Below are positions 1-64,000 of a stretch of 64,000 bases of DNA, one piece after another. The notes under the pieces were generated by a model. It saw only the letters and a program-made list of their open reading frames with translations, did not search any database and was not told the DNA's origin. Location: sequence record KX130863; one strand, 5' to 3'. The stretch's first letter is position 1. The number at the start of each line of letters is the position of its first letter. The stretch comes from Shigella phage SHSML-45. A program made the translations under genes and the position numbers.

Positions 1-231
1 TAAGCGGCCTAAATCGCATTCTAACGAGCAAAACGCTGTAGGGTAATATTAAAGTAAAGCCTTCACCAGTCGCCCTGGTGGCTCCGCCGTGTTTTGCTCT
101 TTACTATACCGCTGCGCAGTTAGCATAAAACTAGGCGTTAGGCAAGGAAAATAAAAAGGTAAAATAAACGTTGCCCCTAGAAAGAAAATACCTTTATCAT
201 TCTCCTACCGATTAACGAGGGAGGCCAACAA

Positions 232-1218
232 ATGAGGCTATATAAACCAGATAACGCAACCGTCTTAAAAGGTGCATTGCGCAACCTGCTGGACGGTAGC
301 AGAACAACCAGCATTAAACACTTTGTTAACAAGGCCGAAGATATTCACCAAAATTTTTTTGATGATTTCGATGCCTATGATATGAGTAGTTTTTTGCAAC
401 TGTATAAGCAGGGGGCAACGATTATCTTGTATAATCGGGATAATCACCTGCTTACTAGCAGGGGGCCGGATACCGATTTCATAATTGTAAAAGGTAGCAC
501 AGTAAAAGCCTATGATACTGGGGCGGGCTTAGAAGTTTTTTCAATAGAAAACTATGAAGCCAACCCCAATGATCTTTATGACGTTGAAAACTTTCTTGAT
601 TCATTTTGGCGTTATTTATCCGTTGGCTGGAATCGGTCAATTGGTGACGGGTATCGTCTGGCGGCTGTAATGGCTTTTGATGATAACGGTAATTTTTTGC
701 TACCGCCGGAATTATATGATCGTGTATATGAAGGCGATATTGTTGACGCCGGATTCTCTTTCGAAAGAGAAGAAAGTATTGGCAATATAGAAAAACATGC
801 TGTAAATTCTAACACTCAAAGCGTTAATACTCAAATCACTGAAAATAAAGGAAAAAACACCATGACCAAGATCGCTAATATTGTTGCCGCTAATAAATCC
901 GCTGTTGTAAACGCTGCAAAACTGGAAGCGGGTAAAATTGCACTGACTCAAATTACGAAAGTAGCGGCGAAAAAAGCACCGTTTATGATTAAAGGTTATA
1001 TTGATACACCTATCGGTCGAGTAGTGATTGCCAACCTGCTGAGCGTAGCGGTTGACCAGTACGCCCCAAGTAACCAAAAGGCGAAAGCGGTAGCAGGGGC
1101 AGCTATGGAAGCGGCAATGCTGGAAATGGTGCAAAGTTTTAACATCGCTGAAATGATTGATGAAATGGTGAAAGGTATTGATATTTCTACTTTTACCACT
1201 AGCACCGAAAGCGAGTAA
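232..1218 (+). CDS. hypothetical protein (328 aa)
   Basis: Long ORF with GAGGGAGG Shine-Dalgarno upstream of ATG; hairpin follows the stop. Confidence 0.7.
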   Translation: MRLYKPDNATVLKGALRNLLDGSRTTSIKHFVNKAEDIHQNFFDDFDAYDMSSFLQLYKQGATIILYNRDNHLLTSRGPDTDFIIVKGSTVKAYDTGAGLEVFSIENYEANPNDLYDVENFLDSFWRYLSVGWNRSIGDGYRLAAVMAFDDNGNFLLPPELYDRVYEGDIVDAGFSFEREESIGNIEKHAVNSNTQSVNTQITENKGKNTMTKIANIVAANKSAVVNAAKLEAGKIALTQITKVAAKKAPFMIKGYIDTPIGRVVIANLLSVAVDQYAPSNQKAKAVAGAAMEAAMLEMVQSFNIAEMIDEMVKGIDISTFTTSTESE

Positions 1219-1225
1219 TAATATT

Positions 1226-1256
1226 AAGCGGGGATTGTTACCCCGCTTTACTATTC
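1226..1256 (+). terminator. putative intrinsic terminator (weak T-tract)
   Basis: AAGCGGGG-loop-CCCCGCTT stem directly after stop of 232..1218. Confidence 0.4.
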
Positions 1257-1283
1257 CCTTGTTAACTAATAGGAGGCTAATAA

Positions 1284-1778
1284 ATGGCTGCGGAAAAATA
1301 TGGCTTCTCACTGGGAGAAGTGAGCACGGCAAAACATGATATGATCATTTTGGTCGATTGTCATACTGGCTATTGCGGAGAAGGCTGGACGGAGGAACAT
1401 TTTGTTCCCGCTGGCTGTGATCTGGACGCTTTCGCAAACGAACACGCATATGATAATGCTTCTCGTTTCGGTAGTGATGGGGAAGAAGATGAAGAAACAG
1501 GGGAATGGATTGAAAATGATAATGTATACGCGAGTCTTTATCATTATCAATTGAGTAAGTCCGGTACTTATGTAAATGGTGGCGATCCTATTAATACCGT
1601 TATGAAACTAATTATTAAACACGGTGGCGCGGAAATAATTGGTAACAAGGCGTTATTATATGCAAATCGATTAAAACAGCTTGTTTATATTCCTGATAAT
1701 TCCCGTTGGGATGAATATGCCGTTTTACAGAAAGAACTAAAACGCTGTTTCGGCGTGGAAACATTAGAAATAGTCTAA
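1284..1778 (+). CDS. hypothetical protein (164 aa)
   Basis: ORF with AGGAGG RBS; strong terminator downstream. Confidence 0.7.
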   Translation: MAAEKYGFSLGEVSTAKHDMIILVDCHTGYCGEGWTEEHFVPAGCDLDAFANEHAYDNASRFGSDGEEDEETGEWIENDNVYASLYHYQLSKSGTYVNGGDPINTVMKLIIKHGGAEIIGNKALLYANRLKQLVYIPDNSRWDEYAVLQKELKRCFGVETLEIV

Positions 1779-1793
1779 TGTAAAGTTTTGTAA

Positions 1794-1823
1794 AGGTCGC
1801 CTATTATGGCGGCCTTTTTTGTT
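1794..1823 (+). terminator. intrinsic terminator
   Basis: AGGTCGCC-TATTAT-GGCGGCCT stem followed by TTTTTTGTT. Confidence 0.7.
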
Positions 1824-1885
1824 ATAATGCCTTTACACCGAAACGGTGGACTGAAAATTTTCCCTGATTTCTAGGAGGCGTTAAA

Positions 1886-2035
1886 ATGGTTATTTTTCGA
1901 TCTATTCTGGCTAGTATCTTGGGCGCTATTTTATCACTGTTTGCAATAGCTTTCGGAGTTCACGTGGTTATTATTGGAGCAGGTATCGCGGGGTTTTCTT
2001 ACTTGTTAGGCTGTATGACTGGTAAAGGGGAATAA
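1886..2035 (+). CDS. small hydrophobic peptide (49 aa), below the 60-aa ORF track cutoff
   Basis: AGGAGG RBS 6 nt upstream of ATG; translation is one hydrophobic helix; stop abuts next start. Confidence 0.45.
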   Translation: MVIFRSILASILGAILSLFAIAFGVHVVIIGAGIAGFSYLLGCMTGKGE

Positions 2036-2037
2036 AA

Positions 2038-2250
2038 ATGTTAAAGAATGTTTCCCTTGCCCGTTCCAAAGGTTTTAAGCTGGTGGATGTTAACACGTTC
2101 GAGCGTCCAGATTGTAAAATCGAATATGTAGCACGCAACAAAAACGCTTTCCGTGTTACAGAAAAGAAATTTGACAAGCGCGGCAATTTGGTAGCCGAAA
2201 CGGTTAAACACTTTGCCACCTTTTACGCTGCATTTCGTGGGGTATTATGA
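2038..2250 (+). CDS. hypothetical protein (70 aa)
   Basis: ORF in co-directional tightly packed cluster. Confidence 0.5.
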   Translation: MLKNVSLARSKGFKLVDVNTFERPDCKIEYVARNKNAFRVTEKKFDKRGNLVAETVKHFATFYAAFRGVL

Positions 2251-2365
2251 TAGCGCAAATTAAAACAGCGTTTCGTTTCTGGGGAGTGATCCTCAGCGTA
2301 TGTTTTGGCATAGTTATTATTAGCCAGCTAATGATCATTGTTGCAATCGCAGGGGAAATGCTATC

Positions 2366-2710
2366 ATGGTAATTTATGAGGGCAATCGTTTTGTTACTAA
2401 TTGCCGTCCGGCATTATTAGCAAACTATTTAAACCAGCTTTCACCAGTTTATAAAGGCGTGGTTAATATCTATGAAGGCAAAGCACATTATAAAATTTCT
2501 GCCGTTGTCACCCGTGAACTAGCGTTTCAATTTTTAACTTTTGGGTCTTGTGACGTTCAGGTTATGGGGGAAGCGTTAATAGCAGAAAATGAAAATGAAT
2601 TTACTGACATTTTCCGCAAAGTATGTACGGAGCGCCTGATTATGAAAGGCGCATATATTCAATCCACTGCTGAAAGTATTGAAACAGCATTTCGAAAAAT
2701 TGCACAATGA
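2366..2710 (+). CDS. hypothetical protein (114 aa)
   Basis: ORF in co-directional cluster. Confidence 0.55.
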   Translation: MVIYEGNRFVTNCRPALLANYLNQLSPVYKGVVNIYEGKAHYKISAVVTRELAFQFLTFGSCDVQVMGEALIAENENEFTDIFRKVCTERLIMKGAYIQSTAESIETAFRKIAQ

Positions 2711-2837
2711 ATAGCTGGTGGCGAAAAACACAAAGCCATAAATCTAATAATACCGCTGGGAAGCATTCCCAGCGTTTACGATTTGGTAATGGCTTCACAA
2801 TGATATTGATAATCATTCTCATTCTAGGAGCAATGGC

Positions 2838-3077
2838 ATGGCTGTAAGAATTTTACGATATGTAGAACGTAAAGAAACCGATATTATGCAACATCATTTA
2901 ACTGATGGGCAATACGCGCAATTTTTAGAAATGCAGAAAAGCGGAGCTGATACAGCAACGCTAGGAGCGTGGATCAACTCAGTTTCAACGTGTACGCATT
3001 TTGATTCATACGGGTATACGCCAGCCGAAACCGTCCAGATCTTTGACGACTACGAGAAAGAATACATAACAGACTAA
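2838..3077 (+). CDS. hypothetical protein (79 aa)
   Basis: AGGAG RBS before ATG; terminator hairpin after stop. Confidence 0.55.
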   Translation: MAVRILRYVERKETDIMQHHLTDGQYAQFLEMQKSGADTATLGAWINSVSTCTHFDSYGYTPAETVQIFDDYEKEYITD

Positions 3078-3083
3078 TAATAA

Positions 3084-3113
3084 CGGGGCGCAACTATCGG
3101 CCCCGCTTTTTCT
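3084..3113 (+). terminator. intrinsic terminator
   Basis: CGGGGC-loop-GCCCCG stem followed by CTTTTTCT. Confidence 0.6.
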
Positions 3114-3250
3114 GGCCTTCCTCAAATTTCCCCTTATTAAAGTACCTCCTCCAAAATTAAAACGCTTAGAATGCGTTTGAGAGCGTTTTAGACCTATATT
3201 AGAGTTATTCACTACGTAGGAATACTGTATAAATATACAGTAGGATAACC

Positions 3251-3259
3251 TGTGGATAA
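3251..3259. promoter_or_regulatory. DnaA-box-like site TGTGGATAA
   Basis: Exact reverse complement of TTATCCACA; embedded in repeated AACCTGTGGATAA. Confidence 0.5.
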
Positions 3260-3323
3260 GTCTGTTGAAAACGCCTCAAAATCGCTAGGGTTTTGTCAAG
3301 TCAAATCGTGCTGTTAATAAACC

Positions 3324-3332
3324 TGTGGATAA
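3324..3332. promoter_or_regulatory. DnaA-box-like site TGTGGATAA (second copy)
   Basis: Same 13-bp context AACCTGTGGATAA, 73 bp from first copy. Confidence 0.5.
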
Positions 3333-3349
3333 CTTAAATAACAGTGTTT

Positions 3350-3510
3350 CTCACTTCCCTTTCTAAATGCGAATCATTCTCAGTATGTGACTCATTCGTA
3401 TTCAACTCTGTAAATGATAACCGTTCTCATTCCCCTTTCTAAACGCGAATCATTATCATTCGCATTCAACTTCTCAAATGCGAATCAATCTCATTATCAT
3501 TCGCATTCAG
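3350..3510. repeat. cluster of short palindromes and direct repeats
   Basis: TCCCTTTCTAAA(T/C)GCGAATCATT occurs twice; GCGAAT..ATTCGC inverted arms repeated. Confidence 0.5.
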
Positions 3511-3566
3511 GCGAGCAGGGCAATTGCCCTGCGCTTTTGTGCAAATCCGACATTTGCCCCCATGGA

Positions 3567-4106
3567 TTACGCGTGGGCGTGTATGTGCAAATCCGACCCA
3601 TTTTTGGTAGTGTGCAAATCCGACCCTAAAATTTCATCCCTCCATTTTACTAGAAATTCTAGATCATATGAACACTTAGACTGAGTACCATTACTAGTAG
3701 GAACATAAGCCCGGTAATAATCACCCTTTGAGGTAGTTCTAGCAACACGAATATATTTTGGAAGATTGGTTGTTTTACTGTTGGTATTTTTGCGATTTCT
3801 AGCATTTTTATAGTCTGGTATTTGTCTTAGATTCTCAGGAGAATTATTAGTGGGATCCTGATCTATATGATCTACCTGCAACTCGGGATCAATACTGCCG
3901 TTATGCAGGCAGAAAACAATCCGAGAAACTGCTAGGGTTCCCACCCCAGATACAAAGACCACATAAGACTTCCTACCTTTTCCGTCGTCCCTTAAAGTGC
4001 CTGTATGTTTTCTTTTAGGTAATCTACTCAGCCCACTGGGACTTGATGGGTCAATAAAAAATAAGTCTTTCATTTGTGCATATTCGATAGGTATATATCT
4101 TGACAT
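3567..4106 (-). CDS. HNH homing endonuclease (start moved to internal ATG with AGGAGG RBS)
   Basis: HNH-like motif DHIDQDPTNNSPENLR; nested in the repeat region. Confidence 0.75.
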   Translation of the reverse strand: MSRYIPIEYAQMKDLFFIDPSSPSGLSRLPKRKHTGTLRDDGKGRKSYVVFVSGVGTLAVSRIVFCLHNGSIDPELQVDHIDQDPTNNSPENLRQIPDYKNARNRKNTNSKTTNLPKYIRVARTTSKGDYYRAYVPTSNGTQSKCSYDLEFLVKWRDEILGSDLHTTKNGSDLHIHAHA

Positions 4107-4180
4107 AATAAAATTCCTCCTATGAAGTAATATTATAACAAAATTTTCGAAAGTGTGCAAGTGAAATTTTTATATTTGAA

Positions 4181-4208
4181 AATAACCGCCCTCCCTATAA
4201 CCGCCCTA
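4181..4208 (+). repeat. 28-bp direct repeat, copy A
   Basis: AAATAACCGCCCTCCCTATAACCGCCCT; second copy ~510 bp downstream with one mismatch. Confidence 0.6.
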
Positions 4209-4289
4209 TTCGAATCCTGTGGGATATGTGCAAATCCGACACGGTTTTTCTAGGATTAAGATGTGCGAATCCAATGAAATTTTTGTGAC

Positions 4290-4480
4290 TTCGATGAGAG
4301 GGTGTGTGATTGTGTGAGTTTGGGGAGAAGTTGAGAGAGCGAGAGAAATTTAGAGGCTAGAAGGATGTGGGCGCAGGATTGGTGCGGAGCACCTGATTTG
4401 CGGGGATTTTGGGGAAGAGTTGAGATAATTTGGGAAGATTTGAGATAGGTGCAGAAAAAGTAAAATTTTATTAGCAAAAT
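4290..4480 (+). repeat. purine-rich strand-asymmetric tract with degenerate GAAGAGTTGAGATA-like repeats
   Basis: Plus strand almost entirely G/A/T; the 92-aa minus-strand ORF here is low-complexity and likely spurious. Confidence 0.5.
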
Positions 4481-4693
4481 GGGGCAAAATAGCTTGACAA
4501 GTGGAAATTCTTGTGGATCTAAAAACTCAGGCAATCATGGGCCTTCGGCCCGAAATAATGCTGCTATTTTCGGGAGATTATATGTTCCTAAAAACTTAGG
4601 CATTTGTGCAAATCCGACCAGTTTTTAAACTCCTGTCAGTGTGCAAATCCGATAGCAATTTCCAGAAATGTGTTTTGGAAAAATGTCTTCTAG

Positions 4694-4721
4694 AAATAAC
4701 TGCCCTCCCTATAACCGCCCT
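4694..4721 (+). repeat. 28-bp direct repeat, copy B
   Basis: AAATAACTGCCCTCCCTATAACCGCCCT. Confidence 0.6.
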
Positions 4722-5234
4722 GTATAGAAAACCGGCCTAAGATATGTGACGTTGGTGAGAAACTGCCCTAGAATGCGTGCAAATCCGATGAATATTTTTG
4801 TGTGATCTCTAGAATTTGTGCTTATCAATTTCCTAGAAACTTAGGAGTCTAGAAGAAAGTGTTGTGCCATCCTAGCAGATGAGCGGCAACCGGTGTATCA
4901 TCTTGAACGTTAATTTATCTATTCAACAGTATTAGTTTTTATATAAGTATAAGATCCCCAGGGTTCTCATATAGAGCTTTGCCCCCACCAGAAGGTCTCG
5001 TGATGTTTCTAGTAATCTTTATTAAATTACCTGTTGACTTGTCCTGTCGCTCCGTAACCTACGCTACAAGTCAGTAATTTAAGATTCCTGAACCACCACA
5101 CCTTCTGTGTGGCAACTCTAAATGGTTAATTCTATTAACTCATAGAGTTATGATAACATACATTTAGCTATCTGTCAACGAGAGTTTGTATTTGAGTCTC
5201 GGTACAGGTATTGTGCACCGAGACATGCAGAGTA

Positions 5235-6119
5235 CTATAATAATTCTTGGTATGCTTTCTGATACGCCTCAGTATCTGTAGGTGTATCTTTTGCTAACGC
5301 AATTAGTTCATCCGTTATCTGAATATTCGTATTATAACGTTGGTGGAACTCGTCTGGAATTTCTAGATATCTATTTATGAATGCTGCAGCAAGCGGTGTA
5401 ACTAACCCAATTTCTAGAGATAACTTAACTTGTTTCTCATAAATTAAATATTGAGAATCAGACGGTATTGGTGGGGTTACATCAATTTTTTCTGGTTCTT
5501 TTTCTGGTAGCAATGGATTGTTATACAATGCTTCATCTGGAAGCACAGATTTACGCTCTTTAAATATATAAGTTTCTAGATCAGATGCTTTAGACCCTGA
5601 ATACACAGCAAAAACGCTAGCTTTACCTTGAGATGCCCTAACTGGTAAGTAACTAGTAGGGTAGCTCCTTAATGCATCGTGGAATGGACTTCCTGAGTAT
5701 TTGTATGTATCCCCATAGAGATCATCAATATTCATTCGTTCATCTTCAAAGATATGGAAAGAGCTAAATGATGGGATAGTAAAGTATTCCATCTGTAATC
5801 CATAAACTAAGAAACGATGTGCGTATGCACTGATTTTTAAGACTGTAAATGCTTTCTCACCTTCTTTATAGGAATTGCCTTTTGAAGTAACTTGGTAACG
5901 TTTACAAAACATCTCTACTAGACGTTTCTCATTAATACCAAGAGTGGAGTACAGTCGTCCATTTAATCCTATAAGTGCATCGAACATAAATGCTAGTTTA
6001 TCTTTTTCTTCTTGGGATAGTTCTGGAAATGGCAATACTTTGGCATTAGGAACACTATTGTTCTCTTTAGGTTTTGTTTTACCAGCATTTTGTCTTAGTT
6101 TATCTTTAAAGTTATACAT
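5235..6119 (-). CDS. hypothetical protein (294 aa)
   Basis: First long ORF of the minus-strand early block. Confidence 0.65.
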   Translation of the reverse strand: MYNFKDKLRQNAGKTKPKENNSVPNAKVLPFPELSQEEKDKLAFMFDALIGLNGRLYSTLGINEKRLVEMFCKRYQVTSKGNSYKEGEKAFTVLKISAYAHRFLVYGLQMEYFTIPSFSSFHIFEDERMNIDDLYGDTYKYSGSPFHDALRSYPTSYLPVRASQGKASVFAVYSGSKASDLETYIFKERKSVLPDEALYNNPLLPEKEPEKIDVTPPIPSDSQYLIYEKQVKLSLEIGLVTPLAAAFINRYLEIPDEFHQRYNTNIQITDELIALAKDTPTDTEAYQKAYQELL

Positions 6120-6198
6120 TATTATCTCCCGTTTTTAAGGTCTGGATGACCTTCTTTTTATTTTAGAGCCTCCGTAGAGGCTCATATATTAGGAATTA

Positions 6199-6810
6199 TT
6201 AATCCTTTTTACTCTCATTAATAACAGCCCCCAATGCTTCCATAATTGCATCTTCTAGACTTCCATGTTTATCAGGATTACTAAAATGAATAGTATAAAC
6301 AGAATTCCTAGAAACTCCAGCATCCGCAGGTGCTACGCTTCGCATATCAGATTCAAAAGCTTCTTGGGTATGTTGCAGCTGTACAGAAGGGCCGTAATCT
6401 TCACCAAACTTATATGACTGTGTGTTACTTACCACACCCCCACAAGGAACATTGTGCATATCCGACATTAATCTTTTATCAGAATTATTTAACATTGCAA
6501 TTGGCCCAGACTGCCATGGATCTCTAATAGTCACTGGAGTACTAGGGCGGTTCACCTCAGTCTTCACAAGTTTGTACCCTGCATCGATTAGTGCATTAAT
6601 CAGGTTATCCGCCGGGATGCGAGCCGTACCAAAAATCTTACGAGCATCTTCGAGCTTACCTTCAAGATCTTTACATGCTCTAAGGTCAGTGTGTGCAAAT
6701 GTTAGCTTCATAGATTTGAATTGTACAGTAGCAGTTAAATCTTTAAAGCTATAATCCCATGTGTTCAGTTCATGGTCTGGTACTACTTGAATAGGTTGTT
6801 GTGTAAACAT
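6199..6810 (-). CDS. hypothetical protein (203 aa)
   Basis: Long ORF, co-directional. Confidence 0.65.
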   Translation of the reverse strand: MFTQQPIQVVPDHELNTWDYSFKDLTATVQFKSMKLTFAHTDLRACKDLEGKLEDARKIFGTARIPADNLINALIDAGYKLVKTEVNRPSTPVTIRDPWQSGPIAMLNNSDKRLMSDMHNVPCGGVVSNTQSYKFGEDYGPSVQLQHTQEAFESDMRSVAPADAGVSRNSVYTIHFSNPDKHGSLEDAIMEALGAVINESKKD

Positions 6811-6995
6811 TATTTATTCTCCAGTTTGTCTAACAGTTTATGGGCTGCTAGGTTATATTGCTCAAGTTCACGATTAAGGATTTGGTTTTCACACTTTAGC
6901 TCTAGATTCTTATTATTAAGAATATTGCAGATCAGTAGAAGTGCTAATATAACTAGCAAGGAACCTACAAGTATTAAAAGAAAAAGAGTTTCCAT
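6810..6995 (-). CDS. small membrane protein (61 aa)
   Basis: Hydrophobic N-terminal helix; start/stop coupling with neighbours. Confidence 0.45.
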   Translation of the reverse strand: METLFLLILVGSLLVILALLLICNILNNKNLELKCENQILNRELEQYNLAAHKLLDKLENK

Positions 6996-7228
6996 TATTT
7001 AATTCCCATGTAACGTTTGAGATATATGACGAAGTCTTCTGCTGTATGCTCCACACTACCTTGAGCTACAAACAACTTTAAAGCCTCACGCTGTAATTTA
7101 AGAGCAGCTAACTCACCACGTAATTTTGTTATATCTTCCGCTAGTTCTCTAGCTCTGCGCATAATAGCAAATGATACAAATGTTACAATAAATAACATAA
7201 CTGCTAAAATAATTACTATGATCTCCAT
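6995..7228 (-). CDS. small membrane protein (77 aa)
   Basis: N-terminal TM helix then coiled-coil-like region. Confidence 0.45.
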   Translation of the reverse strand: MEIIVIILAVMLFIVTFVSFAIMRRARELAEDITKLRGELAALKLQREALKLFVAQGSVEHTAEDFVIYLKRYMGIK

Positions 7229-7506
7229 ATTAACATCCAGCTTTTATCATATATTTGGGCATGTTCTACTAATTCATTTATTGATGTAGAATTATCGTAG
7301 ATACCCTCTAGTAAACGTTTTCTGTCAAATTTATCAACCAAATACTCCGCGCCATTTATCACTACCATATACAGCTCTGGAACTAAGGGGTGTTTGTTTG
7401 GTATTGGACGACTACCTAAGTCTATTTCATTTTTACCCCACTCTGTTTTAAACAGTCTGTTACTAAGTGCTGCTAGTGGGTTTGACCATACAATATAGCT
7501 ACTCAC
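7216..7506 (-). CDS. hypothetical protein (96 aa)
   Basis: ORF overlapping neighbours by a few nt. Confidence 0.5.
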   Translation of the reverse strand: MSSYIVWSNPLAALSNRLFKTEWGKNEIDLGSRPIPNKHPLVPELYMVVINGAEYLVDKFDRKRLLEGIYDNSTSINELVEHAQIYDKSWMLIWRS

Positions 7507-8047
7507 TACTTATCTCCATTCTTAGCTTTGAAAACTTATTATACCAAACTATATGATTATCGTCAATTACAAATTTATGGTAACATGCTGGTACGGTATA
7601 AGTTCCATAATCCGTGACACGCTGCACAACCTTGTGTGCACACAGTCGACAACCATGCCCTTCTAAATGAGATCTAGCAGTTTGCCAGTAATAACCCTTA
7701 TGGTCTGGACAATAGATCTCGACTTGCTGTTGCATTGTTTTATAATTTACACGCTCATACCCAAAGAAAGCCCCGTGAGCTGCAATGGCTTTCTTGATAA
7801 ATATAAGGTTTAGCGCCTCTTGCTGAAAATCGGGATGTAGCTGTTTAATCTTAGTTCTATTAATAGATCCATCCGATTTGATGAACCTATTTATTGGAAA
7901 GTTGTTAGCTTCCTCGATTAATAGTTCATTTACTTTCTCTCTCATATTAGATACTCTCACAACTAAGATGGAAACATTCGTAAGCATCTCCAGTAAACTC
8001 TTTATCTTGTAGTATACACTTAGCCTGGTCTTCTGGTACTCCAACAT
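7499..8047 (-). CDS. hypothetical Cys/His-rich protein (true start probably internal, near 7945)
   Basis: 5-prime 100 nt overlap the upstream ORF in another frame. Confidence 0.5.
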   Translation of the reverse strand: MLEYQKTRLSVYYKIKSLLEMLTNVSILVVRVSNMREKVNELLIEEANNFPINRFIKSDGSINRTKIKQLHPDFQQEALNLIFIKKAIAAHGAFFGYERVNYKTMQQQVEIYCPDHKGYYWQTARSHLEGHGCRLCAHKVVQRVTDYGTYTVPACYHKFVIDDNHIVWYNKFSKLRMEISSE

Positions 8048-8225
8048 CTAATAATTGTTGTTTACTTGGCTTTTCAGCGAATACTTTTACAAAATACTCA
8101 CCATCCTGATTATACTCATTTATATCTCTAGTAAGGACATATACTTGCATTTGAAGTTCCTTGAAACATAAAAGGCCAGAACAATTAAGTCCTGGCCTCC
8201 TAAAATTAATGAAGTTGTTTACCAC
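7947..8225 (-). CDS. hypothetical protein (92 aa)
   Basis: ORF; terminator hairpin lies upstream of it. Confidence 0.45.
   Translation of the reverse strand: MVNNFINFRRPGLNCSGLLCFKELQMQVYVLTRDINEYNQDGEYFVKVFAEKPSKQQLLDVGVPEDQAKCILQDKEFTGDAYECFHLSCESI
8163..8198 (-). terminator. intrinsic terminator (minus strand)
   Basis: AGGCCAG-loop-CTGGCCT stem followed on the minus strand by TTTTATGTT. Confidence 0.55.
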
Positions 8226-8643
8226 TTCTTAACATAGTGGCCGTTTCCATAAGACCTAGCGTAGCATCACGCTTATTGATCTGTTTACCAAGTTCATCAG
8301 TACGTTTACTGATGTAAGCATTAATAGCCATATTCATAGCTGTAGCGAGATCTTCTTTGGTTATCTCTTCATCGTCTAAAGCTAATTTAGCCAAAGAATC
8401 AAATGTGCTAGAGAGTCCTATAAGATCTGAGGTTTCTCCCGCCAAAATAGGATTAATATTATCTACTGTTACTTCTAGCATGGAGTTGACAATATCTTCA
8501 CCGTCTATTAGACCAGTTTCAATATTACTCTCCCACTCCTTCATCTGCTCCAATAATGGATTTTTCTTTTCTGTCATGGTAGAGGTTTCCTGTGTCAGTC
8601 GGTAAGAAGGATGATTGAGCTTTAGGCGGATGTTGCTTAGCAA
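8206..8643 (-). CDS. hypothetical protein (start possibly internal, near 8577)
   Basis: ORF; N-terminal part overlaps upstream ORF. Confidence 0.5.
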   Translation of the reverse strand: MLSNIRLKLNHPSYRLTQETSTMTEKKNPLLEQMKEWESNIETGLIDGEDIVNSMLEVTVDNINPILAGETSDLIGLSSTFDSLAKLALDDEEITKEDLATAMNMAINAYISKRTDELGKQINKRDATLGLMETATMLRSGKQLH

Positions 8644-8986
8644 TCCAGTTAAGAATCAGCACGCGACTAGGAACAATATCGGTGTTATACCAAAAATCGT
8701 GAACCCATTGACGAGCATCTTCAAACTTACCAAATTTATATGCTTTCTTAAACAATTCAAATCCAAAACAATCTGGTGTAAAGTCTACTTCGCGATATTG
8801 AATTACTTTAGAACCAGTTAGGTCTTGGATCGCTGCATTAATTTCTGTATGCGAGAACTTTGTTTCATGAAACTTATTAAAGAATCGGTAGTTGAAGCGT
8901 CCGTTCGTTTCGACAAACAACTGGATGAAAAGATCGTTAAATTGGTTATCAAACCAGTAATTCTGTAGTTGTTGTAGTGCTGTCAT
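8525..8986 (-). CDS. hypothetical protein (153 aa)
   Basis: ORF. Confidence 0.55.
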   Translation of the reverse strand: MTALQQLQNYWFDNQFNDLFIQLFVETNGRFNYRFFNKFHETKFSHTEINAAIQDLTGSKVIQYREVDFTPDCFGFELFKKAYKFGKFEDARQWVHDFWYNTDIVPSRVLILNWIAKQHPPKAQSSFLPTDTGNLYHDRKEKSIIGADEGVGE

Positions 8987-9183
8987 TTACGAACTCCGTT
9001 AATTGCCGTGATAATGCCTTCATACATAAAAGGAAGTAACCAAGAAGTATAGAATATATTTTCCGTTATTCCTAGATGTCGAAAAAGTATATTAAATAAT
9101 GCTGTTAGAAATACAATCTGAGGCAGTAATACAAAATACTCAGTTACAATCTTTGGTGCCTGATAAACAAGACGTTTTATCAT
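8983..9183 (-). CDS. small membrane protein (66 aa)
   Basis: Hydrophobic; ATGA start/stop overlap with next gene. Confidence 0.4.
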   Translation of the reverse strand: MIKRLVYQAPKIVTEYFVLLPQIVFLTALFNILFRHLGITENIFYTSWLLPFMYEGIITAINGVRK

Positions 9184-9282
9184 TGTTTTTAAGTCTCCTT
9201 ATTACTTTGGCCTGCTCCACAATAATGAAAACTGCGAGCACTAATAGTGCTATTAGCCCCGCAGTAATTGGTACTAAATCAA

Positions 9283-9672
9283 TCATGGGAGACGCCATAC
9301 GTAATTAGCTGTCTGTAGAACTTCGGAAACATCATCATGTTGCATCACTACAGACGTTGGAGAGTAACTATTCGCCAGTTCTGTACGAACCATCTCACGT
9401 TCTTCTCCAGTTTCAATATTTTTAACAACCACCTTCATTTTGAGAGGTGTCAGTTCAGAGAGCGGTTTCCAAGAGTCCTCAATTGCAATTCCTACCTTTT
9501 TCTCGATTACCATGAGAACTTCTAGTGTGTCATCTGGAATACTAATATTATTATTTACAAACTGTAACAGCTCATGCAAAGTATTTAATTCGTTAAAATT
9601 AAGTTTCATCTTTAAGAATATCCTCAACCATATCACAGGACTGTTGCAATTCGTCAGCAATACGCTTAACAT
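9283..9672 (-). CDS. hypothetical protein (129 aa)
   Basis: ORF. Confidence 0.5.
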   Translation of the reverse strand: MLSVLLTNCNSPVIWLRIFLKMKLNFNELNTLHELLQFVNNNISIPDDTLEVLMVIEKKVGIAIEDSWKPLSELTPLKMKVVVKNIETGEEREMVRTELANSYSPTSVVMQHDDVSEVLQTANYVWRLP

Positions 9673-9844
9673 CGGTCTTCGTCACTTTACCAATTAACAT
9701 CACCAGTAGCATAGAAAGTATAATAAGTGGAACTGGAATAACAAATAATGCTACCTTAGCTATATTCTTCGGTGCCCATGTATGGTACTTAGTAACTAGA
9801 ACTCCTACCACGATTAGGTAAAATGCTAGAATAAACATCATCAT
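9599..9844 (-). CDS. small membrane protein (81 aa)
   Basis: Two predicted TM helices. Confidence 0.4.
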   Translation of the reverse strand: MMMFILAFYLIVVGVLVTKYHTWAPKNIAKVALFVIPVPLIILSMLLVMLIGKVTKTDVKRIADELQQSCDMVEDILKDET

Positions 9845-10116
9845 TTTTTAATCTCCGTGATTATCTGTGTGCGCATTACTTTAGCAGGTAATTTATTATT
9901 CCCAACTATTGCTTCTATATTATTTAATTTTTCCTTAAGAATATCCGAGCGTCTTTGGGCTATTTCAATATCTTGCTCTAGCAAACGGTGGTGTAGTCCA
10001 TCGTTAGTAATAAGCATATTTTCCATGCTTTTTCGTGCATTCACAATCCCAATAACTCCGCCAATCGCTACTAGCGTAGTAAGAATTAGTAACCCAATAA
10101 GAATTTCAATCAACAT
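9841..10116 (-). CDS. small membrane protein (91 aa)
   Basis: N-terminal TM helix. Confidence 0.45.
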   Translation of the reverse strand: MLIEILIGLLILTTLVAIGGVIGIVNARKSMENMLITNDGLHHRLLEQDIEIAQRRSDILKEKLNNIEAIVGNNKLPAKVMRTQIITEIKK

Positions 10117-10279
10117 TAAATATCCTTACATTTTTCATTGTTTGGAACTAGTTTACACAACTCCACATTTAACTCGTGGATAGAATTGTCTAGTTCTTCT
10201 AAACGTGTGTGAAGAGAAACTATACTATATATTAACACTCCTAAAAGGAATGACAGCATAAAAATGGATAGTCTTTCCA

Positions 10280-10576
10280 TTATTTCTTACCTTTCAGTTG
10301 TTTAACTTCACGCTCAAAGCTAGCTGCTCGGCGTTCTGCCACTGCTTGATGCTCCTTAGCAAAGCGTGCCTCTTGTTTTGCTAAGTTAAAGGCCATAGCG
10401 TTCTTGTTAAGAGAATCGTACATCTTTTTCATTGCTGGGATGGACATTTTCATCAGTTGCCCCTCAAATCCTTGCATGTCGAGGAGAATTGCTAATACAT
10501 TGGCCATTTCAGTCTTGGTAAGGTTAGAGGCGTCGAAGTCTTTAGTCATGTTTTCCATTAGAATTTCCTCTCTCAT
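10280..10576 (-). CDS. hypothetical protein (98 aa)
   Basis: Preceded by conserved promoter and leader. Confidence 0.55.
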   Translation of the reverse strand: MREEILMENMTKDFDASNLTKTEMANVLAILLDMQGFEGQLMKMSIPAMKKMYDSLNKNAMAFNLAKQEARFAKEHQAVAERRAASFEREVKQLKGKK

Positions 10577-10590
10577 TAATTTATGAACTT

Positions 10591-10619
10591 ATTATACAGA
10601 ATTTTAAGGCTTAAAGCAA
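10591..10619 (-). promoter_or_regulatory. sigma70-type early promoter (TTGCTT-N17-TATAAT)
   Basis: Reverse complement gives TTGCTT, 17-nt spacer, TATAAT, then conserved leader ending in GAGAGG. Confidence 0.55.
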
Positions 10620-10636
10620 CTGAATTTTTTAATTAC

Positions 10637-11068
10637 TTACCAATCGTTAACGAAACCTGAGAACTCAGAAGCAAAAACTTTTTCAAATTTTTCTGCAATT
10701 TCAGGATGATCTTTACAGATTAACTCAATACATGCTTCTGGAGCTATTCCTTCGTCTTCAGGATCACCGTAATATTTGTCCCAAAGATCATCAGGGATGA
10801 TGTGCTCTGCCAAATCTTGGAAAGAGATTAGCTGATAACGTTCTGCTTCCTCGGGGATAAGGATTTCACAAAGATCTTTATCTATATCACTACGGTAATC
10901 AGCAATTAGCAAGGCATTGCAAGCATGGCACTCCCAAACCATCAAGCGTTCAGAAATAGGATTAGACTTATCCTGAACGTAAGACTGAAACAGGGGTCGG
11001 AAAGTAGCTTTGACTTGTTCAAACTTATCTGCTGCTGCGAAAACTAGAGCCTTATCAACTTTGTTCAT
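10637..11068 (-). CDS. hypothetical protein (143 aa)
   Basis: ORF preceded by conserved promoter and leader. Confidence 0.55.
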   Translation of the reverse strand: MNKVDKALVFAAADKFEQVKATFRPLFQSYVQDKSNPISERLMVWECHACNALLIADYRSDIDKDLCEILIPEEAERYQLISFQDLAEHIIPDDLWDKYYGDPEDEGIAPEACIELICKDHPEIAEKFEKVFASEFSGFVNDW

Positions 11069-11098
11069 TTTATCTCCTTCTCATCAATTTATAGAGTA

Positions 11099-11127
11099 AT
11101 TATACAGAAACTTAGGCATTTTAGCAA
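11099..11127 (-). promoter_or_regulatory. sigma70-type early promoter (TTGCTA-N17-TATAAT)
   Basis: Consensus hexamers plus conserved leader ATAAATTGATGAGAAGGAG. Confidence 0.55.
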
Positions 11128-11235
11128 ATAAAACTTTTAATTAAAATGCCTAATCCTGTACTAATAGCAATACAAATGATTATAAGTATTGCTACTGCTT
11201 GTATGATTCGTTTAATAATAGCCTCAGCTATATAC

Positions 11236-11757
11236 TTAGACATTTAACATCCAGCTAATTTTATCGTGGGAAGTATACCTACCACTCATGATGTCTTCCA
11301 GTCGTACTGGTGATTTTGCATACTCTACACAAACGTTAATATAACGGGGATCTCCCATTAATTCAAAGTGAGTATGCCCATGTAAGTTCTTCTTACCCCT
11401 CAGCTCTCCTGGATGTACTGGAGCATGGGAAAGCCAGAAGTTTTTATATTTAACTAGTGATTGTACATTATCTACAACTCCTGCTAAGTCTTTGAAAGAT
11501 AATCCTTCTCGCTCTAAGTCGTGGTTCCCCAAAACCAGTGTAGTTCTAACATTGCTAAAGAGTTTTCCGAACTTCTCCAAACCATTTCTAGATACAAATG
11601 CATCTCCTAAAATATAAAATACTGTACGCTTATCTTTCATGGATGTAATAGTATCCATAATAAATTCATCATGCTCTTCCATAGTAGAGAAGATTGGCCT
11701 GAATTTAGTAATATTTGCATGTCCTAAATGGAGATCACTCCAAAAGCAAACTTTCAT
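11236..11757 (-). CDS. metallophosphoesterase (calcineurin-like)
   Basis: Motifs SDLHLGH, GDAF, GNHD, HGHTH. Confidence 0.65.
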   Translation of the reverse strand: MKVCFWSDLHLGHANITKFRPIFSTMEEHDEFIMDTITSMKDKRTVFYILGDAFVSRNGLEKFGKLFSNVRTTLVLGNHDLEREGLSFKDLAGVVDNVQSLVKYKNFWLSHAPVHPGELRGKKNLHGHTHFELMGDPRYINVCVEYAKSPVRLEDIMSGRYTSHDKISWMLNV

Positions 11758-12633
11758 TTAAAGAATCCTCTGTACACCACAGCTATTATTTTTGTCAGTG
11801 GTAAATGTTGTGATTTTGCCAGTTTCATCATTAACCTGCGCAACCGTCAACTGCCCGTTGAAAACACCGCCAGTATCAAGATAAACACGGTTCTGGTATA
11901 AAATCGGGTAAGGTACTCCAGTATGTCCGTGAAACACGAAATCTACTCCTTTAACTGGAGGTATTTCTACTGTGTATTTTTCTTTAAACCCAGAATAACG
12001 CTGGAAATAGGGGTGTTCCTCACCATTTTTAGACAAGTGGAAGCCTATCTCTTGGATTACATCTCGATCCCATAAGTATGGTTCAACATGGTATCCAGGA
12101 TGGTCATGTGGGTCTTCCTTAGCTGCTTCTACTTGTGCAATAAGGTTATCCCATACTGGGGTTTCTACCTCATTACCACATTCTTTATACGTGAATGGTA
12201 CACCACCATGAACAACACCATACTTCTTACCACGATGCAGCACAGTCAGGAATACTGGAAGTTTTTCAGCCATGTCTTCGGCAATATTTTTAATGATATC
12301 TGTATCTAGTTCATTCATAGCCCACATACCACCGTTATACATCCAGTTAGCCCAATCCCCTACAATCATAAACTGGTCATGATTTCCACGAACGCTACAG
12401 AAACGTGGATTATACAGGAATTTGGCTAAAACTTGTAGGTTTTGTGTGCCTCGGTCAATTAAGTCCCCTACACATACAACGCAATCTTTCTTGCCGTTAT
12501 AGCCAGCTAATTGTAGTGCATCTTCTAGTAAATCGTTGCATCCATGAATATCACCAACAAAGAATAAGTTAACATCATCAGGTACTACTAGTGTTTTATG
12601 CACATTAAATTCTTTTTTCATAATTATTCCCAA
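11758..12633 (-). CDS. Ser/Thr protein phosphatase (PPP family)
   Basis: Motifs GDIHG, GDLIDRG, GNHD. Confidence 0.75.
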   Translation of the reverse strand: MGIIMKKEFNVHKTLVVPDDVNLFFVGDIHGCNDLLEDALQLAGYNGKKDCVVCVGDLIDRGTQNLQVLAKFLYNPRFCSVRGNHDQFMIVGDWANWMYNGGMWAMNELDTDIIKNIAEDMAEKLPVFLTVLHRGKKYGVVHGGVPFTYKECGNEVETPVWDNLIAQVEAAKEDPHDHPGYHVEPYLWDRDVIQEIGFHLSKNGEEHPYFQRYSGFKEKYTVEIPPVKGVDFVFHGHTGVPYPILYQNRVYLDTGGVFNGQLTVAQVNDETGKITTFTTDKNNSCGVQRIL

Positions 12634-12869
12634 ATAACATTTAAAATAGTTGTACCATAGTTATTAGATAGTTTGAGAGTATAACCCTCTTTATAAATGG
12701 CTTTTATGGCCTCATAACTAATTTCATCACGGTTAAACTGCACATAAGAACCACCACATTCTACAGAAGATATAATCCGTCTTTTAACGTATCTATACGG
12801 TTTCTTTCTGCTCTTGAGAAGAGCAGCTCTATTAACTCTAGCTAAATGTTTTGCTTGCTCTGCTAACAT
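12624..12869 (-). CDS. hypothetical protein (81 aa)
   Basis: ORF. Confidence 0.45.
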   Translation of the reverse strand: MLAEQAKHLARVNRAALLKSRKKPYRYVKRRIISSVECGGSYVQFNRDEISYEAIKAIYKEGYTLKLSNNYGTTILNVIWE

Positions 12870-12873
12870 TTAA

Positions 12874-13251
12874 TTATCTCCAATGGTTAGTATGTTTTTC
12901 AGCCTCTTCATCATTAGGCTCAAATACTACGTGGCAATCTACAGCTTCCCAAAAGGCTTCACGGATTAAGGAGTTCTTAGCTGAAATATCTAACTCTTCC
13001 CACTCCTCTAAAGTCTCTAGGTCTGTATCAACTTCGGTATCACAGCCAACCAAACCCAGAGACACAACAAGAGTAAGACGATCTTCACGTTCTTCGGGAT
13101 AAACCTCAGCATACTCCCAAGCAGCTTCTTCAACATAATATTGTTGTTCCTTTTCTGGAAGTGACTTATACTTTTCCTCTGTAATACCCATCTCAACAGC
13201 GCGAGTACCACAAACTACGTTATTATTAATAATTAGATATGCATAGTTCAT
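12874..13251 (-). CDS. highly acidic hypothetical protein (125 aa)
   Basis: High Glu/Asp content; own promoter upstream. Confidence 0.55.
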   Translation of the reverse strand: MNYAYLIINNNVVCGTRAVEMGITEEKYKSLPEKEQQYYVEEAAWEYAEVYPEEREDRLTLVVSLGLVGCDTEVDTDLETLEEWEELDISAKNSLIREAFWEAVDCHVVFEPNDEEAEKHTNHWR

Positions 13252-13308
13252 TGGAATACTCCTATTTCTTGTAGTGCGTAGATAGCCTTCTCATCAATTT
13301 ATATAAGT

Positions 13309-13337
13309 ATTATACCAAAATTTTTAGCAAAAAGCAA
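13309..13337 (-). promoter_or_regulatory. sigma70-type early promoter (TTGCTT-N17-TATAAT)
   Basis: Consensus hexamers; conserved leader. Confidence 0.55.
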
Positions 13338-13338
13338 G

Positions 13339-13372
13339 TAAAATAAAAGCCTGATCCGCTAAGATCAGGCTT
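13339..13372 (-). terminator. intrinsic terminator (minus strand)
   Basis: AAGCCTGATC-loop-GATCAGGCTT stem followed on the minus strand by TTTATTTTAC. Confidence 0.65.
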
Positions 13373-13378
13373 GGTTTA

Positions 13379-13675
13379 TTAATCCTCTGGATTATCATCC
13401 AGGAAATTTTTAATAGCTTCGTGCATAGTTTCTTTACGAAGCTGACGTCCAATCAAAATATGGTTAGCTTCTACTCGACCATTAGGTAAGCGATCTGCCA
13501 GAACTACTACAGGAACTTGGCGTACACCAAATTTCTGCATTAATTCTGTATTATCAGTCTCTTTATGGACTTCCAAATTATATTCATTGACTACTTTATC
13601 AAACACAGGTTCGAAAAGAGCACAAGGACGACACGTGGAACCTTTTAATAAATAAATAACTTTGCTCATATACAC
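13379..13675 (-). CDS. thioredoxin/glutaredoxin-like protein
   Basis: 98-aa ORF with a Cys-x-x-Cys pair (CRPC). Confidence 0.55.
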   Translation of the reverse strand: MYMSKVIYLLKGSTCRPCALFEPVFDKVVNEYNLEVHKETDNTELMQKFGVRQVPVVVLADRLPNGRVEANHILIGRQLRKETMHEAIKNFLDDNPED

Positions 13676-13682
13676 TCCTATT

Positions 13683-14222
13683 TTACTTGTTAAGCTCTTC
13701 TAAATCTGGTATATATCCAAGAAACTCCTCAATTAAAGCGTACTCCCCAGCAATCTCCTGTCTAGACTTATTTGCTAAGTCTACTGCCAGAGCTAAGTCT
13801 TCATAATTGAAAGTTCCTTTCATACGTTTTCGGCCTGTTTCATCCGTAATTTGAACTCTCCATTTCTGCCTATCTTTAGCCCACATAACATTTGCATATC
13901 CAGATTTGGACTTTCTATGCTTCTTATTACGACAATTTTGTGGTTTAGATGCAGAACGTAAGTTTTTCCATCGGTTATTTTGTGGATTTCTATCTATGTG
14001 ATCCACAAATTCAGGTATATATCCTTCCATATATAGGAAGGCCCATCTATGGGCTCCCTGCCTCTCCCCTTCCACCATTATCATTATGTAATCATTGTTG
14101 TATAGAGTTCCAGCTTCCATTCCCCTCTTTACATACTGATTATTACCATCTATCTTCCAGGTAAATATCCCGGTTTCTGGGTTATATTCTAGTAATTCTT
14201 TTAGTCTTTCTTGAGTAATCAC
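13683..14222 (-). CDS. HNH homing endonuclease
   Basis: N-terminus MITQERLKELLEYNPETG and HNH motif DHIDRNPQNNRWKNLR shared with paralogs. Confidence 0.8.
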   Translation of the reverse strand: MITQERLKELLEYNPETGIFTWKIDGNNQYVKRGMEAGTLYNNDYIMIMVEGERQGAHRWAFLYMEGYIPEFVDHIDRNPQNNRWKNLRSASKPQNCRNKKHRKSKSGYANVMWAKDRQKWRVQITDETGRKRMKGTFNYEDLALAVDLANKSRQEIAGEYALIEEFLGYIPDLEELNK

Positions 14223-14623
14223 AATTTATTAATGGCCTCTAAGAAGTTTTTCATGCACTTAACAGTTGCGGTGCTCAGATCAAGATTTACACCCAAACAC
14301 TCGGTTAATGCTTCCTGATAAGGAGCCTTTAATCTGCCTTCTGGGACTTCTACCTTCTTATATTCTTTATTTTTGACCTTTTTAATCATAGTCTCTAGTA
14401 CAAGAAGCGGTAATTTAGCACCTTCAATATCAGTACCCAAAAGTTCAGTTAAAATTTTATTAAGATCAAGACGAGTTAACTTTTTGCCCTTAGACATAGT
14501 AGTTCCTGCCTTCTTCTCAAGTTTTTTACGCTCTGGTGAATCGAGGTCACGTAATGCGATGTTCAACTCATATGGAGCCATGTTATAATGTTCCGCCATT
14601 TGAGTGTAGAAACGATCAGACAT
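14219..14623 (-). CDS. hypothetical protein (134 aa)
   Basis: ORF. Confidence 0.55.
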   Translation of the reverse strand: MSDRFYTQMAEHYNMAPYELNIALRDLDSPERKKLEKKAGTTMSKGKKLTRLDLNKILTELLGTDIEGAKLPLLVLETMIKKVKNKEYKKVEVPEGRLKAPYQEALTECLGVNLDLSTATVKCMKNFLEAINKL

Positions 14624-14698
14624 AATATATACCTCTCTTAACTAATTTATGTATATATTATATAATAACTAGGGCTAAAAGTCAACTACTTTTTTATC

Positions 14699-15115
14699 TT
14701 AATCTACTACATGTATAAATCTTTTCCTAACTAGATACATAGTTATTGGGTAAATTGAGTACATAAGTATCGGGGAGAAAAGGGTGAAATACGCTGTAAC
14801 TCCCCCAGCTAACATCAAAGGTATTAATGCTAGAGTAAGGGCCATAAGAATCATACCGAATGAAACAGCCAAAGCTATGGATATAGGATTCTCTAGTTCC
14901 ATCCATAACCAACAATATTTCGTATCTCTATGGCAATTGCATTTACAAACGCCGAATGAACCCATAATTATATACTCTAGTCCGTGAATAACCTTTATTA
15001 ATAAGCTATTTCGGGTAGTTAATGCAAGGATAGTAAAGACTATCATTAAAACGAATACTACTAGACTTATTTTCCAGATACCTAGCAGCATCATAGTGAA
15101 TAGTTCTGCAAACAT
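14699..15115 (-). CDS. multi-pass membrane protein (138 aa)
   Basis: Several hydrophobic helices; downstream of endolysin. Confidence 0.5.
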   Translation of the reverse strand: MFAELFTMMLLGIWKISLVVFVLMIVFTILALTTRNSLLIKVIHGLEYIIMGSFGVCKCNCHRDTKYCWLWMELENPISIALAVSFGMILMALTLALIPLMLAGGVTAYFTLFSPILMYSIYPITMYLVRKRFIHVVD

Positions 15116-15155
15116 GGCTTTCTCCTATCTTCAAAAATTATTAAAGCCCCCTTTG

Positions 15156-15181
15156 CCTAAAAAGGCGGGAATACTCCCGCC
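15156..15181 (-). terminator. intrinsic terminator (minus strand)
   Basis: GGCGGGA-ATAC-TCCCGCC stem followed on the minus strand by TTTTTAGG. Confidence 0.6.
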
Positions 15182-15190
15182 GTATCTTAC

Positions 15191-15604
15191 TTAAATCAAT
15201 TCTATATGTGGGCCATCAAAAGTACCACGTTGGATTTCATCCTTATAACTTCCGTTCTGGTTCCAATCACCACCCCATCTAATCTTTACCCCTAGCTCTT
15301 CTGCTGCCTTAAAGAAGGCATCTGCCACTAATTTGAATGATTCTAAATCATTCCAATCAATCTTCCCATTTTTAAGAGGAGCAAAGTCAACGGCCAGCCC
15401 TTGTACGTGTTTTGACTTGCTCGGGTCTTTTAAAAACGAGGTTCCATTCTTAATATTTTGGGCGCTTTGTTCTAAGGAACGTAATCCTTCTGTAATCGTA
15501 AAATCATATGGGCTTAATTCTAAAGCTCTATGAGTTACTCTTACTAAATCTGGATGAACACCCTTTAATCTATCTAAACTTCTTTTACCAAATTTAAAAC
15601 TCAT
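15191..15604 (-). CDS. endolysin, L-alanyl-D-glutamate peptidase-like
   Basis: 137-aa ORF recognised as T5-endolysin-like; stop overlaps the upstream membrane-protein gene. Confidence 0.7.
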   Translation of the reverse strand: MSFKFGKRSLDRLKGVHPDLVRVTHRALELSPYDFTITEGLRSLEQSAQNIKNGTSFLKDPSKSKHVQGLAVDFAPLKNGKIDWNDLESFKLVADAFFKAAEELGVKIRWGGDWNQNGSYKDEIQRGTFDGPHIELI

Positions 15605-16257
15605 ATTGATCTACCTAAAGATCTCTGTTGTGGGGAACAGAGCTTTGTTAAATACTCGTTAAATTTCTCAGAATCGGCTGCATCTACAGGATTATCTTTC
15701 CAAGCAATACCAATATATCCAGCATAGATATTGTTTAGATTGAAATAGGGACAAGTGTATATGTAATTAAAAGTAACGTTCTTAAACGCAGGTATATTTA
15801 ACCCCATGTATTTATTTACTTTTACACTTAAATCCGATGCGTAGTTAAAGCCTTCCAAGTGACGTCTATATAGCTCAGACGTTTTATTTACCGCTTTATC
15901 GGCCAAGTCAGCCCTATCTAATTGCGCATTGCTTTCCCATGCAATAATGTTAGAATAATCATTAATGGCATCGGGTTTATACTTGACGACAAAAACAGCA
16001 TCCGCACCCGTTTGAGAAAAGAGTACCATGCTCTTTTCTCTAGCTACATTAGGAAAGTTATCTATCCTTTGAGTTTGAACATCCTGTAGAACCGCAGACG
16101 TGGAGAAAGTCTTTAAGAATGACATCACCTCGCTAGTATTACTAACAAATAAGAAAATAATGACAGCAACTAAGATAGTTAGCAGACGTTTAAGAAGCGA
16201 TGCTGGATCTTTCGCTTCTTGGAGCAGTACCGTTAATAATTGTAAGAACTTTTCCAA
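15601..16257 (-). CDS. putative holin / membrane protein
   Basis: N-terminal TM helix; immediately upstream of endolysin. Confidence 0.5.
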   Translation of the reverse strand: MEKFLQLLTVLLQEAKDPASLLKRLLTILVAVIIFLFVSNTSEVMSFLKTFSTSAVLQDVQTQRIDNFPNVAREKSMVLFSQTGADAVFVVKYKPDAINDYSNIIAWESNAQLDRADLADKAVNKTSELYRRHLEGFNYASDLSVKVNKYMGLNIPAFKNVTFNYIYTCPYFNLNNIYAGYIGIAWKDNPVDAADSEKFNEYLTKLCSPQQRSLGRSI

Positions 16258-16369
16258 TTGTAACCTCCTCTAACCAGTACCATTATACTAATTTTGGAGG
16301 AAAATTACAATGTGTTTTTAAAGATCACTTCTGGAGCACAAAATTATGTCGTTGTCAAGAAGAATTTTA

Positions 16370-16403
16370 GATAAAAGAAAAGCCAGGGTACTTAACCCTG
16401 GCT
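16370..16403 (-). terminator. intrinsic terminator (minus strand)
   Basis: AGCCAGGG-loop-CCCTGGCT stem followed on the minus strand by TTTCTTTTATC. Confidence 0.65.
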
Positions 16404-16412
16404 TAAAATTAC

Positions 16413-17012
16413 TTACTCTTCGTTGTGCTCCTCGGATTGAGGTAACTGAGCTTTATTATATTGCTCAGATCGATATTTTGCCAAGATTTCAGTACGCTTA
16501 TGAATTTCCTTGCTATCTAGATAGATATTTTTGTTGTCTTTTACCATCTCGTCGATTTCATCTATTGAGAAGAACGGATAGTAGACATCTAGCATCATAT
16601 CTTCTACAAACTTGTTGTAAGATTCATAGGCTTTCTTGATTTCTTGACCTTTCTCACAGAACCCGCCAGAGAACGTGTGCCCCATTAGCGTAGCATGTGG
16701 ATGTACTACCCATCCATGACAAGATAGGAAAATTGTGCAGTAAGCAGAAGCACTAGGACCAATCAGGTGTCCTATAACTGTTCCACGGCAATTAGCAATT
16801 AAGTTAGATAACTGTGCAGCAGTATCAACATAACCACCTGGACCATTAATCATCAGATTAATTTCGTCGTCCTCATTTGCCTGCATAAGTACCATTGATA
16901 AATCACGGTATTCATCCGGTGGGCCTAATTCTTCATCAAAGAAAAAGGTATACTCGTTAGATTGGCGAATGGAGTGAAACAGGTTAGTCTTTTCTTCTTT
17001 TTTATTAGTCAT
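16413..17012 (-). CDS. ClpP-like serine protease
   Basis: INGPGGYV..GPSASA segment resembles the ClpP active-site region. Confidence 0.55.
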   Translation of the reverse strand: MTNKKEEKTNLFHSIRQSNEYTFFFDEELGPPDEYRDLSMVLMQANEDDEINLMINGPGGYVDTAAQLSNLIANCRGTVIGHLIGPSASAYCTIFLSCHGWVVHPHATLMGHTFSGGFCEKGQEIKKAYESYNKFVEDMMLDVYYPFFSIDEIDEMVKDNKNIYLDSKEIHKRTEILAKYRSEQYNKAQLPQSEEHNEE

Positions 17013-17024
17013 AGCGATCCTTGA

Positions 17025-17777
17025 TTATCCAACTAGTGGTTCTAGCTCTAAGTCACAGAAGTTATAAACTTCTAGTTTAAGGTTATTGATACCATCGAAT
17101 TTATTAACTAATTCGTGAGTAATATATTTTGCAGGAATACCACTTTCAGATGGATGATCTGATTTAATAGTGAACTTCTGCTCAGCGGGTACTACATTTA
17201 CTATCAAAGAATCCATATCTAAATGGTTTGTTTCTCTGAGTAACTCTCCTTCATTGGGGAATCTAACATCTGTTATTACGGCGACATCTGGGTCGTCTTT
17301 AGCGATGGATTGCTCCAGAATTATGAGCCAAATGCGTTCATGCACCAGCTGCCTTCCTAGCTCTGTCCCTACGAGCTGTAACATTTTTCTCGGAGAAATA
17401 AATAAACTATAAAGACCATCTTCTTTACTCTCTGAGATAAGTTGTTGAGGATTAAGATATTTTTCCTCAAAAATAGGCCAAACGTACGAGAAGTCTTCAA
17501 ACTTATCGATACCATACTTAACCCACACATCTCTAGCTCGCTCCAACTGAGATTGTGTGACCGTAAACCATTGGTCAATTTCTTTTCCCCTGCGCTCTCC
17601 TAGAAACTCTGGAGTTACCCCGAGGATTACGGATGCAAGCTCATAAACTGGTTTAGCAAAACTGTAACGACGGGGTAAACACGTTGGATACGTGTCATTA
17701 CACCAATCGATAATTAATTTTGCAACGGTATCTTTTCCTGCACCTGCCTCGCCATGTAAACCTACTAATACTGACAT
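17025..17777 (-). CDS. deoxynucleoside monophosphate kinase-like P-loop protein
   Basis: Walker A GEAGAGKDT near N-terminus; 250 aa. Confidence 0.6.
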   Translation of the reverse strand: MSVLVGLHGEAGAGKDTVAKLIIDWCNDTYPTCLPRRYSFAKPVYELASVILGVTPEFLGERRGKEIDQWFTVTQSQLERARDVWVKYGIDKFEDFSYVWPIFEEKYLNPQQLISESKEDGLYSLFISPRKMLQLVGTELGRQLVHERIWLIILEQSIAKDDPDVAVITDVRFPNEGELLRETNHLDMDSLIVNVVPAEQKFTIKSDHPSESGIPAKYITHELVNKFDGINNLKLEVYNFCDLELEPLVG

Positions 17778-18130
17778 TAATCTTTCCTATTGTTAATGGG
17801 TGGATAGTAAATTAAGCAACGTTTTTCTTGTAAATCTTGGCGATAAAAGCAAACCATACTAGTCAATCGTGAGATATATGAATATTCTGCCTCGCGGCAT
17901 TTTGCCAACATATTCCAATCTTTATATGGTACGACTACTACTACGCCATCCTCCCCATTTGTAGCTAATTTCTTTTCGAATTTGAAATCAAAGCTACAAG
18001 GTTGAAGTCCTTTAGGCCAGTCCACATGAGCTGTTGGTAGTTCATGGGTAGGTTCTGGCTTTATTTCTTGTGCACAGCCTGTGATTGTGATTGCGGCTGC
18101 GAGCAGTATTCCAAGTTTTATTTTGTGCAT
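17777..18130 (-). CDS. lipoprotein (117 aa)
   Basis: Signal peptide with lipobox ITGC. Confidence 0.55.
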   Translation of the reverse strand: MHKIKLGILLAAAITITGCAQEIKPEPTHELPTAHVDWPKGLQPCSFDFKFEKKLATNGEDGVVVVVPYKDWNMLAKCREAEYSYISRLTSMVCFYRQDLQEKRCLIYYPPINNRKD

Positions 18131-18816
18131 CTACGCACCTCATAATGTGTTTCTATGTATTGTTCCACTTCTACTGGAGAAACATTGAAAAACTCTGTAC
18201 TTCCACTAAACCCCCCATAACTGCATCTTTTATTTTTATAGACACTATGTAGGTCAGCTTCGATCTTAGCTGTTTCTTCCTTAGAACCCTTGCCACAAAT
18301 ATAGTAAGATGATACTCTCAGATCTTTAAAACCACTACAAGACTTAACTTCTAGAAGTCTTTTCTGCACACTCTTACTTATACCTATTTTTATGCCTTTA
18401 TCTGAAACAAATATGTATAAAAATCCTTGTGTATCCCAAGCTGTTTTGGCACAATTTGGGCACCCACTATGGTGTAAAACGTGGTTAGTGGTTGTCTCCC
18501 ACTGATGGGAACATGTATTACATAAAAACTTTAGCTTAGAAGTAGAATTAGTATATTCACTTAGTAATACGATTTTTCTAGGACTGAGGAGTGAGTTAAT
18601 CCTGTCTTTGGTTAACTTTTCATTGCCTGCACATTTTGGGCATCCTCTACCTTTATTTCTGACATTTGTAGGGGCTGTTAACCATGTATTAGAGCATATA
18701 AGACACTTAAATTGTGTCTTTGTCTTATTATGTTCATATTCCCCTACTAATCTTACTGTCCTACCTTGAGCTTCTAAATCTTTATTAAAGATTTCTTTAT
18801 TTATTTTTACGCTCAT
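18118..18816 (-). CDS. zinc-ribbon repeat protein with C-terminal T5orf172/GIY-YIG-like domain
   Basis: Three CxxC..CPxC repeats then a C-terminal domain shared with the 44003..44866 paralog. Confidence 0.6.
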   Translation of the reverse strand: MSVKINKEIFNKDLEAQGRTVRLVGEYEHNKTKTQFKCLICSNTWLTAPTNVRNKGRGCPKCAGNEKLTKDRINSLLSPRKIVLLSEYTNSTSKLKFLCNTCSHQWETTTNHVLHHSGCPNCAKTAWDTQGFLYIFVSDKGIKIGISKSVQKRLLEVKSCSGFKDLRVSSYYICGKGSKEETAKIEADLHSVYKNKRCSYGGFSGSTEFFNVSPVEVEQYIETHYEVRRCTK

Positions 18817-19222
18817 CCCTACAGTACTCCAAGCTACCAGAAAGACATGCTAATCTTTCCTCGAATTCCTTACTCTGCTTTTTAGCAATTAATGTAACCA
18901 ATCCAGGCTTTGCAGCTATAATATCTTGACGACTAAGTGCTTTATCAAGCTGATTAATTTTCTTGTCTAGATCTGCTTGCGAAACATTATTCATTGTGAA
19001 ATACTGATTCATTCGAGTCTCACGAAGTTCACTCTCAGCCCTCACATTATTAAGGGAAGTTTCTAGAGAAGAGATCTTTTTAGTAGCTACTGCAAGATCA
19101 CCTGCTAGAGTCTCAACCTTATTAACTAAGTGATAAGCACCGAATCCGATGCCTATCGCCAAACCAGCTCCCAGGATATACCACTTACCTTGCCATAGAG
19201 AACTAATAAAGTTTTTTATCAT
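18797..19222 (-). CDS. membrane-anchored coiled-coil protein (141 aa)
   Basis: N-terminal TM helix. Confidence 0.5.
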   Translation of the reverse strand: MIKNFISSLWQGKWYILGAGLAIGIGFGAYHLVNKVETLAGDLAVATKKISSLETSLNNVRAESELRETRMNQYFTMNNVSQADLDKKINQLDKALSRQDIIAAKPGLVTLIAKKQSKEFEERLACLSGSLEYCRDERKNK

Positions 19223-19899
19223 CTTTTCATATTCCTGAATGACGTAACCGTATCAAATCCATGTGCTGCTAGGCGGTCTTTATCAGAAATGGTAATAATA
19301 TCTGGTTCTCCTGTTCCAAGTACGCCCCAGATATATTGTTCAATTCTCTGGTGTAATCGGTATAAGTTGCTTTCAACTTCCTGCCACGGAATACCTGATA
19401 GATGTAGGCGTGGGTTAGTTATAACCTTGAAATACTTATTACTATCTTTATCATTTGGAACTACTGAGTCTAGAACCGCTAAAGGTACTCTTAACTCAGC
19501 TAAGGCTTCTTCAGCTTTAGAGGTAACTTCTTCTTGCCAGGATAGAATAGATTCTTTTGGCTTTCCTCTATTTATATCTAGTAGAGAAAATCCCGTTGAC
19601 CATCCATTCTCTTTCAAAACTTCTAATGCTTTGTCTAGGTTGAAAGTTTTTACTTGAGTATCCAATACATCAATATGGTACATCCAGTAAATCTCTCCTG
19701 CTAGGAAAAACGGTAGAATTTTAAAGTAGCCTTTCTTTTCACCAACACGAGCAATCATACGTTCTTGCATAATCATGTAGTTGCCATCATCTGGAGCCTT
19801 TATTGTTAGCTCTTCAGTTTTACGCTCCCAAGCACGATCGGGGTCAAACAAGCTGTTCTGCAAATCGTATACATCTGCCCATTTACTAATAATTCTCAT
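19219..19899 (-). CDS. hypothetical protein (226 aa)
   Basis: ORF. Confidence 0.55.
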   Translation of the reverse strand: MRIISKWADVYDLQNSLFDPDRAWERKTEELTIKAPDDGNYMIMQERMIARVGEKKGYFKILPFFLAGEIYWMYHIDVLDTQVKTFNLDKALEVLKENGWSTGFSLLDINRGKPKESILSWQEEVTSKAEEALAELRVPLAVLDSVVPNDKDSNKYFKVITNPRLHLSGIPWQEVESNLYRLHQRIEQYIWGVLGTGEPDIITISDKDRLAAHGFDTVTSFRNMKR

Positions 19900-19902
19900 A
19901 GT

Positions 19903-20418
19903 TTATCCTCTAAATCCCTCGTAAATAGCAAATTCACCAAAATACTCGAATCTTAACTCATTAGCAGTTTCTACTGCTTCTTTAAGATCACTAAAGATTC
20001 CGCCATAGATTGTTTTTCTATCTTTAGTAACAGAAACTTGCCACTTATTAGCTCTTTTATTCCAACTTACATTTTTGTAACCTGAAGTATTATTAGAGTA
20101 CTTTGACTTATTGGCATTATTCTGTGATTCAGTAGACTCCCTCAAGTTATCCCAAACATTATTTGTTGGGTTAATATCTTTATGGTCTATGTTTTCTGGT
20201 ATATAACCTTTCTTATATAGAAAGGCTAACTGATGAGCATAGTAAGGTTTTCCATCAATTCTTATAGAAATATACCCATTGGATTTTCCACCAGCTAAAC
20301 ATCCAGCATGTCTGGCATTCCATGCATTATCTAACTCTTTTCTGAACTTCCACCTAAAATTTCCAATATGTTCATCATACTCCAGAATACTTTTTAGGTA
20401 TTCTTGTGTTAATTCCAT
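19903..20418 (-). CDS. HNH homing endonuclease
   Basis: AHQLAFLYKKGYIPENIDHKDINPTNN motif. Confidence 0.8.
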   Translation of the reverse strand: MELTQEYLKSILEYDEHIGNFRWKFRKELDNAWNARHAGCLAGGKSNGYISIRIDGKPYYAHQLAFLYKKGYIPENIDHKDINPTNNVWDNLRESTESQNNANKSKYSNNTSGYKNVSWNKRANKWQVSVTKDRKTIYGGIFSDLKEAVETANELRFEYFGEFAIYEGFRG

Positions 20419-20504
20419 AATATAATTGATCCTTTTGCCTCAATCTATAAACATATTATACAATACTTGTGGCATCTGAGCAACTGAAATTTTATTACAA
20501 AAAT

Positions 20505-20533
20505 AGCCCAGTCGCAAAATTGCAGGCTGGGCT
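20505..20533 (-). terminator. putative terminator hairpin (minus strand)
   Basis: AGCCCAG-loop-CTGGGCT stem followed on the minus strand by a T-rich tract. Confidence 0.45.
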
Positions 20534-20568
20534 TTGTCATTATTATTCTTGCTAGGAGGTGATTATCA

Positions 20569-20958
20569 TCACTCTTGTTTACTTAATTCTCTAGCACGAC
20601 GTAGCGATCCAGCGGTTCTCCATAGTTTAATGTCGTCAACAACTTCTTTGTAGGGAGCAATAGTAAGACCTAGCGGCCCCGCTACCAACAGTCCAAAGAA
20701 ACCAATTACACGCATGTAAAGCAAGCATTCTTTGGGAGTCATTGACTGGACAGCCTGTCTTTCCTCAGCACTGTCGAACTCGTGTTCTTGATAGTCTAAA
20801 CGTAGGTACTTAATAAACCATTCAGCAGAATATTCATCCAGATGACGAATAACTGCAATAGCATAGCCTAAACCAATAATAAACCATGCTGCTACAATGA
20901 ATAAAATAAAGCTCATGATATCTCCAGTTAAAGTTGAGGTCAGCGACCAACTCACCAC
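20569..20958 (-). CDS. membrane protein (129 aa)
   Basis: Two or three TM helices. Confidence 0.5.
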   Translation of the reverse strand: MVSWSLTSTLTGDIMSFILFIVAAWFIIGLGYAIAVIRHLDEYSAEWFIKYLRLDYQEHEFDSAEERQAVQSMTPKECLLYMRVIGFFGLLVAGPLGLTIAPYKEVVDDIKLWRTAGSLRRARELSKQE

Positions 20959-21032
20959 TTACCGCACTAAGGGGCACGACTCCCTTATCCGTAACAGTTG
21001 CAGGTGACGCAACTCGGTCCTACGCGAGTTCT

Positions 21033-21317
21033 TTACTTGCTCTGCATTTCAGCGCGAAACTTTTTCATCTTACGAGTTTTACGGAAGAAGAAGTAAGTAG
21101 CTACTGGCCCGAACAAGGTGTCCATGATAAGCATACCTGACATAATGAATTTGAACATCTTTTCATCGTCAAATTCTGCTAATTCTGGTGGACGATATTT
21201 GTTTATAACATAAAGAATAACATCTTTATTTTTAGAGATATACAGATCATCAATCAGGCTGTAAATCGCGACAACTGCACCAATAACAAACCACAAAGCA
21301 AATGGAGAGATAATCAT
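21033..21317 (-). CDS. small membrane protein (94 aa)
   Basis: Hydrophobic helices. Confidence 0.45.
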   Translation of the reverse strand: MIISPFALWFVIGAVVAIYSLIDDLYISKNKDVILYVINKYRPPELAEFDDEKMFKFIMSGMLIMDTLFGPVATYFFFRKTRKMKKFRAEMQSK

Positions 21318-21607
21318 TTAAGATCCTTTTCATCAATTAGAATAGTAACAAACAATGGTACACAACCTGGGCACAAATCTTTACCAAACTTTTCCATCAC
21401 ATCCCAAAGTGGTAAAGTAATCACACCATTCTTAACTCTAGGATCTGTATACTCAGCTATTCGTTTATTTGCAAAATCAGTAGCTAAATCTGAGTTATGC
21501 TCGTAGCTATAATCAGTCCAGAATTTAACATGATCCTTTCTAAGATATTCTAGTACAGCATCAGTTGCTGGAATCTGTACTAGACTGTTGAGATTTAGCT
21601 CTTTCAC
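21314..21607 (-). CDS. hypothetical protein (97 aa)
   Basis: ORF. Confidence 0.45.
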   Translation of the reverse strand: MKELNLNSLVQIPATDAVLEYLRKDHVKFWTDYSYEHNSDLATDFANKRIAEYTDPRVKNGVITLPLWDVMEKFGKDLCPGCVPLFVTILIDEKDLK

Positions 21608-22058
21608 GTTCTTCTCTCCGACGTTTGCGTTCTTTCATCATGTAAGCTGCTACAACTTCATGGTAGTAGTCGTTAATGTTACCTTCAGGCAAGAAATGCT
21701 TAATCGTTTCTAGCTGGCAGACAACACGGTAAAGATGTTTATTTGGTAAACATAATTTCATGCCCATAACAAATCCAGAGAAGCCTGGAACACTGAACAT
21801 GGGTTGGGCTTCTACGTTGCCCTCTGGATTGATACTAAGTTCAATCGAGATGCCCATTTTCATGCTATAAAGCTGACAGCCTTCACCATTGCCAAATCTT
21901 GACCAAACAGTGAAGTCCTCATCTATCTGATCTTGGATTTCTTCGACTGCATGTTTAATTCTAGGGTCTAAATTACTCATCTTCACCTTCAAAGCCGCAG
22001 TCATAACGGCAAGTAAAAGAATCAGAACTATTAGTACGTTGAGTAGTGATTTCACCAC
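21561..22058 (-). CDS. hypothetical protein (start uncertain)
   Basis: ORF overlapping both neighbours. Confidence 0.45.
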   Translation of the reverse strand: MVKSLLNVLIVLILLLAVMTAALKVKMSNLDPRIKHAVEEIQDQIDEDFTVWSRFGNGEGCQLYSMKMGISIELSINPEGNVEAQPMFSVPGFSGFVMGMKLCLPNKHLYRVVCQLETIKHFLPEGNINDYYHEVVAAYMMKERKRRREERERAKSQQSSTDSSN

Positions 22059-22275
22059 GTTTACTAACAGTAATAGCCGGAGTAGAGAAGTTTTTATTAG
22101 TATAGATTTCTACTTTGCCATTACGTTCTTTAACATCACGTACTTTACCATATTCGGTGGTAATGCCGTTCTGTTGTATCCTAACACTACCATTTTTCAT
22201 AGAAACTTTGGTAGATGCCAGAGAACCGAAACTAACTGCTGAGATTACTAGAGCAATAATAAACTTATTCATCTT
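21973..22275 (-). CDS. secreted protein with signal peptide (start set to internal Met)
   Basis: MKMNKFIIALVISAVSFGSLAST signal-like N-terminus. Confidence 0.45.
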   Translation of the reverse strand, partial: KMNKFIIALVISAVSFGSLASTKVSMKNGSVRIQQNGITTEYGKVRDVKERNGKVEIYTNKNFSTPAITVSKRGEITTQRTNSSDSFTCRYDCGFEGEDE

Positions 22276-22546
22276 CATCGTCCTCTTTACAGTCACGGCA
22301 TACATCATAATCATTGAAAGAATGTTCGTGAGCTTCACACCACCAAGAACAAGAATCGCACAAGAAAATTTCTGTTTTCTCTATTGACTGTCCAAGCAGT
22401 TCGTCTGCTTCATCTTCTGTGATTTTCAAACTACAAACATCAGCAACACGTTTAACAATCATTTTACCTGCTTCATGATAAGACATACAAGTCCCAACAA
22501 CATCATGCTCAAGTACATGAACAGCACAGTCTAAGTGAGTTTTCAT
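22265..22546 (-). CDS. Cys-rich acidic protein (93 aa)
   Basis: CDSCSWWC..CRDC motif; own promoter. Confidence 0.5.
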   Translation of the reverse strand: MKTHLDCAVHVLEHDVVGTCMSYHEAGKMIVKRVADVCSLKITEDEADELLGQSIEKTEIFLCDSCSWWCEAHEHSFNDYDVCRDCKEDDEDE

Positions 22547-22577
22547 TTCAAAGCCCTCTCTATCAATTTATATAAAT

Positions 22578-22606
22578 ATTATATCAATAAAGAGGCTCTT
22601 TAGCAA
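22578..22606 (-). promoter_or_regulatory. sigma70-type early promoter (TTGCTA-N17-TATAAT)
   Basis: Consensus hexamers and conserved leader. Confidence 0.55.
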
Positions 22607-22623
22607 ATGAATTATTTACGAAA

Positions 22624-22971
22624 TTAGTCGTAGCACCACCATAAACCACGCTTACGCATGTCATGGTCGCGATTATAATCATAATTTTCTGGATCTTTCA
22701 TCACGCGGTGGAGTTCTTGACGATTCCCTTGACGAACCATTTTATTAGAATGCCACTTAACATTCTTACTAATAGAATTCCAGTTATAACCATCCTTTTT
22801 CTCATTACGAATGGTTGCTTCCTTCATTTCTTTTTTGATGTCGTCCCAAGATTTGGCATAAGTAACACGAATGTAGTAGCCACTTGCTTTGAGGAAAGTA
22901 TATCCCTGGGTGTAATTAGCTTTAGACTTCCACCACTGATCACCAGTTTGTCTACGATAAGTACGGCTCAT
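22624..22971 (-). CDS. hypothetical basic protein (115 aa)
   Basis: ORF. Confidence 0.5.
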   Translation of the reverse strand: MSRTYRRQTGDQWWKSKANYTQGYTFLKASGYYIRVTYAKSWDDIKKEMKEATIRNEKKDGYNWNSISKNVKWHSNKMVRQGNRQELHRVMKDPENYDYNRDHDMRKRGLWWCYD

Positions 22972-23046
22972 ATTACCTCCATTAAGTCTTTTAAATTAAC
23001 CTAATGTGGATGAATTTTATTATACATAAACTATTTTCCTGTACAC

Positions 23047-23090
23047 AGAAAAACCCCAGACTACTTATTCAATAGCTGGGGTTTGTTATT
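23047..23090. terminator. bidirectional terminator hairpin
   Basis: CCCCAG-loop-CTGGGG stem flanked by A-run and T-run. Confidence 0.55.
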
Positions 23091-23092
23091 AA

Positions 23093-23407
23093 TTACAGAT
23101 CGGGGCGTTCATCTTCGAAACAGCCTGAGCTAATTCCTTCTCCGAATCCTACAAAGCCATCAAATTCGTCATTTGAGATGCCCATAATCATTGCTTCCAT
23201 TTTCCTAATCTCCGAGATTTTCATGCCTGCTTTACTATTCTTATAGTACTTGCGAGGGTTCCCACACATCCAACAAGAACAGATGCAAGGAGTAGTAGTG
23301 ATAATACCTAACCGTTTAGGGCTTTCTTCATGTGGGAAGACTGTCCAATACTTTTTGCGATTGTTCTTCACACGTTGCCGGTGATGGCGTCTCAATGCTC
23401 GATCCAC
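23093..23407 (-). CDS. hypothetical Cys-rich protein (104 aa)
   Basis: ORF. Confidence 0.45.
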   Translation of the reverse strand: MDRALRRHHRQRVKNNRKKYWTVFPHEESPKRLGIITTTPCICSCWMCGNPRKYYKNSKAGMKISEIRKMEAMIMGISNDEFDGFVGFGEGISSGCFEDERPDL

Positions 23408-23488
23408 ACATTTCTCCTAAAACTTGGGAGATAAATGGAGTTTGCTCGACTACCTTGCGTAGCTGGGAGAAATCGTATCCAAACCCCA

Positions 23489-23857
23489 TTACATCGCCTG
23501 AGTAAATGTACGACTAATAACGTCGTTCTGTTGTTCACGAGTCAGTGCGTTAAAACGTACAGCGTACCCTGAAACACGGATAGTTAATTGAGGGTATTTT
23601 TCAGGATGTTTCTGTGCATCCAAAAGCTGATCACGACTTAACACATTGACATTTAGGTGCTGACCTCCCTCGATTTGAGGAACTACTTCCACCTTGACTT
23701 CACGGAAGGATTCGGGGTCAAAATGTGGTGTGATACCTTCTAGATCCTCAACCAGAACTTTTTGTTTAAGTTCACCATCTTTAGAGTACAGTTGAATAAT
23801 CTGATTATCATGAACAAGATTAATTACGCCAGACTTAAGATTTTGATATGCTTTCAT
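23489..23857 (-). CDS. GrcA/YfiD-like autonomous glycyl radical protein
   Basis: C-terminal [17 protein letters not shown] glycyl-radical motif; start moved to Met26, which has an AGGAG RBS, because the GTG-extended ORF overlaps the adjacent tRNA. Confidence 0.8.
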
Positions 23858-23870
23858 TAGCTCTCCTGTT

Positions 23871-23946
23871 TGGTAGTTAGTAGTGGATTTGAACCACTGT
23901 AGTCGCTCCGTATGAAGGAGGTGCATAACCACTCTGCCAACTAACT
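23871..23946 (-). tRNA. tRNA-Met (anticodon CAT), CCA encoded
   Basis: Hand fold: 7-bp acceptor, T-arm AGTGG-TTCAAAT-CCACT, anticodon loop TTCATAC. Confidence 0.7.
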
Positions 23947-24042
23947 ATTATGTTTTACTAGGCTAAGTAAGTATTCTTTATACTCTTTAGACCAACTAGC
24001 TTTTTTAAACTTTCCTGGACGCATAGCCTTAATTCCTAGATT

Positions 24043-24119
24043 TGGTACTCCGGGAGGGATTTAAACCCCCGATCTCTCGGTTATCAGCCGAGTGCTTTAG
24101 ATCGCTAAGCTACCGAAGC
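24043..24119 (-). tRNA. tRNA-Ile (anticodon GAT), CCA encoded
   Basis: Hand fold: D-stem GCTT/AAGC, anticodon arm CTCGG-CTGATAA-CCGAG. Confidence 0.7.
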
Positions 24120-24134
24120 ATTAAAATATTTACA

Positions 24135-24425
24135 TCACACACTGTCTAAGTAAGAAGTATAGTGGAATTTAGTTTCTCCAGTATTATCTACTTCTACCTC
24201 AGTTCGTGGTACTTGACGAACCACACCATGAATCATCTTATATCGGATGCCTCTAGCTGGTTCATGATCTTTTGGAAATACTTGTTTAACCGTCACTACT
24301 TTATATTCTTCACGCGGTGTTAGCACTACTACTTGATCACCCTCTTTGATTTTCCAAGAAGATGGAAATTCATAGGTGTATCTTTGACCACCGGTAAGGA
24401 ATATAACAGAAAGATAACGTTTCAT
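24135..24425 (-). CDS. hypothetical protein (96 aa)
   Basis: ORF preceded by conserved promoter and leader. Confidence 0.55.
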   Translation of the reverse strand: MKRYLSVIFLTGGQRYTYEFPSSWKIKEGDQVVVLTPREEYKVVTVKQVFPKDHEPARGIRYKMIHGVVRQVPRTEVEVDNTGETKFHYTSYLDSV

Positions 24426-24455
24426 TTGGTTTCCCTCTCATTAATTTATATAAAT

Positions 24456-24484
24456 ATTATAGCAATAAATAAGAGAGAAAGCAA
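24456..24484 (-). promoter_or_regulatory. sigma70-type early promoter
   Basis: TTGCTT-N17-TATAAT on the minus strand; conserved leader. Confidence 0.55.
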
Positions 24485-24502
24485 ATGAGTTTTTCTTGAA
24501 AT

Positions 24503-24577
24503 TGGTAGCGGGTTCCAGTACTGCCCTGGACTTACTTAGCTTATGAGACTAAGAAGAACTCTATGCCTCCCACCCGC
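24503..24577 (-). tRNA. non-canonical tRNA-like gene, anticodon CAT
   Basis: Anticodon arm TTAGT-CTCATAA-GCTAA, perfect 5-bp T-stem with atypical loop GGCAGTA, CCA encoded; no U8, acceptor has a mismatch. Confidence 0.4.
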
Positions 24578-24831
24578 AATTGTTTGGTCATTCTAGGCAG
24601 GACTCGAACCTGCTATCACTTGTGCGGACTTACGAGAACCATTCTTTCACTCGAATCGAACGAGCTTCTGCCCTCGCCAAGTTGGTTTCCCCATCAACCA
24701 CGCTAGAATGTTAGATTGTTTTCAGTGCAAGAGTCCGAGTCTTGGACACGACCGCTTCGCAAGTACATAGGCAGCTTATCATGAGTCAGCACTTCCGAAT
24801 TGCTAGCTCCGTGTTCTGCACTGAAATTCTG

Positions 24832-25179
24832 TTAGTTTAATCGTAAAGTATTATCTACTTCACCATTAATTGTTCGGCATTCCTCTGGGATTGCCGGGGT
24901 GGCCTTGTATTCCCACCACTCAGCACCATCATATTCCCCACGTTCTAGCCAAGTTCCATCGGCAAACCATACATTACCATAAAGTAATTGTCCACCGTAT
25001 CCAGAATCATATTCAAAGTCTAGGTTATTAAGAAAATCCTCAATGTATTCTTCTGTATAACCTAAAGGTAATACCCAAACTTTTTTATCCCCATAATACC
25101 CGAATTCTATTTTAATACACTTAACTTTAGAATTGGTATTTTTTAAGGCGAGTAACAGCTCTTCTTTAGCATTACGCAT
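24832..25179 (-). CDS. hypothetical protein (115 aa)
   Basis: ORF. Confidence 0.5.
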   Translation of the reverse strand: MRNAKEELLLALKNTNSKVKCIKIEFGYYGDKKVWVLPLGYTEEYIEDFLNNLDFEYDSGYGGQLLYGNVWFADGTWLERGEYDGAEWWEYKATPAIPEECRTINGEVDNTLRLN

Positions 25180-25204
25180 AGTATATTCTCATACTGAATT
25201 ATTT

Positions 25205-25281
25205 TGGCGCGACCGATGGGATTTGAACCCACATTCCCTCCCGTGACAGGGGAGTACCATTACCAAGCCAGCCCCGGTCGC
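25205..25281 (-). tRNA. tRNA-Asp (anticodon GTC), CCA encoded
   Basis: Anticodon arm CTCCC-CTGTCAC-GGGAG; T-loop TTCAAAT. Confidence 0.7.
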
Positions 25282-25290
25282 ATAATTTAT

Positions 25291-25476
25291 TTACTCAGCT
25301 TTGAGTTTTTCAATAGCTGCATTAAGTTCTTTAAGAAACTCTTTTCGTACATTAAGACGATTGAGACTTACTAGTATATCATGTTTAAGTTCTTCGATGT
25401 ATTTCTTCTCAACTTCAATATTGTTGATAGTGCTATCACGATGAACTTCTAGCTGCGCAATCACATTCTTGGACAT
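25291..25476 (-). CDS. hypothetical coiled-coil protein (61 aa)
   Basis: Short ORF between tRNAs. Confidence 0.35.
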   Translation of the reverse strand: MSKNVIAQLEVHRDSTINNIEVEKKYIEELKHDILVSLNRLNVRKEFLKELNAAIEKLKAE

Positions 25477-25503
25477 GCTTGTTTCCTCAGTTATTAATGA
25501 AAA

Positions 25504-25576
25504 TGGTATCTGTGGCTGAATTCGATGTCAGCAATGATAGCTGGTTGGCTACCGGTTTACTTAACTCTACACAGAA
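25504..25576 (-). tRNA. tRNA-like element (anticodon unresolved)
   Basis: Encoded CCA, 7-bp acceptor with one mismatch, GCTGA/TCAGC stem, but anticodon loop of 6 or 8 nt. Confidence 0.3.
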
Positions 25577-25578
25577 TT

Positions 25579-25661
25579 TGGCGGGCCGTGTAGGATTCGA
25601 ACCTACGTTGTCTTTCGACACGGATTAACAATCCGCCGCCAAACCGCTTGGCTAACGACCC
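25579..25661 (-). tRNA. tRNA with anticodon GTT (Asn) and a 13-nt extra arm
   Basis: Acceptor GGGTCGT/ACGGCCC, D-arm GCCA-AGCGGTT-TGGC, T-arm GTAGG-TTCGAAT-CCTAC, variable hairpin TGTC-GAAA-GACA. Confidence 0.55.
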
Positions 25662-25813
25662 TAAATTTATATTGCTGACTAGGATTTTCACCTAGACGGA
25701 GTTAGCACCGTAGCGTGTAGCGGCATACCTCTCCAAACCGTGCCTCATCTTTCAATTACGGAGACAGTGTTCCTACGCGTGCCTGAATTGATTTAACAAT
25801 TCTTTCAGCAAAT

Positions 25814-25889
25814 TGGACGACCGCATGAGATTTGAACTCACATAAAAAGGATTTGCAATCCTTCGCCTAAGCCATTCAGCCAACGGTCG
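25814..25889 (-). tRNA. tRNA-Cys (anticodon GCA), CCA encoded
   Basis: Anticodon arm AAGGA-TTGCAAA-TCCTT; T-loop TTCAAAT. Confidence 0.7.
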
Positions 25890-26067
25890 ATCTATCTTGT
25901 TTTTCGAGATCTTCAAATTCTAGATCATTGAAGTTCCCTAGAGTACGGGTGTAGAACCTATCTCCTGAGTCATAGCCTGATTTACCACAATCATACATTT
26001 TAAATTCACGAAGAGGTGTGAAAATGTGTTCAGAACCACAACACTTAAATCTAACTAATCGTTTCAT
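25876..26067 (-). CDS. hypothetical protein (63 aa)
   Basis: Short ORF; 5-prime end overlaps tRNA-Cys, so start may be internal. Confidence 0.35.
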   Translation of the reverse strand: MKRLVRFKCCGSEHIFTPLREFKMYDCGKSGYDSGDRFYTRTLGNFNDLEFEDLEKQDRSTVG

Positions 26068-26116
26068 TAGCTTCTCCAGTTCAATTTATGTAATTATTAT
26101 ATAGAACTTTTGGAAA

Positions 26117-26395
26117 CTAAGCGACTACATTTTTTAAGAATTTGATGCCTTTCTTTTTCTTCTTATATTTCCACGTTAATGGATTTTGTCGATTATGAGC
26201 GCTTGAGATCTTTGTCTCGTCAAAGTTCTTCAATATCATGTAATCACAGGATAATTGTTCTAGTGGAATGTGATCACCGTCAAAAGCGTATACATAAGGC
26301 TGTTGACTAGCACGATAATGATAGACTTTGTTAATTCTACGTTTCAGCGACTTATCCGCGCAGTAAATAAAGAAGTTTTCAGGATGCATCAGCAT
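26117..26395 (-). CDS. hypothetical protein (92 aa)
   Basis: ORF. Confidence 0.5.
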   Translation of the reverse strand: MLMHPENFFIYCADKSLKRRINKVYHYRASQQPYVYAFDGDHIPLEQLSCDYMILKNFDETKISSAHNRQNPLTWKYKKKKKGIKFLKNVVA

Positions 26396-26405
26396 CTACT
26401 TCAAT

Positions 26406-26489
26406 TTGGTGCATCGTGATGGATTTGAACCACCAACCCCGAAGGGCACGGATTTACAGACCGCTGCAATAGACATTCTGCCAACGATG
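26406..26489 (-). tRNA. tRNA-Tyr (anticodon GTA), long variable arm, CCA encoded
   Basis: 84 nt; variable-arm hairpin CCC-TTCG-GGG; anticodon loop CTGTAAA. Confidence 0.7.
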
Positions 26490-26570
26490 CACATTTAAAA
26501 GTATTCAAATACTAGTTTAAACACTTTTAAATATGTTTCCAAATTAGATAACTATTATACCAAGTTTTAA

Positions 26571-26612
26571 GGCACTGAGCAAGTCAAATTTCGAAGAACT
26601 TGCTCAGTGCTG
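26571..26612. other. perfect 13-bp inverted repeat hairpin
   Basis: GCACTGAGCAAGT-N16-ACTTGCTCAGTGC between a CDS and the tRNA-Tyr promoter region. Confidence 0.6.
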
Positions 26613-26618
26613 TATTAG

Positions 26619-26894
26619 TTAGTCGAACTTAGGAGTGACAGTTAAGGAGAACGGAAGTTCAAAAACTTCTTCCCCCTCATTACTAACTGTAACTACACGA
26701 CCTTTAAGTTCAGACATTAAAATATCAATATCAGCTTTTGCATCTGGAGCCATGCCAGCTTCAACACATTTAGCTTTAACTTCCGGAAGGAGTTCTACAT
26801 CGTAGAAATAAAGCCATTCAATCTCACCTTCCCAGCCTTCCCAGGATTTACAGATTGCACTTTCAATACCAGTTGCTATAACACGATTTTGCAT
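26619..26894 (-). CDS. hypothetical protein (91 aa)
   Basis: ORF preceded by promoter and leader. Confidence 0.5.
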   Translation of the reverse strand: MQNRVIATGIESAICKSWEGWEGEIEWLYFYDVELLPEVKAKCVEAGMAPDAKADIDILMSELKGRVVTVSNEGEEVFELPFSLTVTPKFD

Positions 26895-26924
26895 TCGTTA
26901 ACTCCTTCATCAATTTATATAACT

Positions 26925-26954
26925 ATTATATCAGAAATTTAAAGTAAAAGGCAA
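26925..26954 (-). promoter_or_regulatory. sigma70-type early promoter
   Basis: TTGCCT-N18-TATAAT on the minus strand; conserved leader. Confidence 0.5.
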
Positions 26955-26984
26955 GTACATTTTTAAAAATTCTATTCGGAGGAG

Positions 26985-27191
26985 CTAAACTCCAGATTCT
27001 TCGGCCAAGTCTAGACTAATAAGAGTTATAGCCATAATTGCCGCACCATGTTCTTTTTCCCCGGTGTTTTTAGCAGAGTCTATAATATCCTTAATCTGTT
27101 CGTAATAACTTTTTACTTCTTGTTCAATACCTGCCTCGGCTATCATGCCTTTAGTCATGATTCGTTGCATAGTAATTTCACGGTTAGCCAT
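26985..27191 (-). CDS. hypothetical protein (68 aa)
   Basis: ORF. Confidence 0.45.
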   Translation of the reverse strand: MANREITMQRIMTKGMIAEAGIEQEVKSYYEQIKDIIDSAKNTGEKEHGAAIMAITLISLDLAEESGV

Positions 27192-27365
27192 GATGTTTCT
27201 CCAGCTTCATTTTTAATAGTTTACAAATGAAGTCAACGTCTTCATCTGTGCCTAGATCTCTATCTTCAAGAGTTGCCTTGAAGTTTTTCGTTAGTTCCAT
27301 AAGAACTACTTCTCTAGAACGACGTGTTGGCGGGGGTGGATGTCTATACATCTTATTTCCTTAAT

Positions 27366-27440
27366 TTGGTGGGTCGGAGGAGAATCTAACTCCTACTCGT
27401 TAGCTTATGAGGCCACCGCTTTAACTTTAAGCTACCGACC
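27366..27440 (-). tRNA. tRNA-Met (anticodon CAT; fMet or Ile2 not excluded), CCA encoded
   Basis: Acceptor GGGTCGG/CCGACCC, D-arm GCTT-AAAGTTA-AAGC, anticodon loop CTCATAA, T-arm AGGAG-TTAGATT-CTCCT. Confidence 0.65.
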
Positions 27441-27446
27441 CTATGT

Positions 27447-27535
27447 TTGGCGGAAGAAGGGGGAATCGAACCCACAAGGCTATATTTCAAACCGACAGAT
27501 TAGCAATCTGCTGCAATACCGTTATGCTATTCTTC
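27447..27535 (-). tRNA. tRNA-Ser (anticodon GCT), class II, CCA encoded
   Basis: 89 nt; anticodon arm GCAGA-TTGCTAA-TCTGT; long variable arm. Confidence 0.7.
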
Positions 27536-27557
27536 CGAATTTATAAGATATATTATA

Positions 27558-28076
27558 TTAGAAATTTAGCTTCATGGCAAGAAAATTTTTCAAGTTTTCG
27601 GTAGACATCTCATCCACATCTATAGGAGAAACAAACCCATTTAATTGTCTAGCAAACTTTTCGCCAGCAGGATCATTATCCCCAACAGCTACCAATTTAA
27701 AAGGTAGTAATTTCAATTGCTTTAATAGCGGTTTTCCTGGAGAAGAACCCAACATTGCTAGAGCAGGATACCCAGCATTATGTAATGCTACAGCCTTAAA
27801 TACAGATTCAGCAATTAATACTACTTTTTCATCCCCATTGAGAGTTTCTAGTCCCCATACACACTGTGTAGTAGAATAAGTAAAATATCTAGCTTCAAAG
27901 GGGCACTTACCATGACCTTTTGGAGCAGAAGGATTATAAGTCTGATAGCCTCTCAACATTCCAGAGAAGTCATACAATGGGACTGTTAGCCATCCTTCTG
28001 GGCTTAACCAGCAGTGATATTTATCTGTATCAAACCCTCTAGATAAGAGATGTTCTGTTAGTTCATCAATAGTCAT
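27558..28076 (-). CDS. hypothetical protein with Toprim-like motif (start at internal Met behind the conserved leader)
   Basis: VVLIAESVF..AVGDNDPAG resembles Toprim acidic motifs; leader ATAAATTTGAGAGAGG precedes the ATG. Confidence 0.5.
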   Translation of the reverse strand: MTIDELTEHLLSRGFDTDKYHCWLSPEGWLTVPLYDFSGMLRGYQTYNPSAPKGHGKCPFEARYFTYSTTQCVWGLETLNGDEKVVLIAESVFKAVALHNAGYPALAMLGSSPGKPLLKQLKLLPFKLVAVGDNDPAGEKFARQLNGFVSPIDVDEMSTENLKNFLAMKLNF

Positions 28077-28297
28077 ACTAGATTCCTCTCTCAAATTTAT
28101 AAATATATTATGCAGAGAATTTAGCATTCAAGCAATTGAATTTTTTAACTTTTTAGAGGAAAATCACAGGATGCTTAAGGGTAGCAGGTAAGTGGGTAGA
28201 CCCCAAAATTGTTATCCCCACTTGATTTTCAATGTGATATAGTGTAAAGTATTTGTCATAGCTGAGTGACCAAAGAGACACACTTATCCTCTACCTT

Positions 28298-28337
28298 AAA
28301 ACAGAAAAGCCCTGCGCTCTCCAGGGAACACAGGGCT
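28298..28337 (-). terminator. intrinsic terminator (minus strand)
   Basis: AGCCCTG-loop-CAGGGCT stem followed on the minus strand by TTTTCTGTTTT. Confidence 0.6.
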
Positions 28338-28361
28338 TACTTCGAATATTACGTGTGGGAA

Positions 28362-29309
28362 TTACTTGTTACGCATATCCATAATCATCTGGCCATCGTA
28401 ACCAGTGCCAACTACTGTTTGAGGTACACCGCCTTGATATTTCTGAGCACGAATCATTTCAACTTCTAGTTGTTTCCAGCGAATCATCTCAGGAGTAATA
28501 GTACGTTGCAGAGCGGCGTTAGCTTCGGCTTCCTTCTTAGCTGCGTACAGTTTAGCATCTGCATCACGTTCGTTTGCAATAGCTTGGTTGTTACGAGCTT
28601 CACGATCTGCTTCTGCTTGTTTAACCTTCTGCTGTGCTTCTTGTTCAACACGAGCCAACTCAGCTTTCGCAGCATTAACTTGTTCCTCACGAACTTTGGT
28701 ATTCTGTACCTGTTCCACGATTACAGGCGGCAAAGTAATATCCTGAAGGAACACTTGCTTAACTGTGTAACCATAAGGGCGTGCATACTCTTCAACTTCC
28801 TGTTGAATTGCGGTTTGTAATTGAGCCTGGATTTTAGCATCAAACAAATCTTGTGCTTTAGGAACAGACTTACCGAACTCACGAATAGTGGACAGTAATT
28901 TTTCAGTTACATATTTGTCTAATGCTTGATCCTGGGTACCTGCGTTAATACGGTTAATCGGTGCCTTAGAACCATCAAACTGCAACATAACAGTCAGGTC
29001 AACAGTGGATTTAAACTTATCCTGACTAGGAACCTGAAGTTTATCTAATTTTACAGCAATGTCTTTTGTACTAAAAGTATCGAAAGATGCAAATGGGTTT
29101 ACAAGATGAAAACCAGGTAATACAGGATTAGGGTCTACTTTACCCAGAAATGTTTGGGTTTTAACCGTACCATCAGAAACAATAGTATATGAATTAAAAG
29201 CTAGGATTAAACCTGCTAAACCAACTACAGCACCAATACCCCAACGTTTAATAGTGCGAATTACTTTTTGCTCAGAAGTCAGTTCTTTCATATTTTTAGT
29301 ATTAAACAT
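28362..29309 (-). CDS. SPFH/band-7 (HflK/C-like) membrane protein
   Basis: N-terminal TM helix, SPFH-like core, long Ala/Glu/Gln-rich coiled-coil C-terminus. Confidence 0.65.
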   Translation of the reverse strand: MFNTKNMKELTSEQKVIRTIKRWGIGAVVGLAGLILAFNSYTIVSDGTVKTQTFLGKVDPNPVLPGFHLVNPFASFDTFSTKDIAVKLDKLQVPSQDKFKSTVDLTVMLQFDGSKAPINRINAGTQDQALDKYVTEKLLSTIREFGKSVPKAQDLFDAKIQAQLQTAIQQEVEEYARPYGYTVKQVFLQDITLPPVIVEQVQNTKVREEQVNAAKAELARVEQEAQQKVKQAEADREARNNQAIANERDADAKLYAAKKEAEANAALQRTITPEMIRWKQLEVEMIRAQKYQGGVPQTVVGTGYDGQMIMDMRNK

Positions 29310-29320
29310 ATATTTCCTTA

Positions 29321-29521
29321 TTATTTAGAAGAGTTAGCTACTACAGTTACTTTAGTTGCAGAAATAAACAGGCTAGCATCCACAGCAAATTCAGGAGCTT
29401 TGATATCTCCATTATGAAATATGACTATACCGGAGACTACTTCAAATGCTAGTGCTGTAACATCGGTGGTATTTACTTGTGAATGTTCACCTACTACTTT
29501 TACTATATATCGTGTTTTCAC
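29321..29521 (-). CDS. hypothetical protein (66 aa)
   Basis: ORF. Confidence 0.4.
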   Translation of the reverse strand: MKTRYIVKVVGEHSQVNTTDVTALAFEVVSGIVIFHNGDIKAPEFAVDASLFISATKVTVVANSSK

Positions 29522-29547
29522 TTTATTTTCCTAGCAGTTAATAAAAT

Positions 29548-29622
29548 TGGCCGAGGTGACAGGATTCGAACCTGCATAAAGGAATTTAGAAGACTCCTGC
29601 CTCTCCCTTAGACTACACCCCG
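29548..29622 (-). tRNA. tRNA-Arg (anticodon TCT), CCA encoded
   Basis: Acceptor CGGGGTG/CACCTCG, anticodon arm GGAGT-CTTCTAA-ATTCC, T-arm GCAGG-TTCGAAT-CCTGT. Confidence 0.7.
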
Positions 29623-30123
29623 TTTAAGTATTTTTAAGAACTCTCGTAAAAACTCTTAAAAATACAGACGATACCGGGAGAGTCATAAGTCTCACTCATT
29701 AAGTATTTCAAGACAAAATACAGTAACGTCTATTATTTTCCAGTTTAAGTCAAGGTGACTTAGTGGTTATGTCCTGCGGTATACTGAGGACTCGGTTAGG
29801 TTAGGGTCATGACTCCCCACCTTTTGCTGCTACTCAACAGGAGTTATCGCGAATTACCTGTGCTATTGTGCACCATTAGTGACATCTCTCATGTCAGCAT
29901 TTCCCACTTTGTGGATAGCTTGAAAAACTACTCCGATATGGAGAAAGAACTTCACTATCCTAGAATACCTTCTAAAGTTCTTCTTTAGCCTGGACATAGT
30001 TAAATCGTAATAAAACTATTCAGCAGACTGGTTGGTTAGTCTGGAACCAACTACCGCGTGGTTTAGGCAGTGCGCAACTAACCTCGGAAGCTTTTACGTT
30101 AAAAGCACCAGTTATCCAGTTCT

Positions 30124-30195
30124 TACCGACCGTAGGATTCGAACCTACATCTTCCACCAGTTACGGCTTGATAATACCGTTTATACTAGATCGGC
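30124..30195 (-). tRNA. tRNA-like element (anticodon arm unresolved, CCA not encoded)
   Basis: Canonical T-arm GTAGG-TTCGAAT-CCTAC and acceptor GCCGATC/GGTCGGT with two G-U pairs; no standard anticodon stem found. Confidence 0.35.
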
Positions 30196-30308
30196 AGTGT
30201 TACTACATAAGTGATTTCCACACCCCACTATTTATAAATTAGAGAAGAATTACTCTCTAATTTATGAATATATTATACAGAATTTATAAGCATTTAGCAA
30301 ATGAATTT

Positions 30309-30743
30309 TTAGAAAAACTCGCTAGCAATCAAGGCGGCTGTTTTACCATCATAACGCCCCGGAAACTCTGCCTTAATAGTTTTCATTAGGAGAGCTTTGG
30401 TAATACCTGGGTTTAGCTTAACCAATTCTGCAAAATATTTACGAATTTCAGTTTCAGTTAGCTGTTGTAGTGCATAATCATGCTCTAAACGCGCTAAAAG
30501 ATCTAAGTATTCAGCATCAGGAGTATAGTCAACATTCGATTTTTCAGCGGCAATCCGTGTATTCTCAATTGCTTTGAGTTGTGATTTCAACCAGTTAGTA
30601 AACTCCAGCTCAGTTACGCAATCTTTATCAATACGTTGCAGGTCTCCTAGAACCGTACTTAGATGCTTAACTGATACAGCGTCACCACTTTTGCGAGCAG
30701 CTTCAATCAACTCTCGCAGTACATAAAGCATGTTCATGCCCAT
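30309..30743 (-). CDS. hypothetical protein (144 aa)
   Basis: ORF. Confidence 0.55.
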   Translation of the reverse strand: MGMNMLYVLRELIEAARKSGDAVSVKHLSTVLGDLQRIDKDCVTELEFTNWLKSQLKAIENTRIAAEKSNVDYTPDAEYLDLLARLEHDYALQQLTETEIRKYFAELVKLNPGITKALLMKTIKAEFPGRYDGKTAALIASEFF

Positions 30744-30913
30744 TATTTCATCCCCAATGCTTGGTTAAAAGATTGTTCTGTCATAACTACTGAGACTTTG
30801 GCGAAATCAAACTTTTTAGGGTTCGTAGTGATCTCAGCAACGTTGGAAGTTTTAACAGTTTTCGTAGTACGAATACCGCGAGTGCTAACACCAATGACGA
30901 TCAAGTTTTTCAT
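30743..30913 (-). CDS. small hypothetical protein (56 aa), below the ORF track cutoff
   Basis: ATG preceded by GAGG and the conserved promoter-leader; stop overlaps next start (ATAATG). Confidence 0.4.
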   Translation of the reverse strand: MKNLIVIGVSTRGIRTTKTVKTSNVAEITTNPKKFDFAKVSVVMTEQSFNQALGMK

Positions 30914-30944
30914 ATTTCGCTTCCTCTCATTAATTTATGAAAGT

Positions 30945-30973
30945 ATTATACAGAAGTTTAAGTATTTAAGCAA
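30945..30973 (-). promoter_or_regulatory. sigma70-type early promoter (TTGCTT-N17-TATAAT)
   Basis: Consensus hexamers; leader ACTTTCATAAATTAATGAGAGG. Confidence 0.6.
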
Positions 30974-30981
30974 ATAAATTT

Positions 30982-31431
30982 TTAAGTTTTAGTGACAGCA
31001 GGCTTATAAAATGTATGTCCCTTAATCTTAGTTGTTTTCTTAAACTTCTTTGTCCAGTATGGTTTATCTTTACCACTATGGAAGTATAAAGCTCCATGTG
31101 TAGGATCTTGTGGTAAATCAACGTAGTATATCACTCTAGCTAAATTCTTGGCAGTTTGCCAAGCCTCATCGGTTTTATCAACTTTTGGTCTCTTAGATAC
31201 CCAAGAGAACTGGTTAGACTGATATACTACTTTACAGTAGGAATCTGGAAATTTGCCGGAGTTTACACGGTTTTTAGTAACCTGTGCAACCGCCATCATT
31301 CCCTTTATGCCCTCACCACGACTCTCGAAATAGATATTTTTAGCAATGCAATCTATTTCTTTTGCATCGTGCGATGCTTGACTACTAAAGCTGAAGGTAA
31401 GGGCAGCTACTAAAAGCAAAGCTGCCTTCAT
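30982..31431 (-). CDS. cell-wall hydrolase (SleB/Hydrolase_2-like) with signal peptide
   Basis: Signal peptide plus NIYFESRGE..VTKNRV motif. Confidence 0.6.
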   Translation of the reverse strand: MKAALLLVAALTFSFSSQASHDAKEIDCIAKNIYFESRGEGIKGMMAVAQVTKNRVNSGKFPDSYCKVVYQSNQFSWVSKRPKVDKTDEAWQTAKNLARVIYYVDLPQDPTHGALYFHSGKDKPYWTKKFKKTTKIKGHTFYKPAVTKT

Positions 31432-31443
31432 TCTTTTTACTCC

Positions 31444-32265
31444 TTAAAATAGATCATATTCTAATCTATTGGGATTTTCTCGGTATCCATAAGACGTAAG
31501 AGTACCCCTCATATACTCTGCGTCAACAGGATTAGATGTTACTAGAACCACTTTTAGTGGTCTTTGACCTAAAAATAGTATATGATCTAATAAGTCTTTT
31601 CCTTGTACCTCTGGATCTCCTAAATCTGAGTCCATAAATAAATAGGATCCTGTGAAACTAAATATATCTGATAGCTCCAGCGCACCTATAACTGTACGAC
31701 AAATAATGGACATTTCAGGTAGATCTCTAACATCGTCTATTAGAATATTGGTCTGCTTCCCAATTTCTGCATTACATAAACCATTTACTAGTTTTTCTCT
31801 TTCCCCTTTAGCTTGTTCGAAAGTGGTGAAGCCAGGAGATACGAAAAACTTTCCACCTAATGTAATGCTATACACAAAACCCTCGGGGAGGAGTTCTACA
31901 CCTACGGTTTTATTAGTATTAATCCTATTTAACTTAAAATTTGTCTCTCTTAGATTAATAATTCTGTTATCCCACGGTATAGTATTTATATGGTCGATCA
32001 TATCAGGCGGCTCTTCACCATAATGGAGCAACCACGCTATTCGGTGTCCATAAATAATTGTGGGTTTATTATCTAAGAGCAAACTAACTCTGATGTACCC
32101 ATCAGAGTTCTTACTACATATTTCTCTCCCAGCATATAGGGTGTGCCAAGTTTTATTCTTGTATTTATTAGGCCTATAAAATAATTTACCGGTATAAGGA
32201 TTATACTCTATAATTTCTCGAATATAATCTATATATGGTAGTATTTGTTTTTGTAATTTACCCAT
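31444..32265 (-). CDS. HNH homing endonuclease (273 aa)
   Basis: HRIAWLLHYGEEPPDMIDHINTIPWDNRIINLRE motif in N-terminal half. Confidence 0.7.
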   Translation of the reverse strand: MGKLQKQILPYIDYIREIIEYNPYTGKLFYRPNKYKNKTWHTLYAGREICSKNSDGYIRVSLLLDNKPTIIYGHRIAWLLHYGEEPPDMIDHINTIPWDNRIINLRETNFKLNRINTNKTVGVELLPEGFVYSITLGGKFFVSPGFTTFEQAKGEREKLVNGLCNAEIGKQTNILIDDVRDLPEMSIICRTVIGALELSDIFSFTGSYLFMDSDLGDPEVQGKDLLDHILFLGQRPLKVVLVTSNPVDAEYMRGTLTSYGYRENPNRLEYDLF

Positions 32266-32707
32266 AATAGCCTCGTTTCATCAATTTAAAAATATATTAT
32301 ACAGATAACTTAATAAATTAGCAAATACATTTTTAAATTGTGAAACTAGTAAACCGATAAACAGCCTAGAGGCGCCACAGGCCATATCTTATGAGCCATG
32401 TACCTTTGATCTAGGGTTTGAATCATCAACGAATACTTTGCATCTTTTAGCTTTAGAAGTTTAGAAGTTTGAGTTCTTTAAACTTTTCAGCTTTCATACT
32501 TAAATGTTGATCTTTGAAGTTGTGTCGGTAATATCAACGACGCTTTGTTCTTACGTGTCAGCTTAAAAGGCTGGTGTAATAAACATAATCTCCAATAGAT
32601 TATACTTTATAGTATGGTCAGCGGTCTTATTTAACCTCGTATTTCAACCGCTGCTGCGAGGTAAGATGCTTGGGCTTTCGTCTACCGATTTACTAGCTTT
32701 TAAATTA

Positions 32708-33346
32708 TTACTCTACTTCAATGAAGGTAGAGGCGTTAGACTCGGACAGAACAAAGTCAACATTTGTTGCAAAGTCCTGGTATTCCTCGTCATGCTGCTT
32801 AATCAGCTTCTCCAGTTCCAGCGGATCAATCAAGAATGGAGTATTCTTGAGTTCCAGCAGGTTGAGCTGCATTTTAACTTCATCTTCGGAAGTTTTCTTA
32901 TCGCGGGTAGCCATGCTATCCTGCAAACGCTCATATTTAGCATCAAACTGTGCTTTCTGCGTATTAAACTTAACTGTAGCGGCATGGAACTGCTTACGCA
33001 TATTAGCCAGCAACTGAGCTTTAAGCTCCATAGAACGCTTAGCTTCAATTGCTTCTGCAACAGTCATTCTACGAGAACCGATCTCAACGATCGTTTCTGC
33101 GTTGCTCTTAATCAGGGCAGCTTTGATACGATCACGCTGGGACATCATATCCAGCAGAGACTGGAAATCAGTCTTAATACGAGTAGACAGGTCATCTACT
33201 TCGATTGCAGCGCCAACTACAACCTGGTTTTTATCCTTACCTTCACCAACAGCGATCAAAAGCTGTTGTTCAGTAGCTTTACGGATTTTAGCTTCCAGAG
33301 ATTTGATGGTTGCCAGAGCACGAGTTTTAGAAATACGAGTGGTCAT
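32708..33346 (-). CDS. hypothetical coiled-coil protein (212 aa)
   Basis: Preferred over the antisense plus-strand ORF on context and composition. Confidence 0.55.
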   Translation of the reverse strand: MTTRISKTRALATIKSLEAKIRKATEQQLLIAVGEGKDKNQVVVGAAIEVDDLSTRIKTDFQSLLDMMSQRDRIKAALIKSNAETIVEIGSRRMTVAEAIEAKRSMELKAQLLANMRKQFHAATVKFNTQKAQFDAKYERLQDSMATRDKKTSEDEVKMQLNLLELKNTPFLIDPLELEKLIKQHDEEYQDFATNVDFVLSESNASTFIEVE

Positions 33347-33398
33347 TGTTTCTTCCTTATATGAAGTTTAAGATTTGAATTTGTTTAAAGTTGGTCTA

Positions 33399-33581
33399 TT
33401 ACAGACCAATTGCCAGCAGAGTGCGTAGAACAGTATCGTTACTGTTATCAATTTTAGGGTTAGCACGATTTAGCAGATCAAAGATTTTCTGGATGCCGGA
33501 CTGACGTTCAGCCATACGACGCAGACCCAGGTTACGTTTTGCTACTTTACCATTTTTACGGACGTTTTTAGATACTGGCAT
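33399..33581 (-). CDS. small basic protein (60 aa)
   Basis: Own promoter and RBS. Confidence 0.45.
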   Translation of the reverse strand: MPVSKNVRKNGKVAKRNLGLRRMAERQSGIQKIFDLLNRANPKIDNSNDTVLRTLLAIGL

Positions 33582-33651
33582 AATTATTTTCCTTTTGTTG
33601 TTTTCTCAAATTTATGAATATATTATACAGAATTTTGGAGCCGGAAGCAAA

Positions 33652-34353
33652 TCAAATTTTCATTTTTTCGATCATAGCTGCAACACAATAGCTCTCAACT
33701 AAGGCATCGAATGCTGGGTCATGTTTAACTGGGTAGATTCCATAACGAATGGTATCCATCTTCTCCATCTTAGCTTTTGCCCAGCTAATCCCCTCTGCTT
33801 CTAGGTCTTTGTAACTATAACCAGCCTGCATCCAGAGATTGCGGAGAGATCGAACATTACCCAAATTCCAGAATTTCCACGGAACTATTTCTTCATTGGT
33901 TCCAGCATGGAAAGTGTTTGCAGAGTAGATAGTCATATCAAACTCTGGGCCGTTGCCATAATACAAAGCATTCTCTCCTAGAGCCAACTCCATAATATTT
34001 TGAGCCATAGAGAAGGCAGCATAGTTTGAGCCTAATTTATTAGTGCAATGATGTTTACCATTTTGGAAGGCAATCAGTTTTGGATTACGTTCCTTCATAG
34101 CTTCCATAATGTGGATAGCAGACGGGCTATTTTTAGCTTGATCCATCCAGAATGCTAGAGTAGATGCTGTAACTTTGGCACCAGAATTAAGCTGATCCTG
34201 CACATCCAAAGTAACAAATACTAGATCAGGGTCTTTATCAACCCCATGCATAGCCACAAAAGCGAAAGAAGGCATTACGATATGAGTAGTACCACAATCT
34301 CCTGGAGTTCCTAGAGATTCAATATCTAGCATACCAAATGGTTTTACTTTCAT
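33652..34353 (-). CDS. putative DnaQ-like 3-prime to 5-prime exonuclease (DEDDh)
   Basis: LDIESLG (Exo I-like) and HDPAFDA (Exo III-like) motifs. Confidence 0.55.
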   Translation of the reverse strand: MKVKPFGMLDIESLGTPGDCGTTHIVMPSFAFVAMHGVDKDPDLVFVTLDVQDQLNSGAKVTASTLAFWMDQAKNSPSAIHIMEAMKERNPKLIAFQNGKHHCTNKLGSNYAAFSMAQNIMELALGENALYYGNGPEFDMTIYSANTFHAGTNEEIVPWKFWNLGNVRSLRNLWMQAGYSYKDLEAEGISWAKAKMEKMDTIRYGIYPVKHDPAFDALVESYCVAAMIEKMKI

Positions 34354-34381
34354 AACTTATCCTTTATTGTGTAGAAAACTA

Positions 34382-34618
34382 TTAAAGAGCTGTCTCTTTA
34401 ATAGACTCCCACTTCTTGGGGTCTTTAAAACCAGGAAGCATATCCTCACTAACATCCCAGTTCTCTTCCATAGAGAAGTCAGGCCATTCATTCCAGCTAC
34501 CTTCCAGCTCTTCATAACAGGTATTCATTACCTCATGACTAGAAAGTCGTGTATAATCTCTAGCGGATTTATGGGTGCTAGCACGGTTAAAATCATTCTT
34601 TGCTACAAAATTACGCAT
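34382..34618 (-). CDS. hypothetical protein (78 aa)
   Basis: ORF. Confidence 0.45.
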   Translation of the reverse strand: MRNFVAKNDFNRASTHKSARDYTRLSSHEVMNTCYEELEGSWNEWPDFSMEENWDVSEDMLPGFKDPKKWESIKETAL

Positions 34619-34661
34619 AGTTTCTCCAAAATATGAGGGGCTTTCGCCCCCTATTTATCTA

Positions 34662-35177
34662 TTACTTCGCTTTACGCTTGCGAGCTGGTTTAGCAGATTT
34701 ACGAGCAGAATCGCCTGTGAATTTAATTCCTACACCGTAACACAGAGCACGAACGTTATCTTTGCTATATTCTACGCCAAAGATATTTGGTTTAACAGAA
34801 CCAAACTGGCCACGAGTGTCACGAAGCACATCTGCCGTTGGTTTACGCTTCTGGTTAACTGCTTTCTCATAGTCTTTCATGGCCATGCCATTACGAGAGA
34901 ACAATTCTGCTCCAGCATTGAAACTCAGTGCTACTGGAACAGATTTGTGACCATAACCCTGTACATAGGTCACAAGGCGGGCTACAGAACGAGTAGCATT
35001 CTTAGCCTTCGGCTTTTGACGAATCGTAGCCGGACGATTCAGTGCCTGTGCAGCTTGAGCATCAGTAGGATGCTTGCGCAGGTGGCGTTCCAGACGAGCT
35101 TTGCGGTTAGCCTCAGTCTGCGGGAAAGTTTTAACTGTAGTAGCTGCTTGAGTTTTTGCGTTTTTCTGCTTAGCCAT
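34662..35177 (-). CDS. basic hypothetical protein (171 aa)
   Basis: Lys/Arg-rich N and C termini; own promoter. Confidence 0.55.
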   Translation of the reverse strand: MAKQKNAKTQAATTVKTFPQTEANRKARLERHLRKHPTDAQAAQALNRPATIRQKPKAKNATRSVARLVTYVQGYGHKSVPVALSFNAGAELFSRNGMAMKDYEKAVNQKRKPTADVLRDTRGQFGSVKPNIFGVEYSKDNVRALCYGVGIKFTGDSARKSAKPARKRKAK

Positions 35178-35260
35178 TATTTGTTTTCCTTTTTGTTTAT
35201 TAATTTATGAAGTATATTATACGAGAATTTGAAGCGTTTAGCAAATGAATTTTTTAAAAA

Positions 35261-35539
35261 TTATCTACCAACCATCTTGGCTTGTTCTGCATCGGAAACA
35301 TATTGATACGCTCCTTTATTATATGCTGGAGCAGTACACATTTTCTTACGCTCAATCTCTTCTTGAGCTTTTCTTTCGCGTTCAGCTAATTCTTTATCCA
35401 AATAAACTAAACGTTGTTCTGGAGGAGGTGGAAGACGTGTTTCTGGCTCACCAATATTAGCCTCTCTTATTTGACGAGGTGATTGCGCACGTTTTCTCAA
35501 TGGTTTAAATCCTAATGAATTTGAGTTATAAATTCGCAT
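35261..35539 (-). CDS. hypothetical protein (92 aa)
   Basis: ORF with promoter upstream. Confidence 0.5.
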   Translation of the reverse strand: MRIYNSNSLGFKPLRKRAQSPRQIREANIGEPETRLPPPPEQRLVYLDKELAERERKAQEEIERKKMCTAPAYNKGAYQYVSDAEQAKMVGR

Positions 35540-35614
35540 AAAGCCCCTTAACTTTCAATACGAATATTATACTAAATTAGTGGGCTTTAAGCAAGAAAAT
35601 TTTTAATTTATTTA

Positions 35615-36103
35615 TCACATCTCGGCAAGTTCTTGCTCAGTAATAACAGTATTACATAATGCGTCAACTTCTTCATTACCTCTAATACCTGAGTGCCCTT
35701 TAACCTTAATAAAGGTAGGGTTAGTATTATGAAAATTAATATACTGTTGGGTTAGTTTAAATGCTTCTTGCCATAGTTCTAAATTGAGAGGAGCTTCACC
35801 ATCTCCCTTCTTCCAGCCTTTCTTCTGCCAAGACCACATCCAGCTTTCCATACCATTTTTACAGTATGCAGAGTCAGTGTAGATTATAACTGGACGTTTA
35901 TCATTCTTAGTAGCCCAGCGCAGAACTTCAACAATAGCTGTGAGTTCCATTTCATTGTTTGTGGTTTTTGGACTGAAACCCGACTTAGAACCCAAACGTT
36001 CGTCATTAGGATCATAAACTACGAAACCCCAAGCACCTAAACCAGGATTACCCTTACAAGCGCCATCTGTATAAACATGGAAAACTGACATTATTTGCTC
36101 CAA
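35615..36103 (-). CDS. ribonuclease H
   Basis: VYTDGACKGNPGLGAWG N-terminal motif typical of RNase HI. Confidence 0.75.
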   Translation of the reverse strand: MEQIMSVFHVYTDGACKGNPGLGAWGFVVYDPNDERLGSKSGFSPKTTNNEMELTAIVEVLRWATKNDKRPVIIYTDSAYCKNGMESWMWSWQKKGWKKGDGEAPLNLELWQEAFKLTQQYINFHNTNPTFIKVKGHSGIRGNEEVDALCNTVITEQELAEM

Positions 36104-36224
36104 TTAATAGTTACCCAATAGCTTTCACGTTGATTATGATCAAGTAAAATATATTATATTTGAGATTATACCTAATAAGCAAGTACAATTTCAAATATAA
36201 TAGCCCCCGAAAGGGCTATTTGAG

Positions 36225-37064
36225 TTAAGAAGACATCTTAGCTTTAAGAGCTGGGTGAGGATCGTACCCCTCTAAATGGAATGACCAAGCTGCCGTATTA
36301 TTATCCAGTAAATCGTAGAGATCTACAAATTCTGGCATTACTAGAGTTGGCAAAGGACGTGGTTTGCGTTTCATTTGCTCCTCTACTTGCTCTATATGAT
36401 CATTATAGATATGAGTATCACCGCCACTAAAGATAAGATAACGAGGTTTTAATCCTGTCAGTTTTGCTAATATGTGCGTTAATAAAGCATAACTAGCAAT
36501 ATTGAAAGGTAGGCCTAGAAAACAGTCTACAGAACGTTGTGTCCATTTAAGATCTAAGTATCCATCATTACTTACGTAACACTGAAAACCATAATGACAT
36601 GGTGGTAGTGCCATCTTATCCAGTTCAGCAACGTTCCATGCGGATACTAGGTGTCTACGACCATGTGGATTATTCTTGAGTCCCTCAATGAGTTCTAAAA
36701 TCTGATCTCGTCCGCCAAAGTTGCGCCATTGTTTACCATATACTGGTCCTAGATTACCATTGTCATAACCCATGCTTATAGCTTGGTCTTCATAATTTGG
36801 GGTCCAGATAGTCCACTGTCCTTCGTCACGCCCAAATGTGAATACACGCAGATCATGGAGATTTGTAGACCCAGATAGGAACCATAAGAGTTCTCCAACT
36901 ACCGATTTCCAAGCTAGACGTTTAGTGGTTACGGCAGGGAATCCCTCACGTAGATCGAACTTAGCATAGGAATCAAAAATTGAAACTGTGCCTGTTCCTG
37001 TACGGTCATTACGGGGTTCACCTAGTAAAATTACATCTGTCAAAATTTTTAAGTATTGTTGCAT
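36225..37064 (-). CDS. thyA: thymidylate synthase
   Basis: NDRTGTGT and LPPCH active-site motifs; 279 aa. Confidence 0.85.
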   Translation of the reverse strand: MQQYLKILTDVILLGEPRNDRTGTGTVSIFDSYAKFDLREGFPAVTTKRLAWKSVVGELLWFLSGSTNLHDLRVFTFGRDEGQWTIWTPNYEDQAISMGYDNGNLGPVYGKQWRNFGGRDQILELIEGLKNNPHGRRHLVSAWNVAELDKMALPPCHYGFQCYVSNDGYLDLKWTQRSVDCFLGLPFNIASYALLTHILAKLTGLKPRYLIFSGGDTHIYNDHIEQVEEQMKRKPRPLPTLVMPEFVDLYDLLDNNTAAWSFHLEGYDPHPALKAKMSS

Positions 37065-37597
37065 TAATAAGTAACCAATTCCTGTACAAATCGCAGGCTG
37101 TTATCACTGTTTGCGCCAACTGCATAGACTAATCGAGTGGATTCATAGTTATAATCCAGTATCATACTATCTAGGTGTGTATCTGCCTCTAGCTTCTGCT
37201 CGCTAAAAATTGTAGATACAAAAGCACTTTCAATATGTCCATGTTGGTACATTTCTAGAAGAAGATTAGCTCCACCTAGAACTAATGTTTGCTGATCTTT
37301 TAGGAAAGTAGGTAATGTATCACCTATCATTGATATGGGAGTGTAAATATCGTGTGTAATATCATCTGGCAGTGGACGATCAGCACGAATAAATAGGTCA
37401 GAAGCTCCAATCATACGTTCTCTAACGGCGTATGGAAGAGCTAAATAAGTACCAGCACCAATGATGATGTTATCTGGATTCAACACGTCCAGTTGAGAAT
37501 AGAAAGCATCTAGTTCTTCTTTGAAGGAACCCCAGGGAAGTTTACCTCGGAGGCCGAACTCCCCATTCGGCCCAACTGCATACATTGCTGTAATCAT
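37064..37597 (-). CDS. dihydrofolate reductase
   Basis: DHFR-like N-terminus and size; overlaps thyA start and nrdB stop. Confidence 0.7.
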   Translation of the reverse strand: MITAMYAVGPNGEFGLRGKLPWGSFKEELDAFYSQLDVLNPDNIIIGAGTYLALPYAVRERMIGASDLFIRADRPLPDDITHDIYTPISMIGDTLPTFLKDQQTLVLGGANLLLEMYQHGHIESAFVSTIFSEQKLEADTHLDSMILDYNYESTRLVYAVGANSDNSLRFVQELVTY

Positions 37598-38739
37598 AAG
37601 AAATCTCCAAATTCATTACCCAGATCTTTCAGAGTATCAGTAGAGGTTTCGGTGACTTGACCTACACGATATGCTGCACCAATCTGGATTTCTTGTGGAG
37701 CAGGCTGTAAAGAAGTGGTATCCAGCCAGTTCATGATCCACGGAATGGGGTTCTTGGTGATTACTGGTAAATGACTAGGCCATTCTACACCGATGTGCAT
37801 AAATGCATTACGCCCCACAAAGTACAGATATTCTTCTAGAAGTTCTGCGTTCAAGCCAATCAGACTACGACCTTTGAAAATGAAATGACCCCATTCAATT
37901 TCAGTTTTCAGAGTTTTCAGGAGCTGTGCTGGTGCTTTAGCCACTGCTTCATCCACCAGATCTTTGTCAAACTGCTGGAACATAATCTGGATGATTGCTT
38001 TAGACATCTGAGTGTGCAGAGCTTCATCTTTAGCGATTAATTGCAGATTTTTAGCAATACCTTGCAGAATATCGTTCTCTGCTAACGCAAAGGTACATGC
38101 AAAGGATGCATAGAACTGCATTGCTTCCAGACCGTAGATTGCAAAATAAGCGTCTAATAACTTAGCCTGGGTTTCACGTTTAACTTCAGGAAACTCTGTT
38201 TCTGGGTAAGTATTATCACCACGATGATCGCGTACTGCGATGAAATACTGACCTAACTGGTATAGTTCATCGAACAGTTCAACAGAATCAGCGATACGTG
38301 CAAATGCTTCTTGGTTTTTAGTTACAGAATCAATAAATTCTGCTGGATCAGTCAGCACATTACGAATAATATTACTATATGCACGGCTATGCAGATCTTC
38401 GAAGTAGCTCCACTGCTTGAGCATACCTTCCAATTCTGGACGACTTACAAGTGGCATAATAGCTGCTTCAGGCGCTCGACTGATAAAGGAATCAGTTTGA
38501 GTCTGCCATGCTAAATTCAGAAGTGTAATTTCCTGAATTTCACGTGGGAGATTAGGCCATTGTTTCTTATCTGCTTCCAGACTGATTTCAGTTTCAGTCC
38601 AAAATTGAGAGCGAGCTAATAACGCCAGCCTTTCTAGCTCTGGATGGGCTACCCTTACATAGTCTGCAATACCAAGTGAATCACCCAGGAAAAGATCTGG
38701 ATTAGTATGATCCCATTTTAAATTAAGTAAAGTTGTCAT
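37594..38739 (-). CDS. nrdB: ribonucleotide reductase class Ia small subunit
   Basis: 381 aa, adjacent to nrdA, Glu/His-containing helices typical of R2. Confidence 0.75.
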   Translation of the reverse strand: MTTLLNLKWDHTNPDLFLGDSLGIADYVRVAHPELERLALLARSQFWTETEISLEADKKQWPNLPREIQEITLLNLAWQTQTDSFISRAPEAAIMPLVSRPELEGMLKQWSYFEDLHSRAYSNIIRNVLTDPAEFIDSVTKNQEAFARIADSVELFDELYQLGQYFIAVRDHRGDNTYPETEFPEVKRETQAKLLDAYFAIYGLEAMQFYASFACTFALAENDILQGIAKNLQLIAKDEALHTQMSKAIIQIMFQQFDKDLVDEAVAKAPAQLLKTLKTEIEWGHFIFKGRSLIGLNAELLEEYLYFVGRNAFMHIGVEWPSHLPVITKNPIPWIMNWLDTTSLQPAPQEIQIGAAYRVGQVTETSTDTLKDLGNEFGDFL

Positions 38740-39263
38740 TAGTTCTCCTGTTTATCTGTGTTTCTAAGTAGTGTTGGGTCTTTGGTTATAGAGAGAATTA
38801 AAGAATCTCGATACTCTATCGCCTCTTCTAGAGTTGGGAGAGTTTTCACATATTCTTTTCCGTTAATGTATTTTCTAACTTGAAATCCAGACCCTTTCTT
38901 CCGAATATTCTTAGTACCCAATATATTGTTTTTACTGGTTTTTCTATTTTGACTATTTAACTGCCAGTCTGCTTCTCTTAGATTAGTCCACTTATAGTTT
39001 AGTGAATCTCCATCTATATGGTCAACCATAATTTTAGGTAAGTTTCCTGTCATGTACAGGAAAGCAATATTTTGTGCGGGATACTTCTTACCCTTGATTT
39101 GTATTACTAAGTCTTTTCGGTTAGGATCTACTGAGTGTGGTTTTAAACAGCCAGCAGGTAGTCCTCTTACTTTATTATGTACTTCCTGGTTATTTAACCA
39201 AGTAAATGTTCCTTCATCTGGATTATACTCCAGAATCCTTTTTAATTCATCTTGTGTTATCAA
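38739..39263 (-). CDS. HNH homing endonuclease between nrdA and nrdB
   Basis: Conserved MITQ..LEYNP N-terminus; IAFLYMTGNLPKIMVDHIDGDSLN motif. Confidence 0.8.
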   Translation of the reverse strand: MITQDELKRILEYNPDEGTFTWLNNQEVHNKVRGLPAGCLKPHSVDPNRKDLVIQIKGKKYPAQNIAFLYMTGNLPKIMVDHIDGDSLNYKWTNLREADWQLNSQNRKTSKNNILGTKNIRKKGSGFQVRKYINGKEYVKTLPTLEEAIEYRDSLILSITKDPTLLRNTDKQEN

Positions 39264-39328
39264 AATTAATCTCCTTAACTAATGGAGATATTATAGCAAA
39301 TCAGGTAGCGATTAGCAAGTAAAATTTC

Positions 39329-39366
39329 AAAGAAAAAAGGAGACCCGAAGATCTCCTTGTTTTTAT
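39329..39366. terminator. bidirectional terminator hairpin
   Basis: AGGAGA-loop-TCTCCT stem flanked by A6 and T5 runs. Confidence 0.55.
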
Positions 39367-42300
39367 TATAACTGACAGCCTCCTGATGCACAGCCTACTG
39401 CTTCTTCACCAGCTCCACCACCATTTTCAGTATTAAAATTAGCATAATACCAAGTTTTTATACCATACTTAACAGCGATCATGAAGTCACGAACTACTAC
39501 TGGGCCTGGAATGATTTCATTCTCGAATTTAGAGTAGTCATAATACGACTGGAAGCTTGAAGACTGATTCAGGAACTTCTGGTAAACAGCATTCCACTTA
39601 ATATACTCTACCCTATCAATGTCATAAGCCAGTTTATAGCTCATTAATGTATCCCAATCAGTTGCACCTGGAGCAATTGCAATTACTTTATTCACTGCAC
39701 TACCCTTGATAGATACGATCTTACGGGGCGGTTCGATAGAGTTAGTAACACCTAGCAGTACAGAGGAACTTTCACCTGGCATCTGAGCAGTCAGAACAGA
39801 GTTGCGCATACCATATTTCAGAATATCTGCACGCAGAGATTCCCAATCCATTTCTAGACCTACAGTTACCAGTTCATCAACAGTTTTCTTGTACGTGTCG
39901 ATTACCAGAGTTCCTTGCGAAGGCTTAGTACGATTAAACCAGTCACATGCACCTTGTTCTTTAGCCAGACGTACAGAGGCTTTATGTAGGAAGTAGGACA
40001 GCTTTTCAGCTTCACGGTGAATCCAGTTACGGGCTTCAACACCTTCGTAAGCCAAACCTTCTGCTGCCATTGCACCTGCTGCGTTCATCAGACCAATACC
40101 AACGTTACGACGTTTCTTAGCCGTGTACTCCATAGTTGGGAATGGGTAATCCTGAATCTCGATGATTGTATCAACGAATTTCAGAAGAATGTAGCAAGTT
40201 TTCTCCCATTCAGCCAGAGATTCCATACGACCTAGTACAACACCACCTAAGTTACACAGAGATACTTCACCAATATCTTCTGGACGCATATCGTCTAACT
40301 GATCTTGGGTCTTATACAGCTCCATAATGTGATGGAATGGACGGGTTGGCTGAGTAATTTCAACACAAAGGTTGGTCATACGAATCGGGTCAAGGAAGTT
40401 ACCATGACGGTTAGATTCACCAATGTGATGAGCATACATACGCCCTGTTTCCATACGGATACGTAACCAAGTATCTAGGATTTCTTTTGCAGAGATTCTA
40501 GGAGCTGCTGGAATTGTTTTTCCTTCGTGGTCGATCTTTGTAAGAGAAGCCACACGTTTCTCCGCTGCCACGTAGATTTCTTCAAACTTAGCCTCATCTT
40601 CGCCATAAAACGCTTCATGAACTTCTGGTGCGTAGAAGTATGACATTAGCGTAATATCTTCATTTTTCAGATAACGTTTTAACAAAAGATTGTTGAAGCT
40701 CAGAGAATAATCCATCTTATCGATTTTATTCTCGTCTGTAGCACGTTGTTGCTTAACCTGCATCAACTGGATGATTTCAGGGTCAAAGTAAGGATAGGAT
40801 ACAGTAGCAGAACCACCACGGCTATTACCACAGACTATGGTATGCCCGTTACGGCGCACTACTAACTTATTGGTGGGTACTTCCACACAATAAACTTTAC
40901 CAATATACTCAACTTCAGTTTCCTTGATACCCTCTGCTGTCATATCTAGTTGGTCAAAATAGACATAGCAACGGTCTTTAGTGCTTGTATTTGAGCGTAA
41001 TCCAGCAATTGCTGCTAGAGCCTGCACCACATGTTGTTGCCCTGCGTGGCTTGAGTATTCTCCAACATTTTCGGATTTCCAGTACCCATCCCACTCCATG
41101 ATTTCTTTCAATGCTTCTTTCGCAGCATTAGATGTTAAATCCTTCTCTAGCAGGAAAGATAAGTCTTTCGAATAGTATAGCTGCCCATGCCCAATATGAA
41201 TGGTAGTTACACCTTGTTCATTTAGCTTCTTAGAATATTTAAGACCTAAATCATCTAGGATATGTACTAAACGATCTACCTTGCGTTGCTTTTTAAATCC
41301 GAAACGATACGCTCTACCTGTATTTGTTTCTACGATTGAACCATCAGCCTGCAATGCAATACGGAAGCGGTCTAGCATGGTGATAGTATCAGTACCATTT
41401 GTTTTCTGCGCTGAACCAAAATCTAGTGCATGGGTTCTTTTTGGTTGCCAATCTTCTGCTAGGATTTTCTGATACCCAGGTTTACGTTGGATATTCTTAT
41501 TATTATACGATACTTGACGGTATACCATAGTATGGTTAGGGGTTACTAGAAGATCTACCCCTCTTTTCTCGAAACGTAACATTGTACCTTCGTAATCATA
41601 CTCGAACACATTAAGAGGTAATACCCATTCTAACCCCCTACTATCAGTAATCTGAGCGACTAACTCATCTCCAGTAAGTTCTGAGAATAACTTCCAACCA
41701 TTCTTAGTTAAGACTTCAGTATCCTCGGAGTAGCACTGTTGGGTATTTGCCTTTACTGAGCGGTCAATGTGTCGATAATATGGCAGTTTTCCGGAATGCG
41801 GGAATGCCCCATTTCGCACCGGATCAGCAATTGATCGGCTTTCAAGATGATACCCGATTCCCGCTCTGGCTGCGACCATTTTGAAGACGATGTGCTCGGC
41901 TGTGTCGATTGAATCCAACGTGTCAGTGGAATCCACGAGGCAGCAACTAGCAAATCCACGGTCACTAGAACGCAAACCAACCAGTGGCGGCGTAGGAACG
42001 TTGATTTTGTGGAGCGACATTGCATTGTAGAGATCGATTGCATCTAGAATTGTCCAGTTGGGTTGAGATAACATCGCCATTGCCATGCCCATATAGGCAA
42101 ATTGCGGGGTTTCGTAAATTTCACCAGTGGCTATATTACGACGGGAATATTTATCAAAGAACTGTTTCAGTCCACCACTAGTAAAAAGACGGTCACGATC
42201 GTGGTCTATAACCTGATTCAGAGCTTCAAATTGCTCATCGGTAATCCATGCACTCATGTCTTCCCATGCACCTACACTAACCATATGATCGTGGAAGAAG

Positions 42301-42608
42301 CGTAGAGAAGGTGGTTCGAAGGAATCATAAAGGCGTTTACGCATCTGCGCAAGACGTAATTCCTTTGCTGGCACGTCGTATGCTGGATTATCTTTAATAA
42401 GACTTTCGGCAGCTTTAATTAACGCATCCATCAGAGTATCGGAATCTACAACCCCTTTAGGCAGAGTTTTTTGAGCAGCCATAGTAATGGCTGACCAACT
42501 TACATCAACTGTTTTGCAGCCATACTCTGCCCAACCATTGAGTTTTTCAGGAGCAAAGTCTTCTACAGTACCGTCACGTTTAATTACTTTTTCAATGCGA
42601 TGGCTCAT
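39366..42608 (-). CDS. nrdA: ribonucleotide reductase class Ia large subunit, intein-containing precursor
   Basis: ATP-cone N-terminus, NLCVEI active-site motif, C-terminal Cys pair; ~300-aa insertion with intein blocks; start set to second Met (RBS AAAGGAAAA) rather than track start 42668. Confidence 0.85.
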   Translation of the reverse strand: MSHRIEKVIKRDGTVEDFAPEKLNGWAEYGCKTVDVSWSAITMAAQKTLPKGVVDSDTLMDALIKAAESLIKDNPAYDVPAKELRLAQMRKRLYDSFEPPSLRFFHDHMVSVGAWEDMSAWITDEQFEALNQVIDHDRDRLFTSGGLKQFFDKYSRRNIATGEIYETPQFAYMGMAMAMLSQPNWTILDAIDLYNAMSLHKINVPTPPLVGLRSSDRGFASCCLVDSTDTLDSIDTAEHIVFKMVAARAGIGYHLESRSIADPVRNGAFPHSGKLPYYRHIDRSVKANTQQCYSEDTEVLTKNGWKLFSELTGDELVAQITDSRGLEWVLPLNVFEYDYEGTMLRFEKRGVDLLVTPNHTMVYRQVSYNNKNIQRKPGYQKILAEDWQPKRTHALDFGSAQKTNGTDTITMLDRFRIALQADGSIVETNTGRAYRFGFKKQRKVDRLVHILDDLGLKYSKKLNEQGVTTIHIGHGQLYYSKDLSFLLEKDLTSNAAKEALKEIMEWDGYWKSENVGEYSSHAGQQHVVQALAAIAGLRSNTSTKDRCYVYFDQLDMTAEGIKETEVEYIGKVYCVEVPTNKLVVRRNGHTIVCGNSRGGSATVSYPYFDPEIIQLMQVKQQRATDENKIDKMDYSLSFNNLLLKRYLKNEDITLMSYFYAPEVHEAFYGEDEAKFEEIYVAAEKRVASLTKIDHEGKTIPAAPRISAKEILDTWLRIRMETGRMYAHHIGESNRHGNFLDPIRMTNLCVEITQPTRPFHHIMELYKTQDQLDDMRPEDIGEVSLCNLGGVVLGRMESLAEWEKTCYILLKFVDTIIEIQDYPFPTMEYTAKKRRNVGIGLMNAAGAMAAEGLAYEGVEARNWIHREAEKLSYFLHKASVRLAKEQGACDWFNRTKPSQGTLVIDTYKKTVDELVTVGLEMDWESLRADILKYGMRNSVLTAQMPGESSSVLLGVTNSIEPPRKIVSIKGSAVNKVIAIAPGATDWDTLMSYKLAYDIDRVEYIKWNAVYQKFLNQSSSFQSYYDYSKFENEIIPGPVVVRDFMIAVKYGIKTWYYANFNTENGGGAGEEAVGCASGGCQL
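40824..41735 (-). mobile_element. intein (304 aa) with LAGLIDADG-type homing endonuclease domain inside nrdA
   Basis: Starts CYSEDTEVLTKNG (block A), TPNH (block B), LAGLIDADG-like ALQADGS, ends ..GN followed by Ser; flanks rejoin to conserved R1 sequence. Confidence 0.65.
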
Positions 42609-42950
42609 TTGGTTTTCCTTTTTATAGTTATCAGGATTTAGGAAATAGTTTACTTTATTCTCAGTCATTTGGCAAATAAAATTTCTGATAGAAAAGGCCC
42701 GAGTATTTTCATACCCAGGCCTCCTGTGTTGTCAGTCTAGTTTTTGGCCACTTAAGTTCTCAGCAGAATATCTATTGAGGTACTTAGTTCATTATAATTG
42801 AAGGGCCGATTTGGATTTGAGGTTACAATTTTCCACGCTAGGGTAGTCTTAGGACTTTCTTCCCCTTCCTTACGTGTAATCATATTAGCAGCACTCAGTG
42901 AAGTACGATGTATTTTAGTTTTACGGTGTAGATGTACGACGTTTCCCATA

Positions 42951-43712
42951 TTACACCTTCCCCATGTCTTTAAAAATATCGTAGAATGCTTTAGACTCAG
43001 CAGAACGAACGTTATCAATCAATTCGATCATAGAGAAAGGAGAGTTTTCATACTTCTCATAGACTTCCATAAGAAGTGCTAGACCTGAGTCACCTTTAAT
43101 GTCTTTCTGAGCTATATCCCCGCAGATAATTAAACGGCAGTCTTGTCCTACACGAGTTAGGAGACAAACCATTGCCTCAACGGAAATATTCTGAGCTTCA
43201 TCGACAATTACATAGGAGTTGTTGAAAGTTCTGCCACGAGCATGTTCTATAGCCAAAAATTTAATTTTCTGACGTTCGACATATCCCTTATAGGCATGAT
43301 CACCGATGGCCCATTTCATACCATCAGCTATTGGCTCTAACCAAGGCTCTAGCTTTTCTGCTAGATCACCAGGAAGCATACCAAGAGACTTACCTAGAGG
43401 TTCATTAGGACGTACGAGGATCACTTGCTCAATATCTGAGTGAATGTCTACGAGTTCCTGAGCTGCAAGAACAGACGGGATAAAGGTTTTACCAGTACCC
43501 GGCTCACCGATACCCACAGTCACTGTGTTGTTCTTGATCATATTAATATATGATTTTTGCTCTCGGTTTTTACCTACTAGGGATTTAGCAACTGGGTTAG
43601 CGTAATCATTAGAAAAATCAGCCTGAATTACGTTACTCCCATATTTGTTGCCACGCTTTCTTGAACCATTGCGGTTCTCTCTTTTTTGACGTGCTTTTCC
43701 CATAAATAACAC
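42951..43712 (-). CDS. phoH: PhoH-like ATPase
   Basis: Walker A GEPGTGKT and PhoH-like organisation. Confidence 0.75.
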   Translation of the reverse strand: MLFMGKARQKRENRNGSRKRGNKYGSNVIQADFSNDYANPVAKSLVGKNREQKSYINMIKNNTVTVGIGEPGTGKTFIPSVLAAQELVDIHSDIEQVILVRPNEPLGKSLGMLPGDLAEKLEPWLEPIADGMKWAIGDHAYKGYVERQKIKFLAIEHARGRTFNNSYVIVDEAQNISVEAMVCLLTRVGQDCRLIICGDIAQKDIKGDSGLALLMEVYEKYENSPFSMIELIDNVRSAESKAFYDIFKDMGKV

Positions 43713-43789
43713 TCCTATAGTGTACTTCGCTTCTAACAGAGGATCAACAAAGAGATCTTGTTTATCAACTTACAAATATATTATAACAA

Positions 43790-43818
43790 GGTTTACAGCA
43801 AAAAGCAAGTATAATTTT
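43790..43818 (-). promoter_or_regulatory. sigma70-type early promoter for the minus-strand operon
   Basis: TTGCTT-N17-TATAAT on the minus strand in the divergent intergenic region. Confidence 0.55.
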
Positions 43819-43945
43819 AAATAAACCTATGATATTGCTTTTAAGTAAAAAATTTACTTGCTTATAAAGGTAGAAATATGATACTAGATAATCATTTATT
43901 TATATGCGAAATATTACAGTATTAGATGGCGAAAGAAAATTTTAA

Positions 43946-43974
43946 TTGACATAGTGGATAATGTTTAGTATAAT
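43946..43974 (+). promoter_or_regulatory. sigma70-type promoter (TTGACA-N17-TATAAT) for the plus-strand block
   Basis: Perfect consensus hexamers with 17-nt spacer. Confidence 0.65.
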
Positions 43975-44002
43975 AGGTGTAAAAATTCTGTGGAGAAGTG
44001 GA

Positions 44003-44866
44003 ATGCCGAAAAAATTAACTCAAGAAGAAGTAGATAAATGCCTAGCCGAGCGTGGTTTTACTATGGTGGATAAGCCATATCAAAATTCTAGGTATAGGCA
44101 TACGTATCAGTGTGAATACGGTCACCAATGGACAGCTAAATTTGACGCTATTAGGAATGGAAAGACCAATTGTCCTACTTGCTCTATTAGTAGCCGTAAA
44201 CTAGATATTGATAAAATTAATACTATATTACAGGACAGAGGTATTACATTGTTGAACGGCTATAAAAATAGTGCCGATATAAATACTAAATTTAGGTGTG
44301 TTTGTGGTCATGAGTGGGCTACTACACTTAATAGTATAATTAATAGAGGTAGTGGCTGCCCATCTTGTGCTGCTAATAAACAGAAACTTAGTGTTAATAC
44401 TATAAATGATCGTCTTGCTGCCAGAAATATCAGAATAGTGGGTGAGTATAGTAATGCGAATACTAAGACCGCCTTTCTTTGTGGTGCAGGGCATAGGTGG
44501 GAAGCTACTCCAGGGTCTGTATTAAGGGGGAACGGTTGTCCTTACTGTAGTTATAGAGATTTAGAAAGTACTAGGATATATGTTATGTATAGCCCCTCAC
44601 ATGGGGTTAAAATAGGTAGGTCTAACAATCCAGAGCGTAGACTTCTACATATTAGATCTAGTAGCCACCTTATTGATTTGGAAATAATTAAAGTATTTGA
44701 AATTGGGGAATATAGTAGTGCAGTTCGAATAGAAAAATTAGCCCATAACTACTTTAAAGAGCAGAATTGCCAGTACAAAGATTTTGACGGCGCTACGGAA
44801 TTCTTCAATATTGAACCAAAAGTAGCTATAAAGTTTATCGAGGAAATAATCAATGACAGAGAATGA
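44003..44866 (+). CDS. zinc-ribbon repeat protein with C-terminal T5orf172/GIY-YIG-like domain
   Basis: Four C-x2-C..CP-x-C repeats then IYVMYSPSHGVKIGRSNNPERR-type domain; start at Met with GGAGAAG RBS. Confidence 0.6.
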   Translation: MPKKLTQEEVDKCLAERGFTMVDKPYQNSRYRHTYQCEYGHQWTAKFDAIRNGKTNCPTCSISSRKLDIDKINTILQDRGITLLNGYKNSADINTKFRCVCGHEWATTLNSIINRGSGCPSCAANKQKLSVNTINDRLAARNIRIVGEYSNANTKTAFLCGAGHRWEATPGSVLRGNGCPYCSYRDLESTRIYVMYSPSHGVKIGRSNNPERRLLHIRSSSHLIDLEIIKVFEIGEYSSAVRIEKLAHNYFKEQNCQYKDFDGATEFFNIEPKVAIKFIEEIINDRE

Positions 44867-46679
44867 ATTAATTGAGAATTGCAAAGGTCTGCTCACTCTA
44901 ACTGCGGATAAGGACTTACAGCATAATAATGCTAATAAGCCTAGTGAGATGTTCCATACTCAAAGAGACTTATTGGCCGGAGAAATCAACAAATATTTAG
45001 TATCGCAGGAATTACCCAAACATCTATTAGACGCCCATAATCTAGGTAAGATACACATTCATGATATGGATTACAGGGCGCAGGGGTACACTAACTGTTG
45101 CTTAGTAGACCTTGGTGGCATGCTGAAGAATGGTACTAAAATTGGTAATGCAAATATTGAAACTCCTAAATCCATAACTACTGCATGTGCAATCACTGCT
45201 CAGATTATTGCCCAAGTATCTGGTGCTCAGTATGGTGGCACCTCTATTGATCGTATCGACGAGGTTCTAGCCCCGTATGTCAGAAAGTCTTACAATAAAC
45301 ATCTGGGTCGTGGGCTACGTTGGCTCAAGGATGAAAGAAAAGCTGCTGTGTATGCTACTGAGCTTACTGAAAAAGAGTGTTATGATGCATTCCAAGCTCT
45401 AGAGTATGAAACTAATTCATTATTTAACTCTAATGGGCAGACCCCTTTTGTTACGCATGGCTTTGGATTAGGTCAGGAGTGGGAGGAAAGGATGATTCAG
45501 AAAGCCATCCTCCAAAATCGTATTAAAGGTTTAGGTGCTGCTGAGTCAACCCCTATCTTCCCTAAACTAGTATTCTCAGTTAAAGAAGGGTTAAATAAAA
45601 ATCCAGGCGATCCTAACTACGATATAAAACAGCTAGCACTTGAGTGTTCTGCTACCCGTATGTACCCAGACTATTTAAGCTATGAGAAAGTTGTAGCTGT
45701 TACTGGTGATTTTAAAGCCCCTATGGGTTGTCGTAGCTTTTTATCTGCTATCCCCTCCGGAGAAATTGCAGGGCGCAATAATTTAGGTGTAGTGTCTATT
45801 AATCTACCTATGGTTGCTGCTGAGGCAGATGGGGTTTTTGAAGATTTCTGGGATATTCTGGACAAATATGTGGATGAGGCTTTTGAAGCTCATGATTTTT
45901 TCTTGGATAGACTTAAGAAAGTGAAGGCTAAACAAGCCCCTATTCTTTATATGCACGGTGGTTTTGGTGTGCGTTTAGATGGGGAAGAGTATGTATGGCC
46001 TATTTTTGAGGGTAGATCTTCTGTATCTCTTGGATACATTGGGGTCTATGAGATGTGCCAAATAATGTTTAGTCTACCACAAACCCATAGGGATTGTATT
46101 GAATTTACAGAAGAAGTTCTTACTCACCTAAAAAATCGTTGCGAAGTTAAAGCTAATGAGACTAATCTTGGATTTAGCTTATACGCTACCCCTAGTGAGT
46201 CTCTATGTAATCGTTTTAATAAATTACTAGAACGTAGATTCCCAGAGTATTCTTGGTTAACAGACAAAGGCTATCTTACTAATAGTCACCATTTGGACGT
46301 AAGAGAGAAGGTAGCCCCAGATACTAAATTTGAGTACGAAGCTCATTTTACCAAAATAGCTAATGGTGGTAATATATCGTTTGTGGAATTACCACAAATG
46401 AAAAAATTCCATAAAGCTCTTGAATACGTAGTAGATAAGGGACTAGAGTGTAGCCATTATATCGGTGTTAATATACCGATTGACGAGTGTTTCAACTGTG
46501 GATATATGGGTGAATCTATTGCCTCTGAGCGTGGGTTTGTATGTCCAAGTTGTGGGTCTGAAGAAATAGAGGTTACACGTAGGGTTTGCGGGTACCTGGG
46601 ATCCCCGGGCAGTAGGCCTTTCAATTCTGGGAAACAAAAAGAAGTGCTTGGTAGAGTAAAACACTTAAATCTTAAGTAA
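44853..46679 (+). CDS. nrdD: anaerobic ribonucleoside-triphosphate reductase (class III)
   Basis: C-terminal zinc ribbon CFNCG..CPSCG and glycyl-radical motif RVCGYLG; 608 aa. Confidence 0.85.
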   Translation: MTENELIENCKGLLTLTADKDLQHNNANKPSEMFHTQRDLLAGEINKYLVSQELPKHLLDAHNLGKIHIHDMDYRAQGYTNCCLVDLGGMLKNGTKIGNANIETPKSITTACAITAQIIAQVSGAQYGGTSIDRIDEVLAPYVRKSYNKHLGRGLRWLKDERKAAVYATELTEKECYDAFQALEYETNSLFNSNGQTPFVTHGFGLGQEWEERMIQKAILQNRIKGLGAAESTPIFPKLVFSVKEGLNKNPGDPNYDIKQLALECSATRMYPDYLSYEKVVAVTGDFKAPMGCRSFLSAIPSGEIAGRNNLGVVSINLPMVAAEADGVFEDFWDILDKYVDEAFEAHDFFLDRLKKVKAKQAPILYMHGGFGVRLDGEEYVWPIFEGRSSVSLGYIGVYEMCQIMFSLPQTHRDCIEFTEEVLTHLKNRCEVKANETNLGFSLYATPSESLCNRFNKLLERRFPEYSWLTDKGYLTNSHHLDVREKVAPDTKFEYEAHFTKIANGGNISFVELPQMKKFHKALEYVVDKGLECSHYIGVNIPIDECFNCGYMGESIASERGFVCPSCGSEEIEVTRRVCGYLGSPGSRPFNSGKQKEVLGRVKHLNLK

Positions 46680-46686
46680 GCTAATC

Positions 46687-46720
46687 AGCCAGGTTGCTAG
46701 TCGACCTGGCTTTTATTTTA
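46687..46720 (+). terminator. intrinsic terminator after nrdD
   Basis: AGCCAGGT-loop-ACCTGGCT stem followed by TTTTATTTTATTT. Confidence 0.7.
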
Positions 46721-46721
46721 T

Positions 46722-46750
46722 TTGCTTTCAGCTAAAAATATATGTATAAT
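46722..46750 (+). promoter_or_regulatory. sigma70-type early promoter (TTGCTT-N17-TATAAT)
   Basis: Consensus hexamers; leader AGATTTATAAATTTGAGAGGAG before ATG at 46779. Confidence 0.6.
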
Positions 46751-46778
46751 AGATTTATAAATTTGAGAGGAGAAAGCT

Positions 46779-47060
46779 ATGAGAGAGTTGCTTCCTAAAG
46801 TAGATGTCTCCCATCTTGGAGAGCCTAGTGAAGAACGTAAGGCTCTAGATTGGTTGGGTGGATTTGATTATCGTCGTGTTGTTGCAACATGGAATGATAA
46901 GAAAGTTAAGAAGTTTCGGGTACATTATGTAGGTAAAGACAAGTGGCTCTGGATTGATTATGAAGAATCGAAGGGGTCTACTAAGGCTGTGAAAATTTAT
47001 TGTATGTATGGGTATTATTATGCTCACTGTGACAAGAATGAATTTACAGTACAGAACTAA
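46779..47060 (+). CDS. hypothetical protein (93 aa)
   Basis: ORF behind promoter and leader. Confidence 0.55.
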   Translation: MRELLPKVDVSHLGEPSEERKALDWLGGFDYRRVVATWNDKKVKKFRVHYVGKDKWLWIDYEESKGSTKAVKIYCMYGYYYAHCDKNEFTVQN

Positions 47061-47069
47061 GGAACAAGA

Positions 47070-47273
47070 ATGAAAAACGTAAAACACCTTAAATATCGCT
47101 TAATTTACAACGGACGTATGGAAACAGAAGACCTAGCTCAATTAGCTATTAATTCTAATGAGGTCACGGTACGTGCGTTAGCTATTGAAAAGTTGCGGGC
47201 TTCTTATGAAAGTCGTATTATGGAACTAGAGGAGAAACTTTATGGCATTCTCGAAGCCGATGCTACCAGATAA
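47070..47273 (+). CDS. hypothetical protein (67 aa)
   Basis: ORF. Confidence 0.45.
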   Translation: MKNVKHLKYRLIYNGRMETEDLAQLAINSNEVTVRALAIEKLRASYESRIMELEEKLYGILEADATR

Positions 47274-47631
47274 GGGTTTAAACGCCGCTTTGGAAAACGC
47301 ATTAATGCAGCACTGGTTCTCTGTCAGGAATGAGATGGAGAACGTTCAGATTATGACCGGATTAGATCTTATCGATCGTTTTCTTGGTACAACGGATTTT
47401 ACTGGTGGTGGGCTATCTAGGGGTAATTCTGTTCTTCGCTTCGTTGAAAAGCATAAGCTCAAACATTGGTGTGTGCTGGATGATGCTGGTGCTATGATGT
47501 ATCAGTACCCAACGGTTATAGTCAACGGTAGAACTGGAATAAATCTTCAAGATTTAAGAGCTGTTAGCTATATGCTAGAATTTAGCCCAGATCTTGAAAT
47601 GTGTAAATCCTTACAACAATTTAAGGTGTAA
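47242..47631 (+). CDS. hypothetical protein (129 aa)
   Basis: ORF. Confidence 0.5.
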   Translation: MAFSKPMLPDKGLNAALENALMQHWFSVRNEMENVQIMTGLDLIDRFLGTTDFTGGGLSRGNSVLRFVEKHKLKHWCVLDDAGAMMYQYPTVIVNGRTGINLQDLRAVSYMLEFSPDLEMCKSLQQFKV

Positions 47632-47633
47632 AT

Positions 47634-48062
47634 ATGTTCAATAATGTATTCTCTAAAGAAGCTAACCCAATTTTGGTTAACTTTTGGCGTACTCTCCCGG
47701 CTAGCCTGTATAATGAGGCTATTAATGCTCTGAAAATATGGTGTGAAAATAATGAAATCTCCTTTGCTTTTAAAGATGATATTGATGAGGCCCCCTGTAT
47801 TGGTTTAGTTGTGCAGGTAGAGGATGGTCTTGAAGAGATTGTGGGCTGGAAAGAGTTGGATGAAATGGGGTTGGTTTTTGCATTAAACTATAAGCTATTT
47901 ATGCCCAATAAACACCGTATTGTTGTTAATTATAAAACCAGTGAATCTCCTGGTTTTCAAGTTAATGAACACTACGGTTGGTCTTACTCACCGGAAGAAG
48001 TAAATGATGGTATCCAAAAACTTCGTCGTTTTGGTTATCAAATTCCCGGTTTAACTGCCTAA
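47634..48062 (+). CDS. hypothetical protein, tandem paralog 1
   Basis: Shares ..PC(I/V)..MGL(V/I)(F/V)ALN(Y/F)(K/S)LF(M/H)P..IPGL.. with the next ORF. Confidence 0.55.
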   Translation: MFNNVFSKEANPILVNFWRTLPASLYNEAINALKIWCENNEISFAFKDDIDEAPCIGLVVQVEDGLEEIVGWKELDEMGLVFALNYKLFMPNKHRIVVNYKTSESPGFQVNEHYGWSYSPEEVNDGIQKLRRFGYQIPGLTA

Positions 48063-48071
48063 GGGGACACA

Positions 48072-48464
48072 ATGGAACAAGTATATTGGCGTCAGATTGA
48101 TCCTAGTTTGGTGAATCGTGCGGAGAAGCTGCTACAACGTTGGTTGGGGGTAAGACAAGCCTCCTTCACTTTTCCAGAGCAGCAAATAGATGATCCCTGT
48201 GTTGATGTTTTCCTATCAGGCTACGCTAGGGAATGGGAATTGGATTGGAATGAGTTGTCTGCTATGGGTTTAATTGTTGCCCTAAATTTCTCTTTGTTCC
48301 ATCCACGTGGTTTGGCCATATGTCGTGTGCCTGATGACGGTTGTTCGCCCCATCTTTTACAGGTGGAAGATGATATTTGGGAGTACACTCCAGATATTCT
48401 CAAAGAAGCCAAAGAACAATTAAACCGTGTTGGAATTTATATTCCAGGCCTGAATGATGAATGA
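48072..48464 (+). CDS. hypothetical protein, tandem paralog 2
   Basis: Paralog of 47634..48062. Confidence 0.55.
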   Translation: MEQVYWRQIDPSLVNRAEKLLQRWLGVRQASFTFPEQQIDDPCVDVFLSGYAREWELDWNELSAMGLIVALNFSLFHPRGLAICRVPDDGCSPHLLQVEDDIWEYTPDILKEAKEQLNRVGIYIPGLNDE

Positions 48465-48603
48465 TTTTTATTAGCTGAAATTTGTAATCCGGGCTATTAG
48501 TGCTCGGATTATTACATAATCTTTCCAGTCGATTGACAGTCAAAATAAAATGTCGTTGACAATTTGGATGGATTATGTAATAATATATGTATTGGAGGTG
48601 AGG

Positions 48604-49056
48604 ATGTCATTCACACAGCAAGAACTTTTAGATAACTTCCGATATGAAGATGGTAAGTTATTTAGAACTACAGGAAGAAATGCAGGGAAAGAATGTTGTG
48701 TTTCTACGGGTAACGGATATTATCGTATATCTCTAGGGAATAGGACTATGCTTCGGCATAGAGCAATATTTTTAATGCATCATGGATACTTACCTGATTT
48801 AGTAGATCATGTGAATACTATAAAAGGTGATGATCGTATTGAAAATCTTAGAGAGCAGACAGTGTCCGGTAATCTAAGAAATATCAAATATAAGAAAGGA
48901 ATGCATGTTTACCCTTCTGGTAGTAAGAACTGGCAAGTAGTATTTACTATTAACCGTAAACGTATAGTTAAAGGAACATATGACAACTATGAGGTTGCAT
49001 GTTCTATGGCCAAGATGTTTAGAGGTCAATTATACGGTAGGGAATCAATCCAGTAA
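48604..49056 (+). CDS. HNH homing endonuclease (start at Met with GGAGGTGAGG RBS)
   Basis: HRAIFLMHHGYLPDLVDHVNTIKGDDRIENLRE motif. Confidence 0.75.
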   Translation: MSFTQQELLDNFRYEDGKLFRTTGRNAGKECCVSTGNGYYRISLGNRTMLRHRAIFLMHHGYLPDLVDHVNTIKGDDRIENLREQTVSGNLRNIKYKKGMHVYPSGSKNWQVVFTINRKRIVKGTYDNYEVACSMAKMFRGQLYGRESIQ

Positions 49057-49064
49057 AATTTCAT

Positions 49065-49094
49065 TTGCAAGGGAGTATTATTTTATAGTATAAT
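49065..49094 (+). promoter_or_regulatory. promoter plus leader unit, copy 1
   Basis: TTGCAA-N18-TATAAT followed by the 40-nt leader TGAGAGACATTAGTAAAAATTGATTTTGCTAATTTTTCT. Confidence 0.5.
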
Positions 49095-49186
49095 ATTCCC
49101 ATAAATGAGAGACATTAGTAAAAATTGATTTTGCTAATTTTTCTCTATGTTCAAAGACACTGGTAGCAGCCCCGGGAAAAATTTAC

Positions 49187-49215
49187 TTGCATGATGCCCA
49201 AAATCTTGATATAAT
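49187..49215 (+). promoter_or_regulatory. promoter plus leader unit, copy 2
   Basis: TTGCAT-N17-TATAAT followed by the identical 40-nt leader. Confidence 0.5.
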
Positions 49216-49712
49216 ATTTATATTGAATTGAGAGACATTAGTAAAAATTGATTTTGCTAATTTTTCTTGTTTACAATCCGCGATACGGAACAGTTAGGCT
49301 GCCCCATTAAGGGTTGTTTTAACTATTACTAGTGTTTATATTGCATTAGTTAATCTTCAATTAAGTGATCTGTGTACCCTGAATTCGGAAAGGTAAATCC
49401 AAACCGTGCATGTTTAGCTCGTTATATAGGCAGAGCTTTATATGGGGGTGCGAACGAAAAGAGCAGCGAATGGCGGCACGTACAGTAGTCACCTACCAAT
49501 AGGATAGTGAGGACAAATAGAATCGGCTTAGCGGCCAATGACCTAGGTTCTATTCTGTATAAGAGCGAAGAGAGCACAGCACTGAGATATGATAACTTAT
49601 TCATATTGTTTGATGATAATTGATGTTTACGTAAATAGTAGTAATAGTTGTTCTATTCTTTCTGAATAGTCCTAAAGAAAACTTATTTCATTTCCAACAC
49701 AGGAGTATTGTT

Positions 49713-52502
49713 GTGTTTTCAATCCTACAAGGTCATGCAGGATTTCATCGCGATTTAGCCACAGGCAATTGGCGAGAAATCAAAGCGGAAGATTATACCT
49801 TTGCCAAGCGATTCTCGAAAGAGCATCCAGAAGGTAAACCAGCTTCTATGCCCTTCAAATTTGATGTAATAGAAGAGCACGACCCACAAAGCCTGGCCGA
49901 AATGTTACCCCTTATGAGACGTTTAACGTCTGACCCTCATATCGTTGCGGTACGAGGTCGATGTCTTGCACCTAAAAATAATGTGCGGCGTAAGAAAGGT
50001 AACTTTAATGTATCTAATCCTAGTAATATTATTGCTATGGACGTGGATGGTATCCTAGATACCGGTGGGTACGACAAATTTAATCTTGTTGGTATGGCCC
50101 GCCACATTATTAAGATGTTGAATAGTATTAGTGAGGATATGTTTCCTCTTAATGCAGGCTTTATAGCTCATGCATCGTCTTCGGCTGGGCTAAAACCAGG
50201 TATCCGAATGCACTTAATGCTAGAATCTAACGTCAAGGTAACTCAGGGTCAGCTAAAGTTCTTATTTACATCTATCAACGATAGTAGTAAGCAAAAATTT
50301 GGTTTTGATATTGCCGACCTAGCTTATTATTCATCTGTCCAGCTCCACTATTTTGCCGACCCCTTATTTAGCGATGGTATTGTTGATCCGTTTAAAGCGG
50401 AGAGTAAGCCACGTCTGGTGTATGTTAAAGGTTCGAAAGTAAATTTGCCCAATAATCTGGTTGACTATGAAACAACTAGAGGGGAGTTTAAGGAAGAGTT
50501 TTATTCTTTACTTGATCAAATTAAAGGCAAAAAGATTGCTTCTGATAAAGTAGAAGAAACCATCAGCGAGTTAGAAGAAGCTGATGATGGAGTGTATTTG
50601 CGTATTATCCCCAAACTATACCATAGGGCATTAGAGGATGGTGTTGATTTTGCATGGCTAGAACGTGAGATTAAACCAGCTTTATCTGAATATATTGCAA
50701 CTAAAGATAACAGTCGTAACATTCAAGATTACTTTAATAACGGTCGTAAGCAGGCTCTCAAAGCGTTTGTTAATAATTCTAAACGTGAGATTCCATTAAA
50801 TCTGAAAGGTGTTCCACTTAAGAAATTAGAAGTGGATTCTCCACCAGAAGTTCCATACCTGAAGATTAACATTGTGCCACCAAAAGGCCATATAACATTT
50901 GTTAAGGCAAGTCTTGGTACTGGTAAAACTACGGCAGTAACTAAATGGCTGGACGCAGGTGTTCTTCCGGGCAACTTTTTAGCAGTTACAAATACTAGAG
51001 CACTGGTATCTTCAAATGCCAAGAAATTTAGTGCAGGACAATACGATAAGTCTGTAGATATGCTCAACTTTAAACGTGGAGCTATTGATCGTATGTCCAC
51101 AACTATTCACTCTTTGCATAAGTTCAAAAGTTTTATTGGTCAAATAGACACCATTTTTATTGACGAATGTGACGCTGTAATGAATGATCTATTATTCGCC
51201 CCTGTTGTTAAACAACGCCGCGAGTGTATTCAAGTTCTACGTGACATCCTCATGACAGCTAAGACTGTAATTTTATCCGATGGTGATATTAGTGCTGAGA
51301 CGATTGAAGCATATGGTTCTCTAATTGATTTTGATAAACCAGTAGCATTTTATAATCATCACCGTAAAATGCTGTCAAAAGCTCATGCTTATGAATTCCC
51401 TGACGAATCCAGTATTTGGGTTGCACTTCAGACTTCTCTAGAGATGGGTGAGAAATCTATTCTAGTATCTGATTGTGGCCCAGATGAGCTGAATGAGAAA
51501 GGTATGGCATTACGTCGTAATACTGGTGCGTTAGTTAAAGAAATCCATTCAAACTCCACTTCAGATGTGGATATTCGACGTATTCTGGATTACACGACTA
51601 ATGAGCTAATTGATCAACAAATTGATTGCTTATTATGTAGTCCATCCGTAACGAGTGGTGTTGACTTCAATTACTTTGATAACGTATTTGTTATTACTAG
51701 AACTAGTAATCAAGCGCCAAACATGCGTTTTCAAGCAATCAGGCGCGACCGTGGTGCTCAGAATATCTATTATTTTATTGATAAATCCACTAGTGGGTTC
51801 TCCGCAGGTTCTGAACAATATAATATTGATGAAGGTTGGCTGGAGTTAGCACAGCAATTATATGCACGTCGTAGGGAATTAGAATCTAGGAACTATACTA
51901 GTACCTTACGTTATTACTTGCTTGATCAGGGTGCAACTATTGATATTTTCAGTGAAAGCTGGGGAACTATTGAAGGTGCTGGTAAAGAGTACACAGAAGA
52001 GCGAATAAAAGCTATTCTGCACTCAACTCCTGATTATTGTGCTCCACGTCATGCGGATGCGTATGAAGCTAAACTACTTCTTGTTCGCTATTATCATCTT
52101 GAGTCTATTAAAGATGTAACAGTTGAGCATGTTGAACAATATATCAAAGATAAACCGAATGATCGAGCTGCATTCTTCCATAAGATGCACGAGATGTTCT
52201 GGGAAGATATTAAGAAGTGTTCAAACGTCACTATCAAACCATTCATAGAAGCTCTGAAAGGTAAGAAGAAAGATTTCTTCCTTAAAACAGGTCAGAGTGC
52301 TAATCCAAAATATGCTAGAATGTATCTTGGTATGATGGGTATTGGTAAGGATATGAACACTGAAAATATCGTAGACTGGTATAGAACCTACTGCAAAATC
52401 GAATGTATGCCGATTCCTTATAAGTTTATGACTGATGAGGAGAAACATATGCATGATGAAGCAATGTCAGAGCTAGGTGCTAGAAATGACAGTGAAGAAT
52501 AA
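49713..52502 (+). CDS. large P-loop NTPase / helicase-like replication protein (possible origin-binding or primase-helicase)
   Basis: GTG start with AGGAG RBS; Walker A SLGTGKTT, Walker B IFIDECD; N-terminal IAMDVDG segment. Confidence 0.65.
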   Translation: MFSILQGHAGFHRDLATGNWREIKAEDYTFAKRFSKEHPEGKPASMPFKFDVIEEHDPQSLAEMLPLMRRLTSDPHIVAVRGRCLAPKNNVRRKKGNFNVSNPSNIIAMDVDGILDTGGYDKFNLVGMARHIIKMLNSISEDMFPLNAGFIAHASSSAGLKPGIRMHLMLESNVKVTQGQLKFLFTSINDSSKQKFGFDIADLAYYSSVQLHYFADPLFSDGIVDPFKAESKPRLVYVKGSKVNLPNNLVDYETTRGEFKEEFYSLLDQIKGKKIASDKVEETISELEEADDGVYLRIIPKLYHRALEDGVDFAWLEREIKPALSEYIATKDNSRNIQDYFNNGRKQALKAFVNNSKREIPLNLKGVPLKKLEVDSPPEVPYLKINIVPPKGHITFVKASLGTGKTTAVTKWLDAGVLPGNFLAVTNTRALVSSNAKKFSAGQYDKSVDMLNFKRGAIDRMSTTIHSLHKFKSFIGQIDTIFIDECDAVMNDLLFAPVVKQRRECIQVLRDILMTAKTVILSDGDISAETIEAYGSLIDFDKPVAFYNHHRKMLSKAHAYEFPDESSIWVALQTSLEMGEKSILVSDCGPDELNEKGMALRRNTGALVKEIHSNSTSDVDIRRILDYTTNELIDQQIDCLLCSPSVTSGVDFNYFDNVFVITRTSNQAPNMRFQAIRRDRGAQNIYYFIDKSTSGFSAGSEQYNIDEGWLELAQQLYARRRELESRNYTSTLRYYLLDQGATIDIFSESWGTIEGAGKEYTEERIKAILHSTPDYCAPRHADAYEAKLLLVRYYHLESIKDVTVEHVEQYIKDKPNDRAAFFHKMHEMFWEDIKKCSNVTIKPFIEALKGKKKDFFLKTGQSANPKYARMYLGMMGIGKDMNTENIVDWYRTYCKIECMPIPYKFMTDEEKHMHDEAMSELGARNDSEE

Positions 52503-52719
52503 AAAATGGGAAACAAGGAAGTTTCCAGTAAAAGAACGTAAAGTTCCTGTTTATGATACTTCGGAAAAGCTATGTAGGGTGGTTCCTGCTAGACTAGCTG
52601 GTATCCCTAACATATCCGAGTGGTTACTTAAACAACGGAGGACTAACGTATCCCTTCGCATAGGGTTTGAGTTAGATAAAGTATATGCTGAGCTTTCTTC
52701 TTTGCTCAAAGAATCATAA
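52477..52719 (+). CDS. hypothetical protein (80 aa)
   Basis: ORF overlapping the upstream stop. Confidence 0.4.
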   Translation: MLEMTVKNKKWETRKFPVKERKVPVYDTSEKLCRVVPARLAGIPNISEWLLKQRRTNVSLRIGFELDKVYAELSSLLKES

Positions 52720-52728
52720 AAAATTTAT

Positions 52729-52757
52729 TTGCTTTCAGGAAAAATTTTCTGTATAAT
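52729..52757 (+). promoter_or_regulatory. sigma70-type early promoter (TTGCTT-N17-TATAAT)
   Basis: Consensus hexamers; leader AGATTCATAAATTTGAGAGAGGAG. Confidence 0.6.
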
Positions 52758-52788
52758 AGATTCATAAATTTGAGAGAGGAGTTTAAAT

Positions 52789-53493
52789 ATGGCTGGTTCT
52801 CGCAGAAAGAAACATATCCATGAAATCCCGGATGAAGTCTTTAAAAAAGTTATAGAGCATCTGGAAAACGGTGGTACTAAGAAAGCAGCATGCGAAATGC
52901 TCGGCGTATCATCCAACCCAACTATGGAAAGGATGATAGAAGAGTGGCAAGACCGTCAGATCCAAGTTGCCGAGATGAAGAAAAAGAAACGTGGTACACT
53001 CATTGAAGGTATTGAGTTGGCCAACGTTATTGAACAGTATCTATCTGGTGATTCTTTTGAAGAGATTGCCGATCGTAATTACCGCTCCGTAGCAATGGTT
53101 AAATCTGTTCTGGAACGCTATGGTGCTCTGCTTCGTTTGAACGATATTGTAGATCCATTGAATCCACCAATTATTCCTGATGATGCTGTAGCAGAAGAAT
53201 TTGAGGTAGGTGAGCTTGTTTGGGTTCCTGGATACCAGTGTATCGGTGAAATCAAAAAAGCAATGGATAACCCTGTTGGTTGTTACCGTGTATGGCTTCT
53301 ATCGGAAGGCAAACAACAGAACGTTCATTATATGAATTATGAGTTGGCTTCTGTTAAACACCTGGAAAAGTTAGGGGTAGACGTAAAATCTCTGGGGTAC
53401 AAGTGGACTCGTGAAGAAGTTATTACGTTGATTAACGAAGCTGTTAAGGCTGCCCTGAAACTTGATAAAGAAAAAGGAAAACGCCGTGAGTAG
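52789..53493 (+). CDS. helix-turn-helix DNA-binding protein
   Basis: N-terminal HTH-like segment TKKAACEMLGVSSNPTMERMI. Confidence 0.55.
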   Translation: MAGSRRKKHIHEIPDEVFKKVIEHLENGGTKKAACEMLGVSSNPTMERMIEEWQDRQIQVAEMKKKKRGTLIEGIELANVIEQYLSGDSFEEIADRNYRSVAMVKSVLERYGALLRLNDIVDPLNPPIIPDDAVAEEFEVGELVWVPGYQCIGEIKKAMDNPVGCYRVWLLSEGKQQNVHYMNYELASVKHLEKLGVDVKSLGYKWTREEVITLINEAVKAALKLDKEKGKRRE

Positions 53494-53722
53494 ACTAACT
53501 GATTTACTTAAAGATGGAGATGTAAAATATCTCCAGCGGGATAGCTGGGAAAATAATAAAGAGTATACTGTATTATTGAAATTTGACGTATACAGCAATA
53601 CTGTACGCCAATACGTGTGGATGCCTTCAGATACTACGCTGCTGCCTAGTGATGAAGAGGTTGAATTAACACTAGACGAAGCTCTAGCGGATGATTGGGA
53701 GATTGTTGAGCTAGATGTGTAG
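53462..53722 (+). CDS. hypothetical protein (start uncertain)
   Basis: ORF overlapping the upstream gene end. Confidence 0.4.
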   Translation: MIKKKENAVSRLTDLLKDGDVKYLQRDSWENNKEYTVLLKFDVYSNTVRQYVWMPSDTTLLPSDEEVELTLDEALADDWEIVELDV

Positions 53723-53742
53723 CAATTACCGAAAAATTTCAG

Positions 53743-53771
53743 TTGCTTAATCCTACAATTCTTGATATAAT
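53743..53771 (+). promoter_or_regulatory. sigma70-type early promoter (TTGCTT-N17-TATAAT)
   Basis: Consensus hexamers. Confidence 0.55.
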
Positions 53772-53828
53772 ATTCTCATAGTTTGAAAGAACTATTCTGT
53801 TTAATTCTTAATTAAGGAAATATAAAAT

Positions 53829-54239
53829 ATGACTACTCCAACTCAGTGGACTGATGAACTGTTCGAAAAAATGTCTTCCGAATACGTTGCTCGTATGGAG
53901 CAATTCCCAGAGGATGAACGTCCGGGTGTTAGCATGGAAATTGTTAGCGAAATTGCCCAGGAAAATGGTGTAACTCCGAACGGTTTTCGTATGAAGCTGA
54001 CTAAAGCAGGTTTGTATATCAAGAAAGCTGCTGGCTCTGCTTCTAAATCTAGCGCATCTACTGGAGAAAAAGCTTCTGGTGGTTCTCGTACTTCCAAAGC
54101 CCAAGCTCATGCCGATCTTCGTTCAGCATTCTCTGATGCTGGCCTAGCACCAGATTTTCTGGATGATGCAATTATCGACAAACTGACCGGTAAAGCAGCT
54201 GCTCATCTGGCAGAAGCAATCCGAGCTATCACTAAGTAA
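53829..54239 (+). CDS. hypothetical protein (136 aa)
   Basis: ORF with AAGGAAA RBS. Confidence 0.6.
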   Translation: MTTPTQWTDELFEKMSSEYVARMEQFPEDERPGVSMEIVSEIAQENGVTPNGFRMKLTKAGLYIKKAAGSASKSSASTGEKASGGSRTSKAQAHADLRSAFSDAGLAPDFLDDAIIDKLTGKAAAHLAEAIRAITK

Positions 54240-54275
54240 TTCTTAGATAAATCCACCAACACAAGGAATACAGTT

Positions 54276-54572
54276 ATGACCAAAGCTGAAATTATCGCAC
54301 AATGTGAAAAATTTGGTGAGTTTTATCTTCATTACGAGAAACTTCGTCAGAAAGGAACCACGTACCTTCAGGGTACAATGGAATTTGATCCAGCCCAAGA
54401 TAAATATCTGGCTGAGCGTATTAAACGTGAACGTATTCGTAAAGCGAAAGATGATGAAATCCTTGTCTTCTCTCGTACTAATGATAGCTTCCGTTTCATT
54501 CCTGTTGCGAAAGTTCGCCGTGTGACGAGCCTCCAGTCAGAGTTAGATCGTGCTTCTCCAGTAGGCCGATAA
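54276..54572 (+). CDS. hypothetical protein (98 aa)
   Basis: ORF. Confidence 0.55.
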   Translation: MTKAEIIAQCEKFGEFYLHYEKLRQKGTTYLQGTMEFDPAQDKYLAERIKRERIRKAKDDEILVFSRTNDSFRFIPVAKVRRVTSLQSELDRASPVGR

Positions 54573-54622
54573 GAAACCAATTAGCCCCTATATGGGGCTT
54601 TTTGTGTATTTGGGATATGTAA

Positions 54623-54931
54623 ATGAGCGATCAGGTAAATCAAAACTATGAAGGACACGTTGACGACCAGTCCATCATGCTTTGGGAGAAGGAGGGAGAA
54701 CAAGTAAGACTAACCGTATCTGAATTTCGTGGGAATCTATACATGGGAATTCGTTACTGGCTCCAAGATATTACTGGAGAGTGGTTTCCAACGAAATCCG
54801 GCTTCTCTTTTCCTTATACCCTAGAAACTACGTCACAGCTATTCTACGCTTTTACGCAAATCCTCAGTGAATCCGAGGTCTTGCATGAAGTACAGAAACG
54901 AGCTGAAGAACTCAAAGCCAAGAATGCCTAG
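54623..54931 (+). CDS. hypothetical protein (102 aa)
   Basis: ORF. Confidence 0.55.
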   Translation: MSDQVNQNYEGHVDDQSIMLWEKEGEQVRLTVSEFRGNLYMGIRYWLQDITGEWFPTKSGFSFPYTLETTSQLFYAFTQILSESEVLHEVQKRAEELKAKNA

Positions 54932-54958
54932 TTCTTGGCTTTTTCTTTATAAATGTAC

Positions 54959-54987
54959 TTGCTTTCGACTCAGTTTTCATATATAAT
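54959..54987 (+). promoter_or_regulatory. sigma70-type early promoter (TTGCTT-N17-TATAAT)
   Basis: Consensus hexamers; leader TATTTATATAAATTGATGAGAG. Confidence 0.6.
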
Positions 54988-55018
54988 ATTTATATAAATT
55001 GATGAGAGATATAAATAA

Positions 55019-55990
55019 ATGACTAATGTAAAAGAATTTATTAAACGCTGTCAAGAAGCATATTATCAGGGTATGTCTTTAATCTCTGATGAGGAGTATG
55101 ATTGCCTGGTAAAACGCTTCCCGTTAGAAGAAGAGATCGGGCCTAAGGGTGATATTCCACACCTATATCGTATGTATTCTTTACAGAAAGTTTATTATAA
55201 CCGTGGGGATAAATCACCATTTAATCCTTTAGGTCAGGTAGAAACTGATAAGTTAGATGGTTGTGCAATTTCTCTGCTATATATTAACGGTGAATTTGTT
55301 CAAGCATTAACCCGTGGTAATGGTATTCTGGGAAATGATGTCACAAGCAACGTAAGATTGCTGAACATCCCTAAAAAGATTTCCCAAAAAGTACCTACTC
55401 AAATCACTGGTGAAGTTCTAATTACAAAAGAAGTAGAAAATAAACGTAACTTTGCCTCTGGTGCTATTAACCTCAAAGATAGTGATGCTTTCATACAACG
55501 CATTGGAGAAGGCGGTTTAATCTTTGTTGCTTATGGTATCCAATGTTCTGCTGAAGCTGTAGGTATTACAGAAGCATACTTAAAAGATATGCTTTGGCTA
55601 GAGAATGAGAACTTCTTAACAGTTGTTAATGTGCGTTCCTTCTTTAAATGGATTCCGACGGACGGTAAAGTTGTTCGTATTAATGACAACAACAAATTCT
55701 TCCGTGAGGGCTGGACAAATAAATTCCCTCGTGGAGCATTCGCCATTAAAGAGGATGAAGAAGGCGAGATTACAACTCTTACTAAAGTTGAATGGCAGGT
55801 AGGGGCTTCTGGTAAAGTAACTCCAGTTGGTTATTTCGAACCGGTAATTATTGATGATGCTACGATTGTTAAAGCGACTCTTAATAACGTTGATTATATT
55901 AACTCTCTCGATCTAGAGATCGGTTGCCAGATTCGAGTGATTCGTGCCGGTGGTGTAATCCCGTGCATAGTAGAGCGAGTATACGATTAA
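55019..55990 (+). CDS. NAD-dependent DNA ligase, N-terminal adenylation/OB fragment
   Basis: LigA-like N-terminus (EEYDCLV) and KxDG adenylation motif (KLDG). Confidence 0.75.
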   Translation: MTNVKEFIKRCQEAYYQGMSLISDEEYDCLVKRFPLEEEIGPKGDIPHLYRMYSLQKVYYNRGDKSPFNPLGQVETDKLDGCAISLLYINGEFVQALTRGNGILGNDVTSNVRLLNIPKKISQKVPTQITGEVLITKEVENKRNFASGAINLKDSDAFIQRIGEGGLIFVAYGIQCSAEAVGITEAYLKDMLWLENENFLTVVNVRSFFKWIPTDGKVVRINDNNKFFREGWTNKFPRGAFAIKEDEEGEITTLTKVEWQVGASGKVTPVGYFEPVIIDDATIVKATLNNVDYINSLDLEIGCQIRVIRAGGVIPCIVERVYD

Positions 55991-56040
55991 TACATAACCC
56001 TTTGCTACCCATCTACCATATCGGAATTATAAAGTGGTTA

Positions 56041-56069
56041 TTGACATTTTCGCCGCTTAGGTATATACT
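56041..56069 (+). promoter_or_regulatory. sigma70-type promoter (TTGACA-N17-TATACT) in the ligase spacer
   Basis: Near-consensus hexamers. Confidence 0.55.
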
Positions 56070-56133
56070 ATTATCATTCAGTTGAGGGATAGAAAGTTAT
56101 GGCGAGGGTAAGCAAAGTTAGTTAAAATTGTAG

Positions 56134-56162
56134 TTGCTAAATGCTTAAATACTTGCTATAAT
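56134..56162 (+). promoter_or_regulatory. sigma70-type early promoter (TTGCTA-N17-TATAAT) in the ligase spacer
   Basis: Consensus hexamers plus leader ATTTATATAAATTGATAAGGAAG. Confidence 0.55.
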
Positions 56163-56192
56163 ATTTATATAAATTGATAAGGAAGAAATTTG

Positions 56193-56972
56193 ATGAAAAT
56201 CGAAATTCCAACACAATGTCCCTCTTGTGGTTCTAAGCTCGATCTTGTCAACGGACAATTATTCTGTCGTAATAAGTCCAACTGTCCAGCTCAATCAAGT
56301 AAGTTAATTGAGAACTTCTGTACAAAAATGAAGTTAAAGGGTTTTGGCCCGAAAACTATTGAGAAGCTGGAGCTGACGAAGATTTCAGAACTATTTTACC
56401 TAACCGAAGAAGATTTGGTTAGAGCCGTGGGTAGCAAGGTTGCCGCTAAGTTAATTAGCGAATTAAATACTAAAGTTCGCGGAGACATTGACTTTGGTTC
56501 AGTTCTCGGTTCTTTAGGAATCCCTCTAATTGGAGAGGTTGCAGCAAAGAAATTGTCCCAAAATTGCACCAGTTTTCAAGATGTGAGAGCTGATGGCAAA
56601 GCTGGAGAAAATTATAAAGCCTGGCTAAATTCCCCACAAGGCAAGGATGTTATCGAATTACCGTGGAAATTCACAACTGGTATTAAAGGTGCTAAAGCTG
56701 AGGTCATCATCACTGATGGTCTAGTAGCCCAACCAAACGGAATAACGGTATGTATTACCGGATCTTTGCAAGATTTTGCAAATAGAACGGATGCAACAAA
56801 CTATTTAGAAGGTCTAGGATATACGGTTAAGAAATCCGTTACCAAAGACGTCAAATACCTAATCTGTGAGGATGAATCGAAGCGTTCTTCCTCATCTTAT
56901 AAGAAAGCCGAAACGAATGGGATAGAAATCCTGTCGATTAAAGAACTATTGGAGAAAAATAATAATGTCTAA
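56193..56972 (+). CDS. NAD-dependent DNA ligase, C-terminal fragment (Zn finger, HhH, BRCT-like)
   Basis: CPSCGSKL..CRNKSNCPAQ zinc finger at N-terminus; start taken at ATG 3 nt inside the track ORF. Confidence 0.7.
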   Translation: MKIEIPTQCPSCGSKLDLVNGQLFCRNKSNCPAQSSKLIENFCTKMKLKGFGPKTIEKLELTKISELFYLTEEDLVRAVGSKVAAKLISELNTKVRGDIDFGSVLGSLGIPLIGEVAAKKLSQNCTSFQDVRADGKAGENYKAWLNSPQGKDVIELPWKFTTGIKGAKAEVIITDGLVAQPNGITVCITGSLQDFANRTDATNYLEGLGYTVKKSVTKDVKYLICEDESKRSSSSYKKAETNGIEILSIKELLEKNNNV

Positions 56973-57732
56973 ACTGAACTGGAACGTAGAAGGTGTAACC
57001 GAGTCTCTGAAAGCAAAAGCCACTGCTCTGGGTGTTGCTGTAATCTCTCAAGAACAAGTAGCTGCTATCGCTGCTGAACTAGCTGCTGAAACTGGCAAAG
57101 ACGTTACTGCTCGCTCTGTTGGCTCTAAGCTGCGTAAAGAAGGTTTCGAAGTACAGAAAGCTAACGAAGTACAGAAATCCCCGTGGACTCCTGAGCAGGA
57201 AGCTGAACTGGTTGATTTCCTGAACGCTCATGCTGGTCAGTATACCTATGCTGAAATCGCTGCTGCTGTAGCTGGTGGTCAGTTCGGTGCTAAACAGGTA
57301 CAGGGTAAGATCCTGAGTCTGGAAATGACCGCTTCTGTTAAGCCAACCGAAAAAGCTGCTGCTGTTCGTTCCTTCACTCCGGATGAAGAAACTGATTTTG
57401 TTAATCAGGTTGTTGCTGGTGCTACTATTGAAGCTATCGCTGCTCACTTCGGTCGCAATATTAAGCAGATCCGTGGTAAAGCTCTGAGTCTGCTTCGTGA
57501 AGGTCGTATTGCTGCTATGCCGGTACAGGAAACTTCAAGTGCTAAAACTCGTGAAGATCTGTTAGAAGGTCTGGATCTGGTTAACATGACTGTTGCTGAG
57601 ATCGCTGAGAAAACTGGTAAGTCTGAGCGTGGTGTTAAATCTATGCTGTCTCGTCGTGGTCTGGTTGCTAAGGACTATGATGGTGCCGCTAAGCGTGCTA
57701 AACTGGATGCAAAAGCTGCGGCTGCTGTATAA
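56965..57732 (+). CDS. Ala-rich DNA-binding-like protein with four tandem HTH-like repeats
   Basis: Four ~60-aa repeats each with an I-A-x-x-x-G..R-G-K/V..L-S segment. Confidence 0.55.
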   Translation: MSKLNWNVEGVTESLKAKATALGVAVISQEQVAAIAAELAAETGKDVTARSVGSKLRKEGFEVQKANEVQKSPWTPEQEAELVDFLNAHAGQYTYAEIAAAVAGGQFGAKQVQGKILSLEMTASVKPTEKAAAVRSFTPDEETDFVNQVVAGATIEAIAAHFGRNIKQIRGKALSLLREGRIAAMPVQETSSAKTREDLLEGLDLVNMTVAEIAEKTGKSERGVKSMLSRRGLVAKDYDGAAKRAKLDAKAAAAV

Positions 57733-57791
57733 TTAGAAGGCAGATAAGGAGAACTTCGGTTCTCCTTTCTTGTATATTAGAAGGCTACATA

Positions 57792-58373
57792 ATGGGGGAG
57801 ATTACCCAGCAGTATCTTAAAACATTATTAAGATATGAGCCTGATACTGGAAATTTTTACTGGCTACCTAGAGAAAATAATCCTGCGTTCAATGCTAAGC
57901 ACGCTAACAAACCTGCAGGCTATATGCATTCATCAGGCTATATTTATATAAAGATAACCTTAGAGTCAGGTATACAAAAATCTATGGGAGCACATAGGTG
58001 GGCCTTTCTATATATGGAAGGAGAAATCCCTGACAAGGTTGATCATAAAAATAGAATTAAAACTGATAATACTTGGAATAACTTACGTGAAGTTACTTCC
58101 TCTCAAAATTCCGCTAATAGCTTTATAGGTAACAAGCTAGGCATTCGTAACATAGAAGTAACAAAAAATAACACATTTAAAGTAACCATATCTAAAAACT
58201 CCAAAGTATTTAGAAAAACCCTAAAAACTCTAGGAGAAGCTCTGTGGTATAGAGATAAGCTGCTTTTAGCCTTGTACGGAGATTTCGCAGCCCTAGATGC
58301 TCTAGATATAGAGAGGGTTAAACCGCAGAATATAGTGGATAACTTTACAGAGGAGTTGCTAGATAATGTTTAA
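57792..58373 (+). CDS. HNH homing endonuclease
   Basis: AHRWAFLYMEGEIPDKVDHKNRIKTDNTWNNLRE motif. Confidence 0.8.
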   Translation: MGEITQQYLKTLLRYEPDTGNFYWLPRENNPAFNAKHANKPAGYMHSSGYIYIKITLESGIQKSMGAHRWAFLYMEGEIPDKVDHKNRIKTDNTWNNLREVTSSQNSANSFIGNKLGIRNIEVTKNNTFKVTISKNSKVFRKTLKTLGEALWYRDKLLLALYGDFAALDALDIERVKPQNIVDNFTEELLDNV

Positions 58374-59832
58374 CGTGCAAGCTGTAGTGTTGAAGATGCT
58401 TCTAGCTTCCGAACAGAAGCAAATAGCATTGGAAACATTCTCAAAACTGCATAAAGATCATTTTAATGACGCTTTCTCCTCAATTTACCAAGCCGTCCAG
58501 AATTATTATAAAAAATATAACACAATGCCGTCCATTGACGCACTGATGCTTGAGGCTAATAGGAACGCCCGCCTTTCTCAAGCTCTAGTCGTCTTAGCTA
58601 ACACTCAAATTCCAGAAGTGAGCATGGAACAGGCACTTGAAGTCCTAGAAGCCGAATATACACAGGATTTATTCCTGAAGCTTCTAGAAACAGACGTGCT
58701 TCAAGATTTAACAATGCTGGATCAGGGAGAAATTCTCAACCGAGTTGCCTCCCTTCACTTAAAATTAGAAGAGAAAGTAACGAATACTGGAAAAGTATTC
58801 AACGCAGACACAATGCGTATTTTCCAGAGAGAAGAAGATACCAAACTGAACTTGATCGCTCTTGGTATTTGTAATGAGTTCGACGCTCAAATTGGTTTAG
58901 CTCGCACAGAAACGTTACTGCTTGGTGGTTGGCGTGGTACTGGTAAATCCATTATCTGTTCAAACATACAGGTTCAGCAATATTTGAATGGAGATATTGC
59001 TCCATACTTCTCAATTGAGATGAAAGAACATGAAGTATTTAGACGTAATCTAGCCATGTTAGCTGGTGTATCAGCACTAGCAATGCGTAATAATACTCTA
59101 GAAGGTGCAGCTCTGTTGAGATTAGCCAGAACTAGAGCTAGGATGTTTAATGGTGGTGAAGAGCTTTTCGATAACTTCGTTAAACAGTACACAATGGCTA
59201 AGATGAGTGATTTCTACGATATGGAAAGTAAGCTAATAGAAGGGTATGAACTACATACTCCTATGATTATTGTTTATGATCCTGAGCTGTCTATTACAAC
59301 AGTTGACGTAGAATTAAATAAATTAGTTGCTAGATATGGGGATAAAGTTACAGTAGCTTTACTGGACTATATTAACCAAACCCGACTTCCAGACTCTAAA
59401 ACCATTGATATGTATGACTGGAAAGAACAGATGGTTGTTAGCTCGTCTTTCAAATCTATCTGCCAGAAACATAACGTGGCTGGTGTAGCTCCTTACCAGA
59501 TTGATCAAGATGGTAGAACACGTATGTCAAAAGGGATTCTTGATTCCGCAGACATGGCTGCTAATCTTAATGCTGCAAAAGCTGATAATGGTCAAGGTGC
59601 TATTATGTTTGACTTCGTTAAGACCCGTTCTTCTGATAGCGTGAAGTTTATGCCTAAAATGAACTGGGAAACCCTGCGGATGGATAACACTACCAACCTA
59701 GCAATGGAAGATATATCTCAAATGGAAGCTGAGTTCGTTATCCCTATTGAGAAGGATAAGCCAGCTCAATCTAAACGTGCTAAGAAAGACAAAGCTGAAA
59801 ATTCAACAGGTGAACAGGCCAGCGATATATGA
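58366..59832 (+). CDS. DnaB-like replicative DNA helicase
   Basis: Walker A GGWRGTGKS and RecA-like core; 488 aa. Confidence 0.65.
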   Translation: MFNVQAVVLKMLLASEQKQIALETFSKLHKDHFNDAFSSIYQAVQNYYKKYNTMPSIDALMLEANRNARLSQALVVLANTQIPEVSMEQALEVLEAEYTQDLFLKLLETDVLQDLTMLDQGEILNRVASLHLKLEEKVTNTGKVFNADTMRIFQREEDTKLNLIALGICNEFDAQIGLARTETLLLGGWRGTGKSIICSNIQVQQYLNGDIAPYFSIEMKEHEVFRRNLAMLAGVSALAMRNNTLEGAALLRLARTRARMFNGGEELFDNFVKQYTMAKMSDFYDMESKLIEGYELHTPMIIVYDPELSITTVDVELNKLVARYGDKVTVALLDYINQTRLPDSKTIDMYDWKEQMVVSSSFKSICQKHNVAGVAPYQIDQDGRTRMSKGILDSADMAANLNAAKADNGQGAIMFDFVKTRSSDSVKFMPKMNWETLRMDNTTNLAMEDISQMEAEFVIPIEKDKPAQSKRAKKDKAENSTGEQASDI

Positions 59833-60362
59833 TAACACAGGAACGACTAAAAGAACTGTTTGACTACTCCCCAGAGACTGGGGAGTTTATTAGAAAAGTA
59901 TCTAGAGGCAACCAGAAAGCCGGGAGTATAGTAACTAGAAAGGATTCAAACGGTTATATAATTATCGGTATAGATGGTAGGGATTATAAAGCCCATCGTA
60001 TGGCCTTCCTATTTATGGAAAACACGTTACCTGAAAAAGTAGACCATATAAACCGTATACGAAGTGATAATCGATGGTGTAATCTAAGAGACGCCACAGC
60101 CCAGGAAAATAGTAGAAATAAAACCGCATGTAGTAAGTCTGGATATTTGGGAGTTGCTTGGGATATAGAAAAACAAAGATGGAGAGTTCAAGTAAGAGAC
60201 TCTAATAGCACTCTTAAAAATGGTGGCAGATTTAAGTATGAAGAGCTAGAGCTAGCTGTAAATTCAGCAAATATATTAAGGACTAAGTTACATGGAGAAC
60301 GTGCTGTTATAGAATTTTTTGATACATCTAATTATCCTTCACTGGAGGAGTTAAATTCATGA
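59829..60362 (+). CDS. HNH homing endonuclease between helicase and primase
   Basis: MITQERLKELFDYSPETGEF N-terminus and AHRMAFLFMENTLPEKVDHINRIRSDNRWCNLRD motif. Confidence 0.8.
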   Translation: MITQERLKELFDYSPETGEFIRKVSRGNQKAGSIVTRKDSNGYIIIGIDGRDYKAHRMAFLFMENTLPEKVDHINRIRSDNRWCNLRDATAQENSRNKTACSKSGYLGVAWDIEKQRWRVQVRDSNSTLKNGGRFKYEELELAVNSANILRTKLHGERAVIEFFDTSNYPSLEELNS

Positions 60363-61249
60363 GTAGAATAACAGAGTTACTTGATCTAAAAGGAATTGAG
60401 TACAAGGATACAGGCGGGGATATTCTTATATGCTGCCTGAATCCTGAACACGAGGATAAACACCCAAGTTTGCGTATTGATCCTGAAACCGGGATTATGC
60501 ACTGCTTGAGTTGCGGTTTTGGCAAAGGTATACCTAGTATTTATCATTATTTTAATGAGACTCAATATAGACAATCTCCAAGACTATCCCAAGTACGTAA
60601 AAAAATTTCTGAGATTAGAAATGGATCTACGAATCTTGCAATCCCAGAATCTGCTTTTCTTTTTGAAGGTGATTTCCGAGGTATCAGTTCTAAGACCTTA
60701 AAGAAATATTTTGCTTTCCAACACCAAGAGGACTGGGAAGGCAGAATTGTATTCCCAATCACAGATGCTGTTGGACGCAATATCCTATTTTTGGGTCGTT
60801 CTATAAACAGTTCTGCCCCTCCTAAATACTTAGTAAAACCAAAACAAGTTTCACCACCAATTTTTCCTGTACGATATAATACTCCAGTTCTTATTCTAGT
60901 TGAAGGCATCTTTGATATGCTGAACCTAGAGGATAATGGTATAGACTATGCTTCTTGCTGCTTTGGTACACATCAGTTTACTTCGGATAACATTGCTGAT
61001 AAGTTCAGTCCTTACATTATTGCTGGAGTAAGAGTAGTTGTTATCTTGCTAGATAATGATGCCTCTGGTAATAAAGCTGCTCAAGCACTAGCGAAGCTAA
61101 TTCGTACAAAAACACGTTTAACACCTGTAGTTGGTAACTTCCTTCTTCCAGAAGGTAAAGACCCAGGTGATTTAAATAAAGAAGAGATCGATATGTTGGC
61201 TCAACGTATTGAAATTTTAGTTGCCGAATCGCTCAAAGATTTGGTATAA
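60359..61249 (+). CDS. DnaG-like DNA primase
   Basis: Zinc-binding CC..H..H-x19-C-x2-C near N-terminus; Toprim-like EGIFD and DNDASG motifs. Confidence 0.75.
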   Translation: MSRITELLDLKGIEYKDTGGDILICCLNPEHEDKHPSLRIDPETGIMHCLSCGFGKGIPSIYHYFNETQYRQSPRLSQVRKKISEIRNGSTNLAIPESAFLFEGDFRGISSKTLKKYFAFQHQEDWEGRIVFPITDAVGRNILFLGRSINSSAPPKYLVKPKQVSPPIFPVRYNTPVLILVEGIFDMLNLEDNGIDYASCCFGTHQFTSDNIADKFSPYIIAGVRVVVILLDNDASGNKAAQALAKLIRTKTRLTPVVGNFLLPEGKDPGDLNKEEIDMLAQRIEILVAESLKDLV

Positions 61250-61311
61250 TATATTGGTAAGTTAGAGAAGAAACACTGAAGTTATACTTACTTACCAAAA
61301 GGAGACTAAAT

Positions 61312-63879
61312 TTGAAAATTGCAGTAGTTGATAAAGCTCTAAATAACACTCGTTATGATAAACACTTCCAGCTTTATGGTGAGGAAGTTGATGTATTCCA
61401 TATGTGTAACGAGAAGTTATCTGGTCGTTTGCTGAAAAAGCATATTACAATCGGAACTCCAGATAACCCGTTCGATCCGAACGATTACGATTTTGTTGTG
61501 CTAGTTGGTGCTGAACCTTTCCTGTATTTCGCAGGTAAGAAAGGTATCGGTGATTATACTGGTAAACGTGTAGAGCATGGCGGCTATGCCAACTGGATTG
61601 CAAGTATTAGTCCAGCTCAGCTACACTTTAAACCTGAAATGAAACCAGTTTTCGATGCTACTGTTGAAAGTATTCACGACATTATTAATGGTCGTGAGAA
61701 GATTGCAAAAGCTGGTGATTATCGTCCTATTACTGATCCAGACGAAGCTGAAGAATACATCAAGATGGTGTATAACATGGTTATCGGACCTATCGCATTC
61801 GACTCCGAAACCTCAGCTCTGTATGCTCGTGATGGTTATCTTCTTGGTGTTTCTATGTCTCACCAAGAGTATCAGGGTGTATATATCGATTCTGACAGCA
61901 TCACCGAAGTAGCTGTACATTATCTCCAGAAAATTCTGGATAGCAAGAATCATCAGATCGTTTTTCATAACTTGAAGTTCGATATGCACTTTTATTCCTA
62001 TCATCTAGGACTTTCCTTTGAGAAAGCGCATAAAGAGCGTAGACTTCACGATACCATGTTGCAGCACTATGTTCTAGATGAACGTCGTGGTACTCATGGC
62101 TTGAAATCTCTAGCAATGAAGTATACCGATATGGGTGACTATGACTTCGAACTAGATAAGTTCAAGGATGATTATTGCAAGGCACATAAGATCAAAAAAG
62201 AGGATTTCAGCTATGATCTGATTCCTTTTGATATTATGTGGCCATATGCTGCAAAAGATACCGATGCTACTATACGTTTACATAACTTCTTCTTACCAAA
62301 AATTGAGAAGAACGAAAAACTTTGTAGTCTGTACTACGATGTTTTGATGCCTGGTTGCGTATTCTTGCAACGTGTTGAGGATCGTGGAGTACCTATCTCT
62401 ATTGATCGCTTGAAAGAAGCTCAGTATCAGTTGACACATCGATTAAATATGGCTCGTGAGAAGCTGTACACTTATCCAGAAGTCGTTCAGCTGGAGAAGG
62501 ATCAGAACGAAGCGTTTAACCCGAACTCTGTTAAGCAACTCCGTGTTCTTCTGTTTGATTATGTTGGTTTGACTCCAACTGGTAAACTGACGGATACAGG
62601 TGCAGATTCTACAAATGCAGAAGCTCTGAATGAACTGGCTACGCAGCATCCAATTGCTAAAACTCTGCTAGAGATTCGTAAGCTGACTAAGCTGATTTCT
62701 ACTTATGTTGAGAAGATTCTTCTGAGCATCGATGCAGATGGTTGCATTCGTACAGGTTTCCACGAACACATGACTACTTCTGGTCGTCTGAGTTCTTCTG
62801 GTAAGCTGAACCTGCAACAGTTACCACGTGATGAATCTATTATCAAGGGTTGTGTAGTTGCACCACCTGGATACCGTGTAATCGCGTGGGACTTAACAAC
62901 TGCGGAAGTTTATTATGCTGCTGTTCTATCTGGTGATAGAAATATGCAACAAGTATTTATCAACATGAGAAATGAACCTGATAAATACCCTGACTTCCAC
63001 TCTAACATCGCACACATGGTATTTAAATTGCAATGTGAACCCCGTGATGTTAAGAAGCTGTTCCCAGCTCTGCGTCAGGCTGCTAAGGCAATTACCTTTG
63101 GTATTTTGTATGGTTCTGGCCCAGCGAAAGTAGCTCATTCTGTTAACGAAGCTCTTCTGGAACAGGCTGCTAAGACAGGCGAACCGTTTGTTGAATGTAC
63201 CGTTGCAGATGCGAAGGACTATATCGAAACTTACTTCGGTCAGTTCCCTCAGCTTAAGCGTTGGATTGATAAGTGCCACGATCAGATCAAGAACTTTGGA
63301 TTCATCTATAGTCACTTTGGTCGTAAGCGTCGTCTGCACAACATCCATTCCGAAGATCGTGGTGTTCAGGGTGAAGAAATCCGTTCTGGATTTAACGCAA
63401 TCATTCAGTCTGCATCTTCTGATAGCCTGTTGTTAGGTGCTATTGATGCTGATGAAGAAATCCTGTCACTGGGTCTAGGAAAAGAGATGAAGATCGTCAT
63501 GTTGGTTCACGACTCCGTGGTTGCCATTGTACGTGAAGATCTGATCGATCAGTATAACGAGATTCTGATTCGTAACATCCAGAAGGATCGTGGTATTAGT
63601 ATCCCTGGCTGCCCAATCGGTATTGATTCTGATTCTGAGAAAGGTGGTTCTCGCGACTACTCTTGTGGTAAGATGAAGAAACAGCACCCATCAATCGCTT
63701 GTATTGATGATGATGAATATACTCGTTATGTTAAGGGTGTATTACTCGATGCAGATTTCGAGTATAAGAAGTTAGCTGCAATGGATAAAGAGCATCCAGA
63801 CCACAGCAAGTACAAGGATGATAAGTTTATTGCTGTATGTAAAGATTTGGATAATGTAAGAAGGATTCTCGGTGCTTAA
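61312..63879 (+). CDS. DNA polymerase, family A with 3-prime to 5-prime exonuclease
   Basis: 855 aa, TTG start with AAGGAG RBS; exo motif FDSETSAL; polymerase motifs KAITFGILYG and VHDS. Confidence 0.9.
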   Translation: MKIAVVDKALNNTRYDKHFQLYGEEVDVFHMCNEKLSGRLLKKHITIGTPDNPFDPNDYDFVVLVGAEPFLYFAGKKGIGDYTGKRVEHGGYANWIASISPAQLHFKPEMKPVFDATVESIHDIINGREKIAKAGDYRPITDPDEAEEYIKMVYNMVIGPIAFDSETSALYARDGYLLGVSMSHQEYQGVYIDSDSITEVAVHYLQKILDSKNHQIVFHNLKFDMHFYSYHLGLSFEKAHKERRLHDTMLQHYVLDERRGTHGLKSLAMKYTDMGDYDFELDKFKDDYCKAHKIKKEDFSYDLIPFDIMWPYAAKDTDATIRLHNFFLPKIEKNEKLCSLYYDVLMPGCVFLQRVEDRGVPISIDRLKEAQYQLTHRLNMAREKLYTYPEVVQLEKDQNEAFNPNSVKQLRVLLFDYVGLTPTGKLTDTGADSTNAEALNELATQHPIAKTLLEIRKLTKLISTYVEKILLSIDADGCIRTGFHEHMTTSGRLSSSGKLNLQQLPRDESIIKGCVVAPPGYRVIAWDLTTAEVYYAAVLSGDRNMQQVFINMRNEPDKYPDFHSNIAHMVFKLQCEPRDVKKLFPALRQAAKAITFGILYGSGPAKVAHSVNEALLEQAAKTGEPFVECTVADAKDYIETYFGQFPQLKRWIDKCHDQIKNFGFIYSHFGRKRRLHNIHSEDRGVQGEEIRSGFNAIIQSASSDSLLLGAIDADEEILSLGLGKEMKIVMLVHDSVVAIVREDLIDQYNEILIRNIQKDRGISIPGCPIGIDSDSEKGGSRDYSCGKMKKQHPSIACIDDDEYTRYVKGVLLDADFEYKKLAAMDKEHPDHSKYKDDKFIAVCKDLDNVRRILGA

Positions 63880-63888
63880 TTTCAAATT

Positions 63889-63917
63889 GCCCGTCTATGC
63901 GTTACGGGCGTTTGTAT
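63889..63917 (+). terminator. intrinsic terminator after the DNA polymerase gene
   Basis: GCCCGT-loop-ACGGGC stem followed by GTTTGTAT. Confidence 0.55.
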
Positions 63918-64000
63918 CAATTGAGCAAGAAGGTGATTATTCTGTAATTACAACAAGATATAATAAATATGTGCTAGATAACAGGAAGTTGCCTGGCACG

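What the first reader, a model, noticed from the sequence alone, without database searches (positions are those of the whole stretch)
56965..57732. Four tandem HTH-like repeats in an Ala-rich 255-aa protein
The product contains four ~60-aa repeats each with an (A/Y)(A/E)(E/I)IA..(T/F)G(K/R)..(R/K)..(G/S)K.L motif resembling sigma region 4 or LuxR-type helices. It sits immediately upstream of the helicase-primase-polymerase cluster, consistent with a cooperative DNA-binding or replication/transcription switch protein.
Basis: inference. Interest (0 to 1): 0.45.

Follow-up and report, generated by a model that had tools for sequence, protein, structure and literature searches.

The report
Phage T5 D5 DNA-binding protein

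Summary
The ORF at 56965..57732 (+) is real. It encodes a 255-aa, 17.6%-Ala protein identical at 253 of 254 aligned residues to bacteriophage T5 gene D5 protein (T5.118). RefSeq annotates T5.118 as a DNA-binding protein required for DNA replication and late transcription.

The four-repeat observation holds:
- R2 and R3 are clearly homologous (profile-profile probability 96%, E 3e-9).
- R1 and R4 are divergent but linked to the others (E about 1e-4).
- Each of the four segments hits HTH families on its own across 31 homologues.
- AlphaFold2 (pLDDT 91) gives three three-helix bundles, a two-helix HTH and a basic C-terminal helix.

In every repeat helix 3 is the most conserved and most basic element. 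GcrA's phosphate-contact positions are kept; its base-reading positions are not.

The gene has the strongest host-optimal codon bias of 73 ORFs in the window. It lies downstream of the T5 P28b/P28a promoters and upstream of a terminator-like hairpin.

Best reading: an abundant, multivalent, largely sequence-independent dsDNA-coating protein of the replication module. Already known; low novelty.

The parts
56041..56069 (+). Sigma-70 promoter (T5 early promoter P-K28b) upstream of ligB-D5
   Evidence: TTGACA-17-TATACT, 11/12 matches. The region is 100% identical to T5, where the promoter is annotated.
56134..56162 (+). Sigma-70 promoter (T5 early promoter P-K28a), extended -10
   Evidence: TTGCTA-17-TATAAT with an upstream TG. 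Identical to the T5 annotated promoter.
56965..57732 (+). D5 gene: 255-aa DNA-binding protein. Its start overlaps the ligB stop by 8 nt.
   Evidence: ORF. 253/254 aligned residues identical to T5 D5. PHROG 323 'D5-like', E 1.3e-71. 98-99% nt identity to more than 400 Tequintavirus genomes.
56980..57174 (+). Repeat R1 (aa 6-70): three-helix HTH with a small beta-bridge after helix 3. Basic helix 3 is A49-K58 (R50, K55, R57 invariant).
   Evidence: AF2 helices 11-22, 29-43, 49-58. HTH_33 in 10/31 and Tc3 HTH in 9/31 homologues. hhalign to GcrA DBD 57%, E 1.1e-4. Helix charge and conservation.
57175..57363 (+). Repeat R2 (aa 71-133): Myb/GcrA-like three-helix HTH starting at W74. Helix 3 is A109-S118 (Q113, G114, K115, L117 invariant).
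   Evidence: AF2 helices 76-88, 95-101, 109-118. Myb_DNA-bind_6 in 16/31 and GcrA in 5/31 homologues. R2-R3 hhalign 96%, E 3.3e-9.
57364..57534 (+). Repeat R3 (aa 134-190): Myb/GcrA-like three-helix HTH starting at F137. Helix 3 is I166-R178 (G171, K172, L174, S175 invariant). It is followed by a conserved linker (P186, Q188 invariant).
   Evidence: AF2 helices 139-150, 155-162, 166-178. HTH_23 in 16/31 homologues. hhalign to GcrA DBD 81%, E 1.2e-5.
57535..57681 (+). Repeat R4 (aa 191-239): sigma-region-4-like HTH lacking helix 1. Helix 3 is E221-R231 (G223, L228, R230, R231 invariant), followed by a short beta hairpin.
   Evidence: AF2 helices 210-217 and 221-231. Sigma70_r4_2 E 1.1e-6 for the full-length protein, and a hit in 23/31 homologues.
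57682..57729 (+). Basic C-terminal helix (aa 240-255, net charge +3; D237, G240, A241, K246 nearly invariant). Role unknown; a candidate protein-protein or DNA contact for cooperative binding.
   Evidence: AF2 helix 240-254. Conservation and charge. The proposed role is inference.
57746..57777 (+). Intrinsic-terminator-like hairpin (9-bp stem, TTCG loop) plus a T-rich tail, 14 nt after the D5 stop
   Evidence: Terminator scan. T5 has a different hairpin plus T-run at the same place. Function not tested.

Best explanation
The ORF is the orthologue of bacteriophage T5 gene D5, with one substitution (A25 here, D25 in T5). D5 is the abundant early double-stranded-DNA-binding protein of T5-like phages.

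Architecture. It is a 27-kDa monomer made of four tandem helix-turn-helix modules plus a basic C-terminal helix. R1-R3 are three-helix GcrA/Myb/sigma-4-like bundles. R4 is a two-helix sigma-4-like HTH.

Proposed mechanism (inferred). Each module places its conserved basic third helix in a major groove and holds the DNA mainly through backbone contacts. One molecule therefore grips several successive grooves with little sequence preference. Because it is made in very large amounts from the strong early promoters P28b/P28a, it coats phage DNA. The coat is proposed to do two things:
- restrict access of RNA polymerase and DNA polymerase to duplex DNA and nicks;
- thereby contribute to early-gene shut-off, the turn-on of late genes, and productive replication.

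Shown here: identity, architecture, conservation pattern, expression signals, and synteny with the replisome genes.

Taken from annotation and literature: DNA binding, the requirement for replication and late transcription, abundance, and the monomeric state.

Inferred only: the groove-by-groove binding mode, its sequence independence, and how coating produces the transcription switch.
For: Identity
- 253/254 aligned residues identical to T5.118.
- PHROG 323, E 1.3e-71.
- The RefSeq note reads 'DNA-binding protein; required for DNA replication and late transcription; also involved in shutoff...'.

Architecture
- AF2 pLDDT 91.2 with pTM only 0.45, i.e. confident domains with uncertain mutual orientation.
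- Each repeat hits HTH families across 31 homologues.
- All four repeats align in one register to the GcrA DBD.

DNA-contact logic
- Helix 3 of every repeat is the most conserved element (0.72-0.88) and carries +2 to +4 charge. Helices 1-2 are acidic.
- GcrA's phosphate-contact positions are kept. The aromatic at W3 is present in 31/31 (R1), 31/31 (R2) and 31/31 (R3) homologues. Lys at K39 is 31/31 in R1-R3. Ser/Thr at S20 is 29-30/31 in R1, R2 and R4.
- GcrA's base-reading residues R33, N34, I37 and H41 are not kept.

Abundance
- Fop 0.83, the highest of 73 ORFs (median 0.45, sd 0.09), with 40/45 Ala as GCT and 16/19 Leu as CTG.
- The gene lies behind two near-consensus promoters identical to T5 P28b/P28a and before a terminator-like hairpin.
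- D5 is 'very abundant in lysates' of T5 and BF23 (PMC10644984).

Monomer, nucleic-acid binding and toxicity when over-expressed
- Mass photometry gives 26 kDa; D5 binds retron msDNA; D5 is toxic alone (bioRxiv 10.64898/2026.07.11.737809).

Replisome association
- The order PC4-ligA-ligB-D5-DnaB-primase-PolA-DEAD helicase is conserved at about 50% identity.

Own knowledge, not verifiable in the held library
- Rice et al. 1979 (J Biol Chem) and Fujimura & Roop 1983 (J Virol) reported cooperative, preferential binding of purified gpD5 to duplex DNA and inhibition of T5 polymerase on nicked duplex.
Against: - No DNA-binding data were produced here. The binding mode, footprint and lack of sequence specificity are inferred.
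- Helix-3 residues are strongly conserved within each repeat (R50, R57, Q113, R170, R222, R230). This would also fit reading of a specific sequence or DNA feature.
- The alignments of R2 and R4 to GcrA are weak (31% and 10% probability), so the contact-position mapping for those repeats is tentative.
- R4 lacks helix 1 and may not bind DNA like the others.
- Net charge is only +1 (pI 7.8), which is low for a pure coating protein.
- A T5 retron escaper was reported with a W74* stop in D5. That is hard to reconcile with an indispensable role.
- How a general coat would distinguish early from late promoters is unexplained. The T5 switch mechanism is stated to be unknown (PMC7472727 abstract).
Confidence: 0.7

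Rival explanations
1. D5 is a classical sequence-specific transcription factor or sigma-like specificity subunit. Its HTH modules read defined elements at T5 late (or early) promoters and recruit or block sigma-70 RNA polymerase there. The replication defect of D5 mutants would be secondary.
For: - Many genome records name it 'putative transcription factor D5'.
- R4 passes the Pfam Sigma70_r4_2 threshold.
- The closest solved domain, the GcrA DBD, belongs to a sigma-70-associated activator.
- Helix-3 residues are nearly invariant within each repeat.
- D5 is needed for late transcription.
Against: - Extreme codon optimisation and a lysate abundance comparable to major structural proteins are atypical of a site-specific regulator.
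- There is no sigma region 2 and no RNAP-binding domain.
- The GcrA sigma-interacting CCCH zinc domain is absent, and the protein has no Cys at all.
- GcrA's base-reading residues are not conserved.
- NCBIfam sigma-70 models score far below threshold.
- The older biochemistry (own knowledge) describes non-specific cooperative duplex binding.
Confidence: 0.15
2. D5 is primarily a replisome accessory factor. It coats duplex DNA next to the natural T5 nicks and at forks, prevents futile strand displacement and exonuclease attack by the T5 polymerase, and organises replication. Its effects on gene expression are indirect consequences of failed replication.
For: - Placement inside the ligase-helicase-primase-polymerase block is conserved across distant relatives.
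- D5 is required for DNA replication.
- Own knowledge: gpD5 inhibits T5 polymerase on nicked duplex but not on primed single strands (Fujimura & Roop 1983).
Against: - The title of McCorquodale 1979 and the RefSeq note list late-gene expression and early shut-off as separate D5 phenotypes.
- Nothing found here indicates a polymerase- or helicase-interaction motif.
- This rival overlaps heavily with the best explanation and differs only in which role is primary.
Confidence: 0.2
3. The main selective role of the D5 coat is protective. It would shield phage DNA from host nucleases and defence systems, or act as a decoy for nucleic-acid-sensing defences. Replication and transcription phenotypes would be by-products.
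For: - The protein is abundant and DNA-coating.
- D5 interacts with a defence system's DNA sensor (retron-Kva2 msDNA).
- T5-like phages are notably refractory to restriction (topic of PMC10644984).
Against: - In the retron case D5 triggers the defence rather than blocking it.
- The BF23 study did not link D5 to restriction evasion, and found it absent from virions, so it cannot protect incoming DNA.
- D5 is an early, second-step-transfer gene, expressed after the DNA has entered.
Confidence: 0.07
4. The 'repeats' are a by-product of alanine-rich, helix-prone composition and not true modules.
For: R1-R2 and R1-R3 show no significant similarity in the single sequence. Ala is 17.6%.
Against: - Composition-preserving shuffles are exceeded for R2-R3 (z 8.1), and profile-profile E is 3e-9.
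- Four independent sets of HTH Pfam hits.
- Confident AF2 domains.
- All four units align in register to one solved 49-aa domain.
- A five-unit natural variant carries an extra R2 copy.
Confidence: 0.01

Closest known systems
Bacteriophage T5 gene D5 protein (T5.118, YP_006946.1; PHROG 323 'transcriptional regulator, D5-like')
   Same: Same protein: 253/254 aligned residues identical, same 255-aa length, same position after ligB, same upstream promoters.
   Different: One substitution (A25 vs D25). The intergenic sequence downstream differs, and this phage has an HNH endonuclease gene inserted before the helicase.
Caulobacter crescentus GcrA DNA-binding domain (PDB 5yiu/5yiv; Pfam PF07750)
   Different: GcrA has one DBD plus a linker and a CCCH zinc sigma-70-interacting domain, and it reads methylated GANTC. 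D5 has four modules, no Cys, no sigma-interacting domain, and does not keep GcrA's base-reading residues. The Pfam GcrA model is not matched by the window protein.
Sigma-70 region 4 (Pfam PF08281/PF04545)
   Same: R4 scores just above the PF08281 threshold, and does so in 23/31 homologues. The GcrA DBD, the best fold match, is itself reported as sigma-4-like.
   Different: There is no sigma region 2 or 3 and no core-binding determinants. NCBIfam sigma-70 models are far below threshold. Only the HTH part (profile positions 23-49 of 54) is matched.
Tandem tri-helical HTH arrays: Myb R1R2R3, SNAPc4 Myb repeats, Tc3/paired bipartite domains, Timeless DNA-binding repeats
   Same: Several three-helix HTH units are joined by short linkers, each able to occupy a major groove. 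All appear among the fold hits (1mbe, 1mbg, 9fso_W, 7xur_A, 1u78_A, 6taz_B). R2 and R3 begin with the Myb-like aromatic-T-x-E-E motif.
   Different: Those are sequence-specific eukaryotic or transposase factors. Myb's three regularly spaced Trp residues are absent, and Pfam Myb scores are below threshold. No full-length structural match exists (best Foldseek E 0.1).
Phage phi29 protein p6 (functional analogue; own knowledge, review PMC4974454 listed)
   Same: An abundant early viral protein that coats double-stranded DNA cooperatively and is needed both for replication and for the early-to-late transcription switch.
   Different: Unrelated fold and size. p6 is a small protein (about 12 kDa) that is not an HTH protein and binds through the minor groove as multimers. 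There is no sequence or structural similarity to D5.

Membership tests
T5 D5 protein family (PHROG 323) | Full-length sequence homology to T5 gpD5 | tested here: met
   253/254 aligned residues identical. PHROG 323 E 1.3e-71 over residues 1-253.
T5 D5 protein family (PHROG 323) | Location in the early replication module between ligB and the DnaB-like helicase | tested here: met
   Order ligA-ligB-D5-(HNH)-helicase-(HNH)-primase-polymerase in the window. Same order in T5, DT571/2 and marine relatives.
T5 D5 protein family (PHROG 323) | Very high expression as an early protein | tested here: met
   This is a proxy test only. Fop 0.83 is the top of 73 ORFs. Promoters are identical to T5 P28b/a. 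Direct observation of abundance is for T5/BF23 in PMC10644984.
T5 D5 protein family (PHROG 323) | Cooperative binding to double-stranded DNA; requirement for replication and late transcription | not testable with these tools
   Taken from the RefSeq note, the title of McCorquodale 1979 and own knowledge of the 1979-83 biochemistry.
Helix-turn-helix DNA-binding domains (tri-helical class) | Three-helix bundle with helix 2-turn-helix 3 and a basic recognition helix, in each of the four units | tested here: met
   AF2 pLDDT 91, HTH fold hits, and basic, conserved helix 3 in all four units. R4 has only helices 2 and 3.
Sigma-70 family sigma factor | Region 4 HTH above the Pfam threshold | tested here: met
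   PF08281 scores 28.7 bits against a cutoff of 25.7, at residues 204-230.
Sigma-70 family sigma factor | Region 2 (core binding, -10 recognition) present | tested here: not met
   No Sigma70_r2 hit at E up to 10. TIGR02937 scores 12.6 bits against a cutoff of 42.9.
GcrA (PF07750) | N-terminal DBD fold | tested here: met
GcrA (PF07750) | Sequence match to the family model | tested here: not met
   No PF07750 hit for the window protein at E up to 10. Only 5/31 R2 segments match, best E 0.005.
GcrA (PF07750) | C-terminal CCCH zinc sigma-70-interacting domain | tested here: not met
   The protein contains no cysteine. The feature is defined in PMC5887438.
LuxR/GerE-type HTH (PF00196) | Four-helix GerE domain matched by the family model | tested here: not met
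   No GerE hit for the full protein. Only 3/31 R3 and 1/31 R4 segments match, at E of 0.028 or above. The units have three helices. There is fold-level resemblance only (3c3w_B, 1l3l_A).
Myb/SANT (PF00249) | Score above threshold; three spaced Trp residues | tested here: not met

The most novel reading that the evidence does not exclude
D5 may be a viral 'chromatin' protein built from four GcrA-type modules, and not a passive coat. Like GcrA, it could read a state of the DNA rather than a sequence. That state might be the natural T5 nicks, the replicated versus unreplicated condition, or methylation. Reading it would license late transcription by sigma-70 RNA polymerase and mark phage DNA for the replisome. 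The variable repeat number (four to five units) would tune the footprint. If so, D5 would be the missing early-to-late switch factor of T5 and a new class of DNA-state-sensing tandem-HTH array.
Probability: 0.1. Interest if true: 0.6.

Novelty: already known. Interest (0 to 1): 0.2.

Why it matters
The gene is the well-known T5 D5 gene, so finding it adds nothing new. It only confirms that the window is a Tequintavirus replication module.

What may be useful is the explicit domain map, which I did not find stated in the literature searched. The 2026 retron preprint speaks only of 'a helix-turn-helix motif' and 'conserved HTH regions'. The map consists of:
- four tandem HTH modules, GcrA/sigma-4-like;
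- a conserved basic helix 3 in each;
- conserved linkers;
- a basic C-terminal helix.

This map gives concrete residues (K55, K115, K172, R230, the C-terminal helix) for dissecting two questions. First, how an abundant DNA-coating protein contributes to the still unexplained T5 early-to-late transcription switch. Second, why D5 is sensed by retron-Kva2.

Tried and rejected
- Per-repeat profile searches against PDB sequences gave only weak, generic hits: designed engrailed homeodomain E 8e-4 for R1; TraR E 0.03 and RcsB E 0.14 for R3; nothing useful for R2 or R4.
- Foldseek of the whole model against the PDB gave no significant match (best E 0.1), as expected for loosely connected small domains.
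- The afdb50 library was unavailable.
- NCBIfam has no model for the protein.
- Tandem Repeats Finder found no DNA-level repeat.
- The primary D5 papers of 1979-83 are not in the held library. Several full-text searches for their content found nothing further.
- The DRT4 'phage DNA-binding protein' paper concerns T5 ORF55, not D5.
- Considered and rejected:
  - a sigma factor: no region 2;
  - a GcrA family member: no sigma-interacting zinc domain, no Cys;
  - a LuxR-type regulator: three-helix units, no GerE match;
  - the antisense ORF 57079-57447 as a gene: it mirrors the GCT-rich codons;
  - a compositional artefact: shuffles are exceeded.
- The five-repeat variant P0122 rests on one 1.2-kb contig of coverage 3, so I treat it as suggestive only.
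Full report
**Observation**

An ATG lies at 56965 and a TAA stop at 57730-57732, on the + strand, giving 255 aa. The start overlaps the end of the preceding ligB ORF by 8 nt. The product is 17.6% alanine, has no cysteine, weighs 27.0 kDa and has pI 7.8.

I split the protein into four units: R1 (aa 6-70), R2 (71-133), R3 (134-190) and R4 (191-239). Local alignment scores were compared with 500 composition-preserving shuffles.

| Pair | z | Shuffles reaching the score |
|---|---|---|
| R2-R3 | 8.1 | 0/500 |
| R1-R4 | 3.5 | 3/500 |
| R2-R4 | 3.2 | 5/500 |
| R3-R4 | 3.1 | 6/500 |
| R1-R3 | 1.3 | 51/500 |
| R1-R2 | 0.2 | 202/500 |

Profile-profile comparison used sub-alignments of 31 homologues at 50-80% identity (alignment A1; comparisons).

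| Pair | Probability | E-value |
|---|---|---|
| R2-R3 | 96% | 3.3e-9 |
| R3-R4 | 56% | 1.1e-4 |
| R1-R4 | 48% | 1.8e-4 |
| R1-R2 | 0.6% | 0.092 |

The four-repeat statement is therefore true in a qualified sense. There is one clear duplicate pair, and two divergent units linked to it through a chain of weak similarities. There is no repeat at the DNA level, so the duplications are old.

**Each unit is an HTH**

Scanning each unit of all 31 homologues against Pfam gives helix-turn-helix families in every case.

| Unit | Main Pfam families (homologues hit, of 31) |
|---|---|
| R1 | HTH_33 (10), Tc3-type HTH (9) |
| R2 | Myb_DNA-bind_6 (16), Myb_DNA-binding (8), GcrA (5) |
| R3 | HTH_23 (16), EutK_C (8), Myb (7), Sigma70_r4_2 (6) |
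| R4 | Sigma70_r4_2 (23), Sigma70_r4 (12) |

For the window protein itself, only Sigma70_r4_2 passes its threshold (28.7 vs 25.7 bits, residues 204-230).

AlphaFold2 on alignment A1 gives mean pLDDT 91.2 but pTM 0.45. The domains are confident and their mutual arrangement is not. The predicted helices are:

- R1: 11-22, 29-43, 49-58
- R2: 76-88, 95-101, 109-118
- R3: 139-150, 155-162, 166-178
- R4: 210-217, 221-231
- C-terminal helix: 240-254

R1-R3 are thus three-helix bundles. R4 has only the helix-turn-helix pair. A separate helix closes the protein.

No full-length structural equivalent exists in the PDB (best Foldseek E 0.1). Among predicted viral structures, the only strong full-length match is another D5 protein, from Vibrio phage vB_ValS_X1 (E 5.5e-27). 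A second, unnamed entry (A0A4Y1PW69) follows at E 3.5e-17 over 198 columns.

**A common template**

I took the GcrA sequence from the PDB (7ye1_G). All four D5 unit profiles align to the 49-residue GcrA domain over its whole length and in one register.

| Unit | Probability | E-value |
|---|---|---|
| R3 | 81% | 1.2e-5 |
| R1 | 57% | 1.1e-4 |
| R2 | 31% | 5.3e-4 |
| R4 | 10% | 3.3e-3 |

The authors of the GcrA-DNA structure report two relevant points (PMC5887438). First, the domain is closest to sigma region 4. Second, it contacts phosphates through W3, S20, T32, K39 and R42 among others, and reads bases through R33, N34, I37, H41 and R42.

I mapped these positions onto the 31-sequence D5 alignment.

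- The aromatic at the W3 position is kept in R1-R3 (W 31/31; W 30 plus F 1; Y 23 plus F 8).
- The Ser/Thr helix-2 cap at the S20 position is kept in R1, R2 and R4 (29-30/31).
- The lysine at the K39 position is invariant in R1, R2 and R3.
- The base-reading positions carry other residues, although these are conserved within each repeat.

In every unit, helix 3 is the most conserved element (0.72-0.88 mean column identity) and carries +2 to +4 charge. Helices 1 and 2 are acidic. Linker lengths are nearly constant across the family, and several linker residues are invariant (R135, P186, Q188).

The R2 and R4 alignments to GcrA are weak, so their position mapping is tentative.

**Identity**

The DNA is 98-99% identical to more than 400 T5-like (Tequintavirus) genomes. 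There the gene is annotated 'D5 protein/DNA-binding protein', 'putative transcription factor D5' or 'hypothetical protein'. PHROGs assigns it to family 323, 'transcriptional regulator, D5-like' (E 1.3e-71).

Against the T5 reference genome, the protein is identical at 253 of 254 aligned residues, the difference being A25 here versus D25 in T5. The RefSeq note for T5.118 reads 'DNA-binding protein; required for DNA replication and late transcription; also is involved in shutoff of expression of ...'. The founding paper is cited in PMC12630848 as McCorquodale et al. [quoted passage not shown] The paper itself is not in the held library.

From my own knowledge, unverified here:

- Rice et al. 1979 (J Biol Chem) purified gpD5 as a roughly 29-kDa protein that binds duplex DNA cooperatively.
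- Fujimura and Roop 1983 (J Virol) showed that it inhibits T5 DNA polymerase on nicked duplex DNA.

**Recent literature**

A July 2026 preprint (10.64898/2026.07.11.737809) identifies T5 D5 as the trigger of the type IX retron-Kva2. It describes the following:

- D5 has 255 residues, is monomeric (26 kDa by mass photometry), contains an HTH and is mildly toxic alone.
- It is predicted to bind the retron msDNA stem-loop by mimicking the retron's winged-helix protein.
- Escaper mutations are G53D, W74*, V149I and G232D.

All four mutated positions exist with the same residues in the window protein. G53, W74 and G232 are nearly invariant in the family.

The BF23 study found D5 'very abundant in lysates' of T5 and BF23, but absent from purified BF23 virions (PMC10644984).

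**Expression signals and context**

D5 has the most host-optimal codon usage of all 73 ORFs of 100 aa or more in the window. Its Fop is 0.83, against a median of 0.45 and sd of 0.09. Codon choices include 40/45 Ala as GCT, 16/19 Leu as CTG and 12/12 Arg as CGT/CGC. Its GC content is 47%, against 38.7% for the window.

Two near-consensus sigma-70 promoters lie upstream of ligB, at 56041-56069 and 56134-56162. That region is 100% identical to T5, where they are annotated as promoters P-K28b and P-K28a. A terminator-like hairpin with a T-rich tail follows the stop codon (57746-57777). T5 has a different hairpin plus T-run at the same place.

The neighbours are:

| Coordinates | Feature |
|---|---|
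| 55019-55990 | ligA (adenylation and OB domains) |
| 56190-56972 | ligB (BRCT) |
| 57792-58373 | HNH endonuclease, absent at this position in T5 and DT571/2 |
| 58366-59832 | DnaB-like helicase |
| 59829-60362 | second HNH gene |
| 60359-61249 | ORF at the position of the T5 primase gene |
| 61312-63879 | ORF at the position of the T5 DNA polymerase gene |

The last two assignments are by position and collinearity with the annotated T5 and DT571/2 records, not by a domain search here.

The order PC4-like protein, ligA, ligB, D5, DnaB, primase, PolA, DEAD helicase is kept in marine relatives whose D5 is only about 50% identical.

**Family breadth**

A profile search of 1.84 billion cluster representatives found 496 proteins at E up to 0.001 and 76 at E up to 1e-30. 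About 55 of the listed hits are full-length proteins of 233-262 aa. This is a narrow, phage-restricted family.

- One variant (P0122, 309 aa) has five units through an extra, diverged R2 copy. It follows a ligB-like C-terminus. It rests on a single short, low-coverage contig.
- P0195 and P0197 have five HTH units in a different arrangement.
- Weaker hits are generic long HTH arrays: Myb x6-7, HTH_7 x about 11, and GerE plus HTH_23 x4-5. Tandem arrays of this kind of module therefore recur elsewhere.

**Mechanism**

The evidence fits an abundant, monomeric, multivalent duplex-DNA-binding protein.

- Four modules each present a conserved basic helix.
- They retain the backbone-contact residues of the best structural template, but not its base-reading ones.
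- The modules are joined by linkers of fixed length.
- The protein is produced at very high level from strong early promoters inside the replisome operon.

I infer that one molecule occupies several successive major grooves with little sequence preference and that many molecules coat phage DNA. I further infer that the coat limits the access of RNA polymerase and of the strand-displacing T5 polymerase to duplex DNA and nicks. This would account for the three phenotypes in the annotation: no replication, no early shut-off and no late transcription.

The binding mode, the lack of specificity and the link from coating to promoter-class switching are all inference. The mechanism of the T5 temporal switch is stated to be unknown (PMC7472727 abstract).

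Against a pure coat model:

- the net charge is near neutral;
- the strong conservation of helix-3 side chains could equally serve recognition of a specific feature;
- an escaper carrying W74* has been reported.

**Comparison with known families**

The protein is a member of the T5 D5 family by every testable criterion.

- It is not a sigma factor: there is no region 2.
- It is not a GcrA family member: the family model is not matched, there is no zinc sigma-interacting domain and there is no Cys.
- It is not a LuxR/GerE regulator: the units have three helices and there is no GerE match.
- It is not a Myb protein: the score is below threshold.

At the level of a single module it works like these HTH domains. 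At the level of the whole protein it resembles tandem HTH arrays such as Myb repeats or bipartite transposase domains. Functionally it recalls the unrelated phi29 protein p6 (own knowledge).

**Verdict**

The only modest addition is the explicit four-module, GcrA/sigma-4-like domain map with candidate DNA-contact residues. Novelty: already known. Interest: low (0.2).

Noticed in passing
window 57792-58373 (+) and 59829-60362 (+): Two HNH_3 homing-endonuclease-like ORFs flank the DnaB-like helicase gene. The first, between D5 and the helicase, is absent at this position in T5 and DT571/2, and the intergenic sequence after D5 differs from T5. The second corresponds to T5 hegJ.
   Followed up: partly
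window 53829-54239 (+): A 136-aa ORF at the position of T5 gene D3 has the second-highest host-optimal codon usage in the window (Fop 0.71) and no Pfam hit. T5 annotates D3 as a DNA-binding protein, and D3 mutations appeared in a retron-Kva2 escaper.
   Followed up: no
window 55019-55990 and 56190-56972 (+), gap 55991-56189: The NAD-dependent DNA ligase is split into two genes: adenylation plus OB domains, and HhH plus BRCT domains. They are separated by about 200 bp carrying two strong promoters (T5 P28b/P28a). ligB and D5 can therefore be transcribed separately from ligA.
   Followed up: partly
window 57079-57447 (-): A 122-aa antisense ORF inside D5 is Ser/Phe-rich. It is the mirror image of the GCT/GAA-rich D5 codons and most likely not a gene.
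   Followed up: partly
L006 99-1028 (P0122); L007 86-955 (P0195): These are D5-family variants with five HTH units. P0122 has an extra, diverged R2 copy and follows a ligB-like C-terminus. P0195 and P0197 have two R3-like units plus two further HTHs. Both loci are short, single metagenomic contigs (P0122's has coverage 3), so they need confirmation.
   Followed up: partly
proteins P0251, P0258, P0265, P0257, P0245: Long proteins with 5 to about 11 tandem HTH units (Myb-type, HTH_7/HTH_23-type, or a GerE domain followed by 4-5 HTH_23 units) match the D5 R3 profile repeatedly. Their origin and function were not examined.
   Followed up: no
literature, T5 D5 residues G53, W74, V149, G232 (window 57121-57123, 57184-57186, 57409-57411, 57658-57660): The retron-Kva2 preprint reports a viable T5 escaper carrying a premature stop at W74 of D5 together with three missense changes. 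This is odd for a gene defined by conditional-lethal amber mutants. The changes may come from a mixed population or point to conditional dispensability.
   Followed up: no
literature on D5 orthologues: The Yersinia phage phiR2-01 proteome lists D5 among the major virion-associated proteins. The BF23 study finds D5 abundant in lysates but absent from purified virions. The likeliest explanation is carry-over of a very abundant DNA-binding protein, but this is unresolved.
   Followed up: no
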